From the NCBI GenBank assembly GCA_963755915.1, contig CAVWLP010000003.1, positions 160,001 through 224,000 on the forward strand: a stretch of DNA of 64,000 nucleotides, written 5' to 3'. The translations under genes were made by a program, and so were the position numbers. This document shows, one piece after another, positions 1 through 64,000 of the stretch (the first letter of the stretch is position 1; each line of letters opens with the position of its first letter). The stretch comes from an uncultured Phycisphaerales bacterium (GTDB lineage: Bacteria; Planctomycetota; Phycisphaerae; Tepidisphaerales; Tepidisphaeraceae). A model generated the notes under the pieces. It was not told the origin of the DNA and made no database searches. It saw nothing but the letters and a program-made list of their open reading frames with translations.

Positions 1-7
1 CTGTCGA

Positions 8-1707
8 TCAGGTTTTCCATAGGCGGTTCGAGCCAAAACGAAAGCGGATGAGTCTAGAAGTTGGGAATGGAAGTGTCAAAAATGAGATTGGGGTGCCGCG
101 TTTTACTTTTGCGATTGTCCTGAGATACTGAAGCGAAGAGCTTTTCATCTGGGGAGCATAGCTCAGCGGTAAGAGCAGGGGTCTCATAAACCCTTGGTCC
201 CTGGTTCGAATCCAGGTGCTCCCATTCAAAGTTTCGCTCGGAACGGTCGAGATTTCCCCGGTGGTTCCGGGCGAATCTTCCTGTTGGCTTTCAGCGCGTT
301 TGACTCCGCGGGACTCCGCCGAGGTACGCCGAAATTCGCACCCAGGTGACAAGTCAGGTGACAAGCGATTTCCGGCTGTAACAGGCATTCCATCGCTGCC
401 CGTTTTCTTGGCTTGTTGAACGACCGGCGAAAGGTTCGGCAGCACGTCAAGAGCCGACGCCAACGCACCCCGGTAGACATGCGAATATCGATCCATGGTC
501 AGGGTGATGGTGGAATGACGGGCGAGGGTCTGGGCGGTCTTGGGATGCACGCCGCCAGCCGCCAAATTGGAAATAAACGTATGGCGCAGGGCATGGAAAT
601 CGGCCACGCGATTGGCGTGGTCCCGGTATGTGAGAAATAGCGAAGCCTCTCGCTTTAGGCGATTCTCGTCCGTCTCGGCTGATTCGATCCAATCTTGGCG
701 TGCATTATCCAAATCTCGCCGGAACATTTTGGACACGGCTGTTTCTGATGGCACGTCGAATGCCTTGGCATGCGGCATCTTTCCCGCAAAATGCACCTTG
801 AGCACAGCCACGGTTGCTGGCCTTAAAGGCAAAACATCCTCCCGGCGGTTCTTCGCATAGGCCGCGGCGATGGTCACGGAAGGCTCGCGATCTTCAAGCC
901 GAAAGCTTGACGGCGTAAGACTTCGCAGTTCGCCGGCCCGTAGACCTGTTTCGACCGCCAGCCGATAGAGAAGCGATCTCGCCTCACCGGTCATGTCGTA
1001 ATGCTCCGAACCCTTGACTGTAGCATCCAAGAGCCACCGCAGTTCGTCGGCCGACAGTGCTCGGCGGTCGTGGCGCCGATCCGTTCGCACGTTCAAGCCG
1101 CGTAAGTGAGCCAATGGTGACTCCGCCGCGCGGCCATCTTGAACCATCCACCGCGCGAATTGTTTTGCCGCTTGAAGGTAGAAATTTGACGTTTGGGACG
1201 AGATTCCACGCTCGATCACCCCATCGGCGTTGCGCTGATCCTGCCGCATGCCGCTAAGAGCCGCCTGTAGCTTGCTCGCCGACAGGTCCGACCAGAATTG
1301 AAACCCGCATTCCTCAAACATTTTGCGCGCCGACGAGCAGTCTTTTCGGCATGATTCTGCGTGCTCCCCTTGGCCAATAGCGAGGACTTCCAGTCGTCCA
1401 AATGGACTGCGAGCGGATTGCCAGCAGCAACTTTCGCGGCGGAAAGAATTCCCCACTTGGCCAATTTTGCGCGAATAATTCGCGGCATCGCCTCCACGGA
1501 CCGTCCCAAGTCCGGTGTCATTACATCACTGCCGGCATGTATGCTGTTGAGACGATCAATGACCTTGGCCAGGGAATCGCTGGCGCGTCGATCTTCAAAC
1601 AGCGGCAGTCGGCGCAAGGTCTCGGAATAATCGACAAAAACGGCGTACCATTTCTCCGATAACTTGTGCTGTCCATCGGTCCAATATGGCATCTTTCGCA
1701 CTTTCAT
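8..1707 (-). CDS. tyrosine recombinase/integrase (one frameshift near 1330; frame reads through att and the tRNA)
   Basis: Catalytic motifs TGLRAGEL, K (YAKN), FHALRHTF, LARHS..LTMDRY in ORF 8..1456. N-terminus MKVRKMPYW is in ORF 1216..1752, ATG at 1707. Confidence 0.9.
152..224 (+). tRNA. tRNA with CAT anticodon (probably Ile2/lysidine type; elongator Met not excluded)
   Basis: Cloverleaf GGGAGCA/TGCTCCC-A, D arm GCTC/GAGC, anticodon arm GGGGT-CTCATAA-ACCCT, T arm CCTGG-TTCGAAT-CCAGG. G1-C72 is paired, so not an initiator. No encoded CCA. Confidence 0.93.
176..226 (+). repeat. att site at the intact-tRNA end
   Basis: caggggtctcataaacccttggtccctggttcgaatccaggtgctcccatt; 47/51 identical to 10441-10491. 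Confidence 0.92.
343..371 (+). repeat. candidate integrase arm-type sites (tandem GGTGACAAG), left arm
   Basis: caggtgacaagtcaggtgacaagcgattt; 28/29 identical to 10362-10390; both copies are just inside the att repeats. Confidence 0.7.
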
Positions 1708-1711
1708 CGCC

Positions 1712-2131
1712 TCATCCCTTCCTGGCGTAATGCGGGCGGCTGGCAACAACATCTAGATTTAGGGCCACCAGCATCGCTTCGATATAGCTCAGGCCAAGCT
1801 GCCGAAATCCCCGGAGAAATTCGTACACCGCCGATTGAGTGAGAGTTGGGCAGTTTTCTTGAGCGGCCTTCCAAAGCTTGTATCGCGTCATTTTTCGGCG
1901 GCCAAGCTCTTGCAGAATTGCCGAACGTATACGGCTCGGCAGCGGTTTTATAATTCGCCCATTCGCATCGCGTCGAATGGGATTAGATCCCATCGTCGGC
2001 TCACGGTCACGCTTGACTCGCGCATCCGATCGGGCCATCGCCTTGCGCAATCGGTCCAAGTCAGCAGGGGTCGTTGGTGGAAGCTCATCGTACTTTTTAT
2101 GAACGATGCCGCCGGCGGATTTGTTCGACAT
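1712..2131 (-). CDS. putative antitoxin with C-terminal Cro/XRE-like HTH
   Basis: Overlaps the 3' end of brnT. N-terminal 'DLDRLRKAM' segment plus HTH-like 'MTRYKLWKAA..LTQSAVYEFLRG..LSYIEAML'. Confidence 0.6.
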   Translation of the reverse strand: MSNKSAGGIVHKKYDELPPTTPADLDRLRKAMARSDARVKRDREPTMGSNPIRRDANGRIIKPLPSRIRSAILQELGRRKMTRYKLWKAAQENCPTLTQSAVYEFLRGFRQLGLSYIEAMLVALNLDVVASRPHYARKG

Positions 2132-2433
2132 AGGCCCTCTTTTCTTCGGAGTTGGCAGCGCGCTGCGCTGATGATGCGTGTGATCTGCTCTTCTTCGTCT
2201 GTGCGCTCCGTCCATGAGATTCGTGTGATAAGGTCGCGATTTTCAGGGTGCGAGCCGAATGTGCAATATCGGTCTTCTTTATCGCTGTGGTCATCATCAT
2301 AATCCTCGACCAAATAAAGGTCGCCATCCTCCTGCCCCAACACCTTGGCCGCATCGTCAAACGATACGCGATGATGGCGTATATTCGACGCGGCTTTTCT
2401 CGCGTCCCACTCGAACCGCCAATGGAGCCGCAT
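2097..2433 (-). CDS. brnT: BrnT-family type II toxin (frameshift near 2160)
   Basis: FEWDARKAASNIRHHRVSFDDA, DHSDKEDRYCTFG, RIISA then RAANSEEKRAY in the adjacent frame. Confidence 0.85.
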
Positions 2434-2506
2434 ATGCCCTTTCCAACGCCGCCATTACAGGCAGCATATTACCTATATCGGTAGCAATCAAGTCAAAATC
2501 GACAAT

Positions 2507-2809
2507 TTATGCCCGCCGGCGATCTTTGCCGTTTGCCAACCACCGATCCCGTGGTGGGCTGCCTGAGTTGAACCAATCAATCAACTCCTGACGTGACCAT
2601 CGCACGGCCCTGCCCATTCGGACGGGCAAGGGCCCAAGCCTGCCAGTCTTGTGCAGAGAGTAAAAGTGCGATTCGGAAACTCCCAGAAGCGCCGCCGCCT
2701 CGGCCGCCGATACGCCAAGCGATTCGGTACGCGTGTGATATCGGAGATGAGTCGGCAGTCCCGTCTCATCGAACAACCTGGCGGGCTGTTTTTGCAGCGT
2801 CGATGCCAT
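2507..2809 (-). CDS. AlpA/excisionase-like winged-helix protein
   Basis: AAEAAALLGVSESHFYSL..GRLGPLPVRMGRAVRWSRQELIDW; upstream of and co-oriented with the integrase. Confidence 0.8.
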   Translation of the reverse strand: MASTLQKQPARLFDETGLPTHLRYHTRTESLGVSAAEAAALLGVSESHFYSLHKTGRLGPLPVRMGRAVRWSRQELIDWFNSGSPPRDRWLANGKDRRRA

Positions 2810-2921
2810 GGCCTTGCCTCTGATTTCCGCCGCACAGCGGAGCCACAGCAGATGTTATTATCGTCATTAACAATGTCAAACAGAATTTGCGGAGTTTCCA
2901 GGATTGCGGTGCGCTCGCTGG

Positions 2922-3149
2922 TCAATCCTCGGTTGGCGTGACGCCGAATCGTTTATGGTGCTTCTCGGCAATTGCAGAGCGGATGGCGGGCTTCGATTCC
3001 AACCAGTGCAGGATCAACGCTTCGAGCACGTGCTTGGGATTCGCAAGATTCCTAGCGCAATCGTACTCAAAGTCGTCAAATAGCTTCTGGTTGAACCGGT
3101 AGGTTCGCTGTACCGTCTGAAGTTCCGGGGAGATGCGGGGGCGTGCCAT
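2922..3149 (-). CDS. small hypothetical protein, possibly ribbon-helix-helix DNA binding
   Basis: 75 aa, MARPR start, strand-helix-helix pattern; purine-rich RBS-like AGGAAGGAG upstream. Confidence 0.5.
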   Translation of the reverse strand: MARPRISPELQTVQRTYRFNQKLFDDFEYDCARNLANPKHVLEALILHWLESKPAIRSAIAEKHHKRFGVTPTED

Positions 3150-3912
3150 TCTATCTAGCTCCTTCCTGAGATCATCATGGTAACCATCTATTCCAAGCGT
3201 ACCATGTTTTTAACGTTAACAACTTACGCGAGGGTAATCGCCTTTAACGGCATTCGGTGTCCTCCCAGGCACAAAGTTTCTCTTCAACCCCGCAGCCAGA
3301 AGGGGGTTGAAGAGAAACGGCGAATAGCAGAAGGACCGAGCGCAGGCCCTGCCGTCGCGCAGGGATGCAAGACGTGCTGCCACGCGCAGGCGGTACTCCG
3401 TCGAGCATGGCGGCCGGCTTGTCGCCCGGAGCAGGCTGGGCGCAGCGGCGGAACGTCAGCCGAGTTGCGAGAAACAGTCTGACCTCGGCGGATTTCGCGG
3501 GGCACTATATGACATCGATGACGATTGAATCGTTCCGCAGCACAGTCTTTCCCGCAGCCACTCACAGCGGACGGCTTTCGCGCGGACGGGGTGGCGGTCA
3601 ATCTGGATGGCCCGGAGGGAGGGAGATTGTCGGCCGCCCCGGCCGCGTACAAGGGAGCCATGAGGTGGGAGCGGATTTTAGGGATAGGCTTTGCATACGC
3701 ATTGAACGAATTCAGGGTTTCTACATGTTGCGCAAGAAGTCCTGGCCCGACATAGCAAGCCTTTGCATTCTTCACAGGAACTACCCGGAATTGATTCTGG
3801 CCAAACAATAAGCCCATTGGGCGAATCGACAGGTGACTTTGAGCCAACGACTCGTTGCACTAAATCGCCAAACAATTGATCCACAGACCAAGAGGCACCC
3901 AAAGCGGGGGCT

Positions 3913-4218
3913 CGCAATGCCCGCAGCCGCCGAACTGTTGCCGGTCGGGGGACTAACGTAAGCCGAGAGGGTGTACCCGCCGTTTACCAAAAATCCACTG
4001 GACTGTACCGTTTCGGATTGCGATTCGAAATCGAGTTGACCTGCTTGGATACTTCCCGATGAGCCGCTCAATGTCCAGGTAGTGCCATTCAAAGTGGCAG
4101 GTCCCAAGCTCGCCGTCGCACCGATAGCAGTGTAGACCCAGTTTGGCGCGGCAATATTATCGACCGTAAATGCACCGGTGGGAAGCTGAACGCTGGAATT
4201 GGACTGAATCCTAACCAA
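3913..4218 (-). pseudogene. fragment of a large beta-rich extracellular protein
   Basis: Ser/Thr/Gly-rich text (GTTWTLSGSSG, GYTLSAYVS, AAAGI) with no signal peptide; boundaries approximate. Confidence 0.4.
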
Positions 4219-4278
4219 ATATTCGAAACCCCCCAGTGGGACCTAAGCGTCGAGGCAACGCCTCCGCAACTGACCACT

Positions 4279-5547
4279 TTGGCCGATCAGCCACTTGGTA
4301 ACAATGATTCCCTGACATTTAGCGTTGGGGCGGAAGCGGAAGCTGATATCGGACCGGTATCGGCGGATTGGCAATACACAATCGCAAGCTGGACGCCGTT
4401 CGCGATTCCCTCGGGATCGAGCACGTTCAAGCTCTTGCCCCCTCAAGGGCTTGGGCAATTCACAACAAGCTTTGGTATCGGGAGCGACCAGGTCTTTCCG
4501 TCGTTTCTTCTGTCCGTCTTCGGACAGGCTCAATTATCTGGTCAATTTGAAGTTCCTCTAACAGGCACGACGCGAGCCGTGATTAGCACGTCCTCTGTCG
4601 CCGCCGTCGCCGGCCAACCGTTGCCTCCAATTACCGTGACGCTCGAAGATGCGCTTGGGAATGTGGAAACCGACGACGATTCGAGTGTTACTCTTTCGGT
4701 TGCCCCCGATCCCGTTCTCTACGGCACGACGACGGTTAATGCGGTCGATGGTGTTGCGACCTTCGATAATCTCTACCTCGATACCAGCGGCAACTATAGC
4801 TTTGTCGCGACAGACGCTACCGATGGCATCACGACCATCGTCTATCCAAGCCCTGTTACTGTCGCCGCGTCAAAAGCAACCCATCTCGCGTTCATAGAAG
4901 GGCCAAGCGACACAACGGCCGGAAACGCGATCAGCCCCGCGGTGATGGTGGCTGTCGAAGACCAATACGGCAACATCGTTACGACCAACAATTCCAGGGT
5001 AAATCTAAATCTCGTCGGCGGCCCATGCGAAGCATTCCTGTTGGGCACGGCAAACCTCCAGGTCCAAAATGGCGTGGCCACGTTCAAGGGTTTGTCGATT
5101 CTCAAGGCCGGCGATTATTCGCTCAAGGCAACGGATCGCGGTCTGGCCGGCGCCACATCCGACACCTTTGCTGTGACGCCGGGCCCGGCCGTTCAAATGC
5201 GATTTGTGGATCAATTCCCGTGGCTGGATTCCTCCGGCAAAGATTTCAACGTGCAGGTTGCGCTTTACGACAAATACGGCAACCTGGCAACGAACGACAC
5301 TTCCAGCGTCACGCTGTCACTGGGCGCTCATCCAAAGAGCGGAGTATTGACCGGCAATATAACCGCCGCGGTGGTGAATGGCATTGCCACCTTCGACAAT
5401 CTCTCGCTGAGCGAAGAGGGGTTGTACACATTTGTGGCAACTGACAGCGGCGGAATTCCGGCGATTAACTCGCGGCCCTTCCTGGTAGGCGATTGGAAAT
5501 TTTGGCGGGATTGTGATCGTAATGAATCACTCCTCCAGGATATATGA
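4279..5547 (+). CDS. Ig-like repeat surface protein, 5'-truncated
   Basis: Three repeats of 'V.leD.yGN..T.d.ssVtL...GvATFdnL.l...G.Y.f.ATD'; no signal peptide or convincing start. Confidence 0.7.
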   Translation: MADQPLGNNDSLTFSVGAEAEADIGPVSADWQYTIASWTPFAIPSGSSTFKLLPPQGLGQFTTSFGIGSDQVFPSFLLSVFGQAQLSGQFEVPLTGTTRAVISTSSVAAVAGQPLPPITVTLEDALGNVETDDDSSVTLSVAPDPVLYGTTTVNAVDGVATFDNLYLDTSGNYSFVATDATDGITTIVYPSPVTVAASKATHLAFIEGPSDTTAGNAISPAVMVAVEDQYGNIVTTNNSRVNLNLVGGPCEAFLLGTANLQVQNGVATFKGLSILKAGDYSLKATDRGLAGATSDTFAVTPGPAVQMRFVDQFPWLDSSGKDFNVQVALYDKYGNLATNDTSSVTLSLGAHPKSGVLTGNITAAVVNGIATFDNLSLSEEGLYTFVATDSGGIPAINSRPFLVGDWKFWRDCDRNESLLQDI

Positions 5548-5675
5548 TTGCCGTAACCTCCGCTCGAAATTGCTTCTCTTAATGATATGGCGCGAAGTTC
5601 AACTAATCGGGTTCTTCCGGGCCTCGCGACGGATACGGCCGCATCACATCGGCCGCTTAAGAAAAGGAAAACATC

Positions 5676-6584
5676 ATGATCATGCCTGCCATGAAATGGC
5701 TGCGAAGCGCCGCCTGCGCGGCGGCTTTATTATCCCTCTTCGATGGAACATTCCCGACGGTCGCGGTTGCCAATCCGACCATCAGTTCCGTTCAACTGAC
5801 CGGCAATCCGGGCGACTATACCATTACGATCGACGGCGCTGGATTCGGCGGCTCGCCCGTCTCACCAGGTTATGTCGGAGATACTTCTGATTTCCGGATC
5901 GCTGATGCGGCGCAGTTAGGCTTCGGTGAATGGGGATTCACAGGTGACGCAAAAACACTCACCTATCAAACCTGGTCGGACGGCCAAGTCGTCCTTTCCG
6001 GATTTGGCGGTTCCCCGGCCGATGCTCTTGCGCTTGCGATCTGGAATCCCTCGACGGGTTTGGGCGCAACCTGGGGTGGAAACGTGCCGCCCACCAATTC
6101 CTCCACCCCGCAAATATCCAGCGTGACGTTCTCCGGCTCCGGCGCCAATACCACGATGACGATCACAGGTTCCGGCTTTGGCAGCTCCCCGTTCTCCGGC
6201 CCATTCACCGGCGATTTGAACGATCTCCAGTTCCTCGATTTCCGCACGCCCAGCAATGGAGCTTCGTCTTTATTTGGCGCGGGCGACGAGGGCTTTGGCG
6301 ATATCTCCCCCTACAGCGTCACCCTCAATTACCAGTCCTGGTCGAATAATCAGATCGTCATCACCGGCTTCGGCGGAACCTATGGACAAAACGGCGCGAC
6401 CCTTGACGTCGGCGATCCGGTTACCGTCACGCTGTGGAACTCCGCGGATTCAAACGCTGGCGGCCCGCAAACCGCTTGGGGCGGAATCGTCACCGTGCCG
6501 GAACCCGCATCCGTGGGTTCGCTTATCGGCGGCTTTTGCGTACTGCTCGTTCGTCGCCACCGGTGCAAACAAACCCAGAACTAA
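5676..6584 (+). CDS. PEP-CTERM protein with two IPT/TIG-like repeats
   Basis: Signal peptide; duplicated 'P.ISSV..G....TI.G.GFG.SP...Y..WS..Q....GFGG...WN...WGG'; ends VPEP, TM helix, RRHR. Confidence 0.85.
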   Translation: MIMPAMKWLRSAACAAALLSLFDGTFPTVAVANPTISSVQLTGNPGDYTITIDGAGFGGSPVSPGYVGDTSDFRIADAAQLGFGEWGFTGDAKTLTYQTWSDGQVVLSGFGGSPADALALAIWNPSTGLGATWGGNVPPTNSSTPQISSVTFSGSGANTTMTITGSGFGSSPFSGPFTGDLNDLQFLDFRTPSNGASSLFGAGDEGFGDISPYSVTLNYQSWSNNQIVITGFGGTYGQNGATLDVGDPVTVTLWNSADSNAGGPQTAWGGIVTVPEPASVGSLIGGFCVLLVRRHRCKQTQN

Positions 6585-6618
6585 CCGCGTCGCGGCACAC
6601 GTTGTCTGGAATTGAGGA
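6581..6618 (+). repeat. 38-bp intergenic direct repeat, copy 1 (copy 2 at 7221-7258)
   Basis: ctaaccgcgtcgcggcacacgttgtctggaattgagga vs ctaaccgagtcgcggcgcgcgttgtctgcaattgcgga, 33/38 identical. Confidence 0.8.
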
Positions 6619-6630
6619 AAGGACTTTGCC

Positions 6631-7224
6631 ATGTTCACGAATACTAATGCCATGTCTTTCTGGTCATCCTTCCTGTGGTGGTGGTCATCAATGCCACTTT
6701 TGTGGGAGGGGTTATTCGTCCTTTGGATTGTTTGTCTCTGGCGGGTTTTCGCCAAAGCTGGCCAGCCCGAATGGGCCGCGCTCATCCCCATCTACAACCT
6801 CGTCGTACTGCTGAAGGTTTGTCGGCGACCGATTCGATGGATCGTCGATCTCTTTTTCGTCCCGTTACTGGGTGTCATTGCCGCAATTGTAGTTATGGTA
6901 ATATTCACTCAACGAGCGGTCAGCGACCAGGACCCAGCCACCGCGGCGATTGGCGGAGTTCTGGCGTTCGTGCTGTATGTCTGCGGATTCGTCTACGGAT
7001 TGGTCTACGGGATTCGTCTTTTGATCTCACTGGGTCGAGTCTTTGGGAAGGGCGCGGCCTTCATCATTGGGCTCATCATTCCATTTACTTCAATTATATT
7101 TTGGGCGATTTTGGCCTTTGATGGCTCCGATTACCGAGGTGAAGGGTCGACTTCGCCTAAGTTGGCTCCGGTGGCTGGGATTCCAGCAGTCTCAAGGCCC
7201 TTACCTTCTGCGAGTCCGAGCTAA
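6631..7224 (+). CDS. DUF5684-like membrane protein
   Basis: WRVFAKAGQPEWAALIPIYN and FGKG..F.IGL..ILAF motifs; several TM helices. Confidence 0.75.
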   Translation: MFTNTNAMSFWSSFLWWWSSMPLLWEGLFVLWIVCLWRVFAKAGQPEWAALIPIYNLVVLLKVCRRPIRWIVDLFFVPLLGVIAAIVVMVIFTQRAVSDQDPATAAIGGVLAFVLYVCGFVYGLVYGIRLLISLGRVFGKGAAFIIGLIIPFTSIIFWAILAFDGSDYRGEGSTSPKLAPVAGIPAVSRPLPSASPS

Positions 7225-7267
7225 CCGAGTCGCGGCGCGCGTTGTCTGCAATTGCGGAGGTGCTTTT

Positions 7268-7633
7268 ATGCGGTATAGGATTCTTCCAATCATCATTCTT
7301 GCGATTGTTGGAGCCGGCGGATTCGTGATGCTGAAGGAGTCCAATCGTCCGGCTGTCGTTACTCCGGCAGCCGAGCATATGATTCTACACGGAAGTTACG
7401 TCTCCACCGACCCTAGGCTTGGCTATTTGATTGATTTTGATAAATATCCGGGCACCGCCTGGTTTCTCGCTGGTCAGGGAGGCGCAATGGCCTCTGCGTA
7501 CACCGTGAATGGAAATACGCTTCACCTCGCCATGTGCATACTGGACCTTACGCTGATGCCGGACGGTACGATCCAATGTCCTCCCTGCTTCGGTCCCATG
7601 CAATCAATCGTCATCCTCAAAAAGCGTGGCTAG
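7268..7633 (+). CDS. small exported or membrane-anchored hypothetical protein
   Basis: GGAGG RBS, MRYRILPIIILAIVGAGG hydrophobic N-terminus. Confidence 0.6.
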   Translation: MRYRILPIIILAIVGAGGFVMLKESNRPAVVTPAAEHMILHGSYVSTDPRLGYLIDFDKYPGTAWFLAGQGGAMASAYTVNGNTLHLAMCILDLTLMPDGTIQCPPCFGPMQSIVILKKRG

Positions 7634-7669
7634 TTGCAATCGCCCGCTGCTCTGTCTCGAGAAGCAACC

Positions 7670-9125
7670 ATGTCAAATATCCAAAAAGCAATTAGCATCA
7701 CCAATGCACTTCTGCTCGCGACGGTTGCGGTTTTGTTTTTCCTGCCGCAGTGCCGGATCGAATCTCAAGCCTATCAATCCACACTCACGGGATTGAATCT
7801 CACCTTGGGCACGACTCCGTATACGCATGTCGAGGGCATGTCCGACGCGGATTACCAAAAGCTTGTTGACATGATCCAGGGCATCCGACAGACAGTGGGT
7901 CAGCCTAAACTTCAAGATTACACCAACCCGGCATTCCTGGGCGTGCTCTTGTTGTCGGCATCGCGGCCATCGCATTCTTCAGTGATGTCAGTAAAGCGCA
8001 AATCAATTCGTTCGGTGTTCGGGTCAGCCGTGATCTTCGGGACTGTGCCGTGGGGGGGGTGCTGATTCTGTTCATCATCTACGGGATAAGCGGCTTCAGT
8101 TCCGAGCAAGCAATGAAAGATCAGAACGCACAGTGGGAAAAGACGATCGCGCAACTCAAGACGGATACCGCAAACAACCAAGCGCAGAATGCCGCAGCTA
8201 TGGGGGCCGATCTTGCGCGAGCTTGGGGAGCGAGCGCCGCGTCGATGCAGGATACGGCGCGAGCCTCGATGGAGCGGATGATCGCCACGATTCAAAAAAC
8301 TGTATGGTTTGACTTGGGCTTCGCGCTATCAGGCACCGCTTTATGCCTGGCGATTGCCGTGCGGTTCACTGGTAAGGTGCCCACGACGTTGGCAGATCGT
8401 CCGATGTCGTCCGCATCCACGGCCGGACAGTTGTCAGAACATTCCGCGAGCGCCGATGCATCTACACATTCCGGTGGGACATGGGATTCGATTAAGACTC
8501 GCACAATGCAATTCGTCGAAACAGCCGAAGCCAAGGCTGCAGAGGCCGTTGAAGCGGGTAAGGTTGAGGTACGACTACATCACGAAAAATCGGCTGTTAG
8601 CGCATGTAATAAGCAGTTGGATCAACTCGCACTTGAATGCGGCGCGTCCGCAGCCGACGTCTCAGCTTTCTCGGATTCGACGCTTCAAGCGCTGCGCCAA
8701 AAAGCTCTGGATGCGCGACAAAAGATGAAAGAAAGCCAATCGCAGCACGATGCGGCGGTGGAGGAGTTGGGCGCATTGACGCGAAGGCAGACCCCACAAA
8801 GGCAGCAGAATTGACCGCCTGGATCAAGGCGACGGATGCCACTTTGCGCCGTCAACAGCACGATTTGGACGCGATTTTGAAAGACTTGGGAACTCGCGTG
8901 CTGGCGGCAAATCTTGCCGAACCCAGGCTTGCCGGATTCTACCGACAGCGGAACGAAATCCAACTGCAAGCCGATGAGCACTCTGCTAACATCGCACGAT
9001 TAGAACAGGAACAGGTTGGACACAAGACATCCCTTGGGTTCAACACGAGAAAAGCAATCATCATCGGCGGCGCAGCCGTTGTCGCGCTTGTGATTTTAAT
9101 ATGGATCGTCACGGAATCGATGTAA
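7670..9125 (+). CDS. membrane protein with coiled-coil region (at least two frameshifts; may be more than one gene)
   Basis: Protein-like text passes between ORFs 7634..8065, 8050..8814 and 8637..9125; TM segments and an Ala/Gln-rich helical region. Confidence 0.5.
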
Positions 9126-9200
9126 GGCGCGGTACACACCGGCGAGCAATTTGCCTGCGCTGCCGGGCAAATCGCGAATGTAAAGTGAGGAGATGTTTCC

Positions 9201-10235
9201 ATGCGACAACTGATACTTGCAATGTTGATCGTGACAACTCTTGGCGCGTTGGCGATAGCCCAACGCACCGCCGATTTGTCTTCTCCGCCGCCGCCGCCGC
9301 CGCCTTCTCCTCCTGCTCCTTCTCCCGATTCTCAACCACGTGGACTCGTCCATTTTGACTTTTCCTCGATGAATATGGATCAGGTAAATGTATGCGCGGC
9401 AGCGACATTGTCGTGCATTCCAAACCCTGAATCTCGCGATCGCCAGCAGAAGCTCGCGATGAATCGCATCGCACAGCTCAGCAAGTGGACCTCCAGTTTT
9501 AAGGCTGCAGGTGGCAAAGATATTTTCGCCGTGATTGGAGGCGGGAATGGACAGATTGAATTGGACGAGGTGATTGTTCCGCTTGACGGCGCCAATCCCG
9601 ACGAATTGGAGAAGGCGATCCGTGCATTCAACTCGCTGGAATGGGTGTCGATCCCGCAGCAGAGTAAGCTCGTGGGAAAATCTTTGGTCTTTTCGTGGCC
9701 GGGGTCGGAAAAAACGGACAATCCGTTGGCCCACCCACCGCCCGAATGGGCCGACGCCTTGGGCCCTGGCAGAAGCGCGGCAGTTCGTGCTGCGCTTCCG
9801 GGAAATCTGCTAAATTGGACTCCGTCCGGTTTTATTTATTGCATGATGACCGGCGAATCTCCGCTCGGCGATGCTCCTTCGAACTCGCCTTTGGATTCCA
9901 TATCAGTGACTTCGATTTCTCTCAGTATCTCACCGAGGGGGTCTGTCGCTTGGAGTTTTCAGTGTGCGGATGCCAAGTCAGCCGATACCCTCTCAGATTA
10001 CATGAATGCTGGCTTCGAGAACTGGCGTGAGAAGATCAAGGAGAGCGCCGCGGATGAAAAGGGAGTCAACCCGCAGCAAAACGCCATGATAGCAGCGGTC
10101 AACGATCAATTCAGCAAGCTCCTAGCCATAATGAAGCCTAAAGCGGTTGGCTCACAAGTTACGACCATGTTGGATCAAGATGCCGTCGGCAGCTTCATCC
10201 TTCTCGCGACAGGATCGTTAGCGGGGGTTCAATAA
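9201..10235 (+). CDS. secreted hypothetical protein with polyproline linker
   Basis: GAGGAG RBS, signal peptide, SSPPPPPPPSPPAP. Confidence 0.7.
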   Translation: MRQLILAMLIVTTLGALAIAQRTADLSSPPPPPPPSPPAPSPDSQPRGLVHFDFSSMNMDQVNVCAAATLSCIPNPESRDRQQKLAMNRIAQLSKWTSSFKAAGGKDIFAVIGGGNGQIELDEVIVPLDGANPDELEKAIRAFNSLEWVSIPQQSKLVGKSLVFSWPGSEKTDNPLAHPPPEWADALGPGRSAAVRAALPGNLLNWTPSGFIYCMMTGESPLGDAPSNSPLDSISVTSISLSISPRGSVAWSFQCADAKSADTLSDYMNAGFENWREKIKESAADEKGVNPQQNAMIAAVNDQFSKLLAIMKPKAVGSQVTTMLDQDAVGSFILLATGSLAGVQ

Positions 10236-10248
10236 ACGATGTCTTATA

Positions 10249-10452
10249 TTATTCTACCTTTCGCGTAGCTTGCACCACGCCGACGATCATCTTACGCACG
10301 TCAATTGGCAATGTCGGCCATGCCATGGTCACCGTGGTTAGGTCAGCGTCTTGCTGCGCGGCAGGTGACAAGTCGGGTGACAAGCGATTTTCCTCGGTGG
10401 GCGCAAGTTGTTGATTCTCCTGCTCGTTGCGACCATCATTCAGGGGTCTCAT
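10249..10452 (-). CDS. detached alternative C-terminus of the integrase (DADLTTVTMAWPTLPIDVRKMIVGVV)
   Basis: Begins inside the att repeat with MRPL, the same codons and frame as the integrase at the other att copy. Its only upstream ATG is the reverse complement of the anticodon. Confidence 0.65.
   Translation of the reverse strand: MRPLNDGRNEQENQQLAPTEENRLSPDLSPAAQQDADLTTVTMAWPTLPIDVRKMIVGVVQATRKVE
10362..10390 (+). repeat. candidate integrase arm-type sites, right arm
   Basis: caggtgacaagtcgggtgacaagcgattt, matches 343-371. Confidence 0.7.
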
Positions 10453-10491
10453 AAACCCTTGGTCCTCGGTTCGAATCCGAGTGCTCCCATT
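10441..10491 (+). repeat. att site (displaced tRNA 3' half)
   Basis: Anticodon arm, T arm and 3' acceptor strand only; no D arm or 5' acceptor strand upstream. Confidence 0.92.
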
Positions 10492-10595
10492 GCGATTGAT
10501 ATTTGCCAGAATTATGTTTTAGTTTTCCCCCTGCGGTATAATTTGGTATTCCCGCCGGGCAAGGAGGCCCGCGATTTTGCCAGGGATGGTGCCGC

Positions 10596-11624
10596 ATGAA
10601 TCGAATCAATTCGGTTACAGTTCTATTTTTTGCCCTCAGTGGAATTCCCATGTTTGCCAGTGCTGGCCCTGTCGCCTCGGCGACGACGCAGCCGGATTTG
10701 ACGGTTCTGGACAAACTGGACGACAGACTGAAGATTGGGCAGACGGCGGGAAATTTCACGGCGCTGGCGGATCTGACCCGTCCGAAATTCATCTGGGGCG
10801 GCCGGGACATGCTGTGGATCATGCACGACGGGGCCGGCAAGCCGATGTTCGCCATGAATCGGGCGTACGATCTGAAAATCGGCACGCAGCAACCGGCCTG
10901 GTTCCTTCTGGAATCGCACGATTACTGGTGGGATGACCCTGACGGCCCAATGCTGATCTACACGCGCTTCGTGGATGCGCATCCGCTGGTGGTAGTGCGC
11001 GATCCGACCCGGGGCGTCATCTACCAGGCCCGCTGGGATTCCGCCCCGCAATCCGGCAGCGGGGCCATCACGCAAACGCGTAATATTTTTCTTCTTTGCG
11101 ATGGGGAACATCGCTGGCACCTGCTCGGCGAGGGACCGATCGGATCCCGCGGCCAATGCGGGGGCGACGAACAAATCAACGATGCCGTGGAAGCCGATGC
11201 GCGATGGGCGGGAAATCCTGCCCATCCCGTTGAATTGTCGTTCACGATGTTGACGACGGACCTGTGGGACTATGACGGCGAGAATTTCCATGAATCGATG
11301 ACGGTTCGGCGAAGAATGGCGCTGGGACCTGTCGATTCCTCGGGATATTCGAATCCTGAGGCGGTCGCGGATACGTCGCCCGGTCCGTTCAAGCGGCAGG
11401 GCGCGTATTACGTGATCGCTTCGAAAAGGGAATCTCTCGACTCGTTTGTCCGGAGGTTCTGCCGGCTGGATCTGCTTGGGATGAAGGATGAATCGCAAAA
11501 GCGCACCTTCGTGGAATCGACCGAGGCGGCGATTCGAAAGACAAATCCCGGGCTGAGCGCTGCGATCGCCAGCGGCCAGGCGATTGTCCTTCCGGAGAAG
11601 ATGTACCGGTTCGGCGATAACTGA
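10596..11624 (+). CDS. secreted hypothetical protein, possible degenerate C-terminal LysM
   Basis: Signal peptide then ATTQP; C-terminal IRKTNPGL..IASGQAIVLP. Confidence 0.65.
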   Translation: MNRINSVTVLFFALSGIPMFASAGPVASATTQPDLTVLDKLDDRLKIGQTAGNFTALADLTRPKFIWGGRDMLWIMHDGAGKPMFAMNRAYDLKIGTQQPAWFLLESHDYWWDDPDGPMLIYTRFVDAHPLVVVRDPTRGVIYQARWDSAPQSGSGAITQTRNIFLLCDGEHRWHLLGEGPIGSRGQCGGDEQINDAVEADARWAGNPAHPVELSFTMLTTDLWDYDGENFHESMTVRRRMALGPVDSSGYSNPEAVADTSPGPFKRQGAYYVIASKRESLDSFVRRFCRLDLLGMKDESQKRTFVESTEAAIRKTNPGLSAAIASGQAIVLPEKMYRFGDN

Positions 11625-11880
11625 ACCGGTGGGCGCGAAAGAGGAGTCGGTTGATCCGGGAATGTTACGTCGGGGCGTAGTGATTTCGGTGCAGGACGGT
11701 GGCAAATACCAAGGCACAAAAGGGCGGTGCAATTTGGGGACATCGAAAGAGGCACCCCGCACGTGGGGGCGGCTATACGGGGGGTGGATAAATCGATATT
11801 GCGGTTGGCAATTTCGGGGGGAAGTTGCGGGGTGCTCTATTTTCCCCGGCCCGGCGGGTTCCCTTGTATAATGCTGTTGC

Positions 11881-13398
11881 GTGGAACCATCGGCCAACGA
11901 GTTCGGATCGTATGCCCGGGTTGCGAGCCGGTATCTGCTGGCGATCGCGCTGGTGATTGTCGCGGCTACGGTTGCTTATTCGATTAAGCCGCCGATGGGG
12001 CAGAACATGGCCTCGCTGTTCTTCGGGGCGGTGGTGATCAGCGCCTGGTGGGGAGGATTGGGGCCTGGTTTGCTGGCCTCCGCGCTGGCGGCGTTTCTGG
12101 CGGGGGATTTTTATCGACTAAACCCCGTCGGTTCGCCGGGATTTGGGTGGGATGACTGGCTTCAGGGGGGCGTTTTTTTTGCCGTGGCGGTGCTGATCAG
12201 CTCACTGACGTCAATGCGGCGGCAGGCGGAACGGGCGGTGCAGAAATCGTTTGAAGAACTGGAGGCGCGCATCGAGCAGCGGACGAGCGAACTGACGCGC
12301 TCCAACGCCCTGCTTCGGGAAAGCGAGGAGCGGTTCCGCCTGATGGTGGAAGGGGTGGCGGACTACGCGATCGTGATGCTCGATTCGATGGGGCGGGTGA
12401 TCAGTTGGAATCCGGGGGCGCACCGCATTTTCGGATTTCCGCACGATGAGGCGATGGGGATGAATTTCTCGGCGTTTTATCCGCCGGAGGACGCCACGCG
12501 CGGAGCACCGGCGGCGGATCTTCTGGAAGCGGCGCACAAGGGGCGGCGCGAGGATGAAGGGTGGCGCGTGCGGCGCGACGGCGGGCGGTTCTGGGCAAAC
12601 GTGATTACGACGGCGCTGCGGGATGAGACGGGGAATTTGCGCGGGTTTGCGCAGATTACGCGGGACGTGACTGAGTTGCGGTCGCTGGAAAAGGAAATAT
12701 TGGAGATCAGCGAGCGCGAGCAGATTCGCATCGGGCATGACCTTCACGACGGCGTGGGGCAGGAGCTGACGGGGGTTGCGCTGCTGACGCAAAATCTACG
12801 GCAGCGTTTGGCGCAGCAGGGGCTGCCGGAGGAGGCGCATGCGGCGCGAATCGCGTCGCTGATCAACCGAGCGCTGGAGCAGACGCGGAAGCTTGCCCGC
12901 GGTTTTTCGCCCGTGGAACTGGGGCCGCAGGGATTGGAAACGGCGCTGCGGGACATGGCGATCAAGGTGCAGACGAGCATGCAGAGGTCTTGCGCGGTTT
13001 CCTGCCGGGGGGCATTGAAACTGGCGGACGATACGGCGTCGATCCATTTGTTTCGGATTGCCCAGGAGGCGGTCAATAATGCGGTACGGCATTCGAAATG
13101 CAGGCAGATTCGGATCGAACTTGTTACACTGGAGGACGGCACGACGTTGTCGGTGCATGACGACGGCGCCGGGCTCCCGGTCGCGGGACCGCGAAGCAAG
13201 GGGATGGGCATCAGCGTCATGCAATATCGAGCGAGGATGATCGGCGGATCGCTGGAGATAAAGAGCACAACCGCCGGGACCTCGGTCATTTGTCGTTGTC
13301 CGAACACGAGCGATCATGAATCACCCACAACCAGCCGACAGCAGGAAACGGCCGCTCTCCTCGGCGCGGCCGCGGTCGCGCGTCCTTCTGGTCGATGA
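11881..13398 (+). CDS. PAS sensor histidine kinase (DUF4118-like TM input, HisKA_3 type)
   Basis: TM region, PAS (SWNPGAHRIFG, RVRRDGGRFWANV), RIGHDLHDGVGQ, QEAVNNAVRHS, DDGAG, GMGI. Confidence 0.92.
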   Translation: MEPSANEFGSYARVASRYLLAIALVIVAATVAYSIKPPMGQNMASLFFGAVVISAWWGGLGPGLLASALAAFLAGDFYRLNPVGSPGFGWDDWLQGGVFFAVAVLISSLTSMRRQAERAVQKSFEELEARIEQRTSELTRSNALLRESEERFRLMVEGVADYAIVMLDSMGRVISWNPGAHRIFGFPHDEAMGMNFSAFYPPEDATRGAPAADLLEAAHKGRREDEGWRVRRDGGRFWANVITTALRDETGNLRGFAQITRDVTELRSLEKEILEISEREQIRIGHDLHDGVGQELTGVALLTQNLRQRLAQQGLPEEAHAARIASLINRALEQTRKLARGFSPVELGPQGLETALRDMAIKVQTSMQRSCAVSCRGALKLADDTASIHLFRIAQEAVNNAVRHSKCRQIRIELVTLEDGTTLSVHDDGAGLPVAGPRSKGMGISVMQYRARMIGGSLEIKSTTAGTSVICRCPNTSDHESPTTSRQQETAALLGAAAVARPSGR

Positions 13399-14023
13399 CC
13401 ATCCGATCGTGCGCGAAGGACTGGCAACGCGCATCGAGATGGAGGGGGACATGGTCGTGAGCGACATGGCCGAGACGGCTGACCAGGCGATCGAGCGGAT
13501 TCAGAAGGAAGAGCCGGATATTGTGGTGACGGATCTTTCGCTGTCGGGGCGGCCGGGGCTGGAGCTGATCAAGGATATCCGGACGCACTGGGCGAGTCTG
13601 CCGATTCTGGTGCTGTCGATTCATGATGAGGAATTGTGGGCGGAGCGGGTGCTGCGGGCCGGGGCGCAGGGATATGTGATGAAATCGCAGGCGACGGAGA
13701 AAGTGCTGGAGGCGATTCGGCGCGTTCTGGCGGGCGGGCTGTGGCTGAGCGAGCATATGAGCTCGGCGCTGTTGGGGCGGCTGACGAGCCGGCGGCAGAC
13801 GCTGACGCGCGACACGCCGTTGTCCAGATTGAGCGATCGGGAGCTGGAGATTTTTCAGATGATCGGGCTGGGGTTGTCGGTCAAAGAAATTGCGCAGCAG
13901 CTATTTTTGAGCAGCAAAACCGTGGAAGTGCATCGCGAGCATGTGAAGGAAAAGCTGGGGATGCGAAGCAGTGCGGAGCTTCTGCGGTTCGCGGTGATTC
14001 ATACGCTGGAAGAGGCGCAGTAA
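13316..14023 (+). CDS. NarL/LuxR-family response regulator
   Basis: LLVDDHPIVREG receiver domain; LSDRELEIF..KTVEVHR HTH. Confidence 0.93.
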   Translation: MNHPQPADSRKRPLSSARPRSRVLLVDDHPIVREGLATRIEMEGDMVVSDMAETADQAIERIQKEEPDIVVTDLSLSGRPGLELIKDIRTHWASLPILVLSIHDEELWAERVLRAGAQGYVMKSQATEKVLEAIRRVLAGGLWLSEHMSSALLGRLTSRRQTLTRDTPLSRLSDRELEIFQMIGLGLSVKEIAQQLFLSSKTVEVHREHVKEKLGMRSSAELLRFAVIHTLEEAQ

Positions 14024-14058
14024 CTTTCAATGATTTTTTTGACTTTCTTGGCGCGATT

Positions 14059-14084
14059 CCGCCGGTGGGGACACCGGCGGCACT
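14059..14084 (+). repeat. hairpin repeat family B (CCGCCGGTG-N4-CACCGGCGGCACT); other copies 24651-24676 and 60853-60878
   Basis: Three near-identical copies; this one lies between convergent genes and may also act as a terminator. Confidence 0.8.
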
Positions 14085-14099
14085 TAATTTCGGGGTTAA

Positions 14100-15557
14100 C
14101 TACAACAATGGGGAGAGCAACGAAACGGCGTTGTCGGCGTATTCGCTGATGGCGGGGCGCTTTTCCCATTCGTTGGAAGTTAGCTGACGGGAGCGGGAGA
14201 GATAGATGTTTTGTATATCGCGGAGGCGCTGGGTGATGGGCTGGCCGTAGAGGAGGACGCTGATCTCGAAATTGAGGGTGAAGCTGCGGACGTCGAGATT
14301 GGCGGAGCCGAAGAGGGCGAAGGCGTCGTCAACCGTCGTCGTTTTGGAATGAAGGAGGCCGCCCTCATAGAGATGGATTTTGACCCCGCCGCGGAGGAGG
14401 GAGCAGTAATGGGATCGTCCGGCGGCGGCGGCGAAGAAATGGTCGGCGACAAAGGGGAGAATGAGCTTTACATCGACGCCGCGATCGGCGGCCATCATGA
14501 GGGAGAGGATGGTTGCCTCATCGGGAACGAAATAGGGGGTGGTTAGGATAAGCTGATGCTGGGCGGACTGGATGGCGGCGAGGAGAAGGCGGCGATAGGT
14601 GAGGTCGCGGTTGGTGGGGCCGGTGGGAACGACCTGGGCGGGGAATTCCTGATCGGCGGGGTTGCTGGAAGGCGAATCCTGGCGCTGGGGATAGGGGATG
14701 TCGATTTCTTCGCCGGTTTCGAATGCCCAGTCTTCGGCAAAGACGGAGGCGACCTCGCCGACGATGGGACCGGTAAAACGGGCGGAGACGTCGACCCAGG
14801 GATTTCCGTGGCGGCCGCCGTAGTCGGGGTTGATGATGTTCTGGCTGCCGACATAGGCGATCTGGCCGTCGATGACGGCGAGCTTGCGATGGTTGCGCAG
14901 GTCCATGCGGGCGAGGCGGCGCCGGATGGGGGTGACGGGGAGAGCGGCGGCGACGTGAACGCCGTCGGAAATCAGCTCGCGGGAAAGGCCGTGAGGCTGG
15001 AAGAATTTTCTGGAGGCGAGGGCATCGACGAGGAGACGGCATTTGACGCCGCGGCCGACGGCGCGTTTGAGCTCGAGGGCGACGGCGCGGGCGGAGGAGT
15101 CGCCGGCGAAGATGTAATAGAGGAGGTTGACGGACTGTTTTGCGGCGGCGATATCGGCGCAGAGGCGGTCGCGGAAGATGCCGGAATCGGGGACGAAATC
15201 GAGACGGTTGCCGGCGAGGACGGGCATGCCGCTGATTTTTTCCGCCTGGCGGATCATGGGCTGGTAAGAGGGGGTGGCGTCGGGGGTAGTCGCGTGGGCG
15301 GCGCGTTCGGCGTGGCGCTGGGGATCGCGGAAGCGGGCGATGATGTCGCGATGGCGCTGGGTTCGGCGCGGGCCGAGACGGCTCTCGCCGAGCAGGAGAT
15401 ATAGAACCACCCCGATATACGGATGCAGAAAGATAATTCCGAGCCAGGCGACTGAAGCCCCCGGCGCGAACTGGCGGCGGAGGACGACGGTGACCATGAT
15501 CGCCCGGATACTCCAGCCGACGATGGCATAAGAGAGATAAAAGAGAAACCAGCCCAT
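14100..15557 (-). CDS. cls: cardiolipin synthase
   Basis: Two N-terminal TMs and two HKD motifs (RNHRKLAVIDG, LHSKTTTVDD). Confidence 0.92.
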   Translation of the reverse strand: MGWFLFYLSYAIVGWSIRAIMVTVVLRRQFAPGASVAWLGIIFLHPYIGVVLYLLLGESRLGPRRTQRHRDIIARFRDPQRHAERAAHATTPDATPSYQPMIRQAEKISGMPVLAGNRLDFVPDSGIFRDRLCADIAAAKQSVNLLYYIFAGDSSARAVALELKRAVGRGVKCRLLVDALASRKFFQPHGLSRELISDGVHVAAALPVTPIRRRLARMDLRNHRKLAVIDGQIAYVGSQNIINPDYGGRHGNPWVDVSARFTGPIVGEVASVFAEDWAFETGEEIDIPYPQRQDSPSSNPADQEFPAQVVPTGPTNRDLTYRRLLLAAIQSAQHQLILTTPYFVPDEATILSLMMAADRGVDVKLILPFVADHFFAAAAGRSHYCSLLRGGVKIHLYEGGLLHSKTTTVDDAFALFGSANLDVRSFTLNFEISVLLYGQPITQRLRDIQNIYLSRSRQLTSNEWEKRPAISEYADNAVSLLSPLL

Positions 15558-15669
15558 TGAGATGGGTTGATTATTGCGGTGCGGCGGAAGAGTTCAAATT
15601 CTTATGGGTGGGGACATCCGGCGCTTTTCTCTCTGGCGATAAATCGAGGATGAACGTACTCTGCAATCT

Positions 15670-18600
15670 GTGGAAACTGAAAGGCTGCAATTTTTGCGCT
15701 CTGCGCTGGGCCGGTTTCGCGGGGGAGACGGCTCGACCGATGGAAATGGGGGTAAAAACGGGAAGGTTGTGGATGAACAGCCGCTGCGGTCGGAGCTGTT
15801 CAGCGTTGTGCAACTGGAGCGGCATGCCAAGTCGATGGCGGGGTCGCATATCGTATCGGGGGGTGGGAAAGCGTGGGGGCGGCGCGATCGGCTTTTGCCG
15901 CGGCTGGCGGAGAACGAAGTCGTTTTGCGCGACGCGTATGAGGTGATCGCGGACGCGGTGAAGCGCGGGCGGCGGATTACCCCGGCTTCGGAATGGTTTC
16001 TCGATAATTTTCATTTGATTGAAGACCAGGTTCGGACGGCGCGGCGGCATTTGCCGCGGAATTACAGCCGGCAGTTGCGGCAATTGATCAGCGGACCAAG
16101 CGCGGGGTATCCGCGGGTGTATGACATCGCGCTGGAGCTGATTTCGCACGTGGATGGGCGCATCGATGCGGAGAGCGTGCGGGCGTTTATCGCGTCGTAT
16201 GAGTCGGTGAGCCCGCTGATGCTGGGGGAATTGTGGGCCATTCCGATCATGCTGCGGTTGGCGCTGCTGGAAAATCTGCGGCGGGTGGCGATTCGACTGG
16301 CAGCGGGAAGGCGCGACCGGGAACGGGCGCAGTATTGGGTGGAGCAGATGCTCGACACGGCGGCGGGGAATCCGGCGCACGTGGTGCTGGTTTTAGCGGA
16401 CATGGTTCGGGAGGACCCGCCGTTGACGACCGCGTTCGCGGCGGAGTTTGCGACACAGTTGCAGGGGCACAGCTCGACGCTGCTTTTTCCGATCACGTGG
16501 CTGGAGCAGCGGCTGGCGGAGCAGGGGCTGACGATCGAGCAGGTTTATCGCGAGGCGAGCCAGAACCAGGCGGCGGACCAGGTTTCGGTCGGGAACAGCA
16601 TCACCAGTCTGCGATTTCTAGGGACAACCGAGTGGCGCGACTTCGTGGAGGCGATGAGCACCGTCGAGCACACGCTGCTGACGGACCCGGCGGGGGTTTA
16701 TTCGAGGATGGATTTTTCGACGCGCGATAATTATCGCCATGCCGTCGAAGAAATCGCGCGGCACAGCAGGCTTTCGGAGGATGACGTTGCCCGCAAGGCG
16801 ATCGAGCTTGCCAGCGGGCGGGCGGCGCGATCGACGACGGAATCGGACGGGCGCGAGGGGCACGTGGGGTATTTCCTGGTGGATCGGGGAAGGCGGGAAC
16901 TGGAAAAGGCGTCACAGGCGCGGCCGACGATGCGCGAGCATATCAGGCGGGCGGCGGGCGGGATGCCGCTGGCGGTTTATCTGGGGTCGATCGTGGTGGC
17001 GACGGCGCTGGTGAGCGGATTTGTGGTGGGGATGGCGGCGCGTTTTGGGGCAGGGCCGTGGGGAATCGCCGGGCTGGGCGTGCTGATGGTGATCTGCGCG
17101 AGCCATCTTGCGGTTGCGGCGGCGCACTGGGCTTCGGCGCTGCTGGTTCAGCCGCAGGTTTTGCCGCGGCTGGATTTTCGGCGGGGATTCCGAAGGAGTT
17201 CCGGACGATCGTGGTCGTGCCGACTATTTTTGGTGAGCCGGAACATATCGATGAGATGGTGGAGGCGCTGGAGCTGCGGTATCTGGCGAATCGGGATGAG
17301 TCGCTTTATTTCGCACTGCTGACGGATTTTCGGGATGCGCCGAGCGAAAATATGCCGGAGGACGAGGCGCTGCTGAACCGGGCGCGGGATGCGATCAATG
17401 GTCTGAATGCGAAATATACGGCCGTCGCGGCGGAGGGGAATGGGGATGGGAATGGGAATGAAAGCGGGCATGGGCACGACACGTTTTTCCTGCTGCATCG
17501 GTCGCGGAGGTGGAATGAGAAGGAAGGGGTGTGGATGGGGTGGGAGCGGAAACGCGGAAAGCTGGAAGATTTGAACGCGATGCTGCTGGGGGCGGGGGAG
17601 AAATTCGATACGATCGTGGGGAACGTCGACGAGCTTGAGGGGGCGAAATTCGTCATCACTCTGGACAGTGACACGCAGCTTCCGCGCGATTCGGCGCGAC
17701 AACTGGTGGGGACGATGGCGCATCCGCTGATTCGACCCCTGCTGGATGGGGAGCGGGGCGAGGTCGTGGCGGGGTATAGCATTTTGCAGCCGCGGCTGGG
17801 GATAAGCATTCCCAGCGCGAATCGGTCGCGTTTCGCGCGGCTTTTCGCGGGGGAGCCGGGAATCGATCCTTATACCCTGGCGGTTTCAAATGCTTACCAG
17901 GATATTTTTGGGGAAGGCTCATTCACCGGCAAAGGGATTTATGACGTCGATGCGTTCAGCAAGACGGTTGGCGGGCGGTTGCCGGAGAATCGGATTCTGA
18001 GCCACGATCTGCTCGAGAGCGCGTATGCGCGGTCGGGGATTGTGAGCGATGTGACGCTGTTCGAGGATTTTCCGGCGCCTATCCGGTGGACGTGAGCCGG
18101 CGGCACCGGTGGATGCGTGGGGACTGGCAGATTCTGCCGTGGCTGGGGCTTCGCGTGCCGCGCGGTGGGGAGGAGAGCGAAGAGAATCCGATCTCGGCGC
18201 TTTCGCGGTGGAAGATTTTCGACAATCTGCGGCGGAGCGTGGTGCCGCCGGCGCTGCTGCTGGCGCTGCTGGCGGGATGGCTGCTGCCGGGCAGCGCGCT
18301 GTTTTATTGCGGCGTGGTGATCGCGATCCTGGTTTTGCCGCCGCTGCTGAATGGGTTTTCGGATTTCACGCGGCGGCAGCAGGACCTGCCGATCCAGCAG
18401 CACAGCCGATTCGTTCTGCGGGGCGTGGGCCGGCAGCTTTTGCAGGAGCTTTTCGGTCTCGCGTGCCTGCCGTACGAAGCGTATGTCAGTGCCGAGGCGA
18501 TCGCGCGAACGGCGCTGCGAATGCTGATTACCGGGCGGAATTTGCTGGAGTGGCGGACGGCGCTTGATGCGGAGCGATTAACGCGGACGGACCTGGCGGG

Positions 18601-21600
18601 ATTTTTTATCACGATGTGGATTCAGCCGGCGATGGCGCTGGCGGCGCTGGTTGGGGTGCGGCTGTTGCATGCGCCGGCGCTGGCGGTGGCGGCGCCGTTT
18701 GCGGCGCTGTGGCTGGTTTCGCCGGGGATCGCGTGGTGGGTGAGCCTGCCGATGCAGCCGGCGAAGGCGAAGTTCTCGGCGGACGAGCTGGCGTTTCTGC
18801 AGGTTGTGGCGCGACGGACGTGGAGATTTTTCGAGACGTTCGTGGCGGCGCCGGACAATTTTCTTCCGCCAGACAATTTCCAGGAAGACCCGGCGGTGGG
18901 CGTGGCGCATCGAACTTCGCCGACCAACATCGGCTTGGCGCTGCTTTCGAACCTGGCGGCGATGGACCTGGGATTCATTCCGGCCGGCCGGGCTTTGGAA
19001 ATGACGACACAAACATTGGGCACGCTGGATAAACTGCCACGGCACCGGGGACATTTTTACAATTGGTATGACACGAAAACGCTGGAGGCGCTGCGGCCGC
19101 TGTATGTTTCGACCGTCGATAGCGGGAACATGGCGGGGTTTCTGCTTACGGTGGCGGCGGGGTTCTATGAGATGGGGGGCCGGGCGATTTTCAGCTCGGC
19201 CGCGTTCTCGGGGTTGGAGGCGACGCTGAACGTGATCGCGGAAGTGCACCGGGCGACGGCGGGAAAATCTGGGGCGCAATCGACGGAGATTTTCGCGCCC
19301 CTTCGCCTGGCTTTGCAATCGCCCGCGCTGACGCTCTCGGCGATGTATCAGCTTCTTCAGCGGGTCTCGAGGCTGGCGGGTGAATTGGAAACGTCGGTTC
19401 GAGCGCCGGACAATTCGGAGCTGAAGTGGTGGATGCAGTCGTTTTCGCGGCAGTGCCGGCAGTTCATCGACGAATTGACGCTGCTGGTGCCGTGGGTGGA
19501 ACTGCCGCCGCCTTCGGAGCTGATCTGGAAGCAGGAGAAAGGGGAGACGGTCGTTCATCTTTCGGAACTGCGGCAGTTGCTGAATCGGCTGGATGAGATT
19601 CCAACGCTTGGAAAGGCGGCGCAACTGGAGAGCGAGTTGCTGCCGGTGATCGATGCCGTCACGCAGAAGCTGCGGAAAATTGAAGCGGCGGAGCAATGGC
19701 TGACGCAGTTGCGCAAGGCGGTTTTGGAATCGGCGGAACATGCCGCCAAGCGGCTGGCGGATGCCGAGCTTCTGACGGCGCGGTGCCGGGAATTTGCCGA
19801 TCTGGATTATTCGTTTCTCTACGACGAATCGAGGCGGCTGCTGGCGATTGGATTTGACGTCGGCGAGCGGCGACGCGACGCGGGGTATTACGATCTGCTG
19901 GCGTCCGAGGCGCGGTTGACGAGTTATGTGGCGATCGCGCAGGGGAAATTGCCGCAGGAGCATTGGTTTGCGCTGGGCCGGCTGCTGACGAGCGCGGGGG
20001 GCGAACGGCGCTGCTGTCGTGGAGCGGGTCGATGTTTGAGTATCTGATGCCGCTGCTGGTGATGCCGACGTATACGCATACGCTGCTGGATGAGACGTAT
20101 CAGTCGGTGGTGAAGCGGCAGATTGAGTTTGGCCGGGAGCGTGGCGTGCCGTGGGGAATTTCCGAATCGGGATATAACAAGACGGATGTGCAGCTCAACT
20201 ATCAATACCGCGCGTTCGGCGTTCCGGGATTGGGCTTCCGCCGGGGACTGGCGGACGATTTGGTCATCGCGCCGTACGCGGCGGTGATGGCGTGCATGGT
20301 GGCGCCGAAGGCATCGCTGACGGATTTGCGGCGAATGGCGACGGAAGGTTATCTGGGGAATTACGGCTTTTTCGAGGCGGTCGATTTCACCGCCGCACGG
20401 TTGCCGCCGGACAAGACCAGCGCGGTGGTGCGATCGTTCATGGCGCACCACCAGGGGATGGCGTTGAATTCGCTGCTGTATTTGCTGGCGGGGAAACCGA
20501 TGCAGCGGCGGTTCGATTCGGATCCGGAGATGCGGGCGACGGATTTGCTGCTGCACGAGCGGGTTCCGAAGACGCCGTCGATTTATCCGCATCCGGCGGA
20601 GGTTTCGGAGGCGCGCGGCGTGCCGGCGGAGGCGGCGTCGAACATACGGGTGTACAACACACCGGGCACGGCGGTGCCGGAAGTTCACCTGCTTTCCAAC
20701 GGGCAATATCACGTGGCGGTTACCGCGGCCGGCGGAGGGTACAGCCGGTGGCGCGACCTGGCGGTCACCCGCTGGCAGGAGGACACGACGCGCGATTGCT
20801 GGGGAACCTTCTGTTATCTGCGCGATGTCGAGTCGGGGGAATTCTGGTCGATCACGCATCAGCCGACGCTGAAGCGGGCTTCGTCGTACGAAGCGATTTA
20901 TTCGCAGGGGCGGGCGGAATATCGGCGGCGCGACCGGGACATCGACACGCACGTTGAGATCGCAGTTTCGCCGGAGGACAACATCGAGCTTCGGCGGATT
21001 GCGATCACGAACCGGGGGAGCCGGCCGCGGACGATCGAGCTGACGAGTTATGCCGAGGTGGTGATCGCCAACCCGGCGGCGGACGCGGCGCATCCGGCGT
21101 TCAGCAACCTGTTCGTGCAGACGCAGATCATCCGGCACCGGCAGGCGATTTTGTGCACGCGGCGGCCGCGGTCGGCGCCGGAAACGCCGCCCTGGATGCT
21201 GCATCTGGTTACCGTGCAGGGGAATGCGGTGGGGAGCGAATCGTATGAGACGGCGCGGGACGAATTCATCGGCCGGGGGCGGACGCTGGCCGATCCGGCG
21301 GCGATGCACCGGAGCAATCTTTCCGACAGCGAAGGGGCGGTGCTGGATCCGATCGCAGCGATCCGCACGACGGTGATGATCGGGCCGGATGAGACGGTGC
21401 GGGTGAACCTGGTGACCGGGATGGGGGAGACGCAGGAAGCTGCGACAGCACTGATCGAGAAATATCACGATCGACACCTGGCGGACCGCGTGTTCGAGCT
21501 GGCGTGGACGCACAGCCAGGTGACGCTGCGGCAGCTCGACGCGAGCGAGGCGGAGGCGCAGCTTTACAGCCGGATGGCCAGCAGCATTCTCTATATGAAT

Positions 21601-24546
21601 CCGCTGATGCGCGCGCCGGGGAGCGTGATCGCGCGGAATCGGCGCGGGCAATCGGGGTTGTGGGGGTACAGCATTTCGGGGGATCTGCCGATCGTGCTGC
21701 TGCGGGTGAGCGACGTGAATCAGCTTGCGCTGGTGCGGCAGTTGGTGGTGGCGCATGCCTATTGGCGCGTGAAGGGTTTGACAGTGGACCTGGTGATCTG
21801 GAACGAGGACCAATCGGGATATCGGCAGGCGCTTCAGGACGCGATCATGGGCGTCATCGGCTCGGCGCGGAGAGCAGCCTGCTGGATAAGCCGGGGGGGA
21901 TTTTCGTGCGGCGGGTGGAGCAGATGTCGGAAGAGGACAAGGTGCTGATGCAGACGGTGGCGCGGATCATCATCAGCGACACGGCCGGAACGCTTGCGGA
22001 GCAGGTGGACCGGCGTCCGCGGGCGGAGGCGCTGGTGCCGAGGTTTACACCGGTGCGGCCGCGGCAGCGGGAGGTGCCGGTCGGGGTGGAAATCCCGCGG
22101 CGGGATCTCATCGCGTTCAACGGGATCGGAGGATTCACGCAGGATGGGCGGGAATATGTGATCACCACGACCGCCGAGCGGCCCACGCCGGCGCCTTGGG
22201 CGAATGTGATCGCCAATCCGTATTTTGGAATGGTGATGACGGAAAGCGGCGGGGCTTACACGTGGTGCGAGAATGCGCAGTCGTACCGGCTGACGCCGTG
22301 GTACAACGACTGGATTCGCGACGCCAGCGGCGAGGCGTTTTATATCCGCGACGAGGAGAGCGGGCGTTTCTGGTCGCCGACCCCCCTGCCGGCGCGGGGC
22401 GATGCCCTACACGACGCGGCATGGGTTTGGGTACACGATCTTCGAATATTCGGAGGATGGAATCAGCGCGGAGACGAGCACGTTTGTGGCGACGGATGCG
22501 CCGGTGAAGTTTGCGGTGCTGAAGCTGCAAAACAACTCCGGGCGTCCGCGGCGGGTGTCGATCACGGCGTTTTTGGAACTGGTGCTGGGAGAGCGGCGGC
22601 CGGTAAATGCGATGCACGTGGTTACGGAAATGGATGCCAAGACGGGGGCGCTTTTGCGCGAAATTCCTACGGCGGGGAGTTTGCGCAGCGGATCGCGTTC
22701 CTGGAATGCAGCGAAGCGCTGCGGACGGTTACGGGAGACCGGACGGAATTTCTGGGCCGCAACGGCGGACCGGGACGGCCGGCGTGCATGTCGCGGACGC
22801 GGCTGTCGGGGCGGGTGGGGGCGAACTTCGATCCTTGCGCAGCGATGCAGGTGATGATCGATCTGCCCGACGGGCGCGAGCGGGAGGTGGCGTTCATCAT
22901 CGGCTCGGGGCGGGATGCGGCGGATGCGCGGACGCTGATCGGACGGTTTCGCGGGGTTGATCCGGCCCGCGATGCGCAGACGAAGGTGTGGGAATATTGG
23001 AATCACGCGCTGGGAGCGGTGCACGTGGAAACGCCGGATGCGGCGGTCAATTACCTGGCCAACGGGTGGCTGCTGTATCAGACGATGGCGTGCCGTTTTT
23101 TGGGCGCAGCGGGTTTTATCAGTCGGGCGGGGCCTTTGGGTTCCGCGACCAGCTTCAGGACGTGTGCGCGTTTGTGCATGCGGAGCCGGAGATTCTGCGG
23201 GCGCATCTGGTGCGGTGCGCTGCGCGGCAGTTTCGCGAGGGAGACGTGCAGCACTGGTGGCACCCACCAAGCGGACGCGGGGTTCGGACGCGAATCTCGG
23301 ACGATTATCTGTGGCTGCCGTATGCGACGTGCCGGTATATCGCGGCGCTGGGGGATACGGGGGTGCTGGATGAGAAGACGAACTTTTTGGAGGGGCGTCA
23401 GGTTAAGCCGGACGAGGACAGCTACTTTGATTCGCCGGTGCGGTCGGAGGAATCGGCGTCGCTTTATGAGCACTGCGTGCGGGCGATCAAGAATGGGCTT
23501 AAGTTTGGAGATCATGGGCTGCCGCTGATGGGGACGGGAGATTGGAACGACGGGGAGAATCTCGTCGGCGAGCATGGGAAGGGTGAGAGCGTCTGGCTGG
23601 CGTTTTTCCTTTACGACGTGCTGATGAAGTTTGAGCCGATTGCGCGGCTGCGGAATGATGCGGCGTTCGCCGACTTGTGTGCGTCGGAGGCGGCGAGGCT
23701 GAAGGCGAATGTCGAAGAGCACGCGTGGGATGGGGAGTGGTATAAGCGGGCGTATTTTGACGATGGGGAGCCGCTGGGGTCGGCGTCGAACGATGAGTGC
23801 CGGATCGATTCGATCGCGCAGAGCTGGGCCGTTATCTCCAAAGCTGCGCGGCGGAGCGGGCGCGTAAGGCGATGGAGCAGGTGGATCAGCAACTGGTGAA
23901 GCGGGATCTGGGGCTGATCCAGCTTTTCGATCCGCCGTTCGACAAATCGCATTTGAATCCGGGTTACATCAAAGGATATGTGCCGGGGGTGCGCGAGAAT
24001 GGCGGACAATACACGCACGCGGCGGTTTGGGCGGTTATCGCGTTTGCGGAAATGGGGGACGTGGAGCGGGCGTGGGAACTGTTTAATCTGATCAACCCGG
24101 TGCATCACGGAGACAGCGACACGGGGATCGAGAAATACAAAGTTGAGCCGTATGTGATGGCGGCGGATATTTACAAGAATCCGCGGCATGCCGGGCGCGG
24201 GGGATGGACTTGGTACACGGGGTCGGCGGGGTGGAGCTATCGTTTGCTGGTGGAGTCGCTGCTGGGGGTGCAGTTGAAGGTGGACCGGCTGCACCTTTCG
24301 CCGCGGACGCCGAAGGGGTGGGAGTGGTTTAAGATTCATTATCGGTACCGAGAGACGTTTCATCATATTCACGTTCAGAATCGCGGCGGAACGGGTGTGA
24401 GCCGGGTCGTCGCGGACGGCGTCGAGCAGGCGGATAAGACGATCCCGCTGGTGGATGATCGTCGGGAACACCAGATTGAAGTGGAGCTGGGGGGAGCGGG
24501 GGAAATTTTGGGGGTCGGCGAAAGCGGGGATCAGCGAGCCAGATGA
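15670..24546 (+). CDS. ndvB: cyclic beta-1,2-glucan synthase (Cgs/NdvB/ChvB type, with C-terminal GH94 phosphorylase); about 8 frameshifts
   Basis: [88 protein letters not shown] in order across successive ORFs. Confidence 0.92.
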
Positions 24547-24673
24547 GGAATTGGAGTGAGCGGGCGGGGTTTAAGAAGGATGGTTTGGGTTTTTTGGGCA
24601 TGGGTGAGCTCTGTGAGGGGGTTGCGAGAAAATGTTTGGCGAATTGAAATCCGCCGGTGGGGACACCGGCGGC

Positions 24674-24717
24674 ACTGAAGACGCGCCCCGCAAGCGGGGC
24701 CGCTAAACTTGGGGAGG
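24674..24717 (+). repeat. hairpin repeat family C (GCGCCCNGC-AA-GCNGGG-CGGCTA.AC); other copies 25811-25854, 26730-26780, 28151-28174, 11752-11778
   Basis: Stems covary (ccccgc/gcgggg, cccagc/gctggg, ccgtgc/gcacgg) with a conserved GCTAnAC tail. Confidence 0.75.
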
Positions 24718-24786
24718 ACGGTTGTGTCGGGACATTCGGAATATTATCTGGTATTCGGGCCCTCACCCTAACCCTCCCCCGGATTA

Positions 24787-25789
24787 CCCAACATATTTCA
24801 TCTATGCCGTAAGTCCTTTTATTTGGCACTGCCGCAAGGCCAGGATGATCAACTTGGCGATGACCCACCGGGCCACTCGTCGTGGCCGACGGACCCAACT
24901 CGGCAAAGATTGCAGTCCGCCGCCGAAATTGCACAGATGTGCCAGATCCCGCTCGATGTCGCCCCGCAGTCCATAAAGTTCCCGGCCGAACGGGTTGGGA
25001 GCGTCCGCCTCCAGCAGTTCAATGCATCGCAAGCGTGCCGGGCAGTGCTTGCCATGTCCCAAGCCGCTCCCGGGTGCTTTACGTTTGGCCAGCAGTTGGA
25101 AACCGTGGGTCATGGCATGCCAGTGGAGCGGATTGGTCTCATGAGTGGCATCGGCCAGCAGATAGCCGGTGGCATTTGAACCATTTTGAGTCAGTCGATC
25201 GATCAACTCAATGCCGCATTGCTGATCCGAGACGTTCAGGGACGCCAGCAGCAGCGGATCGGGCACCAGTCCGCGTCCCCAGGCGGCGGCCAGTTTGTAA
25301 CCGCGGGCCAGACCTCCGGTGGCGTAGCCCCTCCTGGCATCTCGATCCTTTGAGAATCCGCTGACCACCAGCGGCTTGGTATCGACCCGCCAACAAAGAC
25401 CGAGTCCCGATCCCATCACCGCTGCAACTCGATAATAGAGTTGGGCCAGCAGCGTGCAGCAGGAAAGAGTTTTGAGCCGTCGGCTCATGGTTGCCTCGCT
25501 GGGCAGCGTCATCCATTGCATCGTTGCAGGCCAGTGACCAGGCTGGCAAGCCCAACGAATGGGGCGATCGTGCAACAGCGCCCAAAAGAAAACCAGAAGA
25601 ATGACGGCATCGGTAAACTGCGCGTATTTGGGACGGGGGTGGTGTTTGGCTTCCCGCCCTACGATGGCGTAAAGTGCCTCGAATAGTTCGCCTTCCATGG
25701 CAAATCTCCTTGTTTGAGACCAAGAAGATCAGCATGGAGGCGAACTCTTGTTTTTGCCAGCATTTAGTTCATTGTTGAAAAATGTTGGG
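24787..25789 (-). mobile_element. insertion sequence, about 1.0 kb (IS982/IS5-like DDE)
   Basis: Terminal inverted repeats cccaacatatttca / tgaaaaatgttggg (13/14); flanks atta / agta; single transposase. Confidence 0.85.
24802..25698 (-). CDS. DDE transposase
   Basis: LPSEATMSRRL, VDTKPL..KDRDARRG..GYKL, YLLAD, RGDIER. Confidence 0.85.
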   Translation of the reverse strand: MEGELFEALYAIVGREAKHHPRPKYAQFTDAVILLVFFWALLHDRPIRWACQPGHWPATMQWMTLPSEATMSRRLKTLSCCTLLAQLYYRVAAVMGSGLGLCWRVDTKPLVVSGFSKDRDARRGYATGGLARGYKLAAAWGRGLVPDPLLLASLNVSDQQCGIELIDRLTQNGSNATGYLLADATHETNPLHWHAMTHGFQLLAKRKAPGSGLGHGKHCPARLRCIELLEADAPNPFGRELYGLRGDIERDLAHLCNFGGGLQSLPSWVRRPRRVARWVIAKLIILALRQCQIKGLTA

Positions 25790-25859
25790 AGTACCGGGAG
25801 AGGGGGGAAGACTGAAGACGCGCCCAGCAAGCTGGGCGGCTACACTTGGGGAGGGACAG

Positions 25860-26369
25860 CTACCCGACTTTGGGACCCAGGATGGGAATGGGCCAGGGTT
25901 CGAAGGGGATCTCCGGTGGTTTTTCTTTTGGGGGGGCTGGGGCTTTGAAGCGGGAGGCGGCGGAGAGAAGGATGTGGGCGGCGCGGAAGCGGTTTTTGTC
26001 GTTTTCGTCGGTGAGGAATTTGGAAAGGACAGTGGCGGCGGTGAGGGCGTAGGTCTGGCAGCGGTCGGTGGCGGCTTGATGGAGCTGAATTCGGGCGTCG
26101 GTGAGAGCCTGGCGGTAGTCGTCGTTTTGGGTTTTCCATCGCCAAAGGGTTTTGGGAGAGAGGGCGAGGGCTTTGGCGATTTGGGAATCGCGGAGTCCCT
26201 GGAGGGCGAGCTCGATGGCTCGGGATTGGACGTTGGAGAGATTGGCGATGGGGGCGATGTCCGAAGATATCCGGAAGTGCCCGGGATTTGAGCGCGAGAT
26301 TTCTTCTCCCTCTTCGGGTTGGGGGTATTCGTGCGGGTGCGGAGGGAGATTAAGGTCGTCGTTGGGCAT
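25860..26369 (-). CDS. HTH-containing hypothetical protein
   Basis: QSRAIELALQG.RDSQIAKALALSPKTLWRWK; AAAGGAA RBS before MPNDD. Confidence 0.6.
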   Translation of the reverse strand: MPNDDLNLPPHPHEYPQPEEGEEISRSNPGHFRISSDIAPIANLSNVQSRAIELALQGLRDSQIAKALALSPKTLWRWKTQNDDYRQALTDARIQLHQAATDRCQTYALTAATVLSKFLTDENDKNRFRAAHILLSAASRFKAPAPPKEKPPEIPFEPWPIPILGPKVG

Positions 26370-26740
26370 GGTGGTTCCTTTCTGTTTAGAGAATGCAGAG
26401 GAAAAATTGCAGGCGTCTATATACAGGTCCAAAAGGTGTACGTTTTGGACCTATTTTTGAGAAATCCGCAGATTTTTGTGGAGAAGATTTCACGGATTGA
26501 CAAGAATTTGAAATGTGAATGGGGGGTATGGAGGAATTTGTGGTGGATTGAGCGGGTTGCATTTATTGGGGGGCGTTGCTGGGTGCGATGAAAAGAGGAG
26601 GAAGAGTATTTTCGGTTGTGGTTTGTGTGACGAGAAGATGCGGGAGCTCGTATATAATAGGCGGTTCCGCTGCGGGGGCACATGGCTGGACTGGTGACGT
26701 TCGGGGCGACCTAGAGGTGTTGGGCGGGAGAGCGCCGTGC

Positions 26741-26764
26741 GGTTCGACACAGCTCACCGAAGTC
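26741..26764. repeat. 24-26 bp mini-element family D (GACTTCGGYGAGC..AGTCGARCC); other copies 51269-51292, 56726-56751, 59169-59194, 59241-59266, 59308-59361
   Basis: Six copies, each interrupting another repeat. Confidence 0.85.
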
Positions 26765-26914
26765 AAGCACGGCGGCTACACGGGGAGAAGTTGGGGAAGG
26801 CATCCAACCTGAGTTTCGCGGACCAGTAGCGGGGTAAGCGTGAATGGACGGCGGGCGGATTCCGTCTATAGTTGTAGAGGCGGGTTTTTCACGTCGGGGC
26901 GGAAAGGATCATTT

Positions 26915-28057
26915 ATGGCGATCAAATCTCTTGTTGTCGGTGCGCTATTTGTCGCGCTGCCGCTGGGCGCGGCGGGACAGACAACGGAGCCATCGGGAGA
27001 CGCGGCTGAAGTCTATTTGCAGGCGGCGCGATTGATTCGCGATGACGATGCCAGAAATATCATGTCTCCGGCTTCGTCGAATGCGGTGTTTCCGCGCGAA
27101 TATCCACCGCTGCCGGACGAGTGGGTGCAGATGGAGAGGCAGGATTACCACCTTCATGCCGAGGTGCGGGAGCTGGCGCACGAAGCGGGGCTGATGCAGC
27201 GGGCGAATTGGCCGGTGTTCAAGAGGTTGGGGCCGAATAATTTCAGCTACTTGAACGAAATGCGGAACCTGGCGAACGAACTTGGCGATGCGGCGAAGTA
27301 CCAGAGCCTGGTTCTGAACCAGCAGCCGGCGGCGTTTGGGACGGCGGGAGATTTGCTGCGTCTGGAATCCATGCTCAAGGATCAACCCGGGGAAATTCTG
27401 GTGCGGTTGCTGGTTGGCGAGGGGATCGATGCGCTGGCGCAATCGCGGTTGATGGTGATGATCGCGAACGCGAAAATCACGGATGATCCATCTGACGCGC
27501 ACGATCTTCCGCTGGCGACGGCGACGCAGTGGATCGGGCGGCTGCTGGACCATCCCGATGCGGAGGCGGAATTGCAGCAGTCGTTGAAGAACGAGCCGGC
27601 GGGAGCTCAGAACGATCCGATCATGAAGCCGTCGCTGGTTCGGATTCTTCAAACGATTCACCGAGCGCAGACGGAACGGGATCTGGCGGCGATGTCGCTG
27701 GCGGCGCATGTTTATGAGTTTAAACAGGGGCGATGGCCGGCGAATCTTGCGGAGCTGGCGACGGAGTTGCCGCGGGTGCCGGTGGATGCGTTTGGGGATG
27801 GAAAACAGACGCTGGGATATGTGCTGATCGCGGGGGGGTTGCCGGATGGATCGGATCGGCCGCTGGTTTATTCGCATGAGCGGATGAAGGATGGATTGTT
27901 TTTCCGGACGGATGAGCCGCAATACGATTATTACAGCTCCGATGGGTCGAACCTGCCGGTGACGCGACAGAAGCACGGGGGGCAGTTCCGGGATGTGGCG
28001 GGCTGGTCGCCGCAGGGGACGCGGGCGGGAGTTGCGACGACGCAGCCGGTGCCGTGA
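26915..28057 (+). CDS. secreted hypothetical protein
   Basis: Signal peptide; GRWPANLAEL..VPVDAF motif; ends ATTQPVP. Confidence 0.7.
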   Translation: MAIKSLVVGALFVALPLGAAGQTTEPSGDAAEVYLQAARLIRDDDARNIMSPASSNAVFPREYPPLPDEWVQMERQDYHLHAEVRELAHEAGLMQRANWPVFKRLGPNNFSYLNEMRNLANELGDAAKYQSLVLNQQPAAFGTAGDLLRLESMLKDQPGEILVRLLVGEGIDALAQSRLMVMIANAKITDDPSDAHDLPLATATQWIGRLLDHPDAEAELQQSLKNEPAGAQNDPIMKPSLVRILQTIHRAQTERDLAAMSLAAHVYEFKQGRWPANLAELATELPRVPVDAFGDGKQTLGYVLIAGGLPDGSDRPLVYSHERMKDGLFFRTDEPQYDYYSSDGSNLPVTRQKHGGQFRDVAGWSPQGTRAGVATTQPVP

Positions 28058-28096
28058 GGCAGGGCAATCGCACATGCCTTGAAAAAATGCGAATGA

Positions 28097-28138
28097 CCCC
28101 CCACCCTAACCCTCCCCCGGAGTACCAGGGGAGGGGGG
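28097..28138 (+). repeat. REP-like family A (CCCTCACCCTAACCCTCCCCCGG-AGTA-CCGGGGGAGGG); other copies 24760-24786 + 25790-25807, 29296-29336, 30065-30103, 51167-51206, 56875-56915, 62252-62351
   Basis: At least 7 copies of a pyrimidine-rich leader plus GC hairpin. Confidence 0.85.
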
Positions 28139-28224
28139 AAAAGAAACGCGCACCCCTGCGGGGTTGCGGCTAAACGGCAAAGGGGATATATCGCGATTGC
28201 GGTTTCCGATTTAGAATCTCCCGC

Positions 28225-28737
28225 TTGAGCGACCTGATTCTCAATTCGACGAAGTACGACGGCAGCCTGCATTATCGGTATGGGGTGCGGGAGGTTGATC
28301 GGCGGGAGGACCGGCTGACGACGTTCATCGCGCCGGGATCGCCGATTGAAAGTTATCGGGGGCGCTGGACTGGGAAGAAAAATTTTCTGAGCACGTTTTG
28401 GACGGAAAAGCCGTATGTGCTGCACGTGCGGTGGGATGAGGTCTGGACGCCGGAGTTTTTGTACGTCGATATTGCCACGCGCACGAATTGGGACGATCGG
28501 ACCGTGCGGTATGTCGACCTGGATCTGGATTTGATTCTGCGGCACGACGCGACGGCGATTCATCTGGACGATGAGGATGAATTCGAGCAGCACCGCGTGC
28601 GATTTGCTTATCCCGCGGCGCTGGTGACGCAATGCCATGAGGCGGTGCAGGAGGTTCGGCGGCTGCTGGATGGGGGCGAGCGGCCGTTCACGAAAGCGCT
28701 GTTCGCATGGCGGCCGGGGATGGGGGTCGATTGGTGA
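28225..28737 (+). CDS. DUF402 family protein
   Basis: KYDGSLHY, YVDIAT, YVDLDLDL, DEDEF. Confidence 0.8.
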   Translation: MSDLILNSTKYDGSLHYRYGVREVDRREDRLTTFIAPGSPIESYRGRWTGKKNFLSTFWTEKPYVLHVRWDEVWTPEFLYVDIATRTNWDDRTVRYVDLDLDLILRHDATAIHLDDEDEFEQHRVRFAYPAALVTQCHEAVQEVRRLLDGGERPFTKALFAWRPGMGVDW

Positions 28738-28855
28738 GGGGGCGCGAGCGCAGCCTGTCGCAGGCAGGCTCCGAGCTTTACTTTTTCTTGCCTGTTTCAT
28801 AGAACGGACTCTTGCGCATTTCTAAACAGTTCAAACCCAAAAGGAGACCGCGCCA

Positions 28856-29161
28856 ATGAAAATGCTGATGTTGGTCACGTTGCCGAATGAGCCGTTCAAT
28901 ACGGCCGTGCGGGATGGAACGGCGGCGACGAAGATGAAAAAGATTCTGGATGCGTGTAAGCCGGAAGCCGCCTACTTCACGGAGCAGGACGGGGGGCGCG
29001 GGGGAATTTTCGTGGTTGAAGTGACGGATTCGTCGAAGATTCCGGGGCTTGCCGAGCCGTGGTTTCTGACGTTTAACGCGGATGTGAAATTCCGGATTGT
29101 GATGAGCCCGGGGGAATTGAGCCAGTCGGGGTTGGATGAGATTGGGAAGAAGTGGCGGTGA
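28856..29161 (+). CDS. conserved small protein (GYD/DUF3303-like)
   Basis: KPEAAYFTEQDGGRG..IPGLAEPWFL; AAGGAG RBS. Confidence 0.7.
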   Translation: MKMLMLVTLPNEPFNTAVRDGTAATKMKKILDACKPEAAYFTEQDGGRGGIFVVEVTDSSKIPGLAEPWFLTFNADVKFRIVMSPGELSQSGLDEIGKKWR

Positions 29162-29367
29162 TGCGGCGGGTGTGTGGGGAATCCCTGGCGTTGTCTAACC
29201 TTTGACGTGCCGCGCACTATCTGTCTGCTTGTATGTAAGCAGAGGGCAACGGGCGGAAGCGGGTGAGGGCGGTTGGGGGGAGAAATTATTTTAGGCCCTC
29301 ACCCCCAACCCTCTACCGGAGTACCGGGCGAGGGGGTAAATTCGAATGGATCAGCTATGGACGCAAT

Positions 29368-30054
29368 TCAGGCTGGCTTGGCTGGGGGCTCCGGGGCGTC
29401 GACGAGGATTTTGGCGGCGGCGGCGGTTCCGAGGGATACCTCGCCGCGGCGGGTGATGCGGATTTTGACGGCTTCGGCGACGGAGTCGCGGGTGAGGACG
29501 GTTACCACCGAGCCGGGCATCAGGCCGGTGCGCTCGACGAACTGCAGGAATTCCGGCTGCTGGTCGAGCATTCTCGCGATTTTCTGGGGGGAGCCGATGG
29601 GACAGTCGGCCAAGCTCATGAGGGGGCGTTCGTGGAGATGTCCTTTGGGGGTGGGGATGGGGTCGCCGTGGGGATCGACCGTGGGGTGGCCTAACAGCGC
29701 GTCCATACGCTCCAGGACGCGGTCGGAGATGGCGTGCTCGAGGGTGTCGGCTTCGTCGTGGACGACGGACCAGTCGAGGCCAAGCACTTTTACGAGAAAG
29801 AGCTCGACGAGGCGATGGCGGCGGAGGACGTGGAGGGCGAGCTGCTCGCCGCTGCGGGTGAGCTTAACGCCTTCCCGCGGCTCGTAGAGGACGAGGCCGG
29901 AATCGGCGAGGGCTTTTACCATTGAAGTGGCGGTTCCGGGGACTACGCCCATCGCGGCGGCGAGGCGACCCATCGAAACCATCGGCTCGGCACCGGTGGT
30001 GCGCTGCTCGAGGTAAAGCTGCTTCAAGTAGTTTTCGACGGTGCTGGTGGCCAT
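29368..30054 (-). CDS. mntR: DtxR/MntR-family metal-dependent repressor
   Basis: ENYLK, RRHRLVELFL, EADTLEH, DPHGDPIP, FeoA-like C-terminal domain; divergent from mntH. Confidence 0.88.
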   Translation of the reverse strand: MATSTVENYLKQLYLEQRTTGAEPMVSMGRLAAAMGVVPGTATSMVKALADSGLVLYEPREGVKLTRSGEQLALHVLRRHRLVELFLVKVLGLDWSVVHDEADTLEHAISDRVLERMDALLGHPTVDPHGDPIPTPKGHLHERPLMSLADCPIGSPQKIARMLDQQPEFLQFVERTGLMPGSVVTVLTRDSVAEAVKIRITRRGEVSLGTAAAAKILVDAPEPPAKPA

Positions 30055-30138
30055 ATCCTCAGAACCCCCTCCCTAACCCTCCGCGGGAACACCGGGGACG
30101 GGGAGAGAAGGCAAAAATACTACTCCTACAGGCCGCGG

Positions 30139-30185
30139 TTGACAATTACGATATATGATTGTATCGTATTTTGAGTAATCAAAAT
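30139..30185 (+). promoter_or_regulatory. sigma70 promoter of mntH with two overlapping palindromes (candidate MntR operators)
   Basis: TTGACA-17bp-TATCGT; TACGATA-N8-TATCGTA (30147-30168) and ATTTTGA-N4-TCAAAAT (30168-30185). Confidence 0.65.
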
Positions 30186-30224
30186 TATCAGGCCGAACGT
30201 CCGAATAAATATTTGTTCTGCGCC

Positions 30225-31661
30225 ATGAAAACGCCGTCCGAAAACTCGCTCGATTATGAGGCCGCGGTTCCGCTGGCCAAGCCCGGTCATCTCTCGCTGG
30301 AAGGGATGCACGGCTCGGTCGAGGTGCCGAAACATACGGCCGGGTTCTGGCCGCAGTGGCGAGCGTTCGTCGGGCCGGCGATTCTCATCAGCGTCGGATA
30401 CATGGATCCGGGTAACTGGGGGACCGATCTCTCCGGCGGAGCGGAGTACAAATACCAGCTCCTCTGGGTAGTCGCGGTCGCCAGCATCATGGCCATCTTT
30501 TTGCAGGTGATCTCCTCGCGGCTTGGGGTTGCCACGGGAAAGGATCTGGCGCAGTGCTGCCGGGACTGGTATCCACGCTGGACGCGGTTGCCAAATTGGC
30601 TGCTGTGCGAGATCGCCATTGGGGCGTGCGATCTGGCCGAGGTGCTGGGAAGTGCCGTGGCGCTGAACCTGCTGTTTCACATTCCCCTGCTTTGGTGCGT
30701 CATCATCACCGGCGCGGATGTGCTGCTGCTGCTGGCGCTGCAGCGCTATGGGATGAGAACCATCGAAGCCATCGTGCTGCTGCTGGTTGCCACGATTGCC
30801 CTGTGCTATTTCATCGAAATCTTTGTCCTGCCGCAGACGCAGCCGAGCTTCAGAGAAATGGGATGGGCGCTGATTCATCCCAGCCTCCACGGGGTCGGCT
30901 ATGCAAACGATCCCCAAACCATGGCGTTCCTGGCCATCGGCATCATCGGGGCGACCGTCATGCCTCACAACCTTTATCTCCACTCCGCCCTGGTGCAGAG
31001 CCGACGGCTGCAGCGCGATGATGCATCGATCCGCACCGCGATTCGTTTCAATGCGATCGATTCCACGCTTGCGCTGACCATCGCATTTTTTGTCAACGCC
31101 GCGATTTTGGTGCTGGCCGCCATCGTCTTCTACGGCAAATCCCAGGCCGTCGCCGGCGGGCAGGTTTACACTTTCGACGCCAACACCGATTGGATTCGCG
31201 TGGCTTATCTCACCCTCGCGCCGCTGCTGGGGACGTTTGCCGCCAGCCTTCTGTTTGCCATCGGGCTGCTTGCCAGCGGGCAAAGCAGCACGATCACGGG
31301 GACGCTTGCGGGACAGGTGGTGATGGAAGGATTCATGCACTGGCGGATCACGCCGTGGGTTCGGCGGCTGATCACCCGCTGCCTGGCGATTGCGCCGGCG
31401 ATTTTCATTATCGGCGTGCGCGGAAACAGCAGCGTGAACGATTTGCTGAATCTGAGCCAGGTTGTTCTGGCACTTCAGTTGCCCCTGGCCATGTTCCCGC
31501 TGCTTCATTTCGCGAGCTCTGAAAAACGGATGGGGAAATGGAAGCTGGGATACATCTTGCTTGTGGCCGGCTGGGGGAGTGCGATCCTGATAACGCTGAT
31601 GGATTTTTACGGCTTGCCCGATGCGTTCAAACAGGCATGGCAGGTGATTGTCGGTGGATGA
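30225..31661 (+). CDS. mntH: Nramp-family Mn2+ transporter
   Basis: GYMDPGNW, GATVMPHNLYLHS, GQSSTITGTLAGQ. Confidence 0.95.
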   Translation: MKTPSENSLDYEAAVPLAKPGHLSLEGMHGSVEVPKHTAGFWPQWRAFVGPAILISVGYMDPGNWGTDLSGGAEYKYQLLWVVAVASIMAIFLQVISSRLGVATGKDLAQCCRDWYPRWTRLPNWLLCEIAIGACDLAEVLGSAVALNLLFHIPLLWCVIITGADVLLLLALQRYGMRTIEAIVLLLVATIALCYFIEIFVLPQTQPSFREMGWALIHPSLHGVGYANDPQTMAFLAIGIIGATVMPHNLYLHSALVQSRRLQRDDASIRTAIRFNAIDSTLALTIAFFVNAAILVLAAIVFYGKSQAVAGGQVYTFDANTDWIRVAYLTLAPLLGTFAASLLFAIGLLASGQSSTITGTLAGQVVMEGFMHWRITPWVRRLITRCLAIAPAIFIIGVRGNSSVNDLLNLSQVVLALQLPLAMFPLLHFASSEKRMGKWKLGYILLVAGWGSAILITLMDFYGLPDAFKQAWQVIVGG

Positions 31662-31722
31662 GCATTTGATTTCGCGCAGCGGGAAGCGACCGGTTAAGAT
31701 TGTTGGATAGCCAAGTGTTCTG

Positions 31723-32139
31723 ATGTATCAAAAGATTCTCGTCACCCTCGACGCCACACCGACTGATCGAGCGATCATCGATCACATCAAGCAGCTTGCC
31801 AAAGGACTGGGGAGTAACCTGGTGCTGCTGCATGTGGCCACCAGCGTTCCGGCGCAGTTGCTGGGTGCGGATGCGGCGGGAGAGGAGATCGGCGAGGACA
31901 TGGCCTATCTGCGCGAGGTGGAGGAGGAATTTAAATCTGCCGGGATTCCCGTGGAGGCCGAGCTTGCGTATGGCGACCCGGTTCGCGAAATCGTGAAGTG
32001 GATCGAAACGCACGGATGCGATCTGGTGGCCATGAGCACGCACGGGCATCAGTTCATTGCCGACATGGTTCTGGGGACAACCGCCAGCCGGGTGCAACAT
32101 CAGATCAGTGTGCCGGTGCTGCTGCTGCGGGCGAAATAA
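31723..32139 (+). CDS. universal stress protein
   Basis: YQKILVTLD, GDP, DLVAMSTHG..LGTTA..PVLL. Confidence 0.9.
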   Translation: MYQKILVTLDATPTDRAIIDHIKQLAKGLGSNLVLLHVATSVPAQLLGADAAGEEIGEDMAYLREVEEEFKSAGIPVEAELAYGDPVREIVKWIETHGCDLVAMSTHGHQFIADMVLGTTASRVQHQISVPVLLLRAK

Positions 32140-32215
32140 AACAGGCGAAATAAAATCGCAGTGGCGAATGGCGTTGCGATGGTTAAGCTGTTGGCCCTGA
32201 AAAGAGCCGACGGTT

Positions 32216-33601
32216 ATGCTGCGGTTGCGACTGATATTTGTTTTTTTCGCGCTGGCGGTGGTCGGCGGATGTGCATCGTCACATCGCACCCCCCCGCCGC
32301 TGATTCTTACCGCGGCGCAGATCACCGCAAGTTACTATCCGGGAACCCCCCTTTCGGGCCCGCAGGCCGGCGAGCTCAAAAACATCTCCTTTGACGATTC
32401 GCTCGATGTGCGTGCGCGATGGTTTGTGCTCGAGCATTTCGACGTGACGCAGCTTCCGCTGCTGGCGTCGCAGGCTCGGCTGATCACATCGCGGCCTAGC
32501 GGTTTGGCCGTCGTCCCGGCAGGAACTTTGACGGCCGATGCCCGCCTAGTCTGGACTGACGTTTCGCCCGATCCACTGCTGGGCGCGGGGCGAAGTGCGC
32601 CGATCGGGGCCTCCCGCGGGGCTTTGCCATCGGGTGGCACGGTTGCATTTCGCGCGATCGACGGCGCGGGCTGGGCCGATCAGACCCTCAATCGGCCGCA
32701 GCCTAGATATCTGGAGGTGGCGCTCACTCATCTGGCACAGGCCGGCGGCGCTGGTGCGGTTCAGATCGGATTCACGGTTCAGGACAATCCGCCCGGAGCG
32801 GCTACATCCGGCGTTTTCCAGACGGAGACGGCCATTGTCGAGCATCCTCTATCGCCGGCGGCGCTGAACCTTTTTATTGCCGTGCCGTTTAAGTTTACCG
32901 CAACGAATACGCACGCCGTCGCGGCGATCCTCACGATTTCGCCCCATCCGGCCGATGCGGACTTCGCGAAACTGGTGGATGCCGCGAAGTCCGAACTTGC
33001 GTCGCCCCGGCCGATGGAAAATTCCGGGCCGGCGTGGGCGATGGGATTGCAGCGGGCGATGGAAGCGCTGGGTGATCCCGCGCATCGGCGAGCGGCGCTG
33101 ATTTTTCTGGCCGGCCAGAGCGATGCCGACATTTGCCTCGATGTGGTTTGCGTATGCGACGACTCGATGCTGGAGCAGATTGCCGATTCGGTTCGCAAGG
33201 ACGGGCCGGCGGCGCTTCAGGAGCCGACGCTGGACCAGTTTGGGTGGATCATGGACCGGTCGTCGATCGCGGCGATGCAGCCGCTACTGGCGAAGGCGAC
33301 GCTGCCGCCGGAGCTATTTGAGGTGCTGACGCTGCACATGGGGGAGCCGGGGCGTCATGCGGCGGCGGTGGATGAGATCATGCATGCGGCGTCGAGCAAA
33401 AAGGATTTGCAGGATCGGCTGCTGGCGGAGAATTTTATTTATCTTGAGGACAGCTCGCCGGCCGCGCGGGTGCGATCGTTTGACTGGCTGAAGGCGCGGC
33501 ATTTGGAGCCGGCGGGTTTCGATCCGCTGGCGTCGCCGAAGGACAGACGGTTGGCGCTGGACAAGGCCCTGGATGCCGAGCAGGCGGGAGGGGCGCAATG
33601 A
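32216..33601 (+). CDS. putative lipoprotein
   Basis: Lipobox-like VGGC; stop overlaps the next ATG. Confidence 0.7.
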   Translation: MLRLRLIFVFFALAVVGGCASSHRTPPPLILTAAQITASYYPGTPLSGPQAGELKNISFDDSLDVRARWFVLEHFDVTQLPLLASQARLITSRPSGLAVVPAGTLTADARLVWTDVSPDPLLGAGRSAPIGASRGALPSGGTVAFRAIDGAGWADQTLNRPQPRYLEVALTHLAQAGGAGAVQIGFTVQDNPPGAATSGVFQTETAIVEHPLSPAALNLFIAVPFKFTATNTHAVAAILTISPHPADADFAKLVDAAKSELASPRPMENSGPAWAMGLQRAMEALGDPAHRRAALIFLAGQSDADICLDVVCVCDDSMLEQIADSVRKDGPAALQEPTLDQFGWIMDRSSIAAMQPLLAKATLPPELFEVLTLHMGEPGRHAAAVDEIMHAASSKKDLQDRLLAENFIYLEDSSPAARVRSFDWLKARHLEPAGFDPLASPKDRRLALDKALDAEQAGGAQ

Positions 33602-36600
33602 GCGAAACGCCGACGCCTGCCGAAAAATCGAAGGCAACGCGCAAGCCGGGGCGCTGGCGGCGGAGATTGATCTGGGCACTTTGTATTTTTATCGCGCTGG
33701 TGCTGGCGTTGCGGGTTTCGGTGTCGATTCTTCTTCCGGCGGTGCTGAACAAGATCGCCAAGTCGTATGACCTGACGTGCGATTACGACCGGCTCGATCT
33801 GAACATGCTGGGGGGCAACGCGTCGATCTGGGGATTGCGGTTTACGCCGCGCGAGGGAGGGGATCCGATTTTCAGCGCGGATTATTGTCAGGGAGACATC
33901 TCGATTCTCAAGCTTTTTAGGGGACGGCTGGTGGTTTATCGGGTGGCCGCGGATGGGGTTGATACGACGATCGAGCGCACGGCCGATGGGCGGATTCCGC
34001 TGTTGGCACGATTTACATCATCCTCCTCGCCTCCGCCCCAGGCGATGGCAACTTCCTCGCAGCCGCAGCCGATCGAGCTTCAGCCGCCGCTGCGGATCGA
34101 CGCCCTGCGGCTCGAGCATATTCGCGCTAGGTTTCACGATGAATTTGTGAAGCCTGAAGTGGACACGCGCATGGCGCTGGACCTGCGGGTGAACGACCTG
34201 GGAACGGCCGGCGAGCCGACGCGATTTGAGCTGGATTTCTCGTCGACGCCGATTCTCGACACTTTGCAGATTTACGGCCGGGGTAATGGGGATGGAAAGA
34301 GCCTGAGCGCCGATCTGCACGTGGTGATGCGCGGGCTGCATCCCAAGCCCGTTGCGGGGTATCTGGCGCAGGTTGGATTGCGGCCTACCGCGGATGATAT
34401 TTCCGCTTCGATTGACGGAACGATTTCGGCACAGGTTAATCCGAATGCCGCCGACGGGCTGAAGGGGAATCTGACGCTGACGGGTGGGCTGATCACGTGC
34501 GACGGACGGACGGCGGCGGCGCTGGATCGGCTGTCGCTGGATGCGGATTCGATCACGCCCGGATCGGCAAAGCTCGCGGGGTTGGGAATCAGCGGCGTTC
34601 GCGTGTTTGCGGGGCAGAATCCGGCGGGGAATCTGGCGGCGCTGGGGATGGAGGTGGTCGCGACGACTCAACCGGCCACTCCCCCGCCATCACCCGCCAT
34701 GTCCCCCTCTCCATCGAATTTCCGGTGGAGCCTGGCGCAGTTCACGCTTGAGGATCTGCACGCGGGATTCGGCGATGATTCGGTTTCGCCGCCGGTTTCG
34801 ACGGGGCTGGACGTTCACCAACTGAAGCTTGGCAATCTGGTTTGCGATCCGGCCAATCCCAATGCCCAGGCGGATTTTTCGGCCGATCTTTCCGCGGCGG
34901 GGATCGTGCGCTCGATTCAGGTCAAGGGACAGGTGGAGCCGTTTGCGGCGAAGAGGCCGTTTCTGGTGACACTGGATGCGGCTGGGATCGCGCCTGATGC
35001 GATTGCCCCGTACCTGCGAGCCGTCGGGCTTGAATCGGAGTGGAAAAACGGAAGTCTCAGTGTAGCGGCTGATGGAACGGTTCAAAGCGGCCAGAACGGA
35101 AATCTGACGGCATCGGCGCATCTGGCCAAGTTCACACTTTCCGATCAGGACAAGCTGCTGGACATCGGCGATACGAGGATCACCGGGGCCACGCTTGAGC
35201 CGGCTACAAATACGATTCACATCGGCGCGATCGAAATCAACGGACCCACGGTTGCCGCCCGGCGCGATTCAGATGCGAACATCCATCTCCTGGGCTTTAA
35301 GACGACAACCCAGCCTTCGCAAACCGTGGCGAGCCAGGCGCCGTCCCCGGTGCAATCCCCGGCCGCGCCGGCGCTTCTGCCCAATATCGAGCTCGATCAT
35401 TTCGCGTGGAGAAATATTCACGTAAATGTCTCCGATTTCGCGGTCCGGCCTCCCACCAGCATCAATATCTCCGACGCCGGCCTCACCGCGGACAACATCG
35501 GCATCTATCTCAACGGATATCCCCACCCTGACAGGCACGGGACGATCAAGGGTTGGCTGAGCGTTCCCGGCGTCGCGTCAAACGCCGAGCTGGCGGGAAC
35601 CATCGACGGGGTGGCACGCAGACGAGCATTGCAGTGAATTTGTCGGCTGCGGGGATCGCCGGCGACAGCATCGCCCCCTACCTGCGTGCTGCGGGGGTAC
35701 AGCCGACCTGGAAGGACGCATCGTTGAGCCTGCACACGCGGGTTGATGTCGCCTATACGGACGGCGCCGTGAAGACGTCCGTCAGCGCGGCGGATGTTAA
35801 ATTTTCCGACGGCGTTCAAACGCTGGCGTCGGTCGCATCGTTTGGCATCAGCGGCGCGGAGGCACAACCGAGCGGGGTGAGTGCCGACAGCATTGATATT
35901 GAGTCGCCGCGAATTCGGGCCGAGCGGCTGGCGGATGGAACGCTTGATGTTGCCGGCGTGCGCGTTGTTCCTGTGCCCCCGCCGCCCCCTCCCGCGCCGC
36001 TTGCGGCTGCGACCCAGCCCGCCGCGCCGAGCGCTTCACCGCTGACACTCGATCTGGGCGAACTGCGGCTTAGGAACGCCGCCCTGGATTGGAGCGATTC
36101 CGCCGTGCGCCCGGCGGTCAATATCGCACCGACGCTTAACGCCGACATCCAGAATTTTCATTTGGGTGGCTCGACGCCGGCTTCTCTGCAAATCTCGGCC
36201 GCGATTCCCGGGACGCTGGATAACCTCTCGGCCAATGGCACGCTCGGCCTCTCTCTCGATCATCAATCGCTGGATCTGCACGTTCTGGGAAATGGCATTC
36301 GCGCCGGCCCCGCGGCCGCCTATTTGCCGCCGGGGATCGAATCGACCCTGAAAAACGGCTCCGTTCGCGCAGCGATCGATTTCTCCGGCGCGGCAAACCC
36401 CGCCGGCGGGCAGACGCTGGAGGCCAGTGTCTCCGGTATGGATTTCCGTGAGCAGGGCTCCGCTTCGTCCCTGGTTGATTTCGATTCATTTCACGTCAAA
36501 GTCGCGCGCCTCGATCCTTCCGCCAAGGTGGTCGCGGTCGACGATGTGACGCTGAAGAATCTTGACGCCGGTGCCAGAAAAACTGCGGATGGGATTGAAT

Positions 36601-38786
36601 TCCTGGGGCTGAATATTACGCCGGTGAATTCTTCAACCGCCGCGGCCGATCCACCCCCGCCGCCAGCAAATGCTCCGCCGATGGCGACGCGGCCCAGCGG
36701 CAACATTCTTGCCCAGATCGCACAGCAGCGGAACAAATACCCGCTTATTTCTTTGGCCAGCCTCGATCTTGGCATCCGACATTTAGATTATCTCGACGAG
36801 ACGACGCCGAGCGCCGCTCCGCTGGTCGTTTCCGATTTGCACGTGCGAAACAAGCACAAGATTATTCTCCTTGGCCGGGATACCGAGACCAATCCACCGA
36901 CGGATCTTGAAATCACCGGGCACGTCGCGCCTGTTGCGGACGATCTGAAAGTCGATCTGCACGCCACGCCGTTTGCGAAACAGAAGACGCTCGGCGTCGA
37001 ATTGTCTGTTTCTGGAATACATGGCAAGGGGCTGGTTGCGTTTCAGCCGCAACTGGCTTCCAGGATCGATGCGGATGGTTTGAAATCCGGGCAGTTGACG
37101 GCAGATTTCAATGCCGCCCTGACGCTCAAAACTGTCGAACCGACTGATTTTAATCTTGGCTATGGCGGGAAGCTGGATTTCGACGCGCACGACATCGCCT
37201 TTCGTGCCGAGCCAAGTGGTCCCGTCCTGGCGGGCGTTGGTGAAATTCGCTCGGAAGGGATCGTCATCAAGCCCGATTCCGCCGGCGTGGAGGCTCGCGA
37301 ACTGGAGATCGACAATATCGTCGGGCAGGCGATGCGAGACAACCAGGGCATTCACGCCCTGGGATTGACGATCAAAACCCCGCCGCCGGCGACGACGCAG
37401 CCGGCGGGAAAGTCGGTCGCCGCTGCTTCTGACCCGCCGGCAGTGGCACCGACAAGTGAGGCGGCCAAATCCGAAATAAAGATCGATCGACTCCTGGTCA
37501 GCGGGATGAATTTCCGCTTCCAGGATCGGACTGCGACTCCGACTTTTGACTTCCCGATCAACGGGCTTGACCTGGAAGCGCAGGGGCTTTCGAACCTTGC
37601 GGTCTCCCAGCCGATTCCGATTCGCTATAGTCTGCTGGTTTCCGCGGACAGGGTGCCGCTGCCTTCACAGCAGGCGGGGTTTGACAAACTGGAAAACCGG
37701 CAGCTTTTTTCGCAGGTCACCAGTGACGGAGATGTGACGCTTTATCCGAACCTGAAGGGGTGGGCAAAAGCCTCGCTCAACGGGTTTGAGCTGACTAGCC
37801 TTTATGGGATTGCCGAGCAGGAGAAAGTGAAGCTTGGCGGCGGCACCTTCGATGCCGACATCGACGCACGTTTTCCGGGCGACGGGTCGGTTGACAGCAG
37901 TACGAAGCTGGTGCTTACCGATCTTTCGCTTTCGGAGCCGCCGGATGGGATTATTCGAAGAACCCTCAAGCTTCCGGCCCCACTGGACGTGGTGATCATC
38001 GCCCTTCAGGACCAGGACGGCTCGATTACGATTCCGCTGAACGTCGTCTTCGCCCAGGGCAACCTCGACACCGGCGCGGTGGCCGCGTCGGGCGTCGGCG
38101 CTCTTGGCGAAGTCATCGCGACGGCGCTGGCGTCGGCGCCGTTGAAGGTCGTCAACCTGATCGGACTTGGCGGCCCGCACGCCAACGCCCAGCCGCCGGT
38201 CGTGGTGAGTTTTCCACCGGGCTACAGCGATTTGCTTCCCGATGAGGTGGCAGTTCTCAATGGGCTGGTCAAGCGCCTGAAGGACGACAAGTCGCTGGAT
38301 GTTACGCTTCGCCACGATCTGGGCAGCGAAGACATCGCGCTGGTGAGCCAGCGGTCCAATCCCACATCGGACGACGCCCTTGCCCTGGCCAACGACCTGA
38401 ACCTCCAGCGCGACCAGCTCATGGCGGCAAGGCTGAGCGCTTCCAGCGATGTGCGGGCGTTTACCGCCTCCGATGACGCTGCAAATGCCGGGCGGGCGCG
38501 GCAGCGGCTGCGCACGATCAATTCCCAGCTTGCGCAGACGGAAGATTCCCTGGACCACGTCTACGACCTGCTTCGCCCCGGCGCCGACCGGCAGGCGATG
38601 CGACGAACGCGTTTTGCCGGCCTGACGATCGCCAGGGCGCGACTGGAGGCCGTGCGCCGTTATCTTCTCACCGCCGGGGGAAAGCATCTCGCGCCCGAGC
38701 GGATTCACGTGGCGAATCCGCAGTTCAATCCGTCTGCGCCGGATCAGCCGGGGAGGGTGACGATCGTGGTGGTGAAGAGTAAGTAA
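33598..38786 (+). CDS. large DUF748/AsmA-like protein (frameshift near 35620)
   Basis: N-terminal anchor, repeated beta-rich modules, LQDQDGSITIPL motif, OmpA-like end (F..G...L; ARLEAVRRYL..ERI). Confidence 0.7.
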
Positions 38787-39059
38787 AGGTAAGGCGGGCG
38801 AATCCAAATCACAGGTTGTGATTTTGAGATCACAAATTGTGACCTCAAATTTCGGCGGCGGCAACCCGTGCATCCCACCTCGCGGGTGTCGCGAACCTCA
38901 TCGGGCCAGCCAAGTGCTCACGCGGCGGCACCGCCCATGACATACGAGTCACCGGATCTCCTCGTCACCAAAACCGTAATCGAAAATAATCCTCTTACCA
39001 ATTCTTATCGAACCCCGAAAACTTGCGTAGAAAACCCAAGCGAGGAGGATCAGTGCAAT

Positions 39060-39141
39060 TGGGCGCGGAAGGATTCGAACCTTCGAAGGCAGAGCCATCA
39101 GATTTACAGTCTGACCCGTTTGACCACTTCGGTACACGCCC
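39060..39141 (-). tRNA. tRNA-Tyr(GTA)
   Basis: GGGCGTG..TCAGA-CTGTAAA-TCTGA, long variable arm, GAAGG-TTCGAAT-CCTTC, CGCGCCC-A. Confidence 0.95.
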
Positions 39142-39269
39142 GAAAGAATTCCGCCCTTTCAGCGGGGGCAGGATTATCTCTGACGGCCATCGCGGTTGCA
39201 ATACGCGCAGGGACCCCCTCTTTTGGGCCGGCAGCCCGAATGAAACGGTCAGGGCCGGTCTTCGCGAAA

Positions 39270-39566
39270 TCAGCTACTCTTGGTGATCGTCGCGGCAGCG
39301 GCGGCCATGGCCTCCGATACCGCGGCGAATTGCGGCTCCGGCTCGCCAGTCTGGTGGAACAGCTCCCCTTCTTCCACCTGAAGCTGGTCCGGACGCAGCA
39401 GTGCCCGGGTTTGGTAATCGTGACCGATCTGATGGAACTCAACTTCGTACGCAACAGACGGCGCGAACCAAGTGCTCCGGACGACGCCAATTTCGCCCCG
39501 GCTCAGCGAAAGTTCTGGAATGTCCAGGGTGAGCCGAACAAAATCATCAACGTGCGGCGATCTCAT
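39270..39566 (-). CDS. DUF4926 domain protein
   Basis: DFVRLTLDIPELSLSRGEIGVV..AYEVEF; GGAGG RBS. Confidence 0.75.
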   Translation of the reverse strand: MRSPHVDDFVRLTLDIPELSLSRGEIGVVRSTWFAPSVAYEVEFHQIGHDYQTRALLRPDQLQVEEGELFHQTGEPEPQFAAVSEAMAAAAATITKSS

Positions 39567-39707
39567 GGCATCCTCCGTGAATGCTGCTTCACTAAAACAA
39601 CCAATCCATGAACTCTATGCTTCGCTCGCCTCCGAGGTAACGATCAAAATAAACCATTTTTTTGTAGTCGCAATAGAAATGCGCGGAATTCCCTCTATTT
39701 TAACGCC

Positions 39708-40817
39708 GTGAGCCGCTTGAAGCAGACTTCTCTTGCCCGACTCTCCGGATTGGCGCCCAGGCTTCTCCGCTGGTACGACCGGCAGCGCCGCGATCTTCCC
39801 TGGCGGCCACCGCCGGGAAAGCGGTTGCTTCCCGAGCCCTACGCCGTGCTCGTCAGCGAATTTATGCTCCAGCAGACGCAAGTGGCGACGGTTGTTCCCT
39901 ACTTTCGGCGATTCCTGGAGAAATTCCCTACCATCCAGTCGCTGGCGGCGGCGGGGGAACAGGATGTCCTTCGCCTCTGGCAGGGGCTCGGCTACTACTC
40001 CCGCGCCCGCAACCTTTTGGGGGCGGCACGCAAGGTCGTTTCCGATTTCGGCGGCCAGGTTCCCCGCTTGCCCGAGCAGTTGCGCTCCCTTCCCGGGGTT
40101 GGCCCCTACACGGCCGGCGCGATCGCCTCCATCGCGTTCGATTGCCGCGCCCCCATCCTCGACGGCAACGTCTCGCGCGTTCTGTGCCGGATCGAAAAAA
40201 TAACCGGGGACCCACGGCGTCCCGATACCGCAAAACGCCTGTGGCAAATTGCCAAGGAGATACTCCCCCGCCGCCGATGCGGCGAGTTCAACTCCGCGCT
40301 GATGGAGCTTGGGGCGGTCATCTGTACGCCTCGCCACCCGGCGTGCAACGAGTGCCCGGTCCTCGGCTTATGCAAAGCTGCGGCGGCGGGAGTGCAGGAA
40401 AAGATCCCCCCACCGCGCCGGGCTCCGCCGGTTCCTCTGGAAAAACGGTGGACGATCTGCGTTTGCCGTGGGGACGAATACCTGATTGAGCGCCGCCCCA
40501 GTCGCGGCCGGTGGGCGGGACTGTGGCAGTTTCCGACCCTCGAGGCCAACGGATCGCTACCTTCCGCGGGCGCGATCGCAAAGCAAATTGGACTGCCCCT
40601 CGATCGACTGACCCGGATTGGCGAAATCCGGCACGCCCTTACCCATCGCCGATATGAGTTTACGGCATTCAGCGCAATCGCGGACGGCCAAACCGTCAGT
40701 TCCTCACCAGAACTATCACAAGATCGACGATGGGTTCGCCTCGAGAACCTTGACGAATATCCCCTCTCCCGCCCGCAAATCCGGATCGCCCAAATGCTTC
40801 GGGATTCACGAGCCTGA
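39708..40817 (+). CDS. mutY: A/G-specific adenine glycosylase
   Basis: RDLPWR, SEFMLQQTQV, WQGLGYYSRARN, LPGVGPYT, DGNV, C-x6-C-x2-C-x5-C. Confidence 0.96.
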   Translation: MSRLKQTSLARLSGLAPRLLRWYDRQRRDLPWRPPPGKRLLPEPYAVLVSEFMLQQTQVATVVPYFRRFLEKFPTIQSLAAAGEQDVLRLWQGLGYYSRARNLLGAARKVVSDFGGQVPRLPEQLRSLPGVGPYTAGAIASIAFDCRAPILDGNVSRVLCRIEKITGDPRRPDTAKRLWQIAKEILPRRRCGEFNSALMELGAVICTPRHPACNECPVLGLCKAAAAGVQEKIPPPRRAPPVPLEKRWTICVCRGDEYLIERRPSRGRWAGLWQFPTLEANGSLPSAGAIAKQIGLPLDRLTRIGEIRHALTHRRYEFTAFSAIADGQTVSSSPELSQDRRWVRLENLDEYPLSRPQIRIAQMLRDSRA

Positions 40818-42892
40818 TTGCTTCCGGCCGGGGCACCACGCTTTCCACATTTCGCGAAGTGCAGCTTCGACACCGGCGGCGTACCCCTTGCCATCCATCA
40901 AACATGAGCTGCCCATCCGGTGTCGCATTCCTTCCCTCATCCCGGACAGTCGTCCGGCGTCTGCAGCAAGATGAGCGGCAATCTGCACATACTCTTCGGG
41001 ACTCTGGGCGATCAATTCCGTGAGACCCAAACTGGTGAGAATGCTGCACCCGCCGCGCAAATCGGCGTTGGCCCAGAAAGCGTCACCACCGGCACCCCCA
41101 TCCAGAGGGCATCGCAGGTTGTTATCCCCCCGCAAAACGGAAAGGGATCGAGCGCGATGTCGATCCGGTGATACGTTCGCATATAAACGCCCATGGGTTG
41201 GCGGCTTACGAATTCCAGCCGGCTGGGATCGACGCCCTTCTTCCCGAATCTCTCCGCCAGCACCTGGCGGTGCTTGCCGGCGTCCACATTCAGGAGCAAT
41301 CGCGATCCCTGAACACGAGTGAGAATCGCCGCCCACAGTTCCTGGACATCGGTCGACGCCTTGGAGAATTTGTTCAGACAACCGAAGGTGATGTGCCCGG
41401 CAGCCAGAACCGGCAAAGGGGCGACATCGATTTCCTGGCCGATGAGGGGCTCGTAACACCAAAAGCAATGCCGCAGGCGAATGGGCTTCTCGACGAAATC
41501 ATTTTCACCGGCGCCGGGGGGATCGAGGCAGGCGTCGGTGATTCGGTAGTCGATCGCGCTCAGTCCGGAGCCGCCGGGATAAGCGAGAAACGTCGCCTGC
41601 ACGGGCGCGGGTTTGCGGGCCATGACCGGCAGCCGGTTATCCGCGGTGTGAAGCGAGAGATCGACGAGGATATCGATGCGATCTTCGCGGATCCGGCCGG
41701 CTACTTCATCGTCCGGCCTGCCCCACACGTTTCGCCAGTGATTTGAGTGCGCACGCAGCAACCCGGTAACGTCATCCGCCCGCTCGATGTTGGCGTAGCA
41801 AAAGACCTCGACGGCAGCCGGATCGTGGTTCTTCAGCAGGGGAATCAGGCAGTTTGCCATCGGGTGCAGCCGAAAATCCGCGGAGAGATACCCGACCCGC
41901 AGCCTGCGATGCGGATCGGGATCGTTGGAATGCGAAACCCATTTCGCCCGCAGCGGCCGCTCGAACCGATCGGCGAAACGGCGCGTCTCGGCCAAAATCG
42001 TCTGCGCATCGCAAATCGGCGAAAAATGCATCGCGAAAATGAGGTTGCTGTGAAGCGCCGGCGAATCGGGTCGCAATTCCAGCGCCTTACGACTTTCGGC
42101 AATCGACCCCTCCACATCCCCAATTTCCCGCAGCGCCGCGGCAAGGTTGCTGTGCGCCTCGGCGAGATTCGGTTCGATTTCCAGCGCGCGCTGGTAGCAT
42201 TCCGCCGCCTGTTCGAGATCGCCCATCTGGCCGCGAACGAGCCCCAGGCTGAGATACGCCCTGGCAAAGCGCGGATTCAGCTCAATGGCCTTGCGAAGAT
42301 GCTTCATCGCTTCCTCGCCTCGCCCGACTTTCGACAGTGCTGTGCCGAGGTTGCTATGGGCCTCGGCCAACTGAGGATCCAGCCCGATGGCGCGGCGCAG
42401 CGACGCAATCGCGTCCTCAAATCGGCAGCCGATTCCCTGAAGCAACCCCAGACGGTTGAAAGCCTGCGGATCGCCGGGCATAAGCTCGGCAAGGCGCTGA
42501 TAGCACTGGATCGCCTCGTCGATTTTTCCCGCTTCGCGAGACGCGTTTCCCAGATTCTTCCAAGCGATGGGAGAATCGGGCCGAAGCTCAACCGCGCGGC
42601 GAAACGAAGCCAGCGCCGCATCGAGCTGCCCCGCCTGGCGGAGGACGATGCCGAGGTTGTTATGGGCTTCGGAATAGTCGGGCTTCAGCTCGACGACGCG
42701 CCGCCCCAGCTCGATGGCCTCGTTTGTTCGCCCCCGCTGCCCCTGCACAATCGTCAATAAATAGAGCGCCCCGAGGTGATCCGGAGCATGCGAAAGAATC
42801 TGCCGGCAGATCGATTCCGCCTGCTCCAGCCGGCCGTTGCGATGATGATCGCCGGCCAGGACCATCGCCTGATCGAGAGTCAAATCGGCCAT
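40806..42892 (-). CDS. TPR protein with GT41 (SPINDLY/OGT-like) domain; frameshift near 41075
   Basis: About 8 TPRs, RLRVGYLSADFRLHP, DILVDLSLHT, PAPVQ, DIALDPFP, ALWMGVPVV. Confidence 0.88.
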
Positions 42893-42916
42893 CTCGTCCC
42901 CGCCGTTCAGGGAATC

Positions 42917-43921
42917 TCAAACCGCCCCGGCTAGTTGGGCAATCACGACTCCGGTGTTCACGTTCGCATCGAGATATTTCTCCGCCTGCGCGATCGCGTC
43001 GATGGCGGCGCAGGCCCGCTCGGTGGTTTGCGGATTGGTCAGCCGCTGGCGAATCCGCCGGGCGGCGATGCCCAGATAGAGGCCAAGCGCCACGCGCATG
43101 GTGGTGTCCTTGCTGGCAAACTCGTCGCGGTCCAGCACCTTCTGCGTATAGATCTCGGCGCTGCTCCGCAAAGTCTCGGCCAGGTCGCTTCCTTTTCCGG
43201 CCATGGCCGCGTCTACCGCTCCGGCAACCGCCGAGACGGAATCCATCAGCCCCTCTTCGATCCAGCGCAGCGCCACGCCCAGCGAGCCCTCGGCCAGTTC
43301 TGCCGCCTGGGCTGCGGTTGCGGGATTCGATCCGCGCAGCTTCAACTGATTGACGACGAGATCCATCGGCAAGCTCGCGAACTGAAAAATCCGGCACCTG
43401 CTCCGAATCGTCGGCAGCAATTCCCCGGCGTGCGTCGTCAGCAGAATAATCAGCGCCCGACCCGCCGGCTCTTCCAGGGTTTTCAAAAGCGCGTTCTGCG
43501 CCGCGGGCGTCATCAATTCCGCCTGCTCGATCACGAAGACTTTCCCCTTCCCCATGACCGTCTTTCGCCCGGCCGGCTCGGCGACGCTGTGGCGGATGAC
43601 CTGGATGGAAACCTGCGTCGCCTTGCTCGTGCCGCTCTTGTCGTAAACGCGAGCCAGTTCCTTGGTCACCACGTGATAATCCGGATGAGCATTGGCTGCG
43701 ATCGCCCGGCAGCTTTCGCATTTTCCGCAGGCGTCGTCCCTGGTCGGCGTCTGGCAAAGAAAAAACGCCGCCAGCGCCGCCGCCGTCGTTCCCTTGCCGA
43801 TGCCTTGGGGACCGGCAAAGACCAGCCCATGCGCCAGCCGATCCACCGACATCGCCCCGCGAAGATCGGCGATCACCGCATCCTGTCCGAATATATCTTT
43901 CAGCCGGGTCATAAGGCTCAT
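42917..43921 (-). CDS. holB: DNA polymerase III delta' subunit
   Basis: GPQGIGK, CGKCESC, HPD, NALLKTLEEP, TIRSRC; follows tmk. Confidence 0.92.
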   Translation of the reverse strand: MSLMTRLKDIFGQDAVIADLRGAMSVDRLAHGLVFAGPQGIGKGTTAAALAAFFLCQTPTRDDACGKCESCRAIAANAHPDYHVVTKELARVYDKSGTSKATQVSIQVIRHSVAEPAGRKTVMGKGKVFVIEQAELMTPAAQNALLKTLEEPAGRALIILLTTHAGELLPTIRSRCRIFQFASLPMDLVVNQLKLRGSNPATAAQAAELAEGSLGVALRWIEEGLMDSVSAVAGAVDAAMAGKGSDLAETLRSSAEIYTQKVLDRDEFASKDTTMRVALGLYLGIAARRIRQRLTNPQTTERACAAIDAIAQAEKYLDANVNTGVVIAQLAGAV

Positions 43922-44577
43922 TTCAGCGCTGCCAGTAGCTGCATCACGTCCACATGAACTTCCGCCGGCGTTCGGCTTGCATCGACGACGCGATATTTGC
44001 TGCGATGAAGCCGCGATTGCCGCAGGTAATTCTCCCGCACCTTCTCATGGTAATCGCGCGAGCGGAGTTCGATGCGGTCCATCTCCATTCCTGCCTCGGG
44101 GTCGTCCGGGAAGAGCGAAAACTTCGGCCGCACGCGGGCGGCGCTTACTTCCACCGGCAAATCGAGGATGATCGTCAGGTCCGGCCAGCGTTTGTCGATC
44201 GCAATCTGTCCCACCGAGAGAATCTCCGCCTCCGTCAGGCCATCCCCACCGAGCTGATAGGCCAAGGTGCTGGAGATGAACCGGTCGCTGATGACGGCCT
44301 TCCCCGCGTCCAATGCCGGCTGAACGATCTCCTTCATCATCTGGGCCCGGGCCGCCATGTACAAAAGCATCTCGCAGCGCATGGCCATGTCGGTGTTTTC
44401 GGGGTCGAGCAGAACTTTCCGGATGGATTCGCCAATCCGCGTGGTTCCCGGGTCGCGAACGATCAGCGAATCAACGCCCGCCTTCTCAAGCTCCGCCTGC
44501 AGCATCTGTGTCTGCGTGCTTTTGCCGCAACCTTCGTTCCCATCGAACACGATGAATTTTTTGCGGAGATGGTTCAT
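43918..44577 (-). CDS. tmk: thymidylate kinase
   Basis: FDGNEGCGKSTQ, RDPG, SDRFISSTLAYQ, PDLTIILD. Confidence 0.95.
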   Translation of the reverse strand: MNHLRKKFIVFDGNEGCGKSTQTQMLQAELEKAGVDSLIVRDPGTTRIGESIRKVLLDPENTDMAMRCEMLLYMAARAQMMKEIVQPALDAGKAVISDRFISSTLAYQLGGDGLTEAEILSVGQIAIDKRWPDLTIILDLPVEVSAARVRPKFSLFPDDPEAGMEMDRIELRSRDYHEKVRENYLRQSRLHRSKYRVVDASRTPAEVHVDVMQLLAALK

Positions 44578-44641
44578 TCAAGAGGGGCAATGCCCAACGC
44601 ACGCCAAAGGTACACAGGACGCGGCAAAACGCCAGCCATCG

Positions 44642-44974
44642 CTAGGCCCTGTTTCGTGTCCCCTGCTTCTTCTTGTGCAATTTGGCGTTCACCCCCGGCC
44701 ACTTCCCCCCATCACGCTCAAAACTCTCCGCCGCGCGCGCCAGCCCCTCCGGCGTTGAAACATGCCATTTTTTCAGCCGCAGCTTCCCCTTTTCCTTTTC
44801 CGCCCAGATCATCCGCTGCGTCTGCGTAATCCGAAAGAAACCCGGCTGGCCAAGACTTTCGAGCTGATTCATCGCCTCCGTGAGCGTCTTGCCATACCCG
44901 GTGACGTGGCAAACCGTCGTCCAGCCGCGCTTGTTGCCTCGCCATTGCTCAACGGTAAAAAAACCAAACGGCAT
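44642..44974 (-). CDS. hypothetical basic protein
   Basis: GAGG RBS, co-oriented between neighbouring genes. Confidence 0.55.
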   Translation of the reverse strand: MPFGFFTVEQWRGNKRGWTTVCHVTGYGKTLTEAMNQLESLGQPGFFRITQTQRMIWAEKEKGKLRLKKWHVSTPEGLARAAESFERDGGKWPGVNAKLHKKKQGTRNRA

Positions 44975-44990
44975 GAAACCCCGACCTCGC

Positions 44991-45941
44991 CTAATTATTA
45001 TCATCGCTCGCCAGATCGCTAAGCTTCCGCAGAAGCATCTCCATCGCCGAGGGCTGCTGCGGCCGGATCGTCAAATCCCACGCCACGTTCCAGTGCGTCA
45101 CCACCGGTTGGAAACCCATCGCCTCCAGCCGCTTGGTCATGTCGGGCATATGGGCCGCGCCATAGAAAATTGCGAGCTTCTTCTTCCCGCCGGCCAGCGA
45201 GTCAGACAGCACCTGAATCGCAACCTTGTTCCGTTCCGTCACCAGCACACTCCCGCCGGGCCCGTCCAATCCAAAGCTCGAGAAATCCATCTGCGTCAGT
45301 TGCTTCGCCAGAACGAGCTTAATCTGCCGCTCCATGTCCGGGTGGGTGAGGATCGAGATCATGTCGGCCGTCGAATCGTCCACAGCCGCGGTCGGATTGA
45401 TTGGCGGAGGGTCGGTGAGCGATTTCATCAACATCTTCAGAAAGATCATCTCAAACGTCTCGCCGCGCTCTTCCTGGAGCTTTTCAAACGTGTCCTTGTC
45501 CATGTCGGCGTGGACGAAGTTTGGGGCCGTGTAGTCGATGTCATCCAGCTGGAAGTCCAGATCCAGCGAATCCTTCATGAAGCATTGGATCTCGGTGATC
45601 GGGTTATCGCTGTTTTCCGCGTCGCCCGGCGAAGGGGGCGGCGTATCCTGCGATTTGATCAATTCATACAAAACCGCGTCATACCCCTGAAAGTCGCGGT
45701 TCAACCCGTCGTAATACGACTTCTCCCCGATATGAATCGCCCCGACGAGATGCACCGTAGCCCCGGCCGCGTTCTGAAACTCGACATCAGCCGTCTGGAG
45801 CGAGCCACCCCCCTGCCCATCGTCCACAAACCGCATGAACGCCTGTGGAACCACCGGCTGCGTCGCAGGAACGTCGCAAAACGCAACCGAGGCCAGGACA
45901 AGAATCACCAGGGGAACGAATCGAACGGTTCGGCGTAACAT
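44991..45941 (-). CDS. secreted conserved protein (TraB/GumN-like motifs)
   Basis: Signal peptide, ATQP, HLVGAIHIG, VLYE, ERNK, FYGAAHM. Confidence 0.7.
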   Translation of the reverse strand: MLRRTVRFVPLVILVLASVAFCDVPATQPVVPQAFMRFVDDGQGGGSLQTADVEFQNAAGATVHLVGAIHIGEKSYYDGLNRDFQGYDAVLYELIKSQDTPPPSPGDAENSDNPITEIQCFMKDSLDLDFQLDDIDYTAPNFVHADMDKDTFEKLQEERGETFEMIFLKMLMKSLTDPPPINPTAAVDDSTADMISILTHPDMERQIKLVLAKQLTQMDFSSFGLDGPGGSVLVTERNKVAIQVLSDSLAGGKKKLAIFYGAAHMPDMTKRLEAMGFQPVVTHWNVAWDLTIRPQQPSAMEMLLRKLSDLASDDNN

Positions 45942-46123
45942 AATTCGATGCTCCTTGGTCAGGTACCAAAGTATACCCACGCCCCCCACCCAAAGCCCAT
46001 TACAAGTTGGGCGTAATAAATCAACTCACCGATCCGGTCATTTCATTCGGCATTTGGCAATCGGCAATCGGCATTTGCACCCTTCCTTGACCCCCTTTCG
46101 GGATGCTTTTACAGTCACTTGAT

Positions 46124-47296
46124 ATGCAGAATGATGAAATTCACCAGTTGAAGCAGCGCTTCACCCAACTTTTTGGCGAAGGGGGCAAAATACGCGTCGT
46201 ACGCGCCCCCGGCAGGGTGAATCTCATTGGCGAGCATACCGATTATAACGACGGTTTCGTCTTTCCCATGGCCATCGAGCCGGAGATCAGGGTTGTCTTC
46301 CGAGGCCGATCGGATGAGACCATCAAAATCGCCTCCAGCGTTTATTCCAACGAATTTGTCGAATTCTCCCTCCAGAAAAAGATCGAACGCGCCAAGCCCC
46401 CCTGGGGCAACTATGCCCGCGGCGTCGCCGCCGAGCTCATCGGGGCGGGAATCCCCCTCGCGGGGATGGACGCCCTGATTTCCAATTCCCTCCCCGTCGG
46501 CGGCGGGCTTTCCAGCAGCGCCGCCATCGAAGTCGGCGTTGCCAGGGCCCTGCTTCTTCTCGCCGGCCTGGAGATGGACAACAATCGCCTGGCCCTGATC
46601 TGCCAGAAGGCCGAGCACGAATATCCCCAGGTTCCCTGCGGGATCATGGACCAGATGATCGTCGCGTCGGCCCGCGTCGGTCATGCCATGATGCTCGATT
46701 GCCGGGATATCACGAAGCAGTTTGTCCCCATCGACGCCAAGGATTTGCGCGTCCTGATCGCCAACAGCATGGTGAAGCACGTGCTGGGCGACGGCGAATA
46801 TGCCCGCCGGCGAAAGCAGTGCGAGGAAGGCGTCGCCATCCTCAAGCGCAACCAACCCAACATCAAAGCCTTGCGGGATGTCACCCCCGCCCAGGTTGAA
46901 GCCGCCAAGGGGAGCATGAGCGAGGTCGTCTATCGCCGCTGCCGGCACGTGGTCACCGAAAATTTGCGCACAATCGAAATGGCTCAGAAGCTGCTCCTCC
47001 AGCACTACGACAGCGCCGGGGAACTGATGGTCAAGAGCCACAGATCCTTGCGCGATGATTACGAGGTAAGCTGCCCCGAGCTCGATTTCCTGGTCGATGA
47101 GGCGATGACCGTCAAAGGCGTTTACGGCGCGAGAATGACCGGCGGAGGCTTCGGCGGGTGTATTGTCGCCCTCTGCCAGCCCCGCTCCGTCCAAGCCGTC
47201 ACCGAGCATCTCCACAAGACTTACACCGCCAAATTCGACCGCCAGCCCAATGTTTTCGTCACCACGGCCACCGCCGGCGCATCCGTCATCGAATAG
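46124..47296 (+). CDS. galK: galactokinase
   Basis: APGRVNLIGEHTDYN, GGGLSSSAA, CGIMDQ, GARMTGGGFGG. Confidence 0.96.
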   Translation: MQNDEIHQLKQRFTQLFGEGGKIRVVRAPGRVNLIGEHTDYNDGFVFPMAIEPEIRVVFRGRSDETIKIASSVYSNEFVEFSLQKKIERAKPPWGNYARGVAAELIGAGIPLAGMDALISNSLPVGGGLSSSAAIEVGVARALLLLAGLEMDNNRLALICQKAEHEYPQVPCGIMDQMIVASARVGHAMMLDCRDITKQFVPIDAKDLRVLIANSMVKHVLGDGEYARRRKQCEEGVAILKRNQPNIKALRDVTPAQVEAAKGSMSEVVYRRCRHVVTENLRTIEMAQKLLLQHYDSAGELMVKSHRSLRDDYEVSCPELDFLVDEAMTVKGVYGARMTGGGFGGCIVALCQPRSVQAVTEHLHKTYTAKFDRQPNVFVTTATAGASVIE

Positions 47297-47309
47297 CGGC
47301 CATCAACCC

Positions 47310-48330
47310 ATGTCCGCTTTTCGCGACATCCTCCTGAAACTCTGCCGTCGCGAAGACCTCAACCGCGACGAGGCCGTTGAGGCTTTCCAGCACATCATGT
47401 CGGGTCAAGCCGCCGAGGCGGAAATCGGCGGGTTGCTGGTCGGGCTGGCCTCCAAGGGCACGACCGTCGATGAACTCGTCGGCGCGGCCACGGTGCTTCG
47501 CGCCAATCTCATCCCCATCGATACCACCGGCATCGACATCGTCCTGGACACCTGCGGCACCGGCGGTGACATCCGCCACACCTTCAACATCTCCACCGCC
47601 GCCGCCCTTATCGCCGCCGGCGCGGGTGTTAAGGTCGTGAAGCATGGCAATCGCTCCGCCTCCGGCCGCTGCGGCGCCGCCGACGTGCTGGAAAAAATGG
47701 GGCTCAACCTCGAAACTTCCCCCGAAGACCTCCGCCGATGCCTCGATCGCGCCAATATCTGTTTCGCCTTCGCCCGCGCCCATCATCCCGTGCTGAAGCA
47801 TGTCGGCCAGGCACGCAAAAGCCTCGGCATCCCGACAATTTTCAACCTCCTCGGCATCTCAACAATCCCGGCCGAGCCACACACCAGCTCCTCGGCGTCT
47901 TCGCGCCGGAGCTGACCGATCGCCTCACCGCCGTCCTGCGCGAACTCGGCAGCGTCCGCGCCTGGGTCGTTCATTCCGAAGACGGCCTCGATGAAATCTC
48001 CACCATCGCTCCGACGCGGATCAGCGCACTGATGCCGGGAAAGCATATCCATTCCTGGACACTCGACCCGAAGGACTTTGACATCCCCTACGCCCGTCTT
48101 CCCGATCTCCAGGTCTCCACCATGGACGAAGCTGAGAACGCCCTAAAATCCGTCCTCCAAAACCAGCCCGGCCCCAAGCGCGACATCGCCCTTCTCAATG
48201 CCGCCGCCGCACTTGTGGTGGCCGAACGCGCCGCCGACATCAAAGAAGGCCTCGAAATCGCCCAAAAATCGCTGGAAACAGGCAGCGCCAAAACGCCCTG
48301 CAAGTCCTTATCTATCAATCCAAAGCCTAA
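47310..48330 (+). CDS. trpD: anthranilate phosphoribosyltransferase (frameshifts near 47860 and 48290)
   Basis: DTCGTGGD, FNIST, KHGNRS, TIFNLLG, QLLGV, DGLDE. Confidence 0.93.
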
Positions 48331-48378
48331 ATCCCCCTTTTTGTGCCAACCCGTCAGAATTGGCGTACAATACTCCAT

Positions 48379-49916
48379 ATGAACCGCGCGATTTTACTGG
48401 CCCTGGTCGGTGCAATCGCTCTCTTGGGATCATCCCTGACCGCCAGAGCCGACTCGCCCACCACCGCCCCCTCCCCCTCCCAAAAAACCGTCGTCATCAC
48501 CCTTTCCGGCGAAGTCAACGACTACGGCCGCGATGAACTCATGCGAAAGTTCGACCAGGCCCGAAAACTCGGCGCCACCGTCGTCATCCTCAACATCGAC
48601 ACCTACGGCGGCCTGCTTACCAGCGGCCTGGATATCTCGCGATTCATCAAGCGCCAGGACGACCTCCACGTCGTCGCCTACGTGCAGGACAAAGCCATTT
48701 CCGCCGGTGCGATGATCGCCATGGCTTGCGACGAAATCGTCATGAGCGATTCCGCCTCGCTGGGCGATTGCGCCCGATCATTTTCGGACCGGAAGGCCTG
48801 GAGAACATGGCTCCCGCCGAGCGCGCCAAAGCCGTTGGCCCTGTACTCACTGATTTCAACGAAAGCGCCGTCCGCAATCATCACGACCCCCTTCTTGCCG
48901 CGGCCATGGTCGATGTCGCCCACGCCGTCTACTGGATCCAAAACGACAAGGGCGAGCGAAAGTTTGTCGATCAGAAGGATTACGATACGCTGATCGCGAC
49001 GAAAAAATGGACCGACGTTCCCGGCGCTCAGGTTCCCATCGTCGCCGCCGACGCGCTGCTCACCGTCGATAGCGATCAGGCCGTTCATTACGGCCTGGCA
49101 ACCGCGAAATTCACTTCCATCGACGCCCTCGCCCAGGCCCGCAATTACAACGTCGTCGCCGACCTCACCCCCGGCTTCGGCGAAGAAGCCGTCGAATTCC
49201 TCGGCGGAGCCGTGATGCGCGGAATCCTCATCATCGTTTTCCTCCAGTGCCTGTATATTGTCATTCACGCTCCGGGTCACGGCGTAGCCGAGGTCCTGGG
49301 CCTCATCGCCCTGGTCCTCATGCTCGGCGTGCCGCTGCTCACTGGCTACGCCCAGTGGTGGGAAATCCTCGTCATCTTCCTCGGCCTGGTCCTGGTCTCC
49401 CTCGAAATCATCCTCCCCGGCCACATTTTTCCCGGCGTCACCGGGGCGATCCTCGTCCTCTTTGGCCTGGTCATGACCTTCGTCCCCGCCGGGTTCAATG
49501 GGCCCACCTTCCTCCCCTCGCGCGATGTCCTGCCCCTGGTTGAAAAAGGCCTGGTTGTGGTCGCCAGCTCGATGGCGATCTCCGTCCTCCTCTGGTTCTG
49601 GCTCGGCAATTATCTGCCCAAAGTGCCGATCCTCAATCGCCTCATCCTCACCGCCACTTCCGGAAACGCCCCGATGACCGCCGCGTCCGGCAACGGCGCC
49701 AGAGCGGCCGGAATCGACCGCTGGCCTCCCCCCGGCGCCGTCGGCAAAGCCCTCTGCGAACTCCGCCCCGGCGGCCGCGCCGAATTCTTCGACCCCGCCA
49801 CCGCGGACAAACGCATCGCCTTCGTCGTCAGCGAATCCGGCTACGTCGAAGCCGGCAGCGAAATCGTCGTCCGCGAAGTCTCCGGCCCCAGCGTCGTCGT
49901 CCGTAAACGCGAATAG
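48379..49916 (+). CDS. nfeD: long-form NfeD membrane serine protease (frameshift near 48775)
   Basis: IDTYGG, AISAGAMIAMACD, TM block with LEI..PG, C-terminal LRPGG OB fold. Confidence 0.85.
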
Positions 49917-49981
49917 CCGGTGGATTGCTTCCAACCGCCCCCACCCTTACTCTCAACGCCGGTTAGATTCCGTCCAATCGC

Positions 49982-51203
49982 ATGGCCCTCGAACTTTCCC
50001 TGTTCGCCCTCTACCTCTTGGCCGGTCCGATTTTCTGGATTCTTTTTGCCATCGGCTCTGCTTCCAGCCGCCGGCGGATGATGCTCGTCTCCAAAACGGT
50101 CGCCCCGCTCCCGGACCCCCCACCCGCGGCAACGATCATCGTTCCCGCAAAGGACGAGGAAGGTCGCATCGCCCAATGCCTCGCTTCCGCTCTCGCGCAG
50201 GACTATCCCGATTTCCGCCTTCTCGCCGTCGACGATCGCAGCAAAGACGGCACCGGCAAAATCATGGACGAACTCGCCGCCGGCGACCCGCGCATGAGCG
50301 TCCTGCACATCGCCGATCTCCCCCCGGGCTGGACCGGAAAAAATCACGCCCTGCACAGTGCCGTGCAACAGGTCAAAACACCCTGGCTTCTTTTCATTGA
50401 TTCCGACGTCATCCTCCAGCCAGTTGCCCTCTCGCGGACTTTGCGATCCGCCGTCGGAAGACGCTACGACATGCTCAGCCTCATCCTCAAAAGCGAAACC
50501 CTCGGTTTCTGGGAAGACGTGCTGGTCCCCCTCGCCTCCACTGCCTTCGGCTCGGTTTACATGATGGGCCTGAGCAACTCCGAATCCAACAACTATTTCT
50601 TCGGCAACGGCCAGTTCATGCTCTTCCGCCGCGATATCTACGACCGCATCGGCGGCCACGAAGCCGTCAAGTCGCAATACAACGAAGACATGGCCCTGGC
50701 CCGCATCATGAAACTCTCCGGCCTGCGCCGCGCATCTTCTGGGGCACCCACCTCGGCTCCGTGCGTATGTACGACTCCCTCGCCACCATCATGCGCGGCT
50801 GGAGCCGGATCTTCTTCGGCTCCAGCAGCGGATCGCCCTGGCGAATCCTGGCACTCATCGCCTTCATCATCTTCAGCTGCTTCTCCTCGGGCGCTCCGGC
50901 GCCTGGGGCCTCTACCGCATCTTCCATCCTACGCCATTTCCCAGCGCAATCGGCTGGCTATCCGCCGCCGCCGTCCACTTCGCCCTTATGTTCACCCTCA
51001 TCGCCATCACCTACCGCTGGATGGGCAACCGCGCCCTTTATGCGGCGACCTTCTTCATCTCCATCTGGTTTCTCCTGGCCGTCCTCGTCCGCGCCATGTG
51101 GATGTGCCTCACTCGCCGCGTCGATTGGCGCAGAACGAGCTATTCGCATGCGATCGACGCCTCTGTCCCCCTCTCCCGGTACCCCGGGAGAGGGCCGGGG
51201 TGA
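49982..51203 (+). CDS. membrane GT2 glycosyltransferase (HpnB/CrtQ-like); about 2 frameshifts
   Basis: IIVPAKDE, DDRSKDGT, GWTGKNHAL, FIDSD, NGQFMLF, EDMALA, RMY. Confidence 0.85.
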
Positions 51204-51369
51204 GGGCCAGATAAAATCTGACGACCGAAAGGCTCGAAGTCTTCGCCGCGCATTTCATTTGGCAATCGGACTTCGGTGAGCTTAGTCGAACCGCATTCGG
51301 CATTCCCCCAAACTCGCAACCAACCTCCGAAACCCCTAAAATATCGTTCCCTCAACAAGGAACCCTCAC

Positions 51370-52419
51370 ATGCTCACATTTCTAGCTGACGACAACTCTT
51401 CTTCCGGGCCTCAGATGCTCTGGATCATCGTGGCCATCGTCGTCATCATCGTCTGCCTGGTCTTCCTGGCGCTGATTGCGAATTTTCTGGGCCTCTATAT
51501 TCGCGCCCGCGTCAGCGGCGCTCGCGTCGGCTGGCTGGAGCTGATGGGGATGCGGCTGCGGAAAGTGAACGCCCTGGTCATCGTCAACAGCCGAATCCAG
51601 GCCGCCCGCGCCGGGCTGCCCATCAGCCAGCCGGAAATGGAAAGCCATATGCTCGCCGGCGGCGACGTGCAGCGCGTCATCCGCGCCATGATCGCCGCCA
51701 ACAAGGCGGCCATCGATCTTCCCTGGCAGACCGCCACGGCGATCGACCTTGCCGGCCGCGATATCCTTGAAGCCGTGCAGACGAGCGTGAATCCCAAGGT
51801 CATCGACGTTCCCAATCCGCAGTTCGGCCAGCCGACGATCGACGGCGTCTCCAAGGATGGAATTCAGCTTAAGGTGAAAGCCCGCGTCACCGTCCGCACC
51901 AACATCCGTTCTCTCGTCGGCGGAGCGACCGAGGAAACGGTTGTCGCCCGCGTGGGGGAGGGAATCGTCAACGCCATCGGCTCTGCCGCGGATTACAAGC
52001 ATGTGCTGGAGAATCCGGACAACATCTCCAAGGCCGTGCTCGGCAAAGGCCTCGACGCCAACACGGCGTTTGAAATCCTCTCGATCGACATTGCCGAGAT
52101 CACCGTCGGCGAAAACATCGGCGCGAAGCTGGCGGCCGATCGGGCCGAGTCGGACAAACGCCGCTTCCAGGCCGAGGCCGAGCAGCGGCGCGCGATGGCC
52201 GTCGCGCAGGAGCAGGAGAACGTCGCCAACCAGGCGGCCAACCGCGCCATCGTCGTCCTGGCGGAAGCGGAAATCCCCAAGGCGATGGCCGACGCCCTGC
52301 GCAGCGGGCATATCGGCGTGATGGACTATTACAAGCTGAAGAACATTCAATCGGATACGTCGATGCGCGAAGCGATCGCTAAGCCCGGCGATCAGCAGGC
52401 GAAGCCACAGGGCTCTTGA
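51370..52419 (+). CDS. floA: flotillin-like protein FloA (UPF0365/YqfA)
   Basis: [45 protein letters not shown]. Confidence 0.93.
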
Positions 52420-52420
52420 T

Positions 52421-52889
52421 ATGGACCTGATCGAACTGATTGTCCGCGCACTGATCGCCCTGTTCTCTGGGGGGGACCAACAGAGTCAGACGCCTACTCC
52501 GCCCGCCGCCCAGAACTCCTCCGCAAGCTCGCCGGCCCGGCGGAGGTCCGATGAATCGCCAAACTCAATATCCCCAGCGTCCGCCGGCCACGGGTCGTGG
52601 ACCCCAGCGCGGCGCTCCATCGCGCGGCGTGCCACAGCACGGCGCACCAACGCGTGGCGGACCACCGCGCGGCATGCCTCCGATTCCGCTACCTGCCGCC
52701 CCACCGCTGCCGGCAAGATCCGTGGCACAAAAACCGCAGGCCGCCGCGACTGTCGCCGCAGCTCCCCCACCTGCGATCACCGCAGCCGCCATCCGGCAGC
52801 TTCTTCTCTCGCGCCGGTCGGCGCTGCGGACGGTTTATGTGCTTTCTGAAGTTGTTGGTCCGCCGCTGGCTTTGCGGGAATCGGATTGA
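52421..52889 (+). CDS. YqfB-like Pro-rich protein (one frameshift)
   Basis: Follows floA; ends VLSEVVGPPLALR. Confidence 0.6.
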
Positions 52890-52893
52890 AGAT

Positions 52894-52926
52894 TTTTTAA
52901 CCGCGAAGGTCGCGAAGAGCGCGAAG
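52894..52926 (+). repeat. family G inverted-repeat arm (partner 54787-54818; second pair 59105-59133 / 59299-59382)
   Basis: tttttaaccgcgaaggtcgcgaagagcgcgaag vs reverse complement tttttaaccgccaagacgcgaagagcgcgaag. Confidence 0.75.
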
Positions 52927-53156
52927 GGGATTTTTTTTGGGTGCCGCGGACATCGGTACAAAAGGTAACAGTCCGCAACAAGCTGGGTAATTTGGGTAGG
53001 CCAGATAAGACAAAATCGCGATTTTTGCCATATTATGCCATCGTATGAAGGCTTATGTGGTCGCAATTCCGGCCGCCCCATCGCTGAACCCTAATCCCGC
53101 CAGTTCTGAGCAATGGAGCTTGTGAGCTTACGTCCAGGTTCCACCGCTCATAATAT

Positions 53157-53762
53157 TCAAGTGGCTTTGGCAGGACCGCACACGAGGGCAACAATGTGCT
53201 CTAGATGCTTGGGGAAGTTAGCAACCCAATCGTCGATTTCTCTTTGCAGCTTGGCCACCGTCTTTGTATCACCAAACGCCGTGGCTATCGCGATGCAACT
53301 AAGCAACGCAAAGATTCGCACCGTTGCGGTGAGCGCGGCAACATCCGCCACTGTCACCTTACTTACCACAAGATGTTCGATCATACGACGGGCCAAATGA
53401 AATTCACGCGCTTCGGGTGCCACCTTAAAAAACTCTTGCACAATGTCGCAGATTTTCGGGAGCTCCGTTCCACCAACCTGCGCCCAAAATAGATCGCAAA
53501 AGTTCTGTGATTCGGAGACTGGAAGATAATTGTGGTCGCCGGCGAATCCGGAAACGCTACCGAGTTGAAACGCCTTCAGCAGCAATTCGACGTCGCTCGG
53601 TAGTTCGGGAGCCAGTTCCATTTGCGCATCGCGAAGGATCACGCAAAAGTCGACGAACCATCCCCTTCGAGCATTTTCAAAGCCCACGGCGATGCACTGG
53701 GAAATGTCACCCCACTCCTCGCGCTTGGGGTAACGCTTGAATAAGTTGTGCAGAAATCCCAC
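53157..53762 (-). CDS. hypothetical protein
   Basis: 201-aa ORF, AAGGA RBS, last of three tightly packed genes. Confidence 0.55.
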   Translation of the reverse strand: MGFLHNLFKRYPKREEWGDISQCIAVGFENARRGWFVDFCVILRDAQMELAPELPSDVELLLKAFQLGSVSGFAGDHNYLPVSESQNFCDLFWAQVGGTELPKICDIVQEFFKVAPEAREFHLARRMIEHLVVSKVTVADVAALTATVRIFALLSCIAIATAFGDTKTVAKLQREIDDWVANFPKHLEHIVALVCGPAKAT

Positions 53763-53771
53763 GACGTGTCC

Positions 53772-54032
53772 TTATTTTGGCGGCAGACCAAGGTTCTTTC
53801 GTGCAAGTGCCTCCAAACGCGCGTCAAAGGGTTTCCTAAATGCGTCGTCAGCGGCAATCGCCGAATTCAGATTTTCGTTTGCCAAGTCCACCGCAGCCCT
53901 CGACTCCGCGCTTTCTTCTGCCGTGTTGCGAAGGTACGCCCGCGTCACGGTATCTTTGGCCGCTTCGACCTTGGCGTTCGATTCGTCGAGCGCTTTTAGT
54001 TCGGCCGGTGTAAGAATATCTGAAAGTTCCAT
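53772..54032 (-). CDS. hypothetical helical protein
   Basis: 86 aa, Ala/Glu rich. Confidence 0.55.
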   Translation of the reverse strand: MELSDILTPAELKALDESNAKVEAAKDTVTRAYLRNTAEESAESRAAVDLANENLNSAIAADDAFRKPFDARLEALARKNLGLPPK

Positions 54033-54050
54033 ATTTCTTCGTCCATGAGC

Positions 54051-54383
54051 TCAGGCCGCGTCGTCGATCTTCAGCTCGCTCGTGCTAAATCGCACGATCA
54101 AGAATTTGGCCGGGCGGGAAAATTCCCACCGCTTCTCTACCGCGAAAACGGCAATCTGCTCGAAGTCGCCGGACACGAGTTGCCGAAATCGATCTGTATC
54201 GAGAGGGCGCATCTCCTCTATCGAGAAAGGTTCGCTAACACGTAACTTGTAAACTGCGCCCGTCGCTTCGGAACGGAGGAAAATCTCGTAAGTATCGCCC
54301 CTGCGCCCCGTGGCGACCGTCTGGAAATTTTGAACCTTGGGCGAGAGGATTCTCGTTGGTGGTAATGGTCGTCTGTCGCTCAT
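54051..54383 (-). CDS. hypothetical protein
   Basis: 110 aa, GGAGG RBS. Confidence 0.55.
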   Translation of the reverse strand: MSDRRPLPPTRILSPKVQNFQTVATGRRGDTYEIFLRSEATGAVYKLRVSEPFSIEEMRPLDTDRFRQLVSGDFEQIAVFAVEKRWEFSRPAKFLIVRFSTSELKIDDAA

Positions 54384-54498
54384 GGTCCATCCTCCGTTGC
54401 TAATTGCCGGGAGTATGTGGGGAATCCCCTTCGGTCTATCGCCGCTGTGGGATATTCCCTTTAATCCCCAATCGTAATTTTATTTGTTATCACCAATG

Positions 54499-54608
54499 GA
54501 TATAGGACGCGAAGAAATAAGGGACCACAGATTACGCGGATGGACGCGGATAAAGCCAAATAAATCGTTTCTGAATTCTTATCCGCGAAATCCGTGAAAT
54601 CCGCGGTT
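54499..54608 (+). repeat. family F long inverted-repeat element (other copies 56682-56816, 59149-59287)
   Basis: accacagattacgcggatggacgcggat ... atccgcgaaatccgtgaaatccgcggtt; copies 1 and 2 also share flank and spacer sequence. Confidence 0.8.
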
Positions 54609-54846
54609 CAATCGTATTTCATGGCGACCTCAATTGAAGGCAGAATGTCGGTAGCGCACAAATCGGACCCCCTCCCTAACCCGCGCTGCGCGAGAGAGTA
54701 GAGCAGTTGAGAGTAGAACAGTAGAAAAATACAAATCTCAGGCGATAGTGGGGGTGGGGAAATGAGGGGCGCGCGGCAGGTCTCTTCTTCGCGCTCTTCG
54801 CGTCTTGGCGGTTAAAAATCTGCTTTCCGATCCGGCGAATTGGGGT

Positions 54847-55516
54847 TCACTTCTCGGTTCTGCCTCTGGCTAGGGCGCACTGTCCATGCCTTGTCAACTT
54901 CCACAACGGCACTGCGAGTGCCGCCCCCAGAATTGGCGCGGTGAGATAAACCCACAGTCCGGCGAGATGCCCCGACACGACGGCGGGCGCGAGAACGGGC
55001 GGGATTCATGGACGCGCCACAAATCGGACCGGCGAACATTGCTTCCAGGCCGATGATCCCGCCCACGGCGATTCCTGCCATCACGCCGGTTTCCTTCGGG
55101 CCGGTGGACACATTCAGGATGACGAGCATAAGCAGGCCGGTCAGGACGGCCTCCAGCGCGAACGATTGCCACGGCGAGCCTGCGGGAATGGTCGCGCCCA
55201 ACGCGGCGCGGTTGCCGAACATGGCGAGCAATGCGCCGCTCGCGACAAACGCCCCAAATAGCTGGGAGACGATGTACGGCACGACGTGCCGGGTGGGAAG
55301 ACGACGCGACAGCCAAAAGCCAATGGTCACCGCCGGGTTTAAGTGGGCGCCCGATACATCGCCAAACGTGTAGATCATCGCCATCACAATCAGGCCGAAG
55401 GTCATGGCGACCCCGACATGCGTAACGGCATGGGTCAGATCGTCAATCACAATCGCGCCGGTGCCCGCGAACACCAAGGCAAACGTCCCTATGGCCTCCG
55501 CAACGTAGCGTCTCAT
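54847..55516 (-). CDS. MIP-family aquaporin, probable arsenite channel (frameshift near 54990)
   Basis: SGAHLNPAVT and SMNPARS motifs; ATGA-coupled to arsC. Confidence 0.9.
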
Positions 55517-55938
55517 TCGGGAATCCACTTTCGCATGGCTTCATCAATTTCATCGCGAACGCGGCGAAATACTTCGAGCCGTTCGGATTCGCTTCCGGCG
55601 GCGGCGGCAGGGTCATCAAACGGCATGAAGGTTCGGGAGAACGCGCCGGGCCAGAGGCGCGGGCAGGACTGATTGGCATTATCGCAAACGATCAGCACGT
55701 GGCGCACCGGCGACTTGCCCAGAAAATCGCGGACATCTTTGGGCCGCCGGCCGCTGATGTCGATTCCGATTTCGTTCATCACCCGCACGGCCAGCGGATG
55801 TACCTCTGACTTTGGCTGTGTGCCGGCACTGGCGGCAGAGAAGTCATCCGCTTTGTACTTCTTCAAGAATGCCTCGGCCATCTGGCTACGCGCGGAATTG
55901 CCCGTACACAGCACCAGGATCATGGGTTTGTCATCCAT
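55513..55938 (-). CDS. arsC: thioredoxin-type arsenate reductase (LMW-PTP fold)
   Basis: CTGNSARSQMAE, VCDNANQSCP redox pair, FDDP, RVRDEI. Confidence 0.9.
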   Translation of the reverse strand: MDDKPMILVLCTGNSARSQMAEAFLKKYKADDFSAASAGTQPKSEVHPLAVRVMNEIGIDISGRRPKDVRDFLGKSPVRHVLIVCDNANQSCPRLWPGAFSRTFMPFDDPAAAAGSESERLEVFRRVRDEIDEAMRKWIPE

Positions 55939-55996
55939 ACGGATTTCCGGATAAAGCCACGCGGCGGTTGTGAACCTGCCGCGTGGGAAATGCTGT

Positions 55997-56074
55997 CTAC
56001 TTTTTGGTTCCGCACGGACAGCCGGGCGGACACTCCGGACAGCAAGAGCAGCAGGTGCAGGACAAAGCAGTCAT
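55997..56074 (-). CDS. 25-aa Cys-rich metallothionein-like peptide MTALSCTCCSCCPECPPGCPCGTKK
   Basis: Translated by hand (below the ORF-track cutoff); GAGGTG RBS, ATG..TAG, 8 Cys; first ORF after a MerR-type promoter. Confidence 0.75.
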   Translation of the reverse strand: MTALSCTCCSCCPECPPGCPCGTKK

Positions 56075-56141
56075 GGCACACCTCATGGTTAGAGACGGCC
56101 CGGAAGCCATCGCGCGATGGCACAGTTCCGAACCTTGTCAC

Positions 56142-56173
56142 AGTGTAGAGGTTGCACCTTAGTGCAAGGTCAA
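56142..56173 (-). promoter_or_regulatory. MerR-type promoter/operator
   Basis: TTGACC-20bp-TACACT with dyad TTGCAC-TAAG-GTGCAA in the spacer; overlaps the merR stop codon. Confidence 0.85.
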
Positions 56174-56616
56174 GGGCTTGCGCGTAGAACAGCGCGGCGA
56201 CGTGCAAATCGCGGATTTGCCGGTCTTGATTCGCTCGATTTCGTTGCACCAGTCGGGGCCGCCCTTGCAGCAGGATTTCAAGGCAATGGACAAGGCCCGG
56301 TCTATGCGCTTCAATTCGCCGAGGCGCTGCTTCACATCCGCAAGGCGGCGCTGAATAGCGCGGCGACTTCATCGCATGGCGGTTCATCCGAGTAGGTCAA
56401 TGCGAGCATTTCGCGAACGTCCTTCAAGCTGAATCCGGTCGCCTGCGCGGCGCGGATAAACTTCAGTCGTTCGGCAGCGCGAGAGGTGTACGTGCGGTAG
56501 TTAGCCTGGGTGCGGGCATCCGGCTTTAACAATCCCCGGCGTTCATAGAACCTGACCGTGGAAGTGGGAACGCCGGCAGCCCTGGCAAGCTCGCCAATTG
56601 TCATTGCGTCTTTCAT
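56159..56616 (-). CDS. MerR-family heavy-metal-responsive regulator (frameshift near 56355)
   Basis: TIGELARAAGV..TVRFYERRGLL, GFSL; repaired C-terminus PPC..KSCCKGGPDWC..AICTSPRC. Confidence 0.88.
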
Positions 56617-56884
56617 CGTACCCTGGACATCTTTTGGGCGGGCGCGTCGAAAAGCAAGTTGAAACGGCACGCTTCAAAACAGATATAGGACGAAAAGAAA
56701 TAAAAGACCACGGATTACGCGGATGGACTTCGACGAGCGCTCAGTCGAGCGGCACGGATGAAGACAAAGAAATCGTTTTTGAATTCTTATCCGCGAAATC
56801 CGTGAAATCCGCGGTTGAATTAAATTTCCTGGGGATCTAGATGTAGGGCGGAATGCAGATGGCCCGTGAACCACCCCCCCCTCC

Positions 56885-57865
56885 CTAGCCCTCCCCCGGA
56901 GTACCGGGGGCGGGGAAATATGAGAGGGAGAGTGCGGCGAGTTTTTTCTTCGCGCTCGAATCCGCGTAACGCTGCCAGGCATCTGCATGGCCGGCGGGCT
57001 TTACCCGGCGCCCGTGCAGAATCTCGGCGATAATCTCGACCGTCTCGACGATGGTCGTCCCCGAGCGATTGAAATAGAGATTTCCATCCGCCACGGCGAC
57101 TTGACCGCTTCTGACGGCTTTGAGCTGGTCCCATCCTGGCCGACCCTGGAGCATCGGCAACTCACGAAGCGTTTTCTCGATGGCGTAGCCGCAGGGGGCG
57201 ATGATTAAGTGGTCGGGGTCGGCGTCGCGCACGGATTCCCAGGAAATCGGGCGGGAATATTGTCCCTTTTCTCCAAGCAACAGCCAGCCGTTGGCGGCTT
57301 CGACGAGTTCGGGTCCCCAATTGCCCATTGAAAAGATCGGGTCAGTCCACTCGAGCATGACGACCGTCGGTGTGGGCCGGTCTTGTACCGCTTCCGTGAC
57401 GGCTTGGATGCGGGCTCGCATTTGGGCGACGAGCGTTTCGCCCGCCGCGCCAAGATTCATCGCCTGGGCGACGCTTCTGACGCCTGCAAAGATCCCATCG
57501 ACGGAGCCGGCGGTGAGGGCCAACACCTGCGGGGCGAGGAGGCCGCAACCGGCGCGCTGGACATCCTGCGGCGTGACCGCGCATACCTCGCAGTGCGCCT
57601 GTGCAATCAGCAGATCGGGGCGCAGTTCGCGGATGAGGTCCGAATCCACGTGGTAAAGCGGCTCGCCGGCCTTGAGCCGGCGCCGTACCTCGGCGTCTAT
57701 CTTCACGCTGGGCATGTTGACATCGAACGCCGCCCTGGTGCAGGCCGGCAGCTTTCGGACCCAGGGCGGGTTATCGCATTCATGAGATCGACCCACCAGC
57801 GAATCGCCGGCACCGAGGGCACAGACGATTTCCGTCGCGCTGGCTAGAAGTGAAATCACTCTCAT
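56885..57865 (-). CDS. BtuF-like cobalamin/iron-siderophore ABC substrate-binding protein
   Basis: RVISLLASATEI, GRSHECD, CEVCAV, LEWTDP, DGNLYFNRSG; no signal peptide. Confidence 0.85.
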   Translation of the reverse strand: MRVISLLASATEIVCALGAGDSLVGRSHECDNPPWVRKLPACTRAAFDVNMPSVKIDAEVRRRLKAGEPLYHVDSDLIRELRPDLLIAQAHCEVCAVTPQDVQRAGCGLLAPQVLALTAGSVDGIFAGVRSVAQAMNLGAAGETLVAQMRARIQAVTEAVQDRPTPTVVMLEWTDPIFSMGNWGPELVEAANGWLLLGEKGQYSRPISWESVRDADPDHLIIAPCGYAIEKTLRELPMLQGRPGWDQLKAVRSGQVAVADGNLYFNRSGTTIVETVEIIAEILHGRRVKPAGHADAWQRYADSSAKKKLAALSLSYFPAPGTPGEG

Positions 57866-57879
57866 GGCTGGTTCACCTC

Positions 57880-58602
57880 TTACACCGGTGGAATCATTTC
57901 CGCCACCGGCGCCGGCGACGCTTGCGCTCCCTCGGGCAGAAGGTCGGCATAATATCGGCCGTCCCGGATCACGGTCTCACCCACCCGCACGGCCACGGGG
58001 CGGTGGAAAATGGGGCCGTCGTAAACGAAGGAGTGAAATTCACCGTACTCGCCGCAGGGGTCGATTCCGGGCGGCAGATCGCGCAGAAATTCGGCGTCGA
58101 AGGGCCTGCCGACAAATCCCGGTCCCACCTTCCCCTCAACGCAGGAAATGAAGGCCTTGAATCCCATCGCGATCACCTCGCGGGCTAACTGGGTCGTGTC
58201 CCGCTTCCAAACGGGAAAAACTCCCCGCATACCGGCCTTGGCCAGATTGGCCTCACGCCAGGCCCGAAGGTCTTCCAGAAACAGATCTCCAAAGGCGACG
58301 GTTTGGACGCCCCGCGCCTGAAATTTGGCCAGCGCATCGCCCATGATCTGCTCAAAAATTTCGTTGGTGCAGGGATGGGAGCCGCCGGATGGGAAGTAGA
58401 TTTTTTCCAGGGCGATGCCGAGCGCTTCGGCCTGCTGGTCGAGAAGAATTTCGCGCACGCCGTGATGGCTGATCCTGCGATATTCTTCGGATACAGAAAC
58501 GAGCAGCGCCACGATTTCGTACTGGCCGCTCTTGAGCAGCTCATAAACGGCCATGGCGCTGTCTTTACCGCCGCTCCAGGACATGATCACAGGCGTCTTC
58601 AT
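57880..58602 (-). CDS. PP-loop ATP pyrophosphatase (Dph6/MJ0570 family)
   Basis: SWSGGKDS, FGDLFLED, DPCGEYGEFHSFV. Confidence 0.88.
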   Translation of the reverse strand: MKTPVIMSWSGGKDSAMAVYELLKSGQYEIVALLVSVSEEYRRISHHGVREILLDQQAEALGIALEKIYFPSGGSHPCTNEIFEQIMGDALAKFQARGVQTVAFGDLFLEDLRAWREANLAKAGMRGVFPVWKRDTTQLAREVIAMGFKAFISCVEGKVGPGFVGRPFDAEFLRDLPPGIDPCGEYGEFHSFVYDGPIFHRPVAVRVGETVIRDGRYYADLLPEGAQASPAPVAEMIPPV

Positions 58603-58647
58603 CTACTCTTCTCCCGATGGCACGAACCACGGCTCGCTTAACTCTAC

Positions 58648-59040
58648 TTACACGGCCGAGAATTTGTCCAGGCATGACGGACAGAGACAACCTTGGTAAT
58701 CCTGCTCCAGCCGCTTAAGCGTATCGGGGCTGAGGCGAACGGTCTCGCACCAGCAACCGCCATCCGTGCAACAGTCAAAGCCGTTGCCACACTTCGGACA
58801 GACTTTCGCTTGCACGCGTGCGGGACATTCGGCACTGGCAGGCTTACTGTTTGGATACGGACAGTTTCGGCAGCCACTGCCGCAGCACGAGCCGCGAGCG
58901 AGAAGGAAATCGCGCGAGATCGCACCATCCTCGTCAAGAAATGGAAGCAATTGGCCTGCACAAGTTTCACAAACCTCGCGGGACAATGTCTGACGGACCG
59001 CCAGGCACTTTGGGCAGAATCGAAGGATCCTTAGCGGCAT
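58648..59040 (-). CDS. Cys-rich protein (zinc ribbon + DUF5522-like + CWC domain)
   Basis: RGSCCGSGCRNCPY, CPKCGNGFDC..CWC, CLCPSCL. Confidence 0.8.
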   Translation of the reverse strand: MPLRILRFCPKCLAVRQTLSREVCETCAGQLLPFLDEDGAISRDFLLARGSCCGSGCRNCPYPNSKPASAECPARVQAKVCPKCGNGFDCCTDGGCWCETVRLSPDTLKRLEQDYQGCLCPSCLDKFSAV

Positions 59041-59317
59041 TATTTTGCATGTTACCTGCTATCGATATCCGGTCCAGCTTAGAGCGGTTGCGATTGAAAC
59101 GCGTTTAACCGCCAAAACGCCAAGGTCGCCAGGAAAGAAAAGATTTGGAACCGCGGATTGCGCGGATGGACTTCGGCGAGCGCTCAGTCGAGCCGCGCGG
59201 ATAAAGGCAAAGAGACCGTCCTCGAATTCTTATCCGTGCCGGCTCGACTGAGCGCTCGCCGAAGTCCATCCGTGAAATCAGTGGTTATTTTTGTATATTC
59301 TTCGCGCGGTTCGACTG

Positions 59318-59347
59318 CCTTCGGTTCTGAGGCTCAGGCTCGAAGAG
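59318..59347. repeat. 30-bp mini-element family E (CCTTCGG.TC.GAGGCTC.GGCTCGAAGAG); other copies 62271-62330 (outer) and 62289-62318 (inner)
   Basis: Three copies, each exactly 30 bp once nested copies are removed. Confidence 0.85.
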
Positions 59348-59390
59348 AGCTCACCGAAGTCTCTTGGCGTCCTGGTGGTTAAAAATCTTT

Positions 59391-61306
59391 TCAGTTCCGA
59401 CCCAGATGAATCGCCAGCACGGTCACATCCGAGGGCGTGATGCCGCTGATGCGCAGGGCCTGCCCCAAACTGCGGGGATTGAATTTCGTGAACTTCTGCT
59501 TTGCTTCGTTGCGCAGGCCGACGACCCGCGAATAATCCGTGGCCAGCGGGATCAGCTTTGTCTCCAGCTTGGCGAACCGCTCGATTTCGCGGTCCTGGCG
59601 GGCGATGTAGCCTTCGTATTTGATGCGAATTTCCAGACGCTGGGCGACGTCGGGGGAGACGAAGCGGCCAGTTGCGGATAGCGGCGGGTCATCTCTTCAT
59701 GCGCGAAATCCGGGCTGCGGAAAACGGTTTCGGCGCGAAGCTCGCGAATTAACTCGGCGCCGGCGGAAATCGCGTCCCGGCGGGCGGAGAACTGGCGCCA
59801 GCGATGGTCGTCGACCAGGCCGATCTCGCGGCCGATGGGGGTGAGGCGTTCATCGGCGTTGTCGTTGCGAAGATGCAGGCGATGCTCGGCGCGGCTGGTG
59901 AACATGCGATACGGCTCGGTCGGTGGCTTGGTCACCAGGTCGTCGACGAGGACGCCGATGTACGCCTGATCGCGGCGCAGGACGAAATCGGCCTCGCCGC
60001 CGGCGGCATAGCGGGCGGCGTTGATGCCGGCGATGAGGCCCTGGGCGGCGGCCTCTTCGTAGCCGCTGGTGCCGTTGATCTGGCCGGCGAGAAACAGGCC
60101 GGCGATGCGCTTGGTTTGGAGCGTGCTTTGGATCTGCGTCGGCCAGACCATGTCGTATTCGACGGCATAGCCATAGCGGAGAAATTTCGCGTGCTCCAGG
60201 CCGGGGATCAGGCGGACGATGTGTTCCTGCACGTCGGCCGGGAGCGAAGTGCTGATGCCGTTGCAGTAGATTTCGTCGGTGTCGAGGCCTTCGGGCTCGA
60301 GGAAAATCTGATGGCGATCCTTGTCGGCGAAGCGGACGACCTTGTCTTCGATGCTGGGGCAATAGCGCGGGCCGGTGCTTTGAATCTGGCCGGTGTACAT
60401 CGGGGCGCGGTGGAGATTCTGGCGGATGATTTCGTGGATTTCCTGGCACGTGCCGGTGATCCAGCAATTCACCTGCGGCAGCGGAGGGGACCATTCACCC
60501 GCATATTCATTCAAATAGGAAAACGGCGCGGGCCGCTCGTCGCCGGGCTGGTTTTCGAAGGCCGGAAAATCGATCGACTGCCGCTGCAAGCGCGGCGGGG
60601 TGCCGGTCTTGAGGCGGCCCATTTCCAGGCCGAGGTTTTGGAGGCAGGCGGTCAGGCCAGAGGCGGCAGCTTCGCCGACGCGGCCGCCTTCGGTTTGTTT
60701 TTCGCCGGTGTGCATGAGGCCGCGGAGGAAGGTGCCGGTGGTGACGATTGCGGCGCGGCAATGGAGGTGGGTGCCGTCTTTGAGGATGATGGCGCTGACG
60801 GCGGGAGTTGTGCTCGTGCCGAATCCACTGTGTGAGTTTTGGGCTTTGAATTCCGCCGGTGAGGACACCGGCGGCACTCTGGTTGCCGGCGAAGTTGTGG
60901 AGGGAAAAGTAGAGCAGAAGGGCGAGGTGCAAATCTCGGCGACTTCGCCTTGAACGATCGTCAGGTTTGGGCAGGTGTGCAAAAGCTCCTGCACGCGTTT
61001 GGCATATTTGTATTTGTCGGCCTGGGCGCGCGGCCCCCACACTGCCGGGCCCTTGGAGCGATTGAGCATGCGGAACTGAATTCCGGTGTCGTCGGTGGCG
61101 AGGCCCATCAGGCCGCCGAGGGCGTCGATCTCGCGGACCATCTGGCCCTTGGCGAGTCCCCCGATGGCCGGATTGCACGACATCTGGCCGATTTTGGTTT
61201 GGTCCATGGTGATCAGGGCGACGCTGGCGCCGAGGCGGGAGGCAGCCCAGGCGGCTTCGGCGCCGGCGTGACCTCCGCCGATGATGATGATGTCGTAACC
61301 GGCCAT
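59391..61306 (-). CDS. mnmG: tRNA uridine 5-carboxymethylaminomethyl modification enzyme (frameshift near 59660; internal insertion)
   Basis: GGGHAGAEAA, MSCNPAIGG, RLKTGTPPR, GPRYCPSIEDK, AGQINGTSGYEEAAAQG. Confidence 0.96.
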
Positions 61307-63079
61307 TCCTGGACTACCAAGTCCCCAAATTCGTCGTGCCACAAAATCTTTTCGCCATTATAAGAGCGCTGCTCGCGCATGGCCACGATGGTGAGATCGG
61401 GGGGCTGGGGCGGCATTTTTCCCGCGAGGATCAGGGGAATCCTGTCGGCGGCGGGAAGATACTGGCCGATCGGCTCGGAGATCGGCATGGGGACCTCGGC
61501 GGCCTCCCGCCAGCAGAGATAGGTCGGCCACGTTCCGATGTTATCGACCAGGGTATGGGCCGGGGTATTCTGGCGAATCCAGTCACACATTTGTACATAT
61601 TGCGCGGACGGCTCGAAGAGGTTTTCCATCTGCGCCCATCTGCGAAAATCGACGACCGGCGCAACGAAAATTAAGAGCATGCAAATCCACTGGGGCGCTT
61701 TTAGCCTGGCCCCGAGGCAATTGAGCGCGGCTGCCGCGAACATCGCGAGGAAATAATTCAAATCGGCAAGAAATCGAGAGGGGGTAAAAAATCCTGCCGT
61801 CAGGTGAAATGTGGCGGGAATGACATATTCGCCCAGCACAAACATTACCGCCAGCAGGGTCGAGGCGATGATGACGATCGGGTCGAGCCGGATTTTTCGA
61901 GCGAGGGCCAAGGCGATTCCGGCAAGGGCAAAACCGCTGAGCACATATCCCAGCTCGCGCGGAAGAGTGATCAGCGAAAGGATCGGCTCCCCGGCCGTGG
62001 TCATGCCGGTGGAGTGAAACGTGTTTAAATGAGCGGCGTAGGGGATGAGATAAAATGCGTCCAGGAGGATGCCGCAGATGGCGGCGGTGGCCAGGTTGGG
62101 CCAGCGTTTATCCCGGAGGATCTGCCACAAGGCGATGAAGAGCAAAATCGCCGACGCGGTAATCATGACGTGGTGGTGGACGAGAATAGTGGATGCGAAG
62201 AGCAGGGCCATTGCGACGGTTTGGCGATATTTTGTGGCGCTAGCGAACGAACCCCCTCCCCTGCCCTCCCCTCTTCGAGCCTGAGCCTCTCTTCGAGCCC
62301 GAGCCTCAGAGCCGAGGGCAGAGCCGAAGGCCGGATTACCGGGGGCGGGGGAAAGAGTCAGCATCGCGATGAACAGGAGCATCGCCAGTTCATTGGGCAG
62401 CGCCGCCCAGCGGAAATAATCGATGCTTCCATCCCAGGCCCAAAGGCCATAAATGCCCGCGGCATAAATTGCGATGGTTGCGCTGCCACAAACCCGACGT
62501 GCCAGGAGATACATTTGTGCCGTGGTGAGGACGCCCAGCAGCGGTATGAGATCTTTGAAGACGGTGTGCAGGGGCAAGCCGGAAATCCCCGACAAAAGCA
62601 CCAGCAGCACGTGGCTGCCGGTGGGATAATTCAGCGGCACGCCGGCGAAGGGCCAGCGATCGATGGCGTGGTGAGTGAGCTGAATCTGGCGGGCCAGAAT
62701 CAAATGAAACACCGGATCGAGCCACCCCGCGGGCAAAACCCGTGGGAGCGCGACGGCATAACGGCTAACGCCGACGACGACGAGAATCAAAACCAGCCAG
62801 ATTTGCGAAGGATTTCTGCTTGTGCCAGGGGTCGCGCGTGCCCTCACGCAACCCACGATACAGAGGAGCGTAAAAATTCCCCAAACCGGATAAAACAATC
62901 TCAGATCAAAGTGGCTGACAACGGCCCCAAGGTAGACAGCGCCCGCCAGGCCGAGCGAACTTCCAGTCGCAAACCAGTCCAGCCACCCCTCACCAAGCGC
63001 TGAGAGCGCGAGCCAGACAAATGCCCGGGATTAGAAAAAGTGCGGCGGCCGCGAGAAAGCGGATCAGCTCCATCGCCAT
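61213..63079 (-). CDS. multi-TM membrane protein, GT-C-like (frameshift near 62995; in-frame repeat insertion)
   Basis: About 12 TM segments, DPVFH, NYPTGSH, CDWIRQNTP; 3' end uncertain because it overlaps mnmG. Confidence 0.7.
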
Positions 63080-63127
63080 GCGAAAAGAGTGGAAGCGAAG
63101 GAGGGAGGAAATGCAATCGGAGGAATC

Positions 63128-63928
63128 TCACTGACCCGTCGGATCAGGCTCGGTTGCCGGTCCTCCGCCGCCGAAATCCCAGGGATCGAGGAAGGCCTCA
63201 AAGTCGTTGTTGTTGTTCAAGATCAGCTTCATTTCGACGTGCATATCGAGGAACAAGTAGTTGGAACCCAAATGTAATCCGTGGCGCGTTGCATCGATTT
63301 TGCCGTTTTCGTAGTCGCCGTATTCCATGTAGTAGTCGCCGACCGCGGAAACTTTTTCACCCATCAGGATGGCATTAGACGGCGACATGTGGTTCGGCAG
63401 CGGGGTTCCGTATTTTTCGTTGTAGTACGACATGTAGGCATTGAGAATATAGGTGTGCAACCCGTTCGGTGGCGGGTCCGTATTATCTGTTGGACAAGTA
63501 ATCACGCCCGTTTTGTATGACCCCAGCACTACCGACGGCCAGGTGTTGTAGGTGTAGATAGGCCAATACGGCTGATAGGCCGGATTAAGAACCAGATTGG
63601 TTTGTCCGTTGTAAAGCGTCCCACCAATCAGTCCATCGTCGCCGGGTGTCTTATAATAAACCGAATTTGTGCTCCAGCCCATACCCGTCGGAAACAGCCA
63701 GCCGCTCCACTGATCGGCGTACGCGAGCATCGCGACGCCGCATTGCCGCATGTTGCTGGCGCATTGGACGGCTTCGGATTGCTGGCGGGCTTTTGTCAGA
63801 GCCGGCATCAGAAACGAAATGACGACGGCAATGATGCCGATGACCACCAGCAATTCGACCAGCGTAAACCCGGCGCAGAATGATTTGCGACTTCCCATGC
63901 CCGATGATCCTGTGAATGGACGCAACAT
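63128..63928 (-). CDS. prepilin-type N-methylation domain protein (DUF1559-like, H-X9-DG variant)
   Basis: GFTLVELLVVIGII, CASNMRQ, CPTD, RH..SNYLFLDMHVE. Confidence 0.9.
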   Translation of the reverse strand: MLRPFTGSSGMGSRKSFCAGFTLVELLVVIGIIAVVISFLMPALTKARQQSEAVQCASNMRQCGVAMLAYADQWSGWLFPTGMGWSTNSVYYKTPGDDGLIGGTLYNGQTNLVLNPAYQPYWPIYTYNTWPSVVLGSYKTGVITCPTDNTDPPPNGLHTYILNAYMSYYNEKYGTPLPNHMSPSNAILMGEKVSAVGDYYMEYGDYENGKIDATRHGLHLGSNYLFLDMHVEMKLILNNNNDFEAFLDPWDFGGGGPATEPDPTGQ

Positions 63929-64000
63929 TCTACCTTCTTTGACGCATGCCGCCAGCAAACATTGCAGGGGCGGGAAACTATATTTGGGGTCACTATATTG

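Follow-up and report, generated by a model that had tools for sequence, protein, structure and literature searches.

The gene arrangement of the integrase of phage Mx8 is said to have been described in the 1990s, and the recombination state reportedly sets the isoform of this enzyme, with IntP being made in the phage and IntX in the prophage. In the integration-dependent immunity of the mycobacteriophages BPs, Brujita and Charlie, the attachment site attP is said to reside inside the repressor gene, where integration reportedly removes a C-terminal degradation tag. With respect to Mx8, excerpts of two publications place attP inside the int gene, downstream of the region encoding the catalytic domain, and state that integration provides int with a new 3' end without inactivating Int (PMC6070905, PMC4383910). 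According to excerpts of the respective papers, the archaeal 'suicidal' integrases of SSV1, pTN3 and pT26-2 contain the site inside their open reading frame, and integration partitions the gene (PMC8371274, PMC7253208). Integration of the SSV type detaches the N-terminal piece from the catalytic domain, with two inactive pseudogenes remaining, and the family, which carries PF16795, is stated to be exclusively archaeal (PMC8371274).

The locus described here is part of the window, that is the whole 64-kb stretch of DNA that was analysed. It represents an island integrated into a tRNA-Met gene, in which the tyrosine integrase gene holds the entire attP in its 3' third and the recombination state probably sets the isoform of the protein. 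The island and its integrase gene comprise the following features:

about 201..10465, no strand: mobile island of about 10.3 kb (gene calls, Pfam, G+C shift)
152..224, plus strand: tRNA-Met(CAT), reconstituted at attL (ARAGORN)
176..226, no strand: left copy of the att repeat, with the exact block 176-200 containing the crossover (repeat comparison)
10441..10491, no strand: right copy of the att repeat (attR), holding the original 3' part of the tRNA gene, now displaced (repeat comparison)
8..1707, minus strand: integrase gene in the integrated state, ATG at 1707 and stop at 8-10 (PF00589; tblastn with P0002)
8..175, minus strand: C-terminal extension of Int in the integrated state, encoded by host DNA and unselected (relatives stop at arbitrary points past their tRNA)
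2507..2809, minus strand: excisionase-like HTH protein, candidate directionality factor (PF12728, TIGR01764)
10249..10452, minus strand: detached C-terminal piece of int, 67 aa (starts with MRPL inside the att repeat)

The direct repeat of the 3' part of the tRNA-Met gene is identical at 47 of 51 nucleotides between positions 176-226 and 10441-10491, and its first 25 nucleotides (176-200 = 10441-10465) match exactly. In the T stem of the tRNA, the four mismatches make up two pairs of compensating changes, which places the crossover in the anticodon-arm part of the tRNA and identifies the 3' part of the gene from about position 201 on as island-derived. To the right of the island, the G+C content rises from about 0.54-0.56 to 0.60-0.65. 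Additional to int, the island contains a BrnT-type toxin-antitoxin region (1712-2433), the HTH gene and genes for surface/PEP-CTERM-like and membrane proteins, and no phage structural genes were seen between about positions 201 and 10465. The HTH protein matches PF12728 (HTH_17) with 35.6 bits (cut-off 27) and TIGR01764 ('excise') with 26.1 bits, the latter being under the cut-off of 28.8. A weak integrase-like match at positions 15189-15356 of the window was rejected, as it corresponds to a gene of the PLD family.

The integrase of the window matches PF00589 (E 5.1e-15; 56.1 bits, above the cut-off of 27.1) and displays the catalytic motifs ..HALRHTF.. and ..DRYSH..; the residues R372, H373, H395 and Y405 (numbering of the relative P0002) are invariant across 23 relatives, and an unsplit relative was assigned to the phrog_1 integrase group. 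Start and frame of the gene were traced by tblastn with P0002, which is 77% identical. The minus-strand frame 8..1456 comprises 482 aa, and the gene is interrupted by a frame break near 1329 that the original prediction had overlooked, with the N-terminal 115 residues sitting in another frame. One extra base near 1329 is found in all three of the runs that cover this position as short-read contigs, so that the break is attributable to an indel in the assembly and does not indicate a dead gene. The short-read evidence consists of contigs of four runs from one study, which list neither a circle junction nor an empty site, although rare forms are not detectable in contigs.

Beyond the codon of the catalytic Tyr (485-487, located by alignment with a relative), the frame is stop-free up to position 8 and reads through the antisense tRNA gene and the host flank, which results in 55 residues beyond 'MRPL'. 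A stop codon between 226 and 450 had been named as evidence against an att site inside int; the contigs of the four runs revealed no such stop and no differences within 226-480 and 10249-10491 where these regions were covered. When the island ends were joined in silico, int and ORF 10249-10452 formed one stop-free frame with a 63-residue tail after MRPL, in agreement with the original prediction that att is in frame on both sides. The split point is located about 85 codons past the catalytic Tyr, and the ATG of the ORF is the antisense of the tRNA anticodon. In the circle form, the gene accordingly encodes, in this order, the N-terminal arm-binding, the core-binding and the catalytic domains, a linker and the tail.

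Among 79 related loci, the open frame of int enters a tRNA gene in 64, with ten different ARAGORN tRNA labels and with the tRNA gene being overlapped in antisense in 54 and in sense in 10 cases; the remaining loci have a tRNA gene nearby without overlap (one), no tRNA gene (four), too short a sequence (eight) or no score (two). Matches to a hidden Markov model of the tail were obtained for 16 of the 79 loci and for the window, all of them upstream and on the int strand. An exact att repeat of 16-63 nt is present in 16 of these 17 tail-bearing loci, and all 16 join the tail in frame and without a stop to the cognate int. A search that started from the repeat yielded 16 loci, 14 of which run on into a tail. 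In-frame joins were also obtained for all four closer relatives with islands of 12.7-27 kb and for all three further elements with divergent integrases in the window's own genome. The tally of elements with both att copies and a tail located, which are related and not independent samples, shows that excision joins int and tail in frame and stop-free in 23 of 23 cases, at different tRNA genes and in both orientations. The frame relation is thus not random, and chance is excluded as the source of the match between the int and tail frames. It is extremely improbable that ORF 10249-10452 constitutes a small gene of its own, or the remnant of an older integrase whose tandem island has decayed, with an accidental frame relation to int: the ORF has its own ATG, and both tandem arrays (L059) and orphan tails (L002) exist, but this explanation conflicts with the 23 joins, with the occurrence of unsplit natural genes and with the stubs of the relatives, which have no conserved start and in many cases begin with a tRNA-derived peptide.

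L024 has a tail without an att repeat, whereas L033 and L059 have an att repeat without a tail, L059 representing a tandem second int. The contig of L018 is without a tail, and its int frame is 5'-truncated; the tail of L091 contains an internal frameshift. L002 is an orphan tail ORF without partner in the window's own genome, and its pairing with L016 was rejected as a common att repeat is absent. The integrated-state integrases of the relatives stop at arbitrary positions after their tRNA. In species-representative genomes, an integrase relative is encoded at 564 of 600 pattern matches, and a metagenome scan with a narrower tail alignment (9 of 34 tails) detected 23 loci, all split and none unsplit.

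Unsplit natural genes are represented by P0042, P0109 and P0114, three among the 120 relatives listed; for the family of P0156, six unsplit genes were found among the 120 listed, plus P0157. The unsplit P0156 gene is located on a 49-kb phage-like IMG/VR contig between the genes for a helicase and a small terminase, and no tRNA gene lies near it on this contig. No prior description of this integrase family was found in the main texts of the open-access literature.

The regions on both sides of the split were characterized by the following features:

227..470, minus strand: P-arm half of attP, translated as a linker behind the catalytic domain (arm repeats; predicted disorder of a relative)
345..365 (345-353, 357-365), plus strand: two tandem arm-type sites GGTGACAAG with a period of 12 (antisense translation is LSPDLSP)
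10364..10384 (10364-10372, 10376-10384), plus strand: two tandem arm-type sites GGTGACAAG in the P' arm (repeat analysis)
10264..10350, minus strand: conserved two-helix tail module, D.DL..V..AWPxLP.DVRKMI.GVV.AT (alignment; codon-position test; model)

The conserved tail comprises about 35 residues with the motif AWPxLP..DVRKMI. In 28 unique tails, the differences per codon position amount to 0.352, 0.274 and 0.523, and the conserved residues L, P, R, V and G are encoded by 3-5 synonymous codons. Since the third codon position is the most variable and many synonymous codons are used, the sequence comparison indicates that the tail is under selection as a protein. The same data make it very improbable that this region is conserved at the DNA level as part of the P' arm, for example through protein-binding sites, with its translation being irrelevant. 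The adjoining LSPxLSP stretch is DNA-constrained, which would fit such an origin, but the excess of third-position changes, the synonymous codon usage and a frame that is open in every case argue against extending it to the tail.

With respect to its distribution, 33 of 35 tail matches fall on small ORFs (38-139 aa) in which the motif occupies the C-terminus, the nearest Atlas clusters are Planctomycetota 'hypothetical proteins' of 38-54 aa, and a sampling of Planctomycetota detected the tail in 67 of 401 genomes and in 59 of 288 genera. These data bear out the suggestion that small hypothetical ORFs of planctomycetes are detached tails. No tail relatives were found in Pfam or NCBIfam, and a PDB search with the tail gave just two non-significant matches (E 0.6). 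Of six long open frames with tail matches in other genomes, five appear to be spurious G+C-rich frames or unrelated proteins and one is primase-polymerase-like; P0127 and P0147, which matched in the search of representative genomes, were dropped as repeat proteins.

The AlphaFold2 (AF2) prediction for the unsplit P0042 protein assigns pLDDT values >90 to the body of the model, including an N-terminal domain of three strands (E2-11, E17-30, E36-40) and a helix (H45-64), all >90. This predicted three-stranded sheet with a helix is the fold of an N-terminal arm-binding domain. The best fold matches of the model are the Int protein of Brujita and full-length lambda Int, chains of the latter matching over 395-415 columns. 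The tail is predicted to form two helices (559-570 and 573-587, pLDDT about 89-90), and residues 440-556 of the linker have pLDDT values <50 and no secondary structure. Modelling of a complex between the Int body (residues 1-430 of A1) and the tail (residues 30-67 of A2) returned scores of 0.00 and 0.00. Together, the att, frame and family data uphold the view that integration swaps the C-terminus of the integrase and that excision restores a conserved helical tail.

The linker between the catalytic domain and the tail consists of roughly 120 residues that represent translated attP, in the order of two tandem arm-type sites, a tRNA-like core and two further arm-type sites. The GGTGACAAG motif occurs four times in the 64-kb window, twice in each arm and not elsewhere, with 0.30 copies being expected. 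Tandem repeats with a period of 12 nt are common to both arms in the relatives, the motif varying between subfamilies. The observed length of the arm repeat was reached by none of 200 shuffles in 8 of 16 elements and by 1-21 of 200 shuffles in the other eight, including L021, L035 and L041 (10-21 of 200). Putative arm-type sites are hence present on both flanks of the core, as in the heterobivalent lambda type. The codons of the LSP residues are nearly fixed among relatives, and the LSPxLSP stretch next to the tail is constrained at the DNA level. The second 'NRLSPDLSP' does not reflect homology between proteins but is the translation of arm-type DNA sites. The attP region of about 300 bp would thereby double as a linker of predicted disorder, a rare case in which the constraints on a DNA site and on a coding sequence overlap throughout.

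A comparison with the known systems identifies Mx8 IntP/IntX as the closest case, with an analogous layout and with no detectable kinship in sequence. Mx8 and the window family have in common that attP is situated within int beyond the codon of the catalytic Tyr and that the reading frame stays open across attP, that a tRNA-like peptide precedes the end of the protein (by about 110 residues in Mx8 Int), that a tRNA gene is the target and that an excisionase or excisionase-like gene adjoins int. Mx8 Int does not possess the AWPxLP tail, however, and represents one phage lineage, whereas the window family is large and, across Planctomycetota, comprises small islands together with at least one phage. 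In a BLASTP comparison of Mx8 Int with P0042 the lowest E was 1.4, the HMMs of the family and of the tail both failed to match Mx8 Int, and Mx8 was not among the tblastn matches in phage records. The lambda-type integrases share the N-terminal arm-binding domain, arm-type sites in both arms, the tRNA-type core and an excisionase partner, but lambda int ends before attP and has neither a translated attP linker nor a detachable tail. In BPs, Brujita and Charlie, attP is likewise part of a gene and integration strips a C-terminal segment and changes protein behaviour; the gene cut there is reportedly the repressor, in contrast to the integrase itself in the window family, and the window tail does not resemble an ssrA-type tag. 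Among them, Brujita provides the best fold match of the family's Int body.

The likeness to SSV1 that had been proposed holds for the recombination site within the integrase ORF, but not for the separation of the N-terminal part from the catalytic domain: the window int is split after the catalytic Tyr with the catalytic domain remaining whole, Pfam detected PF00589 only and no PF16795, the mark of the SSV type, and the window integrase is not an SSV-type suicidal integrase. A suicidal design in the archaeal style, in which Int cannot function without its tail, the truncated chromosomal form is dead and exit needs full-length Int from a related incoming element, is unlikely. It would accommodate a tail that is conserved as a protein and lost at every integration, the four such elements in the window's genome might help each other, and the contigs, which cannot show rare forms, contain no excision signal. 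On the other hand, the catalytic and DNA-binding domains remain whole, unlike those of SSV Int as characterized in the excerpt (PMC8371274), 75 of 77 integrated copies have an unbroken int frame, the island has an excisionase-like gene of its own, and the altered Mx8 Int is reported, in the excerpt concerned, not to be inactivated (PMC6070905).

Crossover in the core leaves the integrated Int with its catalytic domain while exchanging the second arm and the tail for arbitrary host-encoded residues, and the tail is stranded at the opposite end of the island, where it forms a start-less stub. In the mechanism that we favour, full-length Int would be made solely by the excised element, and selection in the excised state would maintain the tail. 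The most probable role of the tail is to promote or license integrative recombination (attP x attB), either through oligomerisation or because it docks on a partner subunit, whereas the truncated chromosomal Int would be less active, restricted to excision and dependent on the HTH excisionase of the island. The recombination state would thus dictate the Int isoform, comparable to IntP and IntX of Mx8, and the C-terminal swap may regulate activity by analogy with that phage.

A different role of the tail, as a portable peptide for partner binding, localisation or stability whose loss alters the level or the partners of Int but not its catalysis, seems rather improbable. The same module terminates integrases of at least three divergent subfamilies and is preceded by a linker of predicted disorder that exceeds 100 residues, both of which would suit such a peptide. 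A tail-like motif (E 1.4e-8) moreover terminates a primase-polymerase-like frame (L150), and the module may therefore not be integrase-specific, but this example stands alone and nearly all examined occurrences are int genes or their stubs.

In a more specific version of the favoured mechanism, which we put forward tentatively, the tail with its two helices would serve as a portable 'excised-state licence', a built-in directionality factor that is joined to Int only on the circle, so that full-length Int integrates and tail-less Int only excises, and only with the HTH protein. On this view, at least three integrase subfamilies of planctomycete phages and islands have acquired the module, and replication proteins may have done so as well. 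As a bolder extension, the stub may sometimes be expressed, here from the anticodon-derived ATG, and interfere with incoming related integrases.

The layout as such is known from Mx8, and the comparison of sequences suggests that what is new is an AWPxLP-tailed family recurring across planctomycete elements. What was a curiosity of a single phage thereby becomes a rule for a phylum, the Planctomycetota. A class of small 'hypothetical proteins' is accounted for as severed gene ends, as are the odd, non-homologous C-termini annotated for these integrases, and the tail provides island finders with a precise marker of the far boundary. Moreover, with its two natural isoforms, its defined arm sites and its candidate excisionase, the family constitutes a clean experimental system for asking how tyrosine integrases could recognise whether their element resides inside or outside the chromosome.

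The integrase gene (int) of the mobile island is encoded by the minus strand, close to the left window edge with its 3' end pointing to a tRNA gene, and its product Int matches PF00589 with an E-value of 5.1e-15. About 10.3 kb of DNA is enclosed by a pair of direct repeats, one copy of which overlaps this tRNA gene:

152-224, plus strand, tRNA-Met(CAT) gene (ARAGORN)
176-226 versus 10441-10491, att direct repeat of 51 nt (repeat comparison within the window)

The first 25 nt of the two repeat copies are identical, and the four differences further on form two compensating pairs in the T stem. The left copy therefore represents the working tRNA gene rebuilt with island DNA and the right copy the displaced original 3' part of the tRNA gene, and the pattern of identity places the crossover within the anticodon-arm block 176-200. 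The G+C content changes from about 0.54-0.56 inside the island to 0.60-0.65 on its right side, where ordinary host genes encoding a PAS histidine kinase and a PLD-family enzyme form the flank. Within the island, a 95-nt "tRNA-Pro" called by ARAGORN on the minus strand at 5275-5369, inside the large ORF 4279-5547 that specifies a repeat-domain surface protein, is probably a false call. The neighbouring gene at 5676-6584 (plus strand) encodes a cargo protein with a weak IPT/TIG match below the Pfam cut-off and, as judged by eye, a PEP-CTERM-like C-terminal anchor.

According to the original prediction, the integrase frame crosses the att repeat and can be fused to a second ORF at the other island end. 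Inspection of frame 8..1456 revealed no stop downstream of the catalytic Tyr (codon 485-487); the frame passes through the repeat as antisense tRNA and gains 55 more residues in the host flank. The ORF 10249-10452 (minus strand), encoding the conserved C-terminal module AWPxLP..DVRKMI that we refer to as the tail, starts inside the right repeat with four codons identical to those of int (MRPL), its ATG being the antisense of the CAT anticodon. Scripted joining of the island ends into a circle fused int to this ORF in a single uninterrupted frame that extends 63 residues past the shared MRPL. Every element of the observation, namely an integrase gene crossing att and an in-frame tail ORF, was correct.

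One feature absent from the original prediction is that residues 1-115 of Int are encoded in another frame in the window, and the closest relative (P0002, 77% identical) aligns as two pieces with a frame change at about 1320-1347. One extra base behind position 1329 was present in the short-read contigs of all three runs covering that place and restores a sequence matching the relatives. Since other single-base indels were detected against short-read contigs from up to three runs (2163, 3675, 3732, 7959/7960 and 8768), the window assembly is prone to indels, and int itself is very probably intact; ORF calls in the island, including the BrnT/BrnA-like pair at 1712-2433, are consequently unreliable. 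Over the parts that the contigs cover, the comparison listed no difference in 226-480 or in the tail ORF, and no stop between 226 and 450 emerged.

A protein search with the window Int yielded 3444 matches at E<=0.001 among 8000 scored. The 28 sequences read from the best 120 matches have in common an LSPxLSP-like stretch downstream of the catalytic domain, followed by a translated tRNA peptide (antisense in most, sense in some) and arbitrary ends. A scan of species-representative genomes resulted in 600 pattern matches, including 564 relatives of Int, and 79 loci were kept for the tRNA and tail tests. In 64 of these loci the open frame of int extends into a tRNA gene, passing completely through it in 45 and ending within it in 19; the tRNA genes carry ten ARAGORN labels and are antisense (54) or sense (10) to int. 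The remaining 15 loci comprise one with a close tRNA gene without overlap, eight with too little sequence, two that failed the catalytic-region criterion and four in which no tRNA was found despite at least 400 nt downstream.

A whole-library search with the 67-aa tail ORF resulted in 35 matches at E<=0.001, two of which were unrelated repeat proteins and were dropped. In the remaining 33, ORFs of 38-139 aa, the motif forms the extreme C-terminus, and many of these ORFs start with a tRNA-derived peptide followed by LSPxLS. A tail HMM was searched at a threshold of E<1 against the window and the 79 loci, each translated in six frames, and matches were obtained in 17 sources, all on the int strand and upstream of int. 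As proposed in the original prediction, the matches are associated with att repeats and in frame with the cognate integrase: an exact repeat of 16-63 nt links the upstream edge of the tail to the tRNA at the int end in 16 of 17 sources, and excision in silico fused int to the tail in a single open frame in all 16. No repeat was found for the tail of L024, a locus with a 5'-truncated int frame. In the reverse test, which started from the repeat and was blind to the tail, an upstream repeat of 16 nt or more was found at 16 loci, and 14 of them continued into a tail; the repeat of L059 is part of a second integrase in tandem, and in L033 no tail follows the repeat. Genome searches located the tails of four closer relatives with islands beyond the 10-kb flank at 12.7-27 kb upstream, all four joining in frame. 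The tail of L091 contains an internal frameshift, although its join is in frame, and L018 has no tail on its contig.

The genome containing the window carries three more int-tail pairs (L010/L003, L012/L006 and L014/L008), all joining in frame, on islands of about 8.5-16 kb in tRNA-Gly and tRNA-Val sites. Their integrases are only 26-34% identical to the window Int, and two of the three islands use a sense-oriented tRNA with a 5' fragment. Altogether, 23 elements have a tail as well as both att copies, and all of them keep the frame, a count for which a binomial figure would overstate the case as the elements are related; random frame relations among homologues were thus not observed. Even so, nine or more different tRNA segments, in either orientation, have taken the place of the core, and each time the frame was preserved.

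The tail HMM matches 67 of 401 sampled Planctomycetota genomes (59 of 288 genera). An orphan 111-aa ORF in L002 (1474-1809, minus strand) has a hydrophobic N-terminal stretch and a well-conserved tail at its end; neither a tRNA nor a partner integrase was found nearby, and the ORF may represent a relic, or else a small protein that was recruited. In L150 (G221:C40), a tail-like motif (E-value 1.4e-8 with the tail HMM) terminates a 481-aa frame at 1269-2711 (plus strand) that by eye resembles a primase-polymerase with a HAD-like domain; this case hints that the module may also occur outside integrases. Two tail ORFs that run on opposite strands overlap at L098 and L099 (about 1018-1784 and 2587-3353), suggesting either that two islands meet head to head or that an inversion has occurred between them.

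Run over all proteins collected in the analysis, the tail HMM revealed complete Int-linker-tail proteins. Three were present among 120 listed relatives of the window Int (P0042, P0109 and P0114) and six among 120 listed for the P0156 family, in addition to P0157. P0042 displays the full predicted order of LSPGLS, antisense-tRNA peptide, LSPDLS and tail. The P0156 gene is located at 2609-4207 on L161, a 49-kb phage-like IMG/VR contig, between genes for a helicase and a small terminase subunit, and no tRNA gene was found within 4 kb. This layout is as expected of an unintegrated phage genome and makes L161 a candidate for the free attP state. All 23 tails from a metagenome contig scan were in the split state.

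The linker between Int and tail corresponds to translated attP. Four copies of the 9-mer GGTGACAAG are present in the 64-kb window (345, 357, 10364 and 10376), all in one orientation and with 0.30 copies expected by chance, and on the circle these copies form two tandem sites either side of the core. A repeat common to both arms is present in the 16 elements, in most of them in tandem with a 12-nt period, at similar distances of -120 to -170 and +37 to +120. The observed repeat length was reached in none of 200 shuffles for eight of these elements and in 1-21 of 200 for the other eight, including L021, L035 and L041 (10-21 of 200), which do not exceed chance by this measure. The motif varies by subfamily (CTTGTCACC, GCTTGGCG, ACTGTACCGGA and others), which is how putative arm-type sites co-evolving with the arm-binding domain would behave. 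Since the LSP codons are almost fixed (TTG TCA CC.) and codon positions in this stretch differ about equally (0.468, 0.454 and 0.528), the repeated 'LSPDLSP' is a by-product of DNA sites rather than a protein motif.

In the tail core of 28 unique sequences, codon-position differences are 0.352, 0.274 and 0.523, the conserved Leu, Pro, Arg, Val and Gly residues each use three to five synonymous codons, and Trp is invariant; this codon pattern argues that the tail is under protein-level selection. P0042, which is unsplit in nature, was modelled with AlphaFold2 from a 59-row alignment. The model has a confident body, including an N-terminal domain of three strands and a helix, a stretch at residues 440-556 of very low confidence (pLDDT <50) and without secondary structure, and a tail of two confidently predicted helices (559-570 and 573-587, pLDDT about 89-90). 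In fold comparison the model came closest to Brujita Int and full-length lambda Int. Searches of Pfam, NCBIfam and PDB yielded no relative for the tail, whose nearest Atlas clusters are hypothetical proteins of 38-54 aa from Planctomycetota.

These data demonstrate how the gene is built and how integration divides it, that frame and tail are conserved, and how the arm sites are arranged. Full-length Int would be made solely by the excised circle, so that the recombination state would set which isoform is produced. As the tail appears to be selected as protein despite being severed most of the time, selection would act in the excised phase, pointing to the integration reaction; synapsis, subunit docking, partner binding and stability are candidate steps. 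We prefer an isoform switch governed by the recombination state to the idea of a dead enzyme because the chromosomal form retains all catalytic and DNA-binding domains, 75 of 77 integrated copies have an unbroken int frame, and the island carries an excisionase-like HTH gene (PF12728 above and TIGR01764 just below cut-off).

Such a switch would agree with the Mx8 phage of Myxococcus, whose altered Int is reported in a review to be changed in specificity rather than inactivated (PMC6070905). Mx8 is also the closest case in design (PMC6070905, PMC4383910). In its Int (GenBank record) a tRNA-like peptide likewise lies some 110 residues before the end, whereas sequence comparison detected no relation to the planctomycete integrase family or the tail. 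The likeness to the SSV-type 'suicidal' integrases is limited to the site inside the gene; there the split destroys the enzyme, which carries another Pfam domain (PMC8371274, PMC7253208), and the SSV type is described in a review as exclusively archaeal (PMC8371274). No description of the planctomycete split-integrase family was found in the open-access literature searched. The split-integrase arrangement is a real and robust finding that holds far beyond the window itself.

Follow-up and report, generated by a model that had tools for sequence, protein, structure and literature searches.

A palindromic intergenic composite in a Phycisphaerales genome and the two ultra-small, probably mobile hairpin elements nested within it

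Architecture of the locus

The window, that is, the whole stretch of 64,000 nucleotides analysed here from the genome of an uncultured Phycisphaerales bacterium (G000), contains a spacer located downstream of mnmG and upstream of a small Cys-rich gene. Positions 59105-59382 of the window form a palindromic composite in which two inverted G' units flank an F palindrome, and which holds three copies of a short element D (24 or 26 nt) together with one 30-nt element E lying within one of the D copies. The left G' unit (59105-59137, plus strand) is composed of a TTAACC head, three CGCCAAG-like repeats of 8 nt and an AAGAAA tail. It is followed by the F palindrome (59150-59286), whose arms are made up of CGCGGAT-like heptamers with one D' per arm. 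D' differs from D by an additional GC in the loop region, which brings it to 26 nt, and the copy in the left arm (59169-59194, plus strand) is identical in sequence to the copy at the mirrored site of the right arm (59241-59266, minus strand).

The right G' unit is read on the minus strand and is interrupted. Its outer part (59296-59307), the AAGAAT..GCGC side, precedes the insertion of a 24-nt D of the T9/A22 subfamily, which is split into the 3' nine bases (59308-59316) and the 5' fifteen bases (59347-59361) of its minus-strand reading. Between them lies E (59317-59346, plus strand), a 30-nt copy of the E1 form with one T-for-C change that sits in the loop of D. The inner part of the G' unit (59362-59389, minus strand) reaches the TTAACC head at 59382 and additionally includes AAAATCTT, which is the loop-forming piece of canonical G' doublets; the inverted partner of the left unit is composed of 59296-59307 plus 59362-59382. 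Both G' units at the locus are single and have their TTAACC ends outward, which is the opposite of the common G' doublet hairpin.

Repeat copies were searched for in the genomes with blastn-short, and whole-genome copy number was found to change stepwise exactly at the G', F, D and E boundaries of the locus. A repeat search recovered F with its D' copies as an inverted repeat of 47 nt with 91% complementarity, and the locus, folded as a whole stretch, reaches -96.5 kcal/mol (z = -12), a value equalled by none of 200 shuffles. With the inserts taken out, the locus aligns over its full length with the similarly peeled orthologue in G001, a congeneric genome, and with a G'-F-G' copy elsewhere in G000 that is uninterrupted (C2:2032955-2033100). 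Short-read contigs from public runs match 58938-59195 and 59210-59470 with no differences and no gaps, a coverage that leaves out 59196-59209, and reproduce the nested junctions; contig pieces or reads omitting the inserts were absent among the public-run matches listed. The runs listed as containing this DNA include no RNA run.

A sequence-only reading of this DNA had proposed a stack in which G arms enclose F, each F arm carries a D, and the right G arm carries a D with an E inside. The nesting itself stands, with its boundaries matched by the copy-number steps and its junctions present in the short-read contigs, while several details of G, D and the family count needed correction. An inverted G pair does enclose F, but the arms are two single G' units with outward TTAACC ends; the F arms do carry D at mirrored sites, but in the 26-nt form; and the many repeat families that coexist in the window, put at eight or more, come to at least ten visible ones.

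Sequence and fold of the inserts

D is 24 nt long, GACTTCGGCGAGCTCAGTCGAGCC, and is nearly always followed by the base G (directly after D in 116 of 118 loci from other genomes). It is laid out as a 5-nt tail and then a short hairpin, which has a CGGC/GCCG stem that uses the following G, a tandem G.A/A.G, a G-C pair and a variable 6-nt loop. D folds as this small hairpin, as the compensatory changes among its copies attest. When the five proposed pairs are scored over 37 distinct D variants, 91% of the cells are Watson-Crick, as against 78% (sd 1.8%) after permutation; none of 1000 permutations reaches the observed value, and slid registers give 2-26%. At pair 9:22, for instance, 20 variants have C-G and 16 have T-A; at pair 8:23, 28 have G-C, three A-T and one T-A. 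The loop positions are variable, and it is the loop of D that E enters. The thermodynamic fold of D alone is marginal (-4 kcal/mol, z = -0.48), no better than shuffles, and the minimum-energy fold differs in its pairs from the covariation model.

With its 30 nt, or 29 nt and one duplicated base, E constitutes an imperfect palindrome, also in folding, with two G.T wobbles kept on one strand. The strand with these wobbles is the same in both forms of E, and covariation is seen at three sites. The inserts also share recurrent CTTCGG and GCGAAGC-type mini-hairpin motifs. When read backwards, neither sequence had any match in 41 genomes, compared with 43 matches for D and 29 for E in G000.

The boundaries of both elements are exact. 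For 43 of 48 D copies, cutting out exactly 24 nt restores one or more paralogues without interruption, with the best other length succeeding for 13 of 48, and removal of 30 nt leaves joined flanks with at least four uninterrupted paralogues in 29 of 30 E copies. At most one base is ambiguous or duplicated at the insertions. In total, G000 has 80 D copies across 16 host clusters and 33 E copies across seven, and a second round of peeling exposed 10 further elements.

By crude gene calls, 45 of 58 copies are intergenic, and orientation relative to the upstream gene is 17 sense and eight antisense for D in tandem spacers, and five and five for E. No strand bias of the copies was seen with respect to GC skew or transcription, the genome skew being without a replichore pattern. 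Long stop-free frames contain 57 of 121 D copies, and such frames are common at this G+C content.

Hosts, nesting and turnover

The hosts of D and E are other short GC-rich hairpin repeats, in which they lie in the loop or next to it, and also D and E themselves. In the window, a D-subfamily copy (51269-51292, plus strand) lies inside a W repeat (TTTGGCAATCG family), and an E inside an E (62271-62330, minus strand, 60 nt) occupies the loop of a P hairpin whose orthologue in G001 is empty. A four-level nest occurs elsewhere in G000 (C2:701007), with a D-subfamily copy in an E, in a D, in an R hairpin, and D inside D was found in other phyla. E in D (as at the locus), D in E, E in E and D in D have therefore all been observed, as expected if these units target each other, which the sequence-only reading had proposed. 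A stem of at least 6 bp within 8 nt of D flanks 35% of the loci from other genomes, compared with 15% in re-paired flanks, and only about one third of the D copies in other phyla lie between a clear flanking stem.

Intermediate states are also present. One F copy (54524-54607) has no D' in either arm and represents the paralogous empty state, while another (56707-56815) has one D' (56726-56751) in the left arm only. Mirrored copies in palindromic hosts were seen in the F arms (G000), in both G' arms (G001) and in an F-like element (G021). S hairpins are filled in 16 cases and uninterrupted in 15, and R hairpins in 22 and 40, always at one site. The D subfamilies track those of R, with GCTGCC R hairpins carrying C9/G22 and GCCGCC ones T9/A22. 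Some filled sites may stem from multiplication of composites rather than from new insertions.

The orthologous spacer in G001 shares the G'-F-G' composite but differs in its insertions. Both genomes have a D at the right-arm site, and the two copies differ by a paired 8:23 change; E (59317-59346) and the two D' copies (59169-59194 and 59241-59266) are present in G000 only, and the D of the left G' unit is present in G001 only. This filled/empty pattern fits the order that had been proposed, with G and F first, then D, then E. The part of that order concerning G and F themselves is less clear: a search for tail-to-tail G' units 0-30 nt apart, the empty G site expected for F, gave no matches, and G'-F-G' may therefore be a single unit rather than F inserted in G.

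Clean indels of 24, 30 and 60 nt with identical flanks separate the two genomes at other sites. For instance, a P hairpin at 30062-30110 is empty in the window and carries E at the orthologous site in G001, and a G'-like unit at 52905-52935 (GCGCGAAGA / GCGCGAAGG) is likewise empty, with a 24-nt D in G001 exactly at window position 52919. Over 203,190 aligned columns, each detected D or E (two D and five E after removal of duplicates) is present in one genome only; the single apparent shared match in aligned synteny is a misalignment at the locus described above. Turnover of D and E at orthologous sites between the congeners is almost complete. Entire P and R hairpins are also indels between the two genomes. 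Precise paralogous empty sites, together with this orthologous presence and absence, argue for mobility of the small units, in agreement with the earlier notion of tiny mobile hairpins.

Occurrence and candidate partner genes

With up to two mismatches allowed, D was identified in 15 of 40 relatives, all of one family. The exact 24-mer also occurs in at least 119 stretches that carry the labels of 13 phyla, and in nine viral contigs; none of 80 D-bearing record titles among the matches listed has a cyanobacterial label. The abundances of the two elements are uncoupled, with 39 D and no E in one relative (G006) and nine D and 111 E in another (G015), and thus give no indication of one shared mover. 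Neither D nor its complement occurs in the papers searched, and no description of D or E was found in that literature; the supplements of PMC3733652 or PMC11893778 could hold related repeats. The Rfam family Ms_IGR-7, the sole match at a permissive threshold, was rejected as below threshold (22 bits against a gathering score of 45).

The genes named in the sequence-only reading as lying beside similar repeats were RAYT, DUF559, GxxExxY and four-helix-bundle genes. Two RAYT-like (Y1_Tnp) genes (C3:1125094-1125798 and C3:576251-576835), one DUF559 gene (C2:1930312-1930635) and two four-helix-bundle genes are present in G000, in which GxxExxY was not found. Four of these five genes are indeed flanked by repeats (families U, Y, P and H), but none by D, E, F or G. 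The RAYT-like genes, whose proteins score 57 and 42 bits against NF047646 (cut-off 80), are bracketed by hairpin families of their own, U and Y; DUF559 and one four-helix-bundle gene are flanked by other repeats, while the surroundings of the first four-helix-bundle gene showed no marked high-copy repeat. The RAYT-like genes with their own hairpins make trans-acting enzymes plausible in G000.

RAYT-like type 1 occurs in 28 of the 40 relatives, 14 of them without D, and DUF559 in 21, being missing from six of the 12 E-bearing genomes. Type 2 was found in 13 of the 15 relatives with D and in six of the 25 without, an association that is only a hint, because the genomes are kin. None of these profiles across the 40 relatives is convincing, and neither RAYT-like protein, nor DUF559, was matched in one relative with 18 D and eight E (G011, 83% complete). 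G000 also encodes one small GIY-YIG protein (C1:84953-85240), whose gene adjoins a tRNA gene and has hairpins other than D or E beside it; in a tblastn search of all D-bearing loci, only its G001 orthologue was matched.

No gene flanked by D or E was recognised in G000, in 129 other loci or between D pairs. The 129 loci contain 10 pairs of D that are 150-2500 nt apart, and the open reading frames inspected between D pairs are ordinary, including infA (L130) and genes for a secreted protein and an FHA-like protein (L057, L021). A search for a longer element with D halves at its ends returned nothing but D copies with E inside, D', a single D interrupted by 92 nt, and pairs attributable to chance.

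Proposed explanation and alternatives

The G'-F-G' composite is probably an old intergenic palindrome that has been colonised stepwise by two ultra-small, gene-less mobile elements, D and E. According to this explanation, D and E would insert precisely into one another and into short GC-rich hairpin repeats, there in the loop or next to it, the resulting composites of host plus insert could then multiply as units, and in palindromic hosts the insert would tend to reach mirrored sites in both arms. Movement would proceed through single-stranded DNA hairpins that are cut and rejoined in trans by a structure-specific enzyme, and arm-to-arm copying in the extruded palindrome could generate the mirrored copies. 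An HUH/Y1 enzyme of the RAYT/IS200 type is a tentative candidate for the mover, with the balance somewhat against it; the other options would be a different nuclease (GIY-YIG or Vsr-like) that works with repair, or an enzyme not yet recognised. A broader view, which we regard as doubtful, is that D, E and similar units of 20-35 nt are pan-bacterial 'nano-transposons', that is, tailed single hairpins excised and pasted base-exact into exposed hairpin loops by an enzyme not yet linked to them, possibly one with a conserved host function. If this were true, the identical 24-mer under 13 phylum labels would mean frequent transfer between phyla or a near-universal partner.

One objection, that assembly or sequencing errors in a long-read metagenome bin created the nesting, gains something from the probable indel errors of the bin (for example, the reading frame of mnmG breaks towards its 3' end, at about 59552-59700) and from its contamination estimate of 8%. 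It is scarcely tenable given the exact agreement of the short-read contigs with the nested junctions, the occurrence of the same elements in many assemblies made by other groups and methods, and the recurrence of exact copies 30-80 times. A second possibility grants D and E no mobility of their own: composites would multiply, and gene conversion among paralogous hairpins would spread or erase the insert allele. The pairing of D subfamilies with R host subfamilies, the constant single site at which roughly every second S and every third R hairpin is filled, and the G000/G001 indels of complete P and R hairpins are all what such a process would leave. We nevertheless consider it quite unlikely, since conversion between paralogues cannot bring an insert into a non-homologous host, and the host clusters of D in G000, 16 in number, are unrelated to one another, as are its more than 100 contexts in other phyla; single orthologous hairpins, moreover, differ by the exact 24- or 30-nt unit alone, with identical flanks.

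Templated repair could operate without any transposase, if a stalled or repairing polymerase at an extruded hairpin switched template and copied a stable module into the loop, the survivors being the most stable or repair-prone modules. This would suit the enrichment of insertions at or near hairpin loops, the mirrored copies in both arms of palindromic hosts, the empty result of the search for a mover gene and the recurring CTTCGG and GCGAAGC-type motifs. It appears unlikely, as the boundaries are base-exact in more than 100 independent contexts, the whole 24-nt unit is always copied together with its unpaired 5' tail, and template switching within a genome leaves the same element in many phyla unexplained. 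D and E might also be selected functional modules, such as protein-binding hairpins or hairpins that stabilise or terminate RNA, whose spread is secondary, a view compatible with mobility. Selection of this kind could account for the compensatory changes in D, the same-strand wobbles and three co-varying sites in E, the paired 8:23 change between the orthologous right-arm copies and the largely intergenic position (45 of 58) suggested by the crude gene calls. Almost complete turnover at orthologous sites, an orientation that is not fixed relative to the upstream gene (17 against eight for D, five against five for E), placement inside other repeats instead of at defined gene positions, and the want of an Rfam family at threshold (best 22 bits against 45) make it very unlikely as the primary cause.

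Relation to known systems

By analogy, D and E may be read as ultra-small non-autonomous mobile hairpins like the small dispersed repeats (SDRs) of cyanobacteria. SDR1-8 of heterocyst-forming cyanobacteria are reportedly about 21-27 nt long and gene-less, each with tens to hundreds of dispersed copies that are said to lie within one another and in hairpin surroundings; we know of no mover for them. D (24 nt, 80 copies, gene-less) is similar, and E (30 nt, 33 copies) is slightly above this SDR range; both nest mutually and act as discrete insertions with precise empty sites. They differ in being found in Planctomycetota-type genomes, with D under 13 phylum labels, the comparison being one of size, copy number and nesting. 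For D and E, filled/empty orthologous pairs, a covariation-supported fold (for D) and four-level nests are documented.

Elements of the IS200/IS605 type transpose as single strands and need two different subterminal hairpins at their ends, and some insertion sequences reportedly target REP hairpins. D and E resemble both in their hairpin landing sites, the lack of a long target duplication and a short specific neighbour sequence, but those insertion sequences are 0.7-2 kb long and encode an enzyme, while D is 24 nt in all and has a single hairpin, unlike the two distinct subterminal ones of IS200/IS605-derived miniature elements. Classical MITEs (DDE) differ as well: they combine terminal inverted repeats with a target-site duplication of at least 2 bp, whereas exact removal of 24 or 30 nt restores the hosts of D and E, with one ambiguous base at most. 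Rickettsia palindromic elements (RPEs) and the GC-rich palindromes of fungal mitochondria are selfish and mobile. The lengths of D and E are, as in these, multiples of three, and they could therefore sit in frame within genes, but RPEs, at 100-150 bp, are far longer.

REP and REPIN elements are described as GC-rich imperfect palindromes of small size that lie mostly outside genes and, being non-autonomous, are presumably moved in trans as single-stranded hairpins by RAYT (TnpA-REP) tyrosine HUH transposases (PMC3116915; PMC3733652). The stem of D, with its compensatory changes, and the imperfect palindrome of E can likewise form hairpins, and the RAYT-like genes of G000 are each bracketed by their own hairpin family (U, Y), as in REPtrons or TIRtrons. 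Known REPs bear a GTAG or CGTC tetranucleotide at one end (PMC3733652), whereas these and their complements are absent from D and E. Furthermore, D and E flank neither RAYT-like gene of G000, enter other repeats with base precision, and are single, their paired copies being mirrored inserts in the arms of a host palindrome and not inverted doublets. REPIN-RAYT systems are lineage-specific and vertically inherited as far as published abstracts state, in contrast to the identity of D across phyla.

The Ssn system has GIY-YIG single-strand nucleases that recognise a hairpin repeat of about 30 nt (NTS/SRM) with hundreds of copies, and its nuclease gene (ssnA, GIY-YIG cd10448), flanked by this repeat, occurs in many phyla (Chenal et al. 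2025, PMC11893778). D and E are similar as short hairpin repeats, and D also in its multi-phylum distribution. Ssn is described in that text as a cutter that modulates transformation, not an inserter (PMC11893778); the NTS motif printed there is not in D or E, and the small GIY-YIG gene of G000 is not flanked by them.

Implications

Elements of 24-30 nt that transpose with base precision would be near the lower size limit for mobile DNA, and D and E would then define the minimal recognition signal of the enzyme that moves them. Such units could serve the study of single-strand DNA recombination, and perhaps as a small insertion tag. The nested layers provide a readable relative chronology of insertions, and the near-complete turnover between congeners indicates that the process is recent. 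In other phyla, the identity of D raises the question of horizontal spread or a universal partner. For the genomes that carry them, units of this type inflate intergenic regions, make long palindromes and break contigs, and they yield recurrent spurious peptides in the gene calls of metagenome bins.

Anatomy of the nested locus

The nested locus lies in a 350-nt spacer separating two minus-strand genes of the uncultured Phycisphaerales genome G000 (6.63 Mb, 59% G+C, three contigs, C1 to C3; window at C3:160001-224000), downstream of mnmG (GIDA domain, E = 1e-161) and upstream of the gene for a 130-aa Cys-rich CWC/DUF5522 protein. Its host units are G' and the palindromic F, and its inserts are D (24 nt), the 26-nt variant D' with an extra GC, and E (30 nt). 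The left G' unit (59105-59137), in which a TTAACC head leads into three CGCCAAG-like octamers and then an AAGAAA tail, is followed by the F palindrome (59150-59286), which carries an identical 26-nt D' at mirrored sites in its two arms (59169-59194, plus; 59241-59266, minus), and by an inverted G' unit (59296-59382) split by a 24-nt D (59308-59316 and 59347-59361) that is itself split by a 30-nt E (59317-59346). The F/D' arms were recovered as a 47-nt inverted repeat in a repeat search of the window, and the steps of a blastn-short copy-number profile against the genome fall exactly on the unit boundaries. As single-stranded DNA, the whole stretch is predicted to form one long hairpin (-96.5 kcal/mol, z = -12). 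The three F copies of the window (54524-54607, 56707-56815, and 59150-59286) hold 0, 1, and 2 D' inserts, respectively. Beside the locus, the mnmG frame is broken about 50 codons before its end (59552-59700) and the C-terminal part runs on in another frame to a stop at about 59392, which probably reflects a homopolymer indel introduced by long-read assembly, not a true frameshift.

The commonest form of G' in G000 is a head-to-head doublet, a hairpin of ~70 nt, and single units also occur. The sequence-only reading had G arms enclosing an F pair; G' units do flank F, but their arrangement needs correction, as both point outward with F between them, unlike the usual doublet. The composite G'-F-G' is best treated as a single old unit because an uninterrupted outward copy without inserts exists (G000:C2:2032955-2033100) and a tail-to-tail G' pair without F, searched for as the empty G site of F, was not found.

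Insert lengths, empty sites and nesting

For E, 20 nt from either side of each copy were joined and searched in the genome, and 29 of 30 copies had at least four uninterrupted matches over the joined flanks. For D, every cut register was tried on 48 copies; removal of 24 nt gave an uninterrupted paralogue in 43, with six registers of this length reaching 35-43 copies, against 13 for the best other length. These paralogous empty-site counts set D at 24 nt and E at 30 nt, the position of each being certain to within one base; a 29-nt E with a single duplicated base would fit equally well. The earlier claim that peeling off E and then D restores the consensus is thereby confirmed, and the possibility that the composites are fixed units with no empty sites fails, since such sites exist both among paralogues and in the orthologous locus of the congeneric genome G001.

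Iterative peeling of G000 removed 31 E, five D', and 72 D copies in its first round, a count that excludes a tandem D look-alike (a 24-nt array in an IS21-like istA), while the second round added eight D and two E that were hidden until the first excision. The 80 D copies lie in 16 host clusters, the largest being R hairpins (22), S (16), Q (10), and W (9), and the 33 E copies in seven: the P loop (18), two clusters at the D centre that differ in orientation (eight copies together), the H family, and E itself. Of the nests encountered, the deepest is a D-subfamily copy in E2 (one of two E forms) in D in an R hairpin, seen at C2:701007 and C2:814591 of G000. Other inserts were also encountered. 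One D copy (G000:C2:678998-679111) has a 92-nt insert at the usual loop position of E, indicating that the D loop accepts other cargo. A 10-nt GCGAAGC-containing insert occupies one fixed point of three G' units (G000:C2:2836101, C3:889008, and C3:891429), and a ~23-nt CCGAGAAAGGCTCGG-type unit occurs in several other G' copies; both are further micro-insert families.

Structure of D and E

Covariation was assessed over 37 distinct D variants (up to four mismatches) from G000, its relatives, and other phyla. Over pairs 6:25, 7:24, 8:23, 9:22, and 12:19, 91% of cells hold a Watson-Crick combination, compared with 78% (sd 1.8%) when the 3' letters are permuted and 2-26% in slid registers; none of 1000 permutations reaches the observed value, which is not to be read as a probability, the variants being related. 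At pair 9:22, 20 variants have C-G and 16 have T-A; at pair 8:23, 28 have G-C, three A-T, and one T-A. G10/A21 and A11/G20 are conserved, and positions 13-18 vary like a loop, with the entry point of E between 14 and 15. Even so, two D subfamilies, each with a paired change on stacked positions, are hard to explain by chance. These data show the D hairpin to be selected or recognised, while the nearest-neighbour fold of D alone is weak and does not agree with the covariation model. E folds as an imperfect palindrome and has two forms, with C/G/C or G/C/G at positions 8, 15, and 22 of its 29-nt core; mixed forms are almost absent from 13 genomes, and two G.T wobbles on the same strand are kept in both.

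Comparison with a congeneric genome

G001 is 83-91% identical to G000 over the locus region and 85-95% in syntenic blocks. The same two genes enclose the G'-F-G' composite in G001 as well, with other inserts: the left G', which holds nothing in the window, has a canonical D; both F arms lack D'; the right G' has a D-subfamily copy at the site of the window's D; and E is absent. The proposed insertion order thus gains support in the form G'-F-G', then D, then E. The right-hand D belongs to different subfamilies in the two genomes, including the paired 8:23 change, so that it is either old and diverged or the site was hit twice; recurrent site-specific insertion is plausible because a third G' copy (C2:2525189) also has a D with an E at this site.

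A synteny scan of 300 kb of G001 around the locus (35 blocks, 203,190 aligned columns) found two P loops that in G001 carry an E lacking in G000, one of them flanked on each side by 15 of 15 identical bases, and a 60-nt E-in-E present only in G000 (window 62271-62330). There was one clean D event in each genome, that of G001 at window position 52919, and whole P and R hairpins are indels too. All D/E copies detected in the aligned blocks are present in one genome only, except for a misalignment at this locus, the scan being blind to copies that are interrupted or belong to a subfamily, the right-arm D among them.

Parts of the stretch occur in four soil-metagenome runs from a single study, and the source sample may be among them. 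Their contigs match 58938-59195 and 59210-59470 with no differences or gaps, spanning the left D', right D', D, and E junctions, in support of the nesting; no joint skipping an insert was found among the contig pieces listed for public runs.

Distribution and target sites

At up to two mismatches, D has 43 copies in G000 and occurs in 15 of 40 relatives, comprising 10 of the 12 further members of the genus and five of 12 other genera of the family (one resting on a single 2-mismatch match in the unpublished genome G014), with none in 16 genomes of other families of the class; a reversed-D control had no match in any genome searched. The exact 24-mer was found in at least 119 stretches of a species collection. 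Among the matches listed, their titles cover Planctomycetota, Chloroflexota, Nitrospirota, Nitrospinota, Verrucomicrobiota, Acidobacteriota, Desulfobacterota-type lineages, Latescibacterota, Bdellovibrionota, Tectomicrobia, Omnitrophota, and Methylomirabilota, together with one archaeal-labelled 4-kb contig; nine viral contigs also hold it. Stretches with D in the same host hairpins as G000 (e.g., L024, L055, L070, and L080) are titled Phycisphaerales or Planctomycetota, and in other phyla D lies in loops of unrelated hairpins, in other D copies, and in E-like CCCTTCGACAG/GCTCAGG units. E is patchier than D (12 of 40 relatives) and was found beyond the family in one Planctomycetota bin only among the fetched loci. 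Their abundances are uncoupled; for instance, the relative G015 has 111 E and nine D, and G006 has no E and 39 D.

Across 118 loci in other genomes, the base after D is G in 116 and the second a pyrimidine in 98, and C (70) and G (59) are the commonest bases at the two positions before it. At 35% of loci D lies within 8 nt of a flanking stem that is 6 bp or longer, versus 15% with flanks re-paired at random, and the values for G000 are similarly 40% versus 22%, making hairpin loops favoured, non-obligatory targets.

Candidate mobilising genes

The sequence-only reading saw no mobilising gene in the window, and none of the RAYT-like, DUF559, four-helix-bundle, and GIY-YIG genes of G000 is inside it. 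The partner types that this reading named are partly borne out, as G000 has two Y1_Tnp genes akin to REP-associated tyrosine transposases (below the NCBIfam cut-off), one DUF559 gene, and two four-helix-bundle genes, four of the five bracketed by repeats, whereas GxxExxY has no match in G000 and the brackets are not D, E, F, or G. Y and U hairpins bracket the RAYT-like genes, a complete P hairpin stands on either side of the DUF559 gene (G000:C2:1930262-1930760), and inverted H repeats enclose one four-helix-bundle gene (G000:C2:2802600-2803110); no high-copy repeat is marked around the other. DUF559/P and four-helix-bundle/H are gene-in-hairpin cassettes of the families that E uses as landing sites. 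The named genes are thus of the right kind and would be candidate partners of the host families, several of which (U, P, and H) in turn receive D or E.

Across the 40 relatives, the second RAYT type tracks D best, though weakly (13 of 15 relatives with D, six of 25 without). The relative G011, an 83% complete bin, has 18 D and eight E and no match to either RAYT-like protein or DUF559. The one small GIY-YIG gene of G000 (96 aa, in the region C1:84750-85240), directly downstream of a tRNA gene and conserved in G001 (94% identity), has its own low-copy hairpins upstream, two of them perfect; the perfect ones contain CCTGAGCGA / TCGAAGGG-type words reminiscent of E-like units in other phyla. No autonomous form of D or E was found in G000 and the fetched loci.

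Outside the window, an IS21-like element (istA/istB, G000:C2:816085-818942) with about 30-40 further copies has a 24-nt repeat arrayed in tandem (5.5-13 units; e.g., C2:816377-816520 and C3:1371201-1371512) within the linker that joins the N-terminal and catalytic parts of istA. The unit is identical to D at 20 of 24 bases, including the whole stem, and reads GSTVLAAG, with D in the same frame reading GSTELAEV. The array may be an in-frame D-like insert that was later expanded, or the likeness may be a coincidence, with a chance expectation of ~0.04 per genome under uniform composition. A 45-nt AT-richer repeat with a GGTCCAAAAGGTGTACGTTTTGGACC core (about 30 copies) lies at 26413-26457 of the window and just downstream of the first, Y-flanked RAYT-like gene (G000:C3:1125880-1125925). 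Two 51-nt window stretches (176-226 and 10441-10491), 92% identical, resemble a tRNA 3' half with a GGTTCGAATCC T-arm.

Interpretation and relation to known systems

D and E are each a discrete unit whose ends are exact to the base. They have entered many unrelated hosts as well as one another, and have been gained or lost since the split of the two congeners. They would move as single-stranded hairpins by means of a trans-acting, structure-specific enzyme. Mirrored inserts in both arms of F in the window, G' in G001, and an F-like palindrome in the relative G021 suggest arm-to-arm copying after a hit in one arm, and the composites multiply too, since D subfamilies track R subfamilies.

In REP/RAYT and IS200/IS605 substrates, a short sequence beside the hairpin is cut, according to the discussion in PMC3733652, and D may be likened to them in its tail-plus-hairpin shape and constant 3' G. 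D and E are not filed as REPs because they show neither the defining tags nor doublets, and a flanked gene is missing as well. No occurrence of D was found in the literature searched, nor any description of D/E elements by word searches. The closest phenomenon is the small dispersed repeats of cyanobacteria, reportedly treated by Elhai et al. in 2008. The case of D and E stands out for nesting four levels deep, for direct evidence from orthologous sites, and for identity across phyla.
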